From assembly GCF_988243305.1 (NCBI RefSeq), contig NZ_OZ547137.1: a stretch of 64,000 bases of DNA; one strand, 5' to 3'. Below the pieces are notes generated by a model. The model did no database searches. It saw only the letters and a list, made by a program, of their open reading frames with translations, and had not been told where the DNA came from. Positions within the stretch are counted from its first letter, which is position 1, and the number at the start of each line of letters is the position of its first letter. Positions 1-64,000 of this stretch are shown here, one piece after another. The stretch is from a plasmid. A program made the position numbers and the translations under genes.

Positions 1-1017
1 CATACAAGCCGCTTCGGTTACCTGACCGCTTTCGTAAAGAGCATTGTAACCCGCATATGCATCGGCCTGCAGGATACCTCTGTAGTCCGCCAGATGTTGC
101 TGCGGGTGGATACCTTTGCGGTCGGGAGAGTATGAGAACCACACCGCTGCCGGCATGGTCGAACCGGCGTTGCGATCGTCACGAACATAGACCCACAGCC
201 GTCCTGTACGGGTTTTACCCTGACCCGGCTCCAGTACATTTACCGGCGTGTCATCGGCATGCACTTTACCCGGCATCAGCACATAGTGCTTCAGTTCATC
301 ATACAGCGGGCGAAGCTGCTCTCCCATGATGTCAACCCAGCGCCCCATCGTATTGCGGTGCAGCTCCACGCCCTGGCGGGCATAGATTTCCGACTGACGG
401 TACAGCGGCAGATGCTCGGCGAACTTCGCCATGATTATGCGGGCCAGCAGAGCCGGACTGGCGTAACTGCACTCGATGGGTTTTGGTGGCTGCGGAGCCT
501 GAACTATACAGTCGCACCGGCTGCAGGCCAGTTTTGGACGAACCGTTTCGATTACCCTGAACGCGGTGTTGATGATATCCAGTTGTTCAGAGATGCTTTC
601 TCCCAGCGATTTCAGTTTGCCGCTGCAGACGGGGCATTCGGTTTCTGCCGGGGAGATAACCTGCCTGCCACGGGGAAGTGTTGCCGGAAGTGCTTTGCGG
701 ACGGGAGAGGCTGATGTTTTCGGCGCTGTCTATCCGGCCATTGAAGTGAGTTGCAACTACGCCTCACCAAGCCTGTTCTGGAGCTCGGTTATACGCGTTT
801 CTGCCCGCGCGATCTTCTTTTCTATCTTCTCGCGACTTTTCTCGCTGCTGCGACCGAACAACATTCTCTGCAGTTTAGCGACCAGCGCTCTGAGTGAGCT
901 GATCTCGCGGGCATAGCCGGTTATTTCACCAGACAGACGGACGATAACAGCCTGCTGTGCGATCAGCAGGGCCTTCAGTTGCTCGATGTCGTCGGGGAGT
1001 GTGTTGTTCATTCCCAT
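1..1017 (-). pseudogene. tnpC: IS66-family transposase TnpC (orf3), 5-prime two-thirds; continues beyond window start; frame change at about 705-760
   Basis: Minus-strand ORF 757..1017 has the leucine-zipper-like N-terminus; a second frame downstream gives ECPVCSGKLKSLGE, LPLYRQSEIYARQGVEL, VHADDTPV and WVYVRDDRNAG motifs typical of IS66 TnpC. An in-frame TAG separates the two parts. Confidence 0.8.
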
Positions 1018-1030
1018 GTTTTATCACGGG

Positions 1031-1378
1031 TTATATCCGGATGCCAGGCAGTTCTGTCCGTTTGGGATGTTGCCACGCGATCCCCTCCAGTAGCATGGAT
1101 AACAGAGCTGGCGTCAGGTGCACTTTCCCTTCCCGGGTTACCGGCCAGACGAAGCGGCCCCGTTCCAGGCGTTTGGCGAACAGGCATAACCCGTCACGAT
1201 CGGCCCACAGTATTTTCACCATTTTGCCATTGCGGCCCCGGAAGACAAAGATATGCCCGGAGAACGGGTCATCTTTCAGCGTGTTCTGCACCTTCGAAGC
1301 CAGGCCGTTGAAGCCACAACGCATATCTGTGATGCCAGCGATGATCCAGATTCTGGTACCGGTCGGCAGCGTTATCAT
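1031..1378 (-). CDS. tnpB: IS66-family TnpB (orf2)
   Basis: 115 aa ORF (MITLPTGTRIWIIAGITDMRCGFNGL...ILWADRDGLCLF) matches the conserved IS66 Orf2; ATGA overlap with upstream tnpA. Confidence 0.9.
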   Translation of the reverse strand: MITLPTGTRIWIIAGITDMRCGFNGLASKVQNTLKDDPFSGHIFVFRGRNGKMVKILWADRDGLCLFAKRLERGRFVWPVTREGKVHLTPALLSMLLEGIAWQHPKRTELPGIRI

Positions 1379-2052
1379 CGGATCCCCCCTTTCATTTCGC
1401 GAATGAGCACCCTAAGAAGTTCCGGAGTGAGGGGGGCAAACAGTTTTACCACACCTGATTTAAGATGCAGCTCACACTGTGGTGAGTCTACGGTAGTGTC
1501 ATTCTGGCTTTCATCAGACTTGTTTCGCCAGAAAGGATTTGTCACCGGTTTGACGGGGTCAGGAGTCTCAGTGATTGCCACCGGAACGGCCTGGCATTCC
1601 TGGAGATCCTCATCATTCAGTAAGCCCTCTTCATACAGTCTTTTCCAGTTAAACAACAGATTGTCATTAATATTGTGCTCTCTGGCGATCCGTGCAACGA
1701 CTGCACCAGGCTGTAATGCCTGTTTTACCAGCCTGATTTTAAATTCACGACTGTAGGAGGTTCGTCGTTCTTTTCGCCATGTGCTTTCGCTGATTTGAGG
1801 ATCATCAGGTAATTCCTTCTTTCTATTGGCATAAAGTATGGCATCGAGTTGGGCGACTGAAAGTGATTCAGGTAATGGCCAGGTAATACCGGAGGCATTA
1901 AATCGTTGAAAGAGATTATGAATGGTGGAATGACTGAGACCTAACTGCAGGGCGATAGCCCGGACAGATAATTGCTCGTCGAATCTTAGACGTAATGCGT
2001 CTGGCAAATAAGAGCGAAAGCCGGTGATATCTTTTGCTGTCTGAGAATTCAT
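1375..2052 (-). CDS. tnpA: IS66-family TnpA (orf1) with an extended, possibly chimeric N-terminus
   Basis: C-terminal half has [38 protein letters not shown] (IS66 Orf1 signature). N-terminal ~90 aa carries an HTH plus GITWPLP motif that recurs at 31961..32368 next to a different IS. Confidence 0.7.
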   Translation of the reverse strand: MNSQTAKDITGFRSYLPDALRLRFDEQLSVRAIALQLGLSHSTIHNLFQRFNASGITWPLPESLSVAQLDAILYANRKKELPDDPQISESTWRKERRTSYSREFKIRLVKQALQPGAVVARIAREHNINDNLLFNWKRLYEEGLLNDEDLQECQAVPVAITETPDPVKPVTNPFWRNKSDESQNDTTVDSPQCELHLKSGVVKLFAPLTPELLRVLIREMKGGIR

Positions 2053-2268
2053 CGTTCGTGTCCATCAATAGATGGACGCGATTGTTGCCAGACAGGACAA
2101 CCATCACAAGACGTCACAGACGGAGCGCTTACAAACCAGACGCAATCTGTCTATGTTAAAAAAATAACAAAGCCGGGTGGAATATATTCTGCCCATTTTA
2201 ATTTAAAACAAAGATTAGCGAGTGCTCTGGTGATTTGCACATGCGCAAATCTTTCAGCTCAAAGGAGG

Positions 2269-3303
2269 CTAGTCATCACGGTGATTACGTTCAAATCCCC
2301 TGCGCCCTCTTGCTGCCCATTCAGCATTGAGTATCACATAACGCTCCCAGCGTTCACGCAACTGTGCGAGCTTTATCGGTAATTCTTTGGTGACAAAGGC
2401 TTCAGGTATTTCAAAGTTGTCATCAAGATGCCCTTCCAGGAATGCATGGACGCCTTCCAATACATCAACCAGAGTGATGTTGTTACTTTGTTGCCCTTCA
2501 AGAAGTGGCCCCTGCCAACTATGCCAGAAGGTCTGATGGCGCAGACAACTTTCGTCATTCGCGAGCCGCCATAAATCCATAAAGATTCCTCGAGCAACTT
2601 TGAACGGCTGTTCATCAAACTGTTCGATGAGAAAGAAATAACACGGAATCTTGAGCGCGTTAATTCGCGCAATTTCAATTTCAGCATCACGGCGCAAGGC
2701 AATCAGATTGCTAAAGCGCGATCGCATACAGGCGATAGGGTTCAACACCCTTACCTTTTCATTCATTTCAGGCATACTGGGGCCGGTTGCTTCTACATAA
2801 AACGGGGCTGTATGCAGGTAAAGCTTTTCCCCCAGAAAATCAGAACGGTCGAAGCCTCCGGGCCGATCGATAATATCCACCACATTTGGCTCGTCAGGCG
2901 CATCCGGTACGGCAAATAAACGTCCATCATCCCGTTTGATATCGTGTGTGTCCTGATCGATAAGCATAAACTGCGCAAGGGATGGGGGCTGACCGTCTTT
3001 GTTTTCCCACGTTTTCACGTTGAGCGTTTTTGCTATAGCCGCAATATCATCTTTCCGGGCACTGTAGTCGCAGTCAACAGAAGTGGTGAGACGCTCATCA
3101 GGCAATCTGTCGCCGTATTGTGCATGATAATAGGATATCCAATATTGCACAGCCTGGCCGCCAACTGTGATAACGGCATGTTTGAGCTGGTCAGCGTTGC
3201 AGATCAACTGCTGATTTAGCAGATACATCTGCTCATAGGGGGGAATAACGTCTTGAACTGGCATAAAAAAACCATCAGCGAATGATGGTTTATTGTGCCT
3301 CAA
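2269..3303 (-). CDS. hypothetical protein (344 aa), function unknown
   Basis: Long uninterrupted ORF; no family recognised with certainty. A VGGQAV...TSVDCDY stretch is loosely reminiscent of nucleotidyltransferase-fold motifs. Confidence 0.5.
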   Translation of the reverse strand: MRHNKPSFADGFFMPVQDVIPPYEQMYLLNQQLICNADQLKHAVITVGGQAVQYWISYYHAQYGDRLPDERLTTSVDCDYSARKDDIAAIAKTLNVKTWENKDGQPPSLAQFMLIDQDTHDIKRDDGRLFAVPDAPDEPNVVDIIDRPGGFDRSDFLGEKLYLHTAPFYVEATGPSMPEMNEKVRVLNPIACMRSRFSNLIALRRDAEIEIARINALKIPCYFFLIEQFDEQPFKVARGIFMDLWRLANDESCLRHQTFWHSWQGPLLEGQQSNNITLVDVLEGVHAFLEGHLDDNFEIPEAFVTKELPIKLAQLRERWERYVILNAEWAARGRRGFERNHRDD

Positions 3304-3312
3304 AGTTCAGGA

Positions 3313-3468
3313 TCAGGCAAAAGCGATAGTATGGGAGAATTTGCTATTGGCTGACTTACTGAAACGGCTTTTCACGGCAGGCTTGTAACCGGCACGACCA
3401 CGCAAAACCTGCACCGCTACGGCTTCGTAGCGTTCATGCTGCTTTTGTTTAGCTTGTGCGGGAGACAT
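3313..3468 (-). CDS. small basic hypothetical protein (~51 aa), 10 bp upstream of the 344-aa ORF
   Basis: ORF 3313..3498; probable start at the Met of MSPAQAKQKQHERYEAV. Co-oriented and tightly spaced with the downstream ORF. Confidence 0.35.
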   Translation of the reverse strand: MSPAQAKQKQHERYEAVAVQVLRGRAGYKPAVKSRFSKSANSKFSHTIAFA

Positions 3469-3879
3469 AATTTTGTACCTGATGGTGGTTATATACAAAT
3501 AAGCTGTAGTAACTATACGTCACGAATCTACGTCACGCAATAGCGTACTATTGTTGCAATTTTGATGTACTTCCAGACTACTGTCTCATCCTGCAGTGCT
3601 TCCCGTTCTGCCTGCATTCCTTATTTACCGTATGTCCGGCTCAGTTAACCGGATTCAAATTCCGGTGTCCCTCCCGTCCTGACCGGTAGCAGACAAGCCC
3701 AAGCCTCCTGTAACAATAAAAGGGGTACCAAGCCGCAACCACCGAAATTTCCGGAATGCACAAATTTTGCGCTCGGCAACCTGTACGTAAGACCGCTGTT
3801 AACCGGACAGCAAAGAAATAGCTGTCTGGCGCGAAAAATCACTGCCCGTAACGTATCCATAGCTGGTACGAATAAATTC

Positions 3880-3917
3880 TGGGGTCTGAAGTCCAATGGA
3901 ACGAAAACGTACGTTAG
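3880..3917 (+). repeat. Tn3-family terminal inverted repeat (Tn1000/gamma-delta-like)
   Basis: ggggtctgaagtccaatggaacgaaaacgtacgttagt resembles the 35-38 bp Tn3/Tn1000 IR (GGGG...AATGGAACGAAAACGTACGTTA). Confidence 0.75.
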
Positions 3918-4603
<686 letters not shown>

Positions 4604-4702
4604 GCCAATATTCACACAATTAACTAATATTTTCTACGCAATACGTGACACCTTTCGAGGAGAGGTGCTCGAAATTTCAGACATAAAAAGCCCCGTAGGG
4701 CC

Positions 4703-5104
4703 TTAGATGATTTCTTCCAATGCTGATTCCAGTTCTTTTACTTGCATTGCTCTAAGACGAGGAGCTAATGTTCGATGGGCGTTTAAGTAATCAATGGCTC
4801 TTGTTACCAGCTTTCCTCCGCCACAGACAACGAAATAACTCTGATGTTGTGTGTGTTGTGCATCAAGAACTGTGTGGCCTAGCTTCTCTATTGCGGTACC
4901 ACTCACTTCCTGCCATTTAGCCGTTATTTGAACGGTACCGGTATTAGTGAACAACAGGAAGTGGGCTATTTCATTCTTTCCCGCGATCAGACCAGGATAA
5001 CTGACATTTTTTTTAAACGTCATCGGAGCTTCTGAGTTACTTAGCTCAAAGCCTGCCCCAGAAATAATTGCTTCAATATCACGCAGTAATTCTGCTCTGG
5101 ACAT
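4703..5104 (-). CDS. hypothetical protein (133 aa), cargo of the Tn3-like cassette
   Basis: Uninterrupted ORF between tnpR and the intron; no family recognised. Confidence 0.45.
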   Translation of the reverse strand: MSRAELLRDIEAIISGAGFELSNSEAPMTFKKNVSYPGLIAGKNEIAHFLLFTNTGTVQITAKWQEVSGTAIEKLGHTVLDAQHTQHQSYFVVCGGGKLVTRAIDYLNAHRTLAPRLRAMQVKELESALEEII

Positions 5105-5214
5105 ACTTTCACCTTATCGTGTTGTATCTTTTTTGATCTTGGGGGGGAGGCAGAATTTTCAAGATGTAGGCGTTTTATTTTATGGTTAATAATCACCGCC
5201 ACTCTTATGGTGAG

Positions 5215-7082
5215 AGATCGGGATAGGGGCTGATCTCACGATTAGCCTCCTCCCACACCACCGTACATACGGGTCCGTATACGGCAGTTCGGTTATGTTT
5301 ATCGTCGCCTGCCTATAACTCCGGTAGGCCCAGTCTGACGAACAGGCGATTGGGAAGTGCTATGCTCAGTGCCGGACTACAGCTTATCCGCCATTGCTTA
5401 TGGCAACTCCCTACCGTTTGCGCTGCAAGGTCTTTGCTTACTCCCCGTCTGCGCAACTCTTTGAAGCGCTTGCTGCCCGTTTTCCACTGTTTCCACAGGA
5501 CACTTCGCAACCTTCGCCTTATCCACCTGTTCAGATCTCTCATCAGCGTTTGCCACTGGTTCAGTCCATAGTAGCTTTTCCATCCCGTCAGATATCGCTT
5601 TAACGGTTCGATAAGCTGCTCTAGGCTTTTGCCCGTGTTACGCCCCGTCAGTTCTCTTATCCGGGTTTTGAACCGCTTCACCGATTCCGGCAACACCACA
5701 CACCACACCTTTCTGCCCCTCCTGAAGCTGTAACCCAGGAACTTACGCGTCTCCGGAAGCGCTACCGCGCTCTTCTTCGCGTTGAGCTTCAGCTTCAGTT
5801 TCCGGTTCAGCCAGTGCGTCAGCCCCGCCATCATACGGTTGCCTGCCCGTTCACTCTTCACATACACATTACAGTCGTCTGCGTAGCGGGCGAACTTCAG
5901 GCCGCGTTTCTCAAGTTCCTTATCGAAGTCATCCAGCAGCAGATTCGATAACAGTGGCGACAGTGGGCCGCCCTGCGGCGTCCCTTCTGTCACCGGCATT
6001 ACCAGACCCGCTTCCATCACACCTGCATTCAGGTACCCGCGGATAAGTGACAGCACCCGTTTATCCGATACTCGTTTCGCTATCCGGCTCATCAGTACAT
6101 CGTGATTCACCCGATCGAAGAACTTTTCCAGATCGAGGTCAACCCCCCAGCTGTAGCCCGACTCGATGTATTTCTGAGCCTGCTTCACTGCCTGATGCGC
6201 CGAGCGTCCGGGCCGGAACCCGTAGCTGCTGTCGCTGAACGTCGCATCCCACTGTGCCTGCAACACCTGCATCATCGCCTGCTGGATAAAGCGATCCACC
6301 ACCGTCGGGATGCCCAACAGACGTTCGCCGCCGCCGGGCTTCGGGATAGTCACTCTTCTTACAGGGGATGGGCGGTAGCTGCCGGACAGCAGTTGCGCTT
6401 TCAGTTCCGGCCAGTGGTGTCTCAGATAGTCCGGCAGTTCGCTTACGCTCATGCCGTCGGCTCCCGCCGCACCTTTATTGGCCTTCACTCTTTTCAGGGC
6501 ATGCCTGAGGTTGACTGGTTCGCAGATGGCTTCCATCAGCCACGCTGTTGACGATGGACTTTCTCTGGTCGTCGGTGCCTGCACGGTTTCAGCCCCCTGA
6601 GAACCGGCGTCAGGGGCTTCACCCCGTCTTCCTGCATCAGGGTCGCGATACGTTTTCTGCTGCATGACCGTTCAGAACCTCCGCTGATACTCGTCACTCA
6701 TTACCGTTCGGGCCTTCAGACGCGCCTGTCCTACTATGCCCTCTGCTGACTCCTGTCCGCCGGTCAGCGCACCTTACGGTACGCTCAGTTCTGAATACAG
6801 AACGCCAGACAGGCCTCCCGGGGTAAGCTCAGCCGCTTTCACCACACACCTGCCCAATCTACCACCCCGGCTCTTGATGGTTATGGCCTTTGCAATCAAT
6901 GGCTTGCTCCGCCAGCCGGGTAGGCCTCATATCGGATTTCTGTTCGTCAGGTCATGGTTTTGCTCCACGCTTCCTTCAGATCCCGCCTCACGACGGCACC
7001 CTTGCGCTTCACGAGTCCTTCGCCACCATCAGGCTGGACAGGGGACTTTCACCCCCGAGCTGCTGAGCATGCCCGGCACACC
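5215..7082 (-). mobile_element. group II intron (bacterial class C-like; boundaries approximate)
   Basis: 5-prime end GTGTGCCGGGCATG... on the minus strand sits right after a terminator hairpin; domain V-like stem-loop (rc of 5255..5292) and domain VI downstream of the IEP ORF. Confidence 0.75.
5313..6665 (-). CDS. group II intron-encoded reverse transcriptase/maturase (no endonuclease domain evident)
   Basis: 450 aa with RT motifs (GIPTVVDRFIQQA, FARYADDCNVYV with YADD) and a C-terminal maturase X domain. Confidence 0.9.
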   Translation of the reverse strand: MQQKTYRDPDAGRRGEAPDAGSQGAETVQAPTTRESPSSTAWLMEAICEPVNLRHALKRVKANKGAAGADGMSVSELPDYLRHHWPELKAQLLSGSYRPSPVRRVTIPKPGGGERLLGIPTVVDRFIQQAMMQVLQAQWDATFSDSSYGFRPGRSAHQAVKQAQKYIESGYSWGVDLDLEKFFDRVNHDVLMSRIAKRVSDKRVLSLIRGYLNAGVMEAGLVMPVTEGTPQGGPLSPLLSNLLLDDFDKELEKRGLKFARYADDCNVYVKSERAGNRMMAGLTHWLNRKLKLKLNAKKSAVALPETRKFLGYSFRRGRKVWCVVLPESVKRFKTRIRELTGRNTGKSLEQLIEPLKRYLTGWKSYYGLNQWQTLMRDLNRWIRRRLRSVLWKQWKTGSKRFKELRRRGVSKDLAAQTVGSCHKQWRISCSPALSIALPNRLFVRLGLPEL

Positions 7083-7083
7083 A

Positions 7084-7107
7084 TAAAAAAGCCCCCACGG
7101 GCTTTAT
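7084..7107 (-). terminator. rho-independent terminator-like hairpin forming the intron 5-prime exon
   Basis: Minus strand aaagccc-gtgg-gggcttt stem-loop followed by a T-run, immediately upstream of the intron 5-prime end. Confidence 0.5.
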
Positions 7108-7140
7108 TACTAAATTCAATACAAACAACAAATTATGCTC

Positions 7141-7178
7141 TTAACGTACGTTTTCGTTCCATTGGCCCTCAGCCCCCT
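7141..7178 (-). repeat. Tn3-family terminal inverted repeat (second copy, inverted relative to 3880..3917)
   Basis: Reverse complement reads agggggctgagggccaatggaacgaaaacgtacgttaa, matching the IR at 3880. Confidence 0.7.
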
Positions 7179-7429
7179 GGTATTGCTTGCGCCAGAGAAA
7201 TAACTGGCTGGCTGCCACACCGTGTTGCCGGGCAACAAGGGAGGCCGTCATTCCCGGTTCAAAGCTCTGCTGAACAATAGCGCTCTTTTCCTGTGTAGTA
7301 CGCCGTCTGCGTTTCTCCGGTCCTAAGACATCAATCATCTGTTCTCCAATGACTAGTCTAAAAACTAGTATTAAGACTATCACTTATTTAAGTGATATTG
7401 GTTGTCTGGAGATTCTGGGGGCTAGTCTA
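7177..7429 (-). mobile_element. insC: IS2 5-prime fragment (IRL and truncated insC)
   Basis: rc of 7381..7429 matches the IS2 left end (tagactagcccccagaatctccagacaaccaatatcacttaaataagtg); ORF 7141..7383 encodes [18 protein letters not shown]...LFLWRKQYQ, then runs into the Tn3-like IR. Confidence 0.85.
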
Positions 7430-7624
7430 TCTTCAGCTTACGGGCTATCTGACGATGTGACCAGCAGTATGGTGGCAAAGCCATATCAGTCCTTTCTCTT
7501 TGAGTTCACCTAGCATTGTTATCTCCTTAAAAAATTGAGGCGACAACTATGCTGACACAGAGGGTTATTGATCTTACCCAGCAATAGTGGACACGCGGCT
7601 AAGTGAGTAAACTCTCAGTCAGAG

Positions 7625-7933
7625 GTGACTCACATGACAAAAACAGTATCAACCAGTAAAAAACCCCGTAAACAGCATTCGCCTGAATTTCGCAGTGAAG
7701 CCCTGAAGCTTGCTGAACGCATCGGTGTTACTGCCGCAGCCCGTGAACTCAGCCTGTATGAATCACAGCTCTACAACTGGCGCAGTAAACAGCAAAATCA
7801 GCAGACGTCTTCTGAACGTGAACTGGAGATGTCTACCGAGATTGCACGTCTCAAACGCCAGCTGGCAGAACGGGATGAAGAGCTGGCTATCCTCCAAAAG
7901 GCCGCGACATACTTCGCGAAGCGCCTGAAATGA
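7625..7933 (+). CDS. insE: IS3 OrfA
   Basis: [50 protein letters not shown]... (ORF track begins three codons earlier at an alternative start). Confidence 0.95.
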
Positions 7934-8796
7934 AGTATGTCTTTATTGAAAAACATCAGGCTGAGTTCAGCATCAAAGCAATGTGCCGCGTGCTCCGGGT
8001 GGCCCGCAGCGGCTGGTATACGTGGTGTCAGCGGCGGACAAGGATAAGCACGCGTCAGCAGTTCCGCCAACACTGCGACAGCGTTGTCCTCGCGGCTTTT
8101 ACCCGGTCAAAACAGCGTTACGGTGCCCCACGCCTGACGGATGAACTGCGTGCTCAGGGTTACCCCTTTAACGTAAAAACCGTGGCGGCAAGCCTGCGCC
8201 GTCAGGGACTGAGGGCAAAGGCCTCCCGGAAGTTCAGCCCGGTCAGCTACCGCGCACACGGCCTGCCTGTGTCAGAAAATCTGTTGGAGCAGGATTTTTA
8301 CGCCAGTGGCCCGAACCAGAAGTGGGCAGGAGACATCACGTACTTACGTACAGATGAAGGCTGGCTGTATCTGGCAGTGGTCATTGACCTGTGGTCACGT
8401 GCCGTTATTGGCTGGTCAATGTCGCCACGCATGACGGCGCAACTGGCCTGCGATGCCCTGCAGATGGCGCTGTGGCGGCGTAAGAGGCCCCGGAACGTTA
8501 TCGTTCACACGGACCGTGGAGGCCAGTACTGTTCAGCAGATTATCAGGCGCAACTGAAGCGGCATAATCTGCGTGGAAGTATGAGCGCAAAAGGTTGCTG
8601 CTACGATAATGCCTGCGTGGAAAGCTTCTTTCATTCGCTGAAAGTGGAATGTATCCATGGAGAACACTTTATCAGCCGGGAAATAATGCGGGCAACGGTG
8701 TTTAATTATATCGAATGTGATTACAATCGGTGGCGGCGGCACAGTTGGTGTGGCGGCCTCAGTCCGGAACAATTTGAAAACAAGAACCTCGCTTAG
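7930..8796 (+). CDS. insF: IS3 OrfB (DDE integrase domain)
   Basis: 288 aa with DDE region (WAGDITYL...HTDRGGQY...[11 protein letters not shown]); ATGA overlap with orfA. Confidence 0.95.
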
Positions 8797-8955
8797 GCCT
8801 GTGTCCATATTACGTGGGTAGGATCATATTACCCGATCTCGATGGACGTTATTGAGTGATCTCCTTCCATGAAGCTCGCCACGGGAATATCTGCGGCAGC
8901 GGGCCAGTAATGGGGTAAGTGATAGAGTTAACTCTGTGTTTTATGTGGGGATGAT

Positions 8956-9200
8956 ATGGAATTAAAACAAGACATCGAAAAAGAGATTATAAAATTAATA
9001 ATATCAGAATACATTAGTACACTTTATTATATACATCTAATTGTACAATTGATGTATAACAAAAGAAGGAAGTAAAATATCATTAGAAATGAACTCATAT
9101 TTCTTGAGAGAGACGTTAATATATCAGTAAAGTGCAAGGATATTCAGGAAGGACGTATATCGCAATCAGATTAAACAGCGCTTGATAACTCGTATCAATA
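8956..9200 (+). pseudogene. aggR-like 5-prime gene fragment (AraC/Rns-family paralog remnant)
   Basis: ~80% nucleotide similarity to the first ~230 bp of aggR at 22100; translation MELKQDIEKEIIKL... stops prematurely. Confidence 0.7.
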
Positions 9201-9493
9201 TCTATATGATAGGGTTTTTCAGCACATTATATTCATCAGGATTTTATTTTAAAAGCTAATAAAAGCTATTTTATATTGCTATGACATAACTTCTATGTAG
9301 CCATACTAATGATAAACTCTCTTTTCAGAGAGTTTTAACCCTTCGTTAATATTGCCAGTCAGCAAATCATATTCACCACGATATTGGCGTTATTGTTCAA
9401 CGCCAATATTTATTTTATTATTTCTAAAAATCTCCCTATACATTAGTTAATATAATAGCACTCCCCATTTTCAACTGAAAATTAGCGCATTAC

Positions 9494-10705
9494 TCATATC
9501 TGTGTAAATAAAAAAGGCTCCGTTTTTGACCTATTAAATAAGTCCATATCAATTTTCCAATTCTTGTCTATAAGAACTGTTCCACCATAATTTTGAATAT
9601 TAATAAGAGGGGTATTCGGCGAAACAGAGAATTTCGATAATATGCTTCCATTAATAAGGGTGTTGTCATATTTGTGATTGTCACTCAACCATGAATAATC
9701 GGATTGAACAATGGAGATATCTTTTCTTCGAGATTCACCCTCAGGAAATAATCCCTCATAACATATATGAATACTCATTTTAATGTTGTTGAAATCCAGG
9801 ATGTCCTGCTCATTATATTTCTTTTTATAATATAGAAAAGGTGATGTCGATGGTTCTGGTGAGTTATAAAAACTTTTCTTCTCAAAAAAAGGTATCAATT
9901 TGCTTTTTTGGTGGAGAAGAAACTCTTCTTTATGCCAGAAAGCAGACACTACGTTATTAATGTCTTGATATCCATAAAGATTCATTAATATCCCATATTT
10001 ATAGTGGAATCGATTATCTTTTAATTGCTTTAAGAGATGTTTAGTTCTTTCCTTTATATAATCATTCTTGTAACCGAAAAAAACATTTTCTGAGAGGATA
10101 ACTAGATCAACCTTCTTATTTCTGACGAATTCATTGAGATCAGTATAAAAATTACCTCTGACACCTACTTTTTTAAAATAAAGGCCAACCTGTACAATCA
10201 CAATGTTCAGAGGGGGATGTGTTATATTAACCGGTGTTTTCCATATTAGCGGAAATAATAATAACATAAGAGAACGGAGAAAAAATGATATTTTTAGACT
10301 AAATGTAACTGCAGGAATAAGATTTAATATTAATAAATTTAAAACAGGAATATCTGTTCTTGGTAAGATGTCAGGAAAATCATAATATAAAACAATCAAT
10401 GGATTTAATGGTATAAACATCCCGAAGGCGGATAATGAGGTTAATGAAAGGGCATGTAGACATGCTCCAAGTACCCCATAAGAACTCAGGAAACCATATA
10501 TGACAAGGGTTACCATATTATAGCAGAGTAATCCAAATGAAAGGTATAAATTAGAACTGCCATAATATTCTAAAAAACCACTAGAAAAATACATCCCAGA
10601 GAAAATGATAGAGTATAAAAGAATAGTAAAAAAAAGACTCACTCGTCTTTTTCTTGCTGCGAGATAATAGGCAAAAAAATACAATAAGACAATAGCGAAC
10701 TTCAT
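9494..10705 (-). CDS. aatD: AatD, membrane-anchored Lnt-like N-acyltransferase (CN-hydrolase fold)
   Basis: N-terminal multi-TM region plus a C-terminal domain with an ICYEGLFPE motif like the Lnt active-site Cys; last gene of the aat cluster. Confidence 0.8.
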   Translation of the reverse strand: MKFAIVLLYFFAYYLAARKRRVSLFFTILLYSIIFSGMYFSSGFLEYYGSSNLYLSFGLLCYNMVTLVIYGFLSSYGVLGACLHALSLTSLSAFGMFIPLNPLIVLYYDFPDILPRTDIPVLNLLILNLIPAVTFSLKISFFLRSLMLLLFPLIWKTPVNITHPPLNIVIVQVGLYFKKVGVRGNFYTDLNEFVRNKKVDLVILSENVFFGYKNDYIKERTKHLLKQLKDNRFHYKYGILMNLYGYQDINNVVSAFWHKEEFLLHQKSKLIPFFEKKSFYNSPEPSTSPFLYYKKKYNEQDILDFNNIKMSIHICYEGLFPEGESRRKDISIVQSDYSWLSDNHKYDNTLINGSILSKFSVSPNTPLINIQNYGGTVLIDKNWKIDMDLFNRSKTEPFLFTQI

Positions 10706-10716
10706 AAACTGTAAGC

Positions 10717-42315: not shown

Positions 42316-42452
42316 TAATCAATAAGTTATTACTTATGAAATCACACTTGTGAATTCATACTGTTTAAGCACCCTTGCATACAAGAGATCACATATTGCA
42401 GTGGTCTCTTTTTTTACAGAATAAATCACAATTCATAATTATGATTTATGAA

Positions 42453-43262
42453 TTATGCGTGTCTGTTTTTCAGCATTGTGACCGCATCGGACTCAGGCAT
42501 CGAAAACTGCACCCGGTGCCGTGCAGCCACATCCAGCGCAAACACCTTCGTGTAGACCTCCGTTGAGCTGATGGACTTATGCCCCATTAGGCTCTGCAGG
42601 ACCTTCAGTGGTATACCGGCATACAGCATGTGCATCGCATAGGAATGGCGGAACGTATGTGGCGTGACCGGGACAGAGAACGTCACACCGTCAGTAGCAG
42701 CGGCGGCAACCGCCTCCCCAATCCAGGTCCTGACCGTTCTGTCCGTCACTTCCCAGATCCGCGCTTTCTCTGTCCTGCCTGTTCGTTTATTACGCCGTTC
42801 CAGAGGAACTTTCAGTGTTGCCACCATCGTCTGCAGCTGACTGACGTACCAGGAGTCGGAGAGCGGAACCAGCCGGTGAGTCTGCTGTCCGGCAGGCGTT
42901 CTTCCTGCCGTCCTGGCGGCTTTTTCGGTCCGCTGCTTCAGAGTGGCCAGCTGCACAAACGGATACGGAGGCGCGAGCGAAAAATCCCCCCGCGTCAGCG
43001 CCAGTGCTTCATTAATGCGCGCACCGGTGTTCCACAGTGTAGCCAGCAGCATCTTGCGGCGCAGATCCGGGACGTAATGGAGCAGGGCACTCACTTCCGG
43101 AGCCAGCAGATATTTCGGCAGTTCATCATGAACCATCGACATCTGGCGAAGTGCCAGAGCTGCCGGATAATCAATGACAACAGGAAGTTGTGGAGACTGT
43201 CCGGCAGAATAAACTGCCGGTACCCTGGCTGCAGACTGGCTGTGTATAACGGAGCCTGACAT
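42453..43262 (-). CDS. resD: tyrosine site-specific recombinase (ResD-like multimer resolvase)
   Basis: C-terminal catalytic motifs (HTFRHSYAMHMLYAG...STEVYTKV); immediately downstream of ccdB as in F-like plasmids. Confidence 0.85.
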   Translation of the reverse strand: MSGSVIHSQSAARVPAVYSAGQSPQLPVVIDYPAALALRQMSMVHDELPKYLLAPEVSALLHYVPDLRRKMLLATLWNTGARINEALALTRGDFSLAPPYPFVQLATLKQRTEKAARTAGRTPAGQQTHRLVPLSDSWYVSQLQTMVATLKVPLERRNKRTGRTEKARIWEVTDRTVRTWIGEAVAAAATDGVTFSVPVTPHTFRHSYAMHMLYAGIPLKVLQSLMGHKSISSTEVYTKVFALDVAARHRVQFSMPESDAVTMLKNRHA

Positions 43263-43788
<526 letters not shown>

Positions 43789-44453
43789 AGCACACCTCTT
43801 TTTGACATACTTCTGGTATGCATATCAGTATATATTCTTATGCCGCAAAAATCAGCGCGTTAATACACATACTGTTATCTGGCTTTTAGTAAGCCTTATT
43901 TATTTTTCCTTGAATTATGTTAACCAATAAAAATTAAAATCAGACTTATAAAAACAAAGCTTAATTATCGAAGGACCATTTCCGGCAGATCCGATTTTTC
44001 TGTTATTGACGGGTTTCCGGAAGTGTACCACACTGAGGAAATCATCATATCGCTGTTTTCCGCCCCTGCGCGACGCATCACAGGTCAGGGAGATGACACA
44101 ATATATAGTGTCATCAGCAGCTGAATCCGGCACCACATGTTGTGCTTACAGGAGATGGCGTTGTGTGGGGGGAGAGGAAGATCCTGAACTTACTTTTTTC
44201 GGATCTCTGGAAAAGAAAGGAGTGAGGGATAAAAACTGACATTATTAAAAATATAAAAGCAATGCTTAAAAAGCATAAAAGCAATTTTTGTAATTACTAC
44301 TAGTACTACAAGAAGAATCTATAGTTTGAGGCGGCGTTCATGGCGGTGATCGAGCCGGACACGATTCCGGCATTAGCTGAGCTACTCACACTGAACGGGG
44401 ATCTCTTACGCGTAGACCGGCTGCCGTTCTTCTCAGAGAAGCGGTAGCCGTGG

Positions 44454-46262
44454 CTAAAGCATTAGATCTTCAAAATTCAGCGTATGGCTGTGCGGCTTTT
44501 TGCGGAAAGACAGCTCGTTTATACGAAGCTTAAGTGGCATAGGGCAGATCACGCCACTGAATATGCAGGTGCCGGTTGCAAGCGTTGGAATAGATTCTTC
44601 AGTCATGCGGTCTATATAGGAAACGGATTTTTCAATAGCATACAGATCGTTCTGATTTATCAACCGGTGAATGAAATAGTTATGTGCCTGAGAAATGATA
44701 GTCGGGGAGATATCGTTTGGTCGCTGACTGGATATCGTCACAAAGACGCCAAATTTTCTGCCCTCCTTAATTATCTCTTCAAACGTTTCGAGCCGATAAT
44801 CCTTCCAGCTTTCTGATTCCCTGAACGAGGTGTTCGAAAGGATATTGTGTGCTTCGTCTATGATGAGATGGAGAGTGGACGGTACCTTATCCATTTTTTT
44901 TGCTGAATAGGCCCATTTGGCCATTAAAAGTGGTAGCGTTTTTTTCATGGTCAGATTGACCATATTAAGGTTCAGGACAACAAAGTTCGTTTCTGCCCAG
45001 ATGGTTCCGCCGGACGCAGTATTGAAAATTTTACGAGTATCTTTTTTCAGTCCGCTCATTCGATTGATGACAGGAGAAAGATGTTCAGGATTTGAGCGAC
45101 TTGAAAGATATTCAATAATTAGCTGAACATACATATAGTCCAGCAACTCTTCCATTATATCGTCGGGAAATTCATAATTCTGAGCCATCTGGTACATATT
45201 GCACTGATGAGTATTTTCTTCATTAGAAAAGTAAACGCCTGTCTTGGTTCGCCATACGCCGCCGTTGTTATAAAAAAATTCAATATCTGCTATCAGATCT
45301 TCGTCCTTCAGTACAGGACGGAATAAATCAATCAGGTCGTCACTTTTTTTCTTTTCGCAACCAAACAGAGTTTCGGTGACCCGCCGTTTCAGAATTTCAC
45401 GAAAATATGACTGAGGGTTCAGCTTCGACTCCACTCGCTTTTTGAATTCAAGCACTCGCTTCAGAAAAGGTTTCTGCGTTTTGTCGGTGGCATCCGTCAG
45501 GACAGAGATAATCTCATGCTCAAGCAGTATCTCAGCAGGCATCGGAATGCGATCACCCTCTTCATCATGCGTGCTAAGATTATAAACAACCTTGTCGCGC
45601 GTAATGCAGCTTCTCCCACCATATTCACCATTGAAATCAAATAAAAGAAACCGTGACCGACTTCTGAATCCTTCGCCTAGTAGGTTTTTCAGGGCCTCAT
45701 AGCCATGCTGATAAAGCGCGGCCAGAGTATTGGACTTGCCGCTGCCAGTATTACCGAAGATGGCGATGTGTGAGTTGAGAAGGCCGCTTATCGGGAGAGT
45801 GATATCAATATCTTCGAGATCGGTGCGCGAAAAATTCAGCCCGGACTCGCCCGCTGGCGCGATCGAGTGGATAAGATGAAGTTGTTCCTCAGACATCAGA
45901 AAAACTTCATTGCCGATAAGGGGCAACTCGCGAGTTCCACCAGTAAAGCGCCCGTTCCGGTCAATATAGCCTGCCAGTGAGGCTGTAAGATAGCGGCGGA
46001 AGCGAAGCGAATCGCTTCCGCTACCAACAGGTGATTTTTCCTCGACAATCTTCTCGGTTTCTACCTTTGCAATCAGACTCATGAATCCTTTTTTGACTTC
46101 GATGAAACTACCTACTGAAACATTTTTGAGCACCTTACCGTGATAAAAAAGATCACTCAGATTTTTATTTTTATCGACAAGCACACTGAGTGTTCTGCCC
46201 GATACTTCACGAACCTCACCGATCCTTAATACTGCTTCTTCGTTAACAAAAGCGGAGGTCAT
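44454..46262 (-). CDS. herA: HerA-like (FtsK/HerA superfamily) ATPase, partner of the SIR2 gene
   Basis: 602 aa; Walker A GNTGSGKSN and Walker B LIIDEAHN; start overlaps the upstream SIR2 stop (ATGA). Confidence 0.75.
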   Translation of the reverse strand: MTSAFVNEEAVLRIGEVREVSGRTLSVLVDKNKNLSDLFYHGKVLKNVSVGSFIEVKKGFMSLIAKVETEKIVEEKSPVGSGSDSLRFRRYLTASLAGYIDRNGRFTGGTRELPLIGNEVFLMSEEQLHLIHSIAPAGESGLNFSRTDLEDIDITLPISGLLNSHIAIFGNTGSGKSNTLAALYQHGYEALKNLLGEGFRSRSRFLLFDFNGEYGGRSCITRDKVVYNLSTHDEEGDRIPMPAEILLEHEIISVLTDATDKTQKPFLKRVLEFKKRVESKLNPQSYFREILKRRVTETLFGCEKKKSDDLIDLFRPVLKDEDLIADIEFFYNNGGVWRTKTGVYFSNEENTHQCNMYQMAQNYEFPDDIMEELLDYMYVQLIIEYLSSRSNPEHLSPVINRMSGLKKDTRKIFNTASGGTIWAETNFVVLNLNMVNLTMKKTLPLLMAKWAYSAKKMDKVPSTLHLIIDEAHNILSNTSFRESESWKDYRLETFEEIIKEGRKFGVFVTISSQRPNDISPTIISQAHNYFIHRLINQNDLYAIEKSVSYIDRMTEESIPTLATGTCIFSGVICPMPLKLRINELSFRKKPHSHTLNFEDLML

Positions 46263-46905
46263 TTCATACCTCCAAGAAAGCTGGTTATAATTTCATTCAT
46301 CTTTTTGAAGTCCAATGGGGCTCCAGGAGTAAAAACCACATCAACATTGGAATAATCACGGAATTTATCAAGGAATAGGTCTTTAGCCGCCTCATTGTAA
46401 GCGAATATAACAATTTTGAGCGTGGCGTTTCGCAGTGCTTTCTTGGTAAGAGTTTCAATATGCTCATCCGCAAAAGAAAATCCGAAAACTATAAGCAAAG
46501 AGCCTTCTTTATCCAGCTCATTTGAATAAGTCCGTAGCAGGTCGTAATACACGTTTTCAAGTAAGGTTTCACGAAATTTATCCTTTCGCGGCAGAACCAG
46601 TTGATGTGACATAACCCAGTCCTGCTTCTCCTTTGGTGTATTGAACGCAACTGGCTTCATATCCTTAATGGAATAATAGATTTCCTTATCATAGCTATGC
46701 CAAGAAAGGGAACCATGCAGCTTGATGAGATTCACCGTAGGTAGTTCCACGCTGTAATTATAAAGGTTCCCGGTTGCGTGTATGGTCTGATAAAAACATT
46801 TGGTATCGAATACTGTCCGGTTGTAAATATCGGCGCGCTGACGGAATCCTGATCTTACCCAGCAATAGTGGACACGCGGCTAAGTGAGTAAACTCTCAGT
46901 CAGAG

Positions 46906-47214
46906 GTGACTCACATGACAAAAACAGTATCAACCAGTAAAAAACCCCGTAAACAGCATTCGCCTGAATTTCGCAGTGAAGCCCTGAAGCTTGCTGAACG
47001 CATCGGTGTTACTGCCGCAGCCCGTGAACTCAGCCTGTATGAATCACAGCTCTACAACTGGCGCAGTAAACAGCAAAATCAGCAGACGTCTTCTGAACGT
47101 GAACTGGAGATGTCTACCGAGATTGCACGTCTCAAACGCCAGCTGGCAGAACGGGATGAAGAGCTGGCTATCCTCCAAAAGGCCGCGACATACTTCGCGA
47201 AGCGCCTGAAATGA
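46906..47214 (+). CDS. insE: IS3 OrfA
   Basis: Identical protein to 7625..7933. Confidence 0.95.
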
Positions 47215-48077
47215 AGTATGTCTTTATTGAAAAACATCAGGCTGAGTTCAGCATCAAAGCAATGTGCCGCGTGCTCCGGGTGGCCCGCAGCGGCTGGTAT
47301 ACGTGGTGTCAGCGGCGGACAAGGATAAGCACGCGTCAGCAGTTCCGCCAACACTGCGACAGCGTTGTCCTCGCGGCTTTTACCCGGTCAAAACAGCGTT
47401 ACGGTGCCCCACGCCTGACGGATGAACTGCGTGCTCAGGGTTACCCCTTTAACGTAAAAACCGTGGCGGCAAGCCTGCGCCGTCAGGGACTGAGGGCAAA
47501 GGCCTCCCGGAAGTTCAGCCCGGTCAGCTACCGCGCACACGGCCTGCCTGTGTCAGAAAATCTGTTGGAGCAGGATTTTTACGCCAGTGGCCCGAACCAG
47601 AAGTGGGCAGGAGACATCACGTACTTACGTACAGATGAAGGCTGGCTGTATCTGGCAGTGGTCATTGACCTGTGGTCACGTGCCGTTATTGGCTGGTCAA
47701 TGTCGCCACGCATGACGGCGCAACTGGCCTGCGATGCCCTGCAGATGGCGCTGTGGCGGCGTAAGAGGCCCCGGAACGTTATCGTTCACACGGACCGTGG
47801 AGGCCAGTACTGTTCAGCAGATTATCAGGCGCAACTGAAGCGGCATAATCTGCGTGGAAGTATGAGCGCAAAAGGTTGCTGCTACGATAATGCCTGCGTG
47901 GAAAGCTTCTTTCATTCGCTGAAAGTGGAATGTATCCATGGAGAACACTTTATCAGCCGGGAAATAATGCGGGCAACGGTGTTTAATTATATCGAATGTG
48001 ATTACAATCGGTGGCGGCGGCACAGTTGGTGTGGCGGCCTCAGTCCGGAACAATTTGAAAACAAGAACCTCGCTTAG
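47211..48077 (+). CDS. insF: IS3 OrfB
   Basis: Identical protein to 7930..8796. Confidence 0.95.
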
Positions 48078-48734
48078 GCCTGTGTCCATATTACGTGGGT
48101 AGGATCATCCATCATTCAGAATGACGTTGTTATTTTTAACCGCTGCATCCTCAATGAACAAATCATAGTTAGTCGTAAAGAGGTTGATACGCCGCGGTAG
48201 CAATCCAGTCCGCCGCCTCGTCAGAAGCATTTCTAATGCACGCATGAGCTTCGCGTAGTTGTTTTGTGTCGATACGACATCATCTATTAAAGTAGGAAGG
48301 ATTACCTCTGCGGGCAAGCTTCGCTTCAGGAGGACGTTGTTTGCCTTCCATACATTGTCCAGAAAAGACTCAGATTTACTGAAGTATTCATCATCCTTTC
48401 CGGCGCGGACCAGAGCCTCAAGCTCGCTTTCAATATCACCTAACACGCTGATTGCAGGCAGCGATGCTCCTGAGCCAATGATGAAATTGATGTTTGCTGA
48501 TTGAAATATGCGCTCAAAATATTCACGATCTCTGTCCTGCCCGTAGTAAGCCCGATAAGTCGCCACGCTGTGCCTTTCCTTAAATATCGTAGATAAGATG
48601 TATCTTACATGTTTCAACAAGTGATGCATCCTGTTTAAATTTCATTCTCTGACTCATATACAAACGCAGCTAAACGAATCAGGTAGGTAGTTTCATTGCT
48701 TCCGGCTTCACCAGAAACCGGATCTGACCTAGAA

Positions 48735-48818
48735 AAGAGAAAGAGTGTATGTAAGTTCTGTACTGTATGTATGGTATGTATGAATTGTATTGTATGTATT
48801 ATTTGTATTGTATGTATT
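48735..48818. repeat. degenerate TGTATG / TTGTATG tandem repeat array in a divergent intergenic region
   Basis: gtgtatgtaagttctgtactgtatgtatggtatgtatgaattgtattgtatgtattatttgtattgtatgtattgtgtat, between the SIR2 start and the KfrA-like gene. Confidence 0.8.
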
Positions 48819-48877
48819 GTGTATTTTTCATACCGGGCGTACGATGGCGCCATTCCCTGAGAAACCGGAGCCAGACC

Positions 48878-49489
48878 ATGACATCCCTCTCCCCGGACAC
48901 CGTCCGCCGCATTGAAGACGCCGCCGCCGCCCTGATCGCCGCCGGCACCCCGAACCCGACCAACGAGCAGGTCCGTCAGCACCTCGGCGGCGGCTCGCTG
49001 TCCCACATCTCCCCGGTGATGCGCGCGTTCCGCGCCCGCCAGCGCGAGCAGGCCACTGAGCAGGCCACGCCCCTGCCGCCGGAGCTGGCGCAGCTGCTGA
49101 CCGGCCAGCTGGGGCTGCTGTGGCAGGCGGCCGTGAAACAGGCTGAAGCCGGGGCCCTGGCGGCGCGCGAGCAGGCCGACGACGACATTGCCCGGGCCGA
49201 CAAGGAGCGGGATGAGGCGCTGGCGAACGTGGCCGCGCTGGAAAGCGAGCTGGCGGTGCTGCGCGAGGTGGTGGCCGAACGTGACCGCCTGCTGCAGGAG
49301 GTACGCGAGCTGCGCGCGGAAGCGCTGCCGCTGCGCGAGCAGGTGGCCCGCCTGACCGCCACCGGCGAACACCTGGCGGCGCAGCTGCAGGACACGAAGG
49401 CGGAGCTGAAGGAAGCCCGGGAGGACGGCCGCCAGCTTCAGACCGAACTGCTGGCTCTGGCCCGCCAGGACGGGAAGGTGAAGAAATGA
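48878..49489 (+). CDS. KfrA-like DNA-binding protein (N-terminal HTH, long Ala/Arg/Glu-rich coiled coil)
   Basis: MTSLSPDTVRRIEDAAAALIAAG...GGGSLSHISPVMRAFRARQ resembles the KfrA N-terminal domain; ~70% GC; start at ATG 48878 with upstream GGAG. Confidence 0.65.
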   Translation: MTSLSPDTVRRIEDAAAALIAAGTPNPTNEQVRQHLGGGSLSHISPVMRAFRARQREQATEQATPLPPELAQLLTGQLGLLWQAAVKQAEAGALAAREQADDDIARADKERDEALANVAALESELAVLREVVAERDRLLQEVRELRAEALPLREQVARLTATGEHLAAQLQDTKAELKEAREDGRQLQTELLALARQDGKVKK

Positions 49490-50106
49490 GACAGGAAAGA
49501 GTATTACGTATAAAGGCATTTCGACGGGCACTGGAGCTTGGTGGCGGTGAACGGGCTGACGGGTGTCGTCATTTTCCCCGCTGGAAAACGGAACTGAGGA
49601 ATTTCCCGCACGGCAGCTGCGATTTAGCCAGCAATACTCTGGCGTACTACCTCAAGGAACGAGAGAGATGCCATCCGTGCATCATTTTTATGGAAGGGAA
49701 CGCTGGCTTTCATGAAGCGGAAAACTCAACAGTTCACGGGCATGTCATCGTATTGCTGGACGGAGAGTACATCGATTTGACGCTGGATCAATTCGACGAA
49801 TATCCGGACTACATTCCTTACGAACCAGTCGAATCTGACGGGCAGATTGGTAAGCTGTTGCGTAATATCATGAAGCATGAGGACCAGGTAAAAACCCGCC
49901 AGATTGATCTCGATGGTGGCGAAGAGCTGTATGCCTGGTTACGCGATACCGCCGACGAAGTGCTGGCAGCAGATCCGGAATGGCAGGCCCGGGAACGGTC
50001 GATAGAAGAAGCAAGGGAAGCCGCTATTACGGTGTTCCCGTTTCTGTCTGACGTGCAAAAAACTGAGTGCGAACAGGGCCCGGACAGTCAGGAGGCTGCC
50101 AGATGA
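49486..50106 (+). CDS. hypothetical protein (206 aa), translationally coupled
   Basis: ATGA overlap with the KfrA-like stop; no family recognised (possible Cys/His catalytic-like core SCDLAS...HGHVIVLLDGEYIDL). Confidence 0.5.
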   Translation: MRQERVLRIKAFRRALELGGGERADGCRHFPRWKTELRNFPHGSCDLASNTLAYYLKERERCHPCIIFMEGNAGFHEAENSTVHGHVIVLLDGEYIDLTLDQFDEYPDYIPYEPVESDGQIGKLLRNIMKHEDQVKTRQIDLDGGEELYAWLRDTADEVLAADPEWQARERSIEEAREAAITVFPFLSDVQKTECEQGPDSQEAAR

Positions 50107-50891
50107 AGATTTATCATTACACTGACCTGAACGGCCTGAAGGGCATCATCGAATCAGGCTCACTGTGGGCGACGCACTTTTCCTTTCTCAATGACAGTAA
50201 TGAGCTGACTCACGGCATGAACTGCCTTGAGAATGCCCTGCAGTACCTGAGGGACGACTTTAACCCGAAAACCCTTAAGTTCATCGAACAGGCACTGACG
50301 CACTTCAGAATGCACCGGGCAGCTCACGTCTATAACCTTTCGTTCTGTCTCGAACCCGACCTGTTAAGCCAGTGGCGGGGTTATGGGAGCTCTCAGGGCG
50401 TGTGCCTGGAATTTGATGATGAAGAGCTGCTTGCCTCGCTGGAATTAACTCATTATCAGGTGTTTAAAAACCGGGTACTCTATACCAAAGAGGATTCCAC
50501 GGTTGAAGCCCGGAACGAAATCCTCGCCTTCTTTCGTCAGCCACATGTTCAGGCGGCAATAAATGCAGATGTAATGCATGAGATGATTCAGGCAACCAGA
50601 CTGGCACACAGCCTGCCGCCTTTTTTCAAGAATGACGGTTTCCAAGAGGAGCAGGAGTTCAGGATGGTAATCCTTCCGGAAAGCCCTTTTGAGGGTGTCA
50701 ATTTTCGTGTCAATGACAGCGGTCTGGTACCATATCTGATCATTAAAGCAAAAGACAAGCTGCCACTGACAAACGTCAGAATTGGTCCCCGCAGTAACAG
50801 AGCAATGATGATGGACGGGATTTCATTCCTGTTGCAGAGCAGGGGGTATACCAGTACACGGATTTCGTTTACTGAGACGCCGTTCCGGTAA
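50103..50891 (+). CDS. DUF2971-like protein (262 aa)
   Basis: N-terminus MKIYHYTDLNGLKGIIESGSLWATHFSFLNDSNE resembles the DUF2971 signature; ATGA overlap with the upstream ORF. Confidence 0.55.
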   Translation: MKIYHYTDLNGLKGIIESGSLWATHFSFLNDSNELTHGMNCLENALQYLRDDFNPKTLKFIEQALTHFRMHRAAHVYNLSFCLEPDLLSQWRGYGSSQGVCLEFDDEELLASLELTHYQVFKNRVLYTKEDSTVEARNEILAFFRQPHVQAAINADVMHEMIQATRLAHSLPPFFKNDGFQEEQEFRMVILPESPFEGVNFRVNDSGLVPYLIIKAKDKLPLTNVRIGPRSNRAMMMDGISFLLQSRGYTSTRISFTETPFR

Positions 50892-50926
50892 ATTCAGTTA
50901 AGAAGCACAAACTTCTAGGGATCAGT

Positions 50927-51667
50927 ATGTTGAATAAAGTTTCACAAATTAATTTGGCCAAAATACTGGCTGAAAAATTTAACGAAGGTGACTGGCAGGA
51001 GCTGTTTGCTGTTACAGATTGTGAAGACGTTCCGGAAGGACTAAATCAATTCTACCGGCATGTTCACTGGGACAACCCTGAGCTGAAAGGGGTGGCCATC
51101 GCTGCCATAGAAAGCACTCTGGCCAGGGACGCTGATAATCTTTCTAAGATCTGGGCGCTGGATAATGTTCAACGCTTTATCAGCATTGCCAATACTGAGT
51201 TATTCAATGAAATAAAGAACATTGTGAATCAGAACGGGCAAAGAAATGTTTCGGCAGCACCAGTGAAAAATGTAAATGAAAACATTTACCAGGCCTTAGA
51301 AGATGCGGAAGTGTTGCTTAAAAATAATGGGCCACACCGGGCATATGATCGTGTTCATACAGCTCTTCATGCTTCATTAAGACAAATGTGTGCCAACCAT
51401 GGAATTGCGACCAATAGTACAAATGATAATGTTCCAGGCTTGCTTTCTCTGATAACTGCACATCTCAAAGACCTGCCTGATGATGGAAGAAATGAAGATG
51501 TGTTTAAAATGTTGAGATCATCTGCCGCAATACTTCATGGGATCAATAACCTGCGTAACAATTACAGCATGGCCCATCCTACTGAAACTTTGCTGAATGA
51601 AGCCGATGCCCGTTTTGCCATAAATCTGGTTCGTTCCATCATGACTTATGTTGATGAGTTGCTTTAG
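50927..51667 (+). CDS. hypothetical protein (246 aa), possible Abi_C-like C-terminal domain
   Basis: C-terminal HGINNLRNNYSMAHP region is loosely reminiscent of abortive-infection C-terminal domains; inference only. Confidence 0.45.
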   Translation: MLNKVSQINLAKILAEKFNEGDWQELFAVTDCEDVPEGLNQFYRHVHWDNPELKGVAIAAIESTLARDADNLSKIWALDNVQRFISIANTELFNEIKNIVNQNGQRNVSAAPVKNVNENIYQALEDAEVLLKNNGPHRAYDRVHTALHASLRQMCANHGIATNSTNDNVPGLLSLITAHLKDLPDDGRNEDVFKMLRSSAAILHGINNLRNNYSMAHPTETLLNEADARFAINLVRSIMTYVDELL

Positions 51668-51955
51668 TTTTAATAAAAATATGAGACTCACAGCGAACAG
51701 ATAGAACTTCAACGAAGAAGTGAAGTACGGCCAGAATTTCGAGCTCTGGCCCTCCGGAAGATGCCGGACAGACGCATCATCCCGTCGCGGCCGCTTCCAT
51801 TTTTGTGTGTACTCAACCTGCCGGATCAGGATGGCGGCAGGATTTGCACCCGATGTTCCAGCCGCCTTGCCTCTTCCTGATCCCGGTATTCCCTCGCCTT
51901 TTTCATCATTTCTGCCGTTGGCTCCTGCAGTTTGTCGAGAAACTCCTTAGATCGT

Positions 51956-52768
51956 TTAGCCACCGACTGAAGGGAGACACTGTCCGTCCTGCCGGTATTG
52001 CGATTGGTGTAAACCAGGCGGGTAAGGGGGTCTGGTTAACTCCTTCCCTTCCATAAAGCGTTTGAAGATCCAGAGATATATATCAACCAGCTCCAGCCCT
52101 GCACTTTTTGTACCCGACTGGAAAACCAGCGGTTCAGCCGGCATGTTCGTCACATCCATGACCGGTAAACCGGGACCGTGTACCCACGGCATCTCACGTA
52201 TCTGGTAATAGAACTCCCTCAGCTCCCGCTGGGTGGTGTTGAACTGTGACTGCTGGTCCACAACGATGTCGGCTTTGCGATTTGGTGCTCCCAGGCGGGA
52301 ACAGATACCGCGCAATACGAACTGAAATCCAACCATATTGGGCATGATCTGCAGCTTTTGTTTACCGGTTTTGCAGTTATATCCCAGTTCGTCAAAGTGG
52401 GTCATCGCCCAGGACAACGCATCGGTAATCAATTCAATGTAACGGCGGTCCCCCAGGGTATGAACGCGCGCAAGCAGCTCACTGCAGACCTCACTGAACA
52501 GAGATGAGGACCTTCCATCATGGGCTTCGAGGCGGGCACGCCACGCTTTTTCAGCCAGTTCATTATCGAACAGGCTTGCCAGATTCAGTAGCAGCGGGTA
52601 ACGAAAGGGGGTCCAGTAGGCAACCCTGGGCACTGCAGGATTCATCCCCTGATCGAAGAACGAAATAATGGCGTGATCCCGTTTAACGACCAGCCAGACA
52701 TCAAACCGTATCCGGTGCTTCTTCTGCAGGACAAGCAGCGTATCAACCACCTCATCAAGGCGGTGCAT
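51956..52768 (-). CDS. hypothetical protein (270 aa), N-terminus uncertain
   Basis: Long ORF with a 66-aa overlapping ORF upstream in another frame (52755..52955); C-terminal LELVDIYLWIFKRF is loosely DUF3800-like. Confidence 0.4.
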   Translation of the reverse strand: MHRLDEVVDTLLVLQKKHRIRFDVWLVVKRDHAIISFFDQGMNPAVPRVAYWTPFRYPLLLNLASLFDNELAEKAWRARLEAHDGRSSSLFSEVCSELLARVHTLGDRRYIELITDALSWAMTHFDELGYNCKTGKQKLQIMPNMVGFQFVLRGICSRLGAPNRKADIVVDQQSQFNTTQRELREFYYQIREMPWVHGPGLPVMDVTNMPAEPLVFQSGTKSAGLELVDIYLWIFKRFMEGKELTRPPYPPGLHQSQYRQDGQCLPSVGG

Positions 52769-53280
52769 GCCAAGCTCTGCGGCGTGCAGACGCTGTACTT
52801 GTCAACGCCACGATCTTTGACCGTCTTATATCGACAGAGTTATCCGGCATGGTGTCAATCCGTTCACAATTTTTCCATCGGAGCAGCCTACCACCGGTGA
52901 TAACCTGACTTTGCCTGTAGTTTGTATACACAACCCCTGGCATTGAAACAAACATATGAAGTGTACTTCGGATATGACTGTACGCTCAGGAAGTACGGCA
53001 GATTCCGTCAAAAATTACCTGTAAAGACAGACATCAGAAAAACAGTGCTCGCCGCAGACCGGTGACCGGGCGAAGCCCGCGAACCGGCGAGGAAGCGCAA
53101 TGGATCTGTAGTTACAGTGAGCAGGTACGCCCTGAAGCCTTCATAATCGGTAGTGTATGCTGTTTTTCTGGAATGATTTATCCACATATCCAGAGGCCCG
53201 ATCCAGTAAACAGATCCATGAATGATCAACAAAGGATCCATTAAAGATCCCCATATCGCTGCAAACCTTGTCATTAATGG

Positions 53281-53420
53281 TCCGGGAGCACGATCACATA
53301 AGCTGTGGCATGTTACTGATAAACTGTAACAGGTTCATGATAAGCTGTATTCAGTAATACATATACTGCCGTAAGTTAATGACATAAACTATGGTCAGTA
53401 TGCCAGACTCAGTTGTTAAA
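53281..53420. promoter_or_regulatory. RepFIB upstream iterons (direct repeats)
   Basis: Repeated cataagctgtgg / gataaactgtaac / gataagctgtattc units. Confidence 0.7.
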
Positions 53421-53553
53421 TACAGGCTGCAGGTTTTTCTTCAGTCAGTTGACGGGGTTCTGACACACGATTTTCTGTTTATTCTTTTACTGTCCACAGG
53501 CAGGAGGCTTTCTGGAAAACGAAAATTCAGACATCAAAAAACTGTTCGGCGAG

Positions 53554-54531
53554 GTGGATAAGTCGTCCGGTGAGCTGGTGACACTGACACCAAACAATAA
53601 CAACACCGTACAACCTGTGGCGCTGATGCGTCTGGGCGTCTTTGTACCGACCCTTAAATCACTGAAGAACAGTAAAAAAAATACACTGTCACGTACTGAT
53701 GCCACGGAAGAGCTGACACGTCTTTCCCTGGCCCGTGCAGAGGGATTCGATAAAGTTGAGATCACCGGCCCCCGCCTGGATATGGATAACGATTTCAAGA
53801 CCTGGGTGGGGATCATTCATTCCTTTGCCCGCCATAACGTAATTGGTGACAAAGTTGAACTGCCTTTTGTCGAGTTTGCAAAACTGTGTGGTATACCTTC
53901 AAGCCAGTCATCCCGCAGGCTGCGTGAGCGCATCAGCCCTTCCCTGAAGCGCATTGCCGGTACCGTGATTTCGTTTTCCCGTACCGATGAGAAGCACACC
54001 CGGGAATATATCACCCATCTGGTACAGTCAGCCTACTACGATACTGAGCGGGATATTGTGCAGTTACAGGCCGATCCCCGCCTGTTTGAACTGTACCAGT
54101 TTGACAGAAAAGTCCTTCTCCAGCTTAAGGCGATTAATGCCCTGAAGCGACGGGAGTCCGCCCAGGCACTCTACACCTTTATAGAGAGCCTGCCCCGGGA
54201 TCCGGCACCGGTATCGCTGGCGCGGCTGCGTGCACGCCTCAATCTGAAGTCTCCTGTATTTTCCCAGAACCAGACGGTCAGACGGGCAATGGAGCAGTTG
54301 CGCGAGATTGGATACCTTGATTACACGGAGATCCAGCGGGGGCGGACAAAATTCTTCTGTATTCACTACCGGCGTCCCCGGTTAAAAGCGCCGAATGATG
54401 AGAGTAAGGAAAATCCGTTGCCACCTTCACCTGCGGAAAAAGTCAGTCCGGAGATGGCGGAGAAACTTGCCCTGCTTGAAAAACTGGGCATCACACTGGA
54501 TGACCTGGAAAAACTCTTCAAATCCCGCTGA
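53554..54531 (+). CDS. repA: RepFIB replication initiator RepA
   Basis: 325 aa [65 protein letters not shown]...; iteron arrays on both sides. Confidence 0.9.
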
Positions 54532-54539
54532 ACATAAAC

Positions 54540-54800
54540 TGTAGTCAGTGAAGAGTGCTCCTTTACTGACTACAGCTTATATTATCAGGTGCAGTGAGTG
54601 GTCCGCTCACTGCAGTTTATATTCAGTTTCCTGCAGTGCTGCCTGTGGCTGAGCTGCCATCTGCCTGTCCCTTACGTGAGTCACCCCGTAACCTGATGCT
54701 GAGGCATTGCTCCCTTCATAAAACATGGTTTACTCACTACAGCTTATCTACCTGCTCCAGCTTATGTTATGTCTGTTCTGCTGACCACTGCTTATATAAG
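54540..54800. promoter_or_regulatory. RepFIB downstream iterons
   Basis: Repeated ctacagcttatat / actgcagtttatat / ccactgcttatataag units. Confidence 0.7.
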
Positions 54801-54809
54801 GAAGTGCCG

Positions 54810-55550
54810 TTACTTCAGGGGAGGCAGTGTACGCAGGATCTCCGCAGCATCCCGACCGTCACCTGTGAAAGGCACTGCCAGCGTGGCAGCCATATCCAGT
54901 GCAAACACTCTGGTATAAACCTCCATCGAACGTGGATCCCTGTGACCAGCCAGTGCCTGGATGACTTTCCGGGGCTGGCGGTGATAGAGCATGTGCATGA
55001 TATAGCTGTGCCGGAAGGTATGCGGCGTCACCGGAATCGAAAAGTGTACCCCGTCAGCTTCGGCCCGTCTGACAGCCTGCTTCAGCCAGTTGCGCATGGT
55101 TTCGTCGGTCACGGCCCATAATGGTTCACGACGACGGGGCCGGGTAGTGATCATCCAGCTTTCCATCTGCCTGACATAGCTTATATCTGTCAGCGGAACC
55201 AGGCGCACTTCATCTTTTGGCGGGCGTCCGCGTCGCGCACGCACTTTTTCGGACAGGATCCGCACAAACGGTCTTGCACCATCCAGGTCAAATGATTCCG
55301 GCGTCAGCATCCGGGCTTCGCCAATACGCATTCCGGTATTCCAGAGGGTGGCGAACAGCATATGGTGACGCTGATCCGGCATATAGAAAAGAAGGGCACT
55401 CACTTCCGGGGCCAGCAGATAGGCCGGTGTGGCCCCCGTGGAAGTGGCCATTCTTCTCAGGGAGAGCGCTGTTGCAAAATCCACCCCCGGCGCAATGGGT
55501 AACAGGGAAACGCGTTCTGGTGAATTCTGCAGGGGAATGACATTGTTCAT
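54810..55550 (-). CDS. int: tyrosine site-specific recombinase (F-plasmid Int/ResD-like)
   Basis: [39 protein letters not shown]... with catalytic [13 protein letters not shown]...MEVYTRV. Confidence 0.85.
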
Positions 55551-55913
55551 GAGTTATTTTTCACGTAGCACACGCACTGTTTATGGATACAGGTATTCTG
55601 ACCTGAACGCCCGGATCCTTCCACGACAATAAATCGCAGCACGCGGATCCTTTTGTTTGCTTATCACGCATTATTGCGGGTAAAACCAAATACGTAAAGG
55701 CGCGTTTTGCAGCAGGGATCCCGTCTTAAGCCAGTCGTGGCGCGGGCTGATGGCTGGTTTGCCGTCTTTGGGAGAAATGGGGTAATGCCAGGACAAACAG
55801 GATCGGACCAAAAGGAAAAGGAGCAGGGAAGAAGGAGGATGCGCTACGTGAATTCTGACCTGGTACACCCCTGTAACCCTGCCAGTTTTCACGTAGCGCA
55901 ATGTGGTTGCTAC

Positions 55914-56210
55914 CTAACACCAGTTGAGATGAGAGCCGGCATCCTGATGCTGGATTAATATACGGATAATAATAATTTCAGTATCAGTCTGCAGAAAATA
56001 AAGCATATGTCGTTCAACGGATAGTGCGAATATGTATTCCCCCAGTTCAGGGCGGGGAGTACCGATATTATGATCACTCATAACCTGAAAAATATCGGAT
56101 ATCTGATTAATATATTTGTCTGCTTGATCCTCACCAAAATGGCGGCACCCGTAATACCAGATATCCTCCAGATCCTGACTGGCTTTCGGTGTGAGTTTAA
56201 CGGTTTTCAC
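55914..56210 (-). CDS. parE: ParE/RelE-family toxin
   Basis: 98 aa, DLEDIWYYGCRHFGEDQADKY...; overlaps the upstream antitoxin gene. Confidence 0.8.
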   Translation of the reverse strand: MKTVKLTPKASQDLEDIWYYGCRHFGEDQADKYINQISDIFQVMSDHNIGTPRPELGEYIFALSVERHMLYFLQTDTEIIIIRILIQHQDAGSHLNWC

Positions 56211-56463
56211 CGGCCCCCCTCGTGCCAGCTTTAACTTTCTTCAGGAACGCATCTTTTTCCCACACCACAGGTTCACCGCTGCTCAGGCCTTCTGCCAGTA
56301 AATCCCGCAGGGCCTGGAGACGTGACTCTGCCTGTTTCTCGCGCAGGAGACGAAGTGACTCGCGGATTACTTCACTCTGTGTACGGTAATCACCTGATTC
56401 TATGAGAGATTCTATGTACTCCCAGAGTTCATCTCCGAGAGCAACTGTCATTGTTCTGGCCAT
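56197..56463 (-). CDS. parD: ParD-like antitoxin
   Basis: 88 aa, N-terminal RHH-like MARTMTVALGDELWEYIESLIESGDYRTQSEVIRESLRLLRE. Confidence 0.8.
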   Translation of the reverse strand: MARTMTVALGDELWEYIESLIESGDYRTQSEVIRESLRLLREKQAESRLQALRDLLAEGLSSGEPVVWEKDAFLKKVKAGTRGAGENR

Positions 56464-56994
56464 ATCAAGCCTCGTGATTGTAAGTTTAAATTTTACATGC
56501 AGTTTATTCGATACTCAAAGGTGCTTCCAGTACAGAACATTTGGGAGAATTGGGGTAATGCCTGGAACAGACAGATACGGAGAAAAACCCTGCAGATAAC
56601 CTTATACGACAACTGAAGGTGTCTGATGCCATATTCTTAGCTACTTCTCTGTCTTCAGGCGGCTTAGTCACAACATAAGACCGATGCATAATAAGCATAT
56701 TTTTTCATGTTATGGTCTTGTTCATGCATGAACTATTATCTATTCAGTCACTTTTAAAGTTTTATATCATACTGCATATGATATATATCATCTCCTATAT
56801 TCAGACTAAAAATATTATGACGATGGTCAAATGAATTTAGTGAAAACGCTACCTAAAACAATATGCTTATGATATAACTTATCAAGAATATGCGACAATC
56901 TTCTTGAAAGGTTACGGAGAAGAGTCAGATAATGAAGTGTTATAACTCATTCAGCTTTTTTATGTTCTCTTTATAGTAAAACTAGGAGATTAAG

Positions 56995-58164
56995 ATGAAT
57001 CAGAAGTGGAAGACGTTAATTATTTCATTATTAACACCATCAAGTATTATATCAGGGATTGCGTTGATAGTTCTCTGGGGATATTTCAGTCGCCTGGGCC
57101 GACTAGATATTTTCTTTGATGTAATGAATATTAAAAGCATCTTGGTATTGGTTTGTTGTGCAACTATACTATCATTGGCTATGATAGTATTTATCTTTTT
57201 TATAACCTCTTTTTTTATACCCGTAGTTATTCCTCAGGATATAAATAATCTTCCTGCTTACAATAAGATTCAGGGTAATTTTTTATCTGTGATGATGTTA
57301 TCTGGCATGTTCCCCATGGCCTTTATATATGTGTTATACTGTGCATTTGATTTTGATCAGAATGTTAAAGATAACTCTGGCTGGTTATCTATTGCAAGTA
57401 TGGGTGTACTGATAGCTGTTATTTTAGCCATAGTAAATAAGAGGTATCTTGAATATGACTTATCGTTTAAAAACAATAGAATGAAACTGTTGAGACGTGT
57501 TCAGATCTATCTTGTCATTCCGTTGTCTATTGCTTTACTGGTGCATCTTCAGTTAATTCCTCTGGAGATAGTTTTTAGGAATATTGCAACTTCAGATAAG
57601 AGTGTTAATTTCAAAGTGATAGCCGAACTGGCTTTCATGTCATATTTTATCTTTCTTCTGACAATGCTTCCTGGAGTCATTTATCTGAAAATGAATCCAC
57701 AGCATAAATTTTCAAAAAGAATTAGCTATTCATTTATCGCATCCTTGATGTTATTATTAATAATATCGACTCAAATAACCGTGTTACCAGTGATTTTTAC
57801 CCATTCCGTTATTAAGCTATCAGGTATAAGTGACTTCAAAATACATAGCTACATTATTAAATCAAGTGAATATCCTGAAGAGTTTTTTTCCAATGCAGCA
57901 TGGGATAAAAAAAATATAAAACCGGGGGATTATTACTCTGTGCAGGCTGTTTCTATGTTTACGACAAACCAGTTTATTCTCCTTTGTCCTAAGGATATTA
58001 TAAAGTTTTATCGGGAAAGCTGGAAGTTCGAGTTGCTTAATGTAGACTTCGATATAAATACCAGGAAGAAACTCCAGGAAGAAGCTGCATATTGCGTACC
58101 AATTTCTGCAATATCTGTAAAACGATGGGATATGCCTCTTCAGGGCTCGAAACCCTCAAGTTAG
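56995..58164 (+). CDS. hypothetical multi-pass membrane protein (389 aa), AT-rich
   Basis: Multiple hydrophobic segments; good RBS (aggag) upstream of the ATG; no family recognised. Confidence 0.55.
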   Translation: MNQKWKTLIISLLTPSSIISGIALIVLWGYFSRLGRLDIFFDVMNIKSILVLVCCATILSLAMIVFIFFITSFFIPVVIPQDINNLPAYNKIQGNFLSVMMLSGMFPMAFIYVLYCAFDFDQNVKDNSGWLSIASMGVLIAVILAIVNKRYLEYDLSFKNNRMKLLRRVQIYLVIPLSIALLVHLQLIPLEIVFRNIATSDKSVNFKVIAELAFMSYFIFLLTMLPGVIYLKMNPQHKFSKRISYSFIASLMLLLIISTQITVLPVIFTHSVIKLSGISDFKIHSYIIKSSEYPEEFFSNAAWDKKNIKPGDYYSVQAVSMFTTNQFILLCPKDIIKFYRESWKFELLNVDFDINTRKKLQEEAAYCVPISAISVKRWDMPLQGSKPSS

Positions 58165-58359
58165 AAGGCAACTAGGGCGACTGTATTCTGTGACGAAATG
58201 AATGGCTGGCTCACTATAATAATGAGCGAACCCATCAGGGAAAAATGTGCAATGGGCGGACGCCAATGGAAACGTTACTCGATGGAAAACGCATCTGGGC
58301 CGAGAAAAATTTAAGCCAGATGTAATCTGACAGATACCTGTATAAATAACCGATAACTG

Positions 58360-58653
58360 TCAGATCAGGTCTGAGCTAATACATTTCAATAAAGGTACTT
58401 GCTCGCGCTCTGTCATTTTCTGAAACTCTTCATGCTGCATTTCGATTTTCCTTCTAAGATCATAACTCGCATACCTGTTCTTTTTATGTATATCTATATC
58501 TATTTTTGTGACGAGTTCAAACCACAATGTTCGCGCTCCCCATGCAGCGTTATGAAACATTTCCGCAACGGCTATAGAGTCTGTATTAACTGCTTCAGTC
58601 ATGTAGTCGCTAATACGTTCAGCGGTAATTTTCGTTATTTCATCGTAATTCAT
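58360..58653 (-). CDS. hypothetical protein (97 aa)
   Basis: ORF only; AT-rich context. Confidence 0.35.
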
Positions 58654-58758
58654 TTTATCTCCTACAAGATTATTTAATGGAATGCAAAATATCTGGTCTG
58701 ATAATAATGTTCCAGAATTAATATCTGCAGGCTATGTTAAGTTGTCCCCACACACAAT

Positions 58759-59034
58759 CTACCTGTTTTCTCGTGTGTGCCACAGACGCAATACATAAAT
58801 AGTCTGGCCATTAATTTCGTAACGGATTTCGTACTCGCCAGCAAAAATCCGTCTGACCTCCCTGGGTTCAAACTGAAACAACAGTTCTCCCATACGTGGA
58901 TGAGTTAACAGAATGACCGGTGCCTGTGTCAGGGACTGTACCGTTCTGGCGGCAACAGGTTTACTGGCCAGCACCAGAAAATCATATAACCGCGACAAAT
59001 CAGAAAGCGCCTTACTGGTCCACTTCAGTTCCAT
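58759..59034 (-). CDS. RelE/ParE-family toxin
   Basis: 91 aa, WTSKALSDLSRLYDFL...IYVLRLWHTRE; start overlaps the upstream antitoxin stop. Confidence 0.8.
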   Translation of the reverse strand: MELKWTSKALSDLSRLYDFLVLASKPVAARTVQSLTQAPVILLTHPRMGELLFQFEPREVRRIFAGEYEIRYEINGQTIYVLRLWHTRENR

Positions 59035-59318
59035 CAGCGTGGCACCGGTAACGGATTGTCAGTACTGAGGCTGTCCGACCAGGCCTGTACAGCCTGATGG
59101 TCGATAACCTGTCCGGATGTCACATCGTCCAGGGCTTCCAGCGTCAGGCGATTACGCTCCTCCTCCTGGGCAAGCCATGCAGAAAGCGCCTGTTTGATAA
59201 CCCAGCCCCGGGAACGTTCCAGTCTGGCGGCCATCTGGTCGACTTTATCAGCCATAGGTAATGGCACATGCGCGGTAATTACTTTTGTTGCTTGTGCGGC
59301 ATTGTTTTTCATTTGCAT
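59034..59318 (-). CDS. RHH-type antitoxin partner of the RelE/ParE-like toxin
   Basis: 94 aa immediately upstream of the toxin; RSRGWVIKQALSAWL region. Confidence 0.7.
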   Translation of the reverse strand: MQMKNNAAQATKVITAHVPLPMADKVDQMAARLERSRGWVIKQALSAWLAQEEERNRLTLEALDDVTSGQVIDHQAVQAWSDSLSTDNPLPVPR

Positions 59319-59916
59319 ATCCGATTAGTTGTTAATCATATTTAATCATAGTGATTACTTTCAGACGGAACAAGGCAAATAATGCGCGTCAGCGCATGTA
59401 AGGCGGCATACGGAGGTTACATGTAGCACAGGTGTAAAACCGCCGAAGCCCGGCGTAAGCCGGTACTGATTGATAGATTTCACCTTACCCTTTTCCATCC
59501 TGCTAAGCCACACCCGCTTTCAGCTATGAGAGAGCCTTTGTGCGCAGTCGGGGCGTATCTCCGCGTTAGCGGGCCGTGAGGGACGCTTACGAGCGTGTAT
59601 GAGAGACGTACAGTGGTTTCTTCTAGCTTTTATTTCCTCTCAGGTCCCGAATTGTCAACTTCTGAATCGTGGGGGCCCCTTTGGGGTGACGATTCAGTGG
59701 TTGACAACTGCACATAAAACACCCTGTGTGTGGGGTGATGGTTCACGTAGTGGTCCATCGCCCTGCCAGGGGTCAGTCGCCACTACACCATCACTTGAGA
59801 AAGAGAAGGGACTTGCTGTTATGTCAGTGAAACTTTGGTAAATTATCGTATCCTGTGGCAGGATGATGGTTTGTTACAGCATTGCAATTCATTAAAAAGG
59901 GGGCTTACGAAGAACA

Positions 59917-60675
59917 GTGGATATGATCGCAACTAAAACGCCTGCCATTGATAAAGCTGCCCGAATATTTCATTTTATTGCCGGGAAAGGCTCTGCCACC
60001 TACAGTGAAATTCACCAGAATGTCGGATTGCCTCAAAGCACCACCTCGGCCCTGCTTGCCAGCCTGACCACGCATGCCTTTCTGAGACAAAAAAATGGCC
60101 GGTATTATCTGGGGCTAATCTTTTACGAGCTTGGTAATAAAGCCATTCAGGATTTTGATTTTCGTGAACTGGCTGAAGAGTCACTCGTTTTTCTCCGTGA
60201 CCGGACCCGTCTTGCCTGCCATCTGGGCGTTCTGGATGGTTCCACCGGCATCTATCTGGCGAAAAAAGAAAGCCAGAATGCGATTATCGTTCGCAGCTGG
60301 ACGGGAAAACGACTTTCCCTGCACAGTTCCTCCCTTGGGAAAGTGTTGTTGGCCTGGCTTCCGGAAGACCACATTGATGCTCTTTTACCCACAGAACACC
60401 TTCCTGCGTTTACTGCCCGGACAATTACAACACGTAAAGCGTTGAAAGCTGAGCTGGAGGTGGTCCGCCTGCAGGGATGGGCGTTTGATAATCAGGAAGA
60501 TGTCGACGATGTCACCTGTATTGCCGCGCCGGTATTTAACAGTGATCAGGCCGTTGTTGCCGCAATAAGTATTTCCGGGGTTCGTTTTCAGATGCCTGAG
60601 GAAAAAATACCTGAGTATGCGAACGCGGTGATGAAAGCCGCTGGCATGATGTCTGAAAAGTTATGCGGTATATGA
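59917..60675 (+). CDS. IclR-family transcriptional regulator
   Basis: N-terminal HTH (ATYSEIHQNVGLPQSTTSALL), C-terminal effector domain; divergent from the transporter gene. Confidence 0.85.
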   Translation: MDMIATKTPAIDKAARIFHFIAGKGSATYSEIHQNVGLPQSTTSALLASLTTHAFLRQKNGRYYLGLIFYELGNKAIQDFDFRELAEESLVFLRDRTRLACHLGVLDGSTGIYLAKKESQNAIIVRSWTGKRLSLHSSSLGKVLLAWLPEDHIDALLPTEHLPAFTARTITTRKALKAELEVVRLQGWAFDNQEDVDDVTCIAAPVFNSDQAVVAAISISGVRFQMPEEKIPEYANAVMKAAGMMSEKLCGI

Positions 60676-60720
60676 CTGGTCCGCTCACAGGTCATGATAA
60701 CCCGTGAGCGGCGTTCGGCC

Positions 60721-61686
60721 TTACGTTGCTCTGACGCGGGAGGCTCCGTGTTTTGCCCACAACGCAGTGATCACCGGCACGACAATGGCGGTGATCACCA
60801 CACAGGATGCCACCAGAGTGGTGGCTGCCGGTGCGGCCTCAGCGAAGTCCGGCGCGATCTCGGCTACCAGCAACGGAGTGGCCACGGCAGCGCCAGCAGT
60901 ACTCGATGCGGCAATTCCAGCCGTGCCACGGCCCTTACCCAGCATGATATCCATGATTATCAGTGGTACGCCTGTGATAACAATGACTGCCAGAGCCATA
61001 AGAATACCCAGCAGTCCGGTGTCGATGATGACGCCAAGATTAATGGTATTCCCCAACGCAAATGCAAAGAATGGGATCAGACTTTTGGTGGCCCTGGAAA
61101 ACAATTCCCGAAGTTCGGGATCAAGATTACCCAGCAAAAAACCCACCAGAAAGGGGATCAGGACGCCGGCGAGGTGTTCAGGTTCGAACGTTGCCTGCCC
61201 GGCGGCCCCCAGAATAATCATCGTCATCAGGGGGCCGGACTCAAGCGAGATAAGTACAGAAGCACCGGCTTCTTCTTTTGTGCCGTACTCCTGCATCAGG
61301 GAAGCATAAAGCCCGGCATTGGTCATATCCATCGCCGCAACAATCGCCAGAACAGATAAACCGGCAAAGAAACCTGTTTTTACCATTCCCCCTTCCGGTA
61401 GGAGCTGGGCAAAAACAAAGGCACAGACCCAGGCAGTGGCGATTTTTGTGGCTACCAGTGTGCCAGACTTTTTGAGAACGGTCCCGGTTGCACTGATTTT
61501 AATGGAGGCGCCCATACAGAACAGCCAGACAGCGAGGATGGGGACCACGCCGGTGATCATGCCATTAGTAAATGAACCAAAGTATTTGCCGGTACCTGGC
61601 CAGAAGGTATGCAGTACCGCCCCCAGAAACAGGGGGACCAGCATCATTCCTCCCGGAATTTTTTCAACTGTTTTTTTGATATTCAT
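60721..61686 (-). CDS. KdgT-family 2-keto-3-deoxygluconate-type permease
   Basis: 321 aa polytopic membrane protein with KdgT-like profile. Confidence 0.75.
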
Positions 61687-61718
61687 TATCGTCCCTTTTT
61701 AATGTCAGATACGGCCAG

Positions 61719-62099
61719 TCAGAGCACCATGATGGCTTCAATTTCAATAACAGCCCCCTGCGGCAGGGCGGCGATACCCAACGTAGCCCTGGCGGGGTAC
61801 GGTGTCGAAAAGTATTCCGACATAATGGCGTTAAATCGCGGGAACATGTTCACGTCGGTCAGATAGGCATTCAGCTTCACAATATCCCTATCACTCCCTC
61901 CTGCGGCCTCTGCCACCGACAGCAAATTTTTAAACGCCTGACGGGCCTGTTCATCGAAATCTGTTGAGACCACTTGCATGGTATGCGGGTCAAAACCGAC
62001 CTGACCGGCGAGATAAATGGTTTCCCCGGCTTTCACCGCCTGAGATAATGCCCCACCGGGGGCAGGAGCCCCGGTGGTATAAATGATGTCTTTTTTCAT
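61719..62099 (-). CDS. RidA/YjgF-family enamine/imine deaminase
   Basis: 126 aa, MKKDIIYTTGAPAPGGALSQAVKAGETIYLAGQ... RidA signature. Confidence 0.85.
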   Translation of the reverse strand: MKKDIIYTTGAPAPGGALSQAVKAGETIYLAGQVGFDPHTMQVVSTDFDEQARQAFKNLLSVAEAAGGSDRDIVKLNAYLTDVNMFPRFNAIMSEYFSTPYPARATLGIAALPQGAVIEIEAIMVL

Positions 62100-62123
62100 G
62101 ATGTGCCTCCTGTCCTTTTGCGG

Positions 62124-63014
62124 TTACAGACCGAACAATTTGTCTAGGCAGTCTGCCTGGTCGGCTGTTAACTGGCCGTTATGATTCCGTGAGACCGGCG
62201 TCATGTAGCCATACTTTCTGGAAATGGCGGTTTTGATCGTACTGACAAAATCATCACCAATGGCATATATCCCGGAAAGTCGCCCAATTTCTTTGTGTAA
62301 TCCGGCGACTTCATTGAGGTCGCCGGCCCGATAGGCCCGCATAATTTGGGCAAAAAGCTCCGGCACCACATTATTCAGTCCGGAAAGAACTCCGGCGCCT
62401 CCGTTCATCAGATTGGGTACAAAGTACTCATCAAAACCGGCGAATACGGCAAAATCTTTTCTCAGCGGTGTGACCGCGTTGACGATGGCCCGGGTGTGAG
62501 ACGCACAGTCCACAGTATCTTTGATGCCAATAAACCGCGGGCAGCTTTCCGCCAGCATTCTGACAAGGTGAGCATCCACATCACATCCGGTTCTGGCCGG
62601 GAAGTTATAGATAAACCAGTCACCGGCAAGTTTACGGTCAAGACTGCGGAAATAGCTAAGTAACTGACGGGATGTCTGGGCGTAGTAATACTGTGGCAGT
62701 ACCATTACTGCGTCATAGCCACTGTCATAGGCGGCATCAGCCAGATAAAGCATGTCCTCTTCAACGGTAGATGAAATATGGGCAATCAAAGGGAGGTCAC
62801 TCATTTTCCGGGCTTCCAGGATGAGCATTGCCCGTTCGCGGACGCTCATTGTGGCAAATTCCCCGATGGTACCTGATAGCAGAATGCCGTTGATGCCGGA
62901 ATCAGAAAGGCGTGCCATATGTTTTTCCAGCCCCGTGAGGTCTATCTGACCGCTGTCATCCAGAGGAATGACGGAAGGGCAGACTGCCCCTGAAAACTTC
63001 ATTGTCTGATTCAT
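62124..63014 (-). CDS. DapA/NanA-family class I aldolase (dihydrodipicolinate synthase-like lyase)
   Basis: 296 aa with family-typical TIM-barrel motifs (GILLSGTIGEF...IGIKD). Confidence 0.8.
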   Translation of the reverse strand: MNQTMKFSGAVCPSVIPLDDSGQIDLTGLEKHMARLSDSGINGILLSGTIGEFATMSVRERAMLILEARKMSDLPLIAHISSTVEEDMLYLADAAYDSGYDAVMVLPQYYYAQTSRQLLSYFRSLDRKLAGDWFIYNFPARTGCDVDAHLVRMLAESCPRFIGIKDTVDCASHTRAIVNAVTPLRKDFAVFAGFDEYFVPNLMNGGAGVLSGLNNVVPELFAQIMRAYRAGDLNEVAGLHKEIGRLSGIYAIGDDFVSTIKTAISRKYGYMTPVSRNHNGQLTADQADCLDKLFGL

Positions 63015-63339
63015 ATTATTTGTTCCTTTTGCGTGGTATCAGCGTCATGCCTGCTGATACCCGCCCCGGCCTTTACGGAAGAAGGATGGATATCAGTAGT
63101 CCAAACACCAATATAGTGATTTAGTAATCACTATATTGGTGTTTGGACTGACTGGGAAATCATCTTTATAAGAACTGTGCGTGAGTTCAAGAATTCATTC
63201 GTGTCGTTCCGGTGAACTCATATTGACAGGTCAATTGGCAACTGCGTCAGGTTACCAAGGGAAGCGGTTGAGCGTCTTTATAGCGACGATCGGCACGCAA
63301 GGTCATCATAAATGCCAGGGCGGATGCTCTGCCGGATGG

Positions 63340-63933
63340 CGTTAGCAGGACATTTTTTTCAGCCAAGCGCGCTGCTGCGGCCATTGCGACGCCTGCATCA
63401 GCGGCAACCAGATCAACTGTCTGGAAGGCTCGGTGCCGACCATTCTCAACCGCGGCGGCTTCGCCAATAAGCTGCGTGCCGACTGGCAGTGGGTGATCGG
63501 CATCGGCGGCCTCGGCCATATCGCCATTAAGCTGCTGCGGGCGATGGGCGCCGATCGCGTAGTCAATAGCCGCGATCCTGAAGCCTTAAAAGTGCTGGCC
63601 GGGCAGTTTGACCTGAGCATCAACACCGTGGCGGTGGATCTTGACTGGCAGCCGTACTTCGAAGCCCTGTCCTAGGGCGGCAACTTCCACACCGTCGACG
63701 CGGTGATGAAGCCGTTCCCGGTACCGGCCTTTACCCTTATCGGCGACGACTGCAGCATCTCCGGCTCGGCGATCGGTAACCCATCCGAACTGCGCACGCT
63801 GAGGAAGTTCGCCGGACGCAGCAAAGTGGCTCCGACCACCGAGCTGTTCCCGATGTCGCAAATTAACGAAGCGTTGAAACACGTTCGCGAAGGCAAAGCC
63901 CGCTACCGCGCGGTGCTGAAAGCCGACTTATGA
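63340..63933 (+). pseudogene. YahK-like zinc-dependent alcohol dehydrogenase, C-terminal fragments only
   Basis: ORFs 63433..63675 and 63703..63933 have [15 protein letters not shown]...[11 protein letters not shown] and ...[31 protein letters not shown] in different frames. Confidence 0.65.

Positions 63934-64000: not shown

Follow-up and report, generated by a model that had tools for sequence, protein, structure and literature searches.

The canonical route for 2-keto-3-deoxy-D-gluconate (KDG) in E. coli, associated with the KdgT permease and the KdgR regulator, proceeds by phosphorylation by KdgK and cleavage by Eda and not through a DHDPS-family aldolase. E. coli also has the yagEFGH cluster, which lies in prophage CP4-6, and the yjhIHGF cluster; their DHDPS/NAL-fold aldolases YagE and YjhH are annotated as cleaving a keto-deoxy sugar acid without phosphorylation, and the IclR-type regulators are XynR (YagI) and YjhI. 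Keto-deoxy sugar acids are free of nitrogen, and class I aldolases keep their Schiff-base and enamine intermediates bound to the enzyme. Of the genes for the 2-iminobutanoate/2-iminopropanoate deaminases RidA and TdcF, tdcF sits in the tdc threonine-dehydratase operon. A further system is the non-phosphorylative "route 1" of L-fucose catabolism (PMC11199699, PMC6817895), whose class I L-2-keto-3-deoxyfuconate (L-KDF) aldolases include FucH of Veillonella ratti (Watanabe 2020, as cited in PMC11199699) and FumF of Bifidobacterium (PMC6817895). This pathway is expected to yield pyruvate and L-lactaldehyde, the latter then passing to FucO or AldA.

The window analysed here is the whole 64,000-nucleotide stretch of plasmid contig NZ_OZ547137.1 (RefSeq assembly GCF_988243305.1). 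It is an EAEC pAA-type plasmid, as its first 25 kb match pAA plasmids with aatPABCD, aggR, aap and aar, in agreement with the virulence plasmid proposed in the original prediction. The cassette proposed there, consisting of an IclR regulator, a DapA-like aldolase, RidA and a KdgT-like permease, was confirmed as four ORFs that are intact and lie where they had been placed (Table 1). Pfam E-values ranged from 3e-33 to 2e-109 across the four proteins, and the same genes are found in the RefSeq/PGAP annotation of plasmids that are 99.8-100% identical. The operon runs aldolase-ridA-kdgT on the minus strand, and the regulator gene is convergent with it (tail-to-tail) rather than divergent. ridA starts 24 nt past the aldolase stop and ends 32 nt ahead of the kdgT start. 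The cassette is flanked by pseudogenes and IS remnants. The adjoining pseudogene described as yahK-like is a C-terminal zinc-dehydrogenase fragment (63367-63933) that shares no more than 32.5% identity with K-12 YahK, over residues 180-342 of the latter.

Table 1. Coordinates of the cassette genes and of the sites predicted upstream of the operon (positions in the 64,000-nt window)
Feature	Position	Strand	Remarks
IclR-family transcriptional regulator	59923..60675	+	250 aa; ORF opens with GTG at 59917, PGAP start ATG at 59923
KdgT-family 2-keto-3-deoxy-acid:H+ symporter	60721..61686	-	Operon gene 3; PF03812, TIGR00793
RidA-subfamily imine/enamine deaminase homologue	61719..62099	-	Operon gene 2; TIGR00004
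DHDPS/NAL-family class I aldolase	62124..63014	-	Operon gene 1; PF00701; Lys165 predicted Schiff-base residue
Predicted IclR operator	63098..63149	.	Perfect inverted repeat, 24+24 nt, 4-nt centre
Sigma-70-like promoter candidate TTCCCA-17-TATAGT	63130..63158	-	From consensus scan alone, 9/12 matches; no proof of function
Conserved motif TGAACTCACGCACA	63176..63189	-	About 26 nt upstream of the palindrome

The cassette is already annotated on hundreds of plasmids and is ordinary in kind. The literature search found no functional work on it or on a close orthologue, and the mentions found were limited to a figure legend and to gene lists that place kdgT, tdcF/ridA, yagE and yfaX on IncF plasmids. 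Because all of its components are ordinary, the finding is incremental; what the analysis adds is a predicted IclR operator, a RidA that is under selection although no nitrogen chemistry is evident around it, and a predicted function for a DHDPS-family clade that is widespread and uncharacterised, with members in Enterobacterales, Orbaceae, Bilophila and Neisseria.

The original prediction suggested that the cassette takes up and cleaves a 2-keto-3-deoxy sugar acid or a similar substrate, and the permease and aldolase both support such a sugar acid. The permease matched PF03812 (E = 2.4e-109) and passed the KdgT equivalog model TIGR00793 with 494.7 bits against a cut-off of 453.8 (residues 1-312 of 321). 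It is 71% identical to K-12 KdgT and 77-78% identical to the Gilliamella KdgT that is encoded just after an orthologous aldolase. The aldolase matched PF00701 over residues 6-266 (E = 8.3e-48; 163 bits, cut-off 22.1), and its closest solved relative is YagE. Lys165 (in IGIKD), Tyr136, Tyr110 and the GxxGE carboxylate-binding motif, G48-T49-I50-G51-E52 (GTTGE in DapA), are invariant in 27 clade members. The yag and yjh clusters resemble the plasmid cassette in aldolase fold, in having an IclR-family regulator and a dedicated transporter, and in horizontal acquisition. However, the aldolase is only 30-33% identical to YagE and YjhH, both of which have Leu at the position of the clade's invariant Arg141, and their clusters contain a dehydratase (YagF, YjhG) and other transporters but no RidA.

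More specific information came from the neighbourhoods of aldolase orthologues. Orthologues at 57-67% identity lie in four L-fucose oxidative clusters (L094, L095, L060, L046) that contain an L-fucose dehydrogenase, a lactonase-like gene, a dehydratase, FucP, and FucO or AldA. Most of the other genes in these clusters pass curated equivalog models: L-fucose dehydrogenase scored 401-409 bits (cut-off 300), FucP 314-322 (cut-off 280), FucO 708 (cut-off 537) and the AldA-type dehydrogenase 814 (cut-off 500). The lactonase scored best on the L-fucono-1,5-lactonase model yet stayed under its cut-off, the dehydratase is assigned at family level only (GD_AH family), and a RhaM-family gene (PF05336) was called in L094 and L095. 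A FucO equivalog is also found directly 3' of the aldolase in 11 of the 78 reference loci, as well as in L093 and L094. KdgT adjoins the aldolase in two independent arrangements, one in Enterobacteriaceae (yiiM-ALD-kdgT-sodA, with kdgT convergent with the aldolase) and one in Gilliamella, where kdgT is co-directional and 22-25 nt downstream. The Erwiniaceae contexts (recA ... ALD ...) reflect conserved housekeeping synteny and are functionally uninformative. P0084 (locus L004) is labelled E. coli, yet megablast against 5,426 complete E. coli genomes gave no match to it, and its arrangement belongs to Citrobacter, Kosakonia, Enterobacter and atypical Escherichia.

Since its orthologues lie in L-fucose oxidative clusters, the plasmid aldolase is most likely of the L-KDF type, predicted to release pyruvate and L-lactaldehyde. 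The likeness to FucH and FumF is one of gene context, as the orthologue clusters share mutarotase, L-fucose dehydrogenase, lactonase, dehydratase, FucP and FucO/AldA with route 1. The plasmid cassette differs in that no L-fucose dehydrogenase, lactonase, dehydratase or FucO/AldA gene neighbours its aldolase, which is paired instead with a KdgT permease and RidA. This suggests that the cassette would act on an imported keto-deoxy acid and not on L-fucose itself. The cassette lineage as a whole (aldolase identity of at least 73%) is without the upstream fucose genes, and its specificity may have shifted.

The regulator has the HTH_IclR (PF09339, 1.9e-9) and IclR_C (PF01614, 6.3e-49) domains and falls under every NCBIfam equivalog cut-off. 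It is 41% identical to K-12 YfaX/RhmR, 35% to XynR and 35% to YjhI, and 67% identical to the IclR protein encoded directly upstream of the L094 L-fucose cluster. The palindrome upstream of the aldolase is probably its operator, judging from motif conservation. The core, TATAGTGA-N8-TCACTATA at 63112-63135, has the pattern TATAnTGA-N8-TCAnTATA, which occurs once in the window (0 expected by chance) and among 97 loci was found nowhere but shortly before aldolase genes. L002, L092, L094, L102 and L104 carry degenerate versions of it ahead of the aldolase, and the motif accompanies the aldolase across families. An RNA hairpin or terminator is unlikely because relatives keep the half-sites while arm mismatches are uncompensated, which fits a protein-binding site; a scan of 56.4-64 kb gave only sub-threshold Rfam matches to miRNA hairpins on the palindrome, which are spurious. 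The -10 element of the candidate promoter falls within the palindrome. Further upstream, the TGAACnnACGCACA form of the conserved motif is kept in all five diverged RidA-containing cassettes (the window, L002, L092, L102 and L104) in which the surrounding DNA cannot be aligned. The TGAACTCACGCACA motif is absent upstream of the Orbaceae orthologues.

Taken together, we propose with moderate confidence that the cassette is a horizontally mobile, self-regulated salvage unit for a 2-keto-3-deoxy sugar acid, with L-KDF as the best candidate. In this proposal the IclR protein would bind the palindrome overlapping the promoter and repress aldolase-ridA-kdgT until an effector, probably the keto-deoxy acid itself, lifts repression. 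KdgT, going by its family membership, would import the acid by proton symport, and the aldolase, given its conserved catalytic residues, would form a Schiff base at Lys165 and cleave the C3-C4 bond to give pyruvate and an aldehyde. If the substrate is L-KDF (4S,5S), the aldehyde would be L-lactaldehyde, which the chromosomal FucO and AldA of the host could dispose of. KDG (4S,5R) and keto-deoxy-pentonates have the same C4 configuration as L-KDF, which on stereochemical reasoning makes them plausible co-substrates. RidA, an operon member that is conserved and under selection and has an intact deaminase-type site, is given no step in this proposal.

A rival reading is classical KDG salvage, in which KDG is imported and cleaved unphosphorylated to pyruvate and D-glyceraldehyde, as by YagE, with no link to fucose. 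KDG is the canonical substrate of KdgT, whose equivalog model the plasmid permease passes, the orthologous aldolase of Enterobacteriaceae adjoins the canonical chromosomal kdgT, YagE is annotated as a KDG aldolase, and by our own reasoning the 4S configuration is common to KDG and L-KDF. However, wherever the extended surroundings of the aldolase clade are informative, they form an L-fucose/6-deoxyhexose cluster that includes FucP, L-fucose dehydrogenase, and FucO or AldA, and no gluconate or uronate genes were found in any of these clusters. Although the regulator and KdgR are members of one family, the regulator is not KdgR (34% identity; 144.3 bits on NF011671 against a cut-off of 275), and the proteins it most resembles are the 6-deoxy-sugar-acid regulator YfaX and the L094 IclR. 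E. coli also already has the KdgK/Eda route. We regard this reading as unlikely.

The proposed function does not account for RidA. The protein passes the Rid detoxifying-hydrolase model TIGR00004 (137.5 bits, cut-off 106.25) and is 39% identical to K-12 RidA. Arg104 (equivalent to Arg105, in the PARA motif) is invariant and Glu119 (equivalent to Glu120) is kept. Unlike free-living relatives, which keep the Tyr, all five cassette RidAs have Leu18 in place of Tyr17. Changing Tyr17 to Ala made little difference to the RidA of S. enterica, while the catalytic Arg, which binds the carboxylate of 2-imino or 2-oxo acids, is important (PMC4433059); the Leu therefore does not exclude membership in RidA. 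RidA lies between the aldolase gene and kdgT in every intact cassette, across 73-100% aldolase identity, and is under purifying selection within this lineage (dN/dS 0.105 against L092). It is confined to the lineage, being present in 0 of 80 orthologous reference-genome loci, on which ground the idea that it partnered the aldolase ancestrally was rejected; outside the cassettes, the closest RidA sequences come from Neisseriales and Chromobacteriales (58-61% identity). Two loci found through RidA (L096, L097) were set aside as frameshift-ridden assemblies of the same plasmid region. The claim that RidA detoxifies enamine or imine intermediates of the substrate was not supported, given a substrate free of nitrogen, intermediates that stay on the enzyme and the distribution just described. 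Neither the conserved RidA nor the invariant, DapA-like Arg141 is explained by a substrate that lacks nitrogen and has a neutral tail.

One way to account for both is a nitrogen-containing substrate, which would make RidA mechanistically required: RidA would hydrolyse an imine, and the resulting 2-keto acid would go on to be cleaved by the aldolase. The substrate could be a 2-imino-3-deoxy acid from a PLP-dependent 2-amino-2-deoxy-aldonate ammonia-lyase encoded elsewhere, or a cyclic imino acid, as for DHDPS-family deaminases such as pyrroline-4-hydroxy-2-carboxylate deaminase. The selection on RidA, its fixed position, its carboxylate-binding Arg104 and the DapA-like Arg141 of the aldolase (DapA acts on a carboxylate-bearing amino-aldehyde) all fit. 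However, no PLP enzyme, amino-acid oxidase or racemase gene was found within the cassette, and this sets it apart from tdc with its adjoining PLP dehydratase; no hydroxyproline or amino-sugar genes were found in any context, the transporter is of the keto-deoxy-acid type, and Arg141 is invariant at the same 80 loci that have no RidA. This makes a nitrogenous substrate rather improbable. A more speculative extension of the salvage proposal, to which we give a low probability, is cross-feeding: EAEC and ST131 E. coli would scavenge L-KDF or a related keto-deoxy acid from gut bacteria that oxidise mucin or milk L-fucose without phosphorylation, with RidA (Tyr17 to Leu, Arg kept) co-opted to do a job on the 2-keto acid other than deamination. 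By analogy, a candidate for this job is faster opening of the furanosyl hemiketal to give the acyclic keto form for the aldolase. NanQ, which serves NanA in the nan operon, would be the analogue for such a role.

The cassette was found at 99% identity or more in 243 of 5,426 complete E. coli genomes, nearly always on IncF plasmids, and no chromosomal orthologue was found in those 5,426 genomes. If the salvage proposal is true, about 4.5% of completely sequenced E. coli, a group that takes in plasmids of the ST131 lineage as well as the EAEC virulence plasmid studied here, carry on plasmids a route, absent from E. coli chromosomes, into a pool of L-fucose-derived (or KDG-like) metabolites. This would be a small, testable colonisation trait that moves with resistance and virulence plasmids. 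The cassette could also be non-functional cargo, the remnant of a larger pathway hitch-hiking on successful IncF plasmids with no benefit to the host. The missing upstream fucose-oxidation genes and decayed neighbours are in keeping with this, as are truncated copies on some plasmids and a metagenomic relative (L104) in which ridA is decayed and kdgT frameshifted. Nevertheless, 221 complete genomes carry the four ORFs intact, and dN/dS against L092 is 0.02-0.10 across all four genes at dS above 1, so that purifying selection is strong over a divergence at which synonymous sites are saturated. The four-gene order is unchanged at 73-82% aldolase identity and recurs in at least 4 separate genomic settings, and the regulatory motifs are conserved where flanking DNA has diverged past alignment. 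We therefore consider cargo very unlikely.

It is scarcely credible that the plasmid aldolase is a DapA isozyme (4-hydroxy-tetrahydrodipicolinate synthase) serving lysine and diaminopimelate synthesis: the DapA model TIGR00674 is the top NCBIfam match by score and the DapA catalytic residues all have equivalents, but 132.2 bits is far under the cut-off of 206.15, identity to E. coli DapA is only 24-27%, YagE (181 bits) outranks all DapA structures (140 or less) in a profile search, the lysine allosteric site is not conserved, the clade's contexts are catabolic, and the gene would be co-transcribed with a sugar-acid permease. The allosteric site of E. coli DapA is made up of His53, His56, Asn80 and Glu84. 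Agreement between the active sites, which the original prediction had counted against itself, was found only in part: in the alignment T49, Y110, Y136, R141 and K165 correspond to DapA T44, Y107, Y133, R138 and K161, whereas the columns of His53, His56 and Asn80 hold no equivalents. What the two enzymes have in common is the fold, the Schiff-base Lys, the Thr/Tyr/Tyr catalytic triad and the entrance Arg, which aligns without gaps (YNFPARTG versus YNVPSRTG). As this Arg is also invariant among the orthologues inside L-fucose clusters, it is not diagnostic of DapA.

The reading of this region as an uptake and cleavage module for keto-deoxy sugar acids, under IclR control and carried on a virulence plasmid, appears to be right in outline as far as homology and gene context can tell, but the role first given to RidA is wrong or at least unsupported. 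Window 59917-63014 holds four ORFs, all of them intact, and the family assignments of the four proteins are unambiguous and as originally claimed. On the minus strand, gaps of only 24 and 32 nt separate the three genes, and iclR is convergent with the 3' end of this operon at a distance of 45 nt. KdgT and RidA are above their NCBIfam cut-offs; the IclR protein is above no NCBIfam equivalog cut-off. In RefSeq, plasmids of 99.8-100% identity are annotated with exactly the same four genes. The cassette was matched in 244 of 5,426 complete E. coli genomes (243 at at least 99% identity), in 248 plasmid places and 2 chromosomal ones, and ST131 plasmids, for example that of JJ1887, are among the carriers. 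Earlier plasmid papers give its genes as bare names (kdgT, tdcF/ridA, yagE, yfaX), and a literature search found no functional work on the cassette. All component families are known already and the cassette is annotated in public records; what is new is the combination of KdgT, aldolase and RidA, a variant among IclR-regulated keto-deoxy-acid aldolase operons. Carriage on a virulence plasmid was confirmed, as window 1-25000 matches EAEC pAA-type plasmids at 99.6-99.7% identity and those plasmids carry aatPABCD (dispersin export), aggR, aap and aar. Because of this match the window was taken to be a fusion of an enteroaggregative E. coli virulence plasmid with an IncF backbone; window 39-64 kb matches IncFIA/FIB/FII plasmids.

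Features of the cassette and its flanks (window coordinates)
Feature	Position	Strand	Remarks
IclR-family regulator	ORF from GTG 59917; PGAP start ATG 59923	+	ORF call and PGAP
KdgT permease	60721-61686	-	intact ORF
RidA homologue	61719-62099	-	intact ORF
DHDPS-family protein (aldolase)	62124-63014	-	intact ORF
Stem-loop GGTATCAGC...GCTGATACC	63035-63061	-	9-bp stem, 9-nt loop; aldolase 5' leader, 21-47 nt before ATG
Perfect inverted repeat, 24+24 nt	63098-63149		predicted operator, 84-135 nt upstream of aldolase start
Second motif TGAACnnACGCACA	63176-63189		conserved in 5/5 RidA-bearing cassettes
Zinc-binding dehydrogenase pseudogene (C-terminal fragment)	63367-63933		N-terminus missing, internal stop

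The nearest solved structure to the cassette aldolase is the keto-deoxy-sugar-acid aldolase YagE of E. coli (137 bits for the sequence alone and 181 bits for the clade profile, against at most 140 bits for any DapA structure). Identities are 30-33% to YagE and YjhH, 24-27% to DapA and 22-23% to NanA. The original prediction held that active-site residues matching DapA proper would count against it, and here the likeness to DapA is only superficial. The catalytic set of the family is present in the alignment (T49, Y110, Y136 and K165), together with an unexpected arginine, R141 (YNFPARTG), which aligns at the DapA R138 position where YagE, YjhH and NanA have leucine and which does not vary among 27 clade members, the most distant at 54% identity. 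However, the score on the DapA model is 132 bits against a cut-off of 206, and the DapA lysine-site residues are not conserved in the alignment. DapA identity was therefore rejected.

A scan of species-representative genomes returned 416 relatives, and the 80 loci examined fell into four context types, A to D. Type A loci, found in Enterobacteriaceae (Citrobacter, Kosakonia, Enterobacter and atypical Escherichia), have the order yiiM-ALD-kdgT-sodA, with the aldolase orthologue (ALD, 54-57% identity) as an insertion that separates yiiM from the canonical kdgT (L004/L005 10001-10891; further type A loci among L032-L091). K-12 has this locus without the aldolase. Megablast of the type A aldolase against the 5,426 complete E. 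coli genomes gave no match, although the protein carries an E. coli label in one source. Type B, in Erwiniaceae, shows housekeeping-gene synteny and is uninformative. In type C (Orbaceae and Budviciaceae) an orthologous IclR gene (57-63% identity) adjoins the aldolase gene, and in several Gilliamella genomes a kdgT whose product is 77-78% identical to the plasmid KdgT lies 22-25 nt downstream, followed by a lactaldehyde reductase gene that passes the FucO equivalog model.

Type D consists of full oxidative 6-deoxyhexose clusters. The cluster at locus L094 (aldolase 67% identity) encodes IclR, aldolase, FucO, a GD_AH-type dehydratase, a lactonase-like protein, L-fucose dehydrogenase, a RhaM-type mutarotase and FucP. 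A Neisseria sp. locus (L095) has the same set with an AraC regulator instead, an Ignatzschineria locus (L060) has an AldA-type dehydrogenase in place of FucO, a Bilophila locus (L046) has dehydratase, lactonase and L-fucose dehydrogenase, and a variant in Citrobacter and Limnobaculum has an enolase-superfamily dehydratase and an aldo-keto reductase. Curated cut-offs are passed by the L-fucose dehydrogenase, FucP, FucO and AldA-type genes of these clusters; for the lactonase the best model is L-fucono-1,5-lactonase at 318-344 bits, below its cut-off of 400. Orthologues 57-63% identical to the gammaproteobacterial plasmid aldolase also occur in the gut sulfite-reducing Desulfovibrionaceae Bilophila and Desulfovibrio (L027-L030 and L046), where they adjoin Amidohydro_2 genes and, at L046, the dehydratase and L-fucose dehydrogenase genes as well. 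This suggests that an L-fucose oxidation module has been transferred between phyla.

The cassette IclR is 67% identical to the regulator heading the L094 cluster, and its closest K-12 paralogue (41%) is YfaX, which belongs to the L-rhamnonate operon. The type D gene set is the one published for 'route 1' of non-phosphorylative L-fucose catabolism, in which L-2-keto-3-deoxyfuconate (L-KDF) is cleaved to pyruvate and L-lactaldehyde (PMC11199699, PMC6817895). Together, the gene sets resembling 'route 1' and the likeness of the IclR proteins indicate that the clade is best read as an L-KDF-type aldolase. By stereochemical reasoning, 2-keto-3-deoxy-D-gluconate (KDG; 4S,5R) and L-KDF (4S,5S) have the same C4 configuration, so an enzyme coupled to KdgT could accept both. 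The cassette most likely acts on L-KDF or on a keto-deoxy acid of 4S configuration, KDG being one example.

RidA was confined to the cassette lineage, where its gene invariably separates the aldolase gene from kdgT; it lies within 8 kb of the aldolase gene in 0 of the 80 reference loci. Besides the window, RidA-bearing cassettes are present at L092 (aldolase 82% identity), where the cassette adjoins a P4-type integrase, at L002 and L003 (79%), and at L102 and L103 (73%). Between the window and L092, dS exceeds 1, with dN/dS values of 0.09 (aldolase), 0.105 (RidA), 0.02 (KdgT) and 0.07 (IclR), so the four genes have long formed a unit, in which RidA is under selection. The original prediction had RidA detoxifying enamine or imine intermediates. 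Keto-deoxy sugar acids contain no nitrogen and there is no PLP enzyme among the cassette genes, so this rationale is not supported. The cassette RidA keeps Arg104 (the equivalent of Arg105) and Glu119, whereas the Tyr17 position is leucine in all cassette copies and tyrosine in the free-living relatives, which are from Neisseriales and Chromobacteriales (58-61% identity). In Salmonella RidA, changing Tyr17 to Ala had little effect and the arginine was essential (PMC4433059). At L104 1204-2604, a metagenomic relative, the aldolase gene is intact (85% identity) and IclR is 88% identical, with ridA decayed and kdgT frameshifted; this damage is either real pseudogenisation or an assembly error.

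The inverted repeat upstream of the aldolase gene is a predicted operator. The core of the repeat, TATAnTGA-N8-TCAnTATA, is present a single time in the 64 kb of the window against 0 expected by chance, and among 97 fetched loci it was found only just upstream of aldolase genes, in Gilliamella (L016, L019, L022 and L026), at locus L093 and in the plasmid copies. Degenerate versions lie upstream of the aldolase genes at L002, L092, L094, L102 and L104. Arm mismatches in relatives are uncompensated, which speaks for a protein operator rather than an RNA hairpin. Overlapping the repeat is a promoter-like TTCCCA-17-TATAGT, called by consensus match only. The leader stem-loop was not found in the L002 leader by alignment. 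The 12-nt center of the operator (AGTAATCACTAT, 63123-63134) recurs exactly, inverted, at 59348-59359 in the promoter region of an RHH-antitoxin/RelE operon, which could be chance or cross-talk.

Several observations concern the flanks. By homology to NZ_MN218686.1 (L101), a defence-like gene run lies at approximately 42.5-54 kb; there it is placed between ccdAB and the RepFIB rep gene, and its annotated products are an S-4TM pore-forming effector, a SIR2-family protein and, next to it, an ATP-binding protein, as well as DUF2971 and abortive-infection proteins. The ORF at 56995-58164 encodes a multi-pass membrane protein of 389 aa and lies in an island of 30-37% GC with flanks of about 50%; its only annotation on sister plasmids is 'hypothetical protein'. 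Thousands of plasmids from Escherichia, Klebsiella, Salmonella and Shigella share, at about 87% identity and without annotation, the non-coding segment 59382-59605 that lies between the RelE/ParE toxin-antitoxin module and iclR. The match extends through 59916 only in about 268 cassette-bearing records, which places the left junction of the cassette near 59.6 kb. At 59652-59707, about 215 nt upstream of iclR, is an inverted repeat whose 19-nt arms (89% complementary) flank a spacer of 18 nt. Unrelated Salmonella plasmids share the segment around it (59649-59766) at 91.5% identity, so it may be a small repeated element. On the other side, the neighbor described as yahK-like is indeed a pseudogene, but the likeness to YahK is weak, with only 32.5% identity to K-12 YahK. 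On sister plasmids, genes for a ugp-like sugar ABC transporter and a phosphodiesterase come next after this pseudogene, and farther on there is a four-carbon acid-sugar kinase/PdxA/SLC13 cluster.
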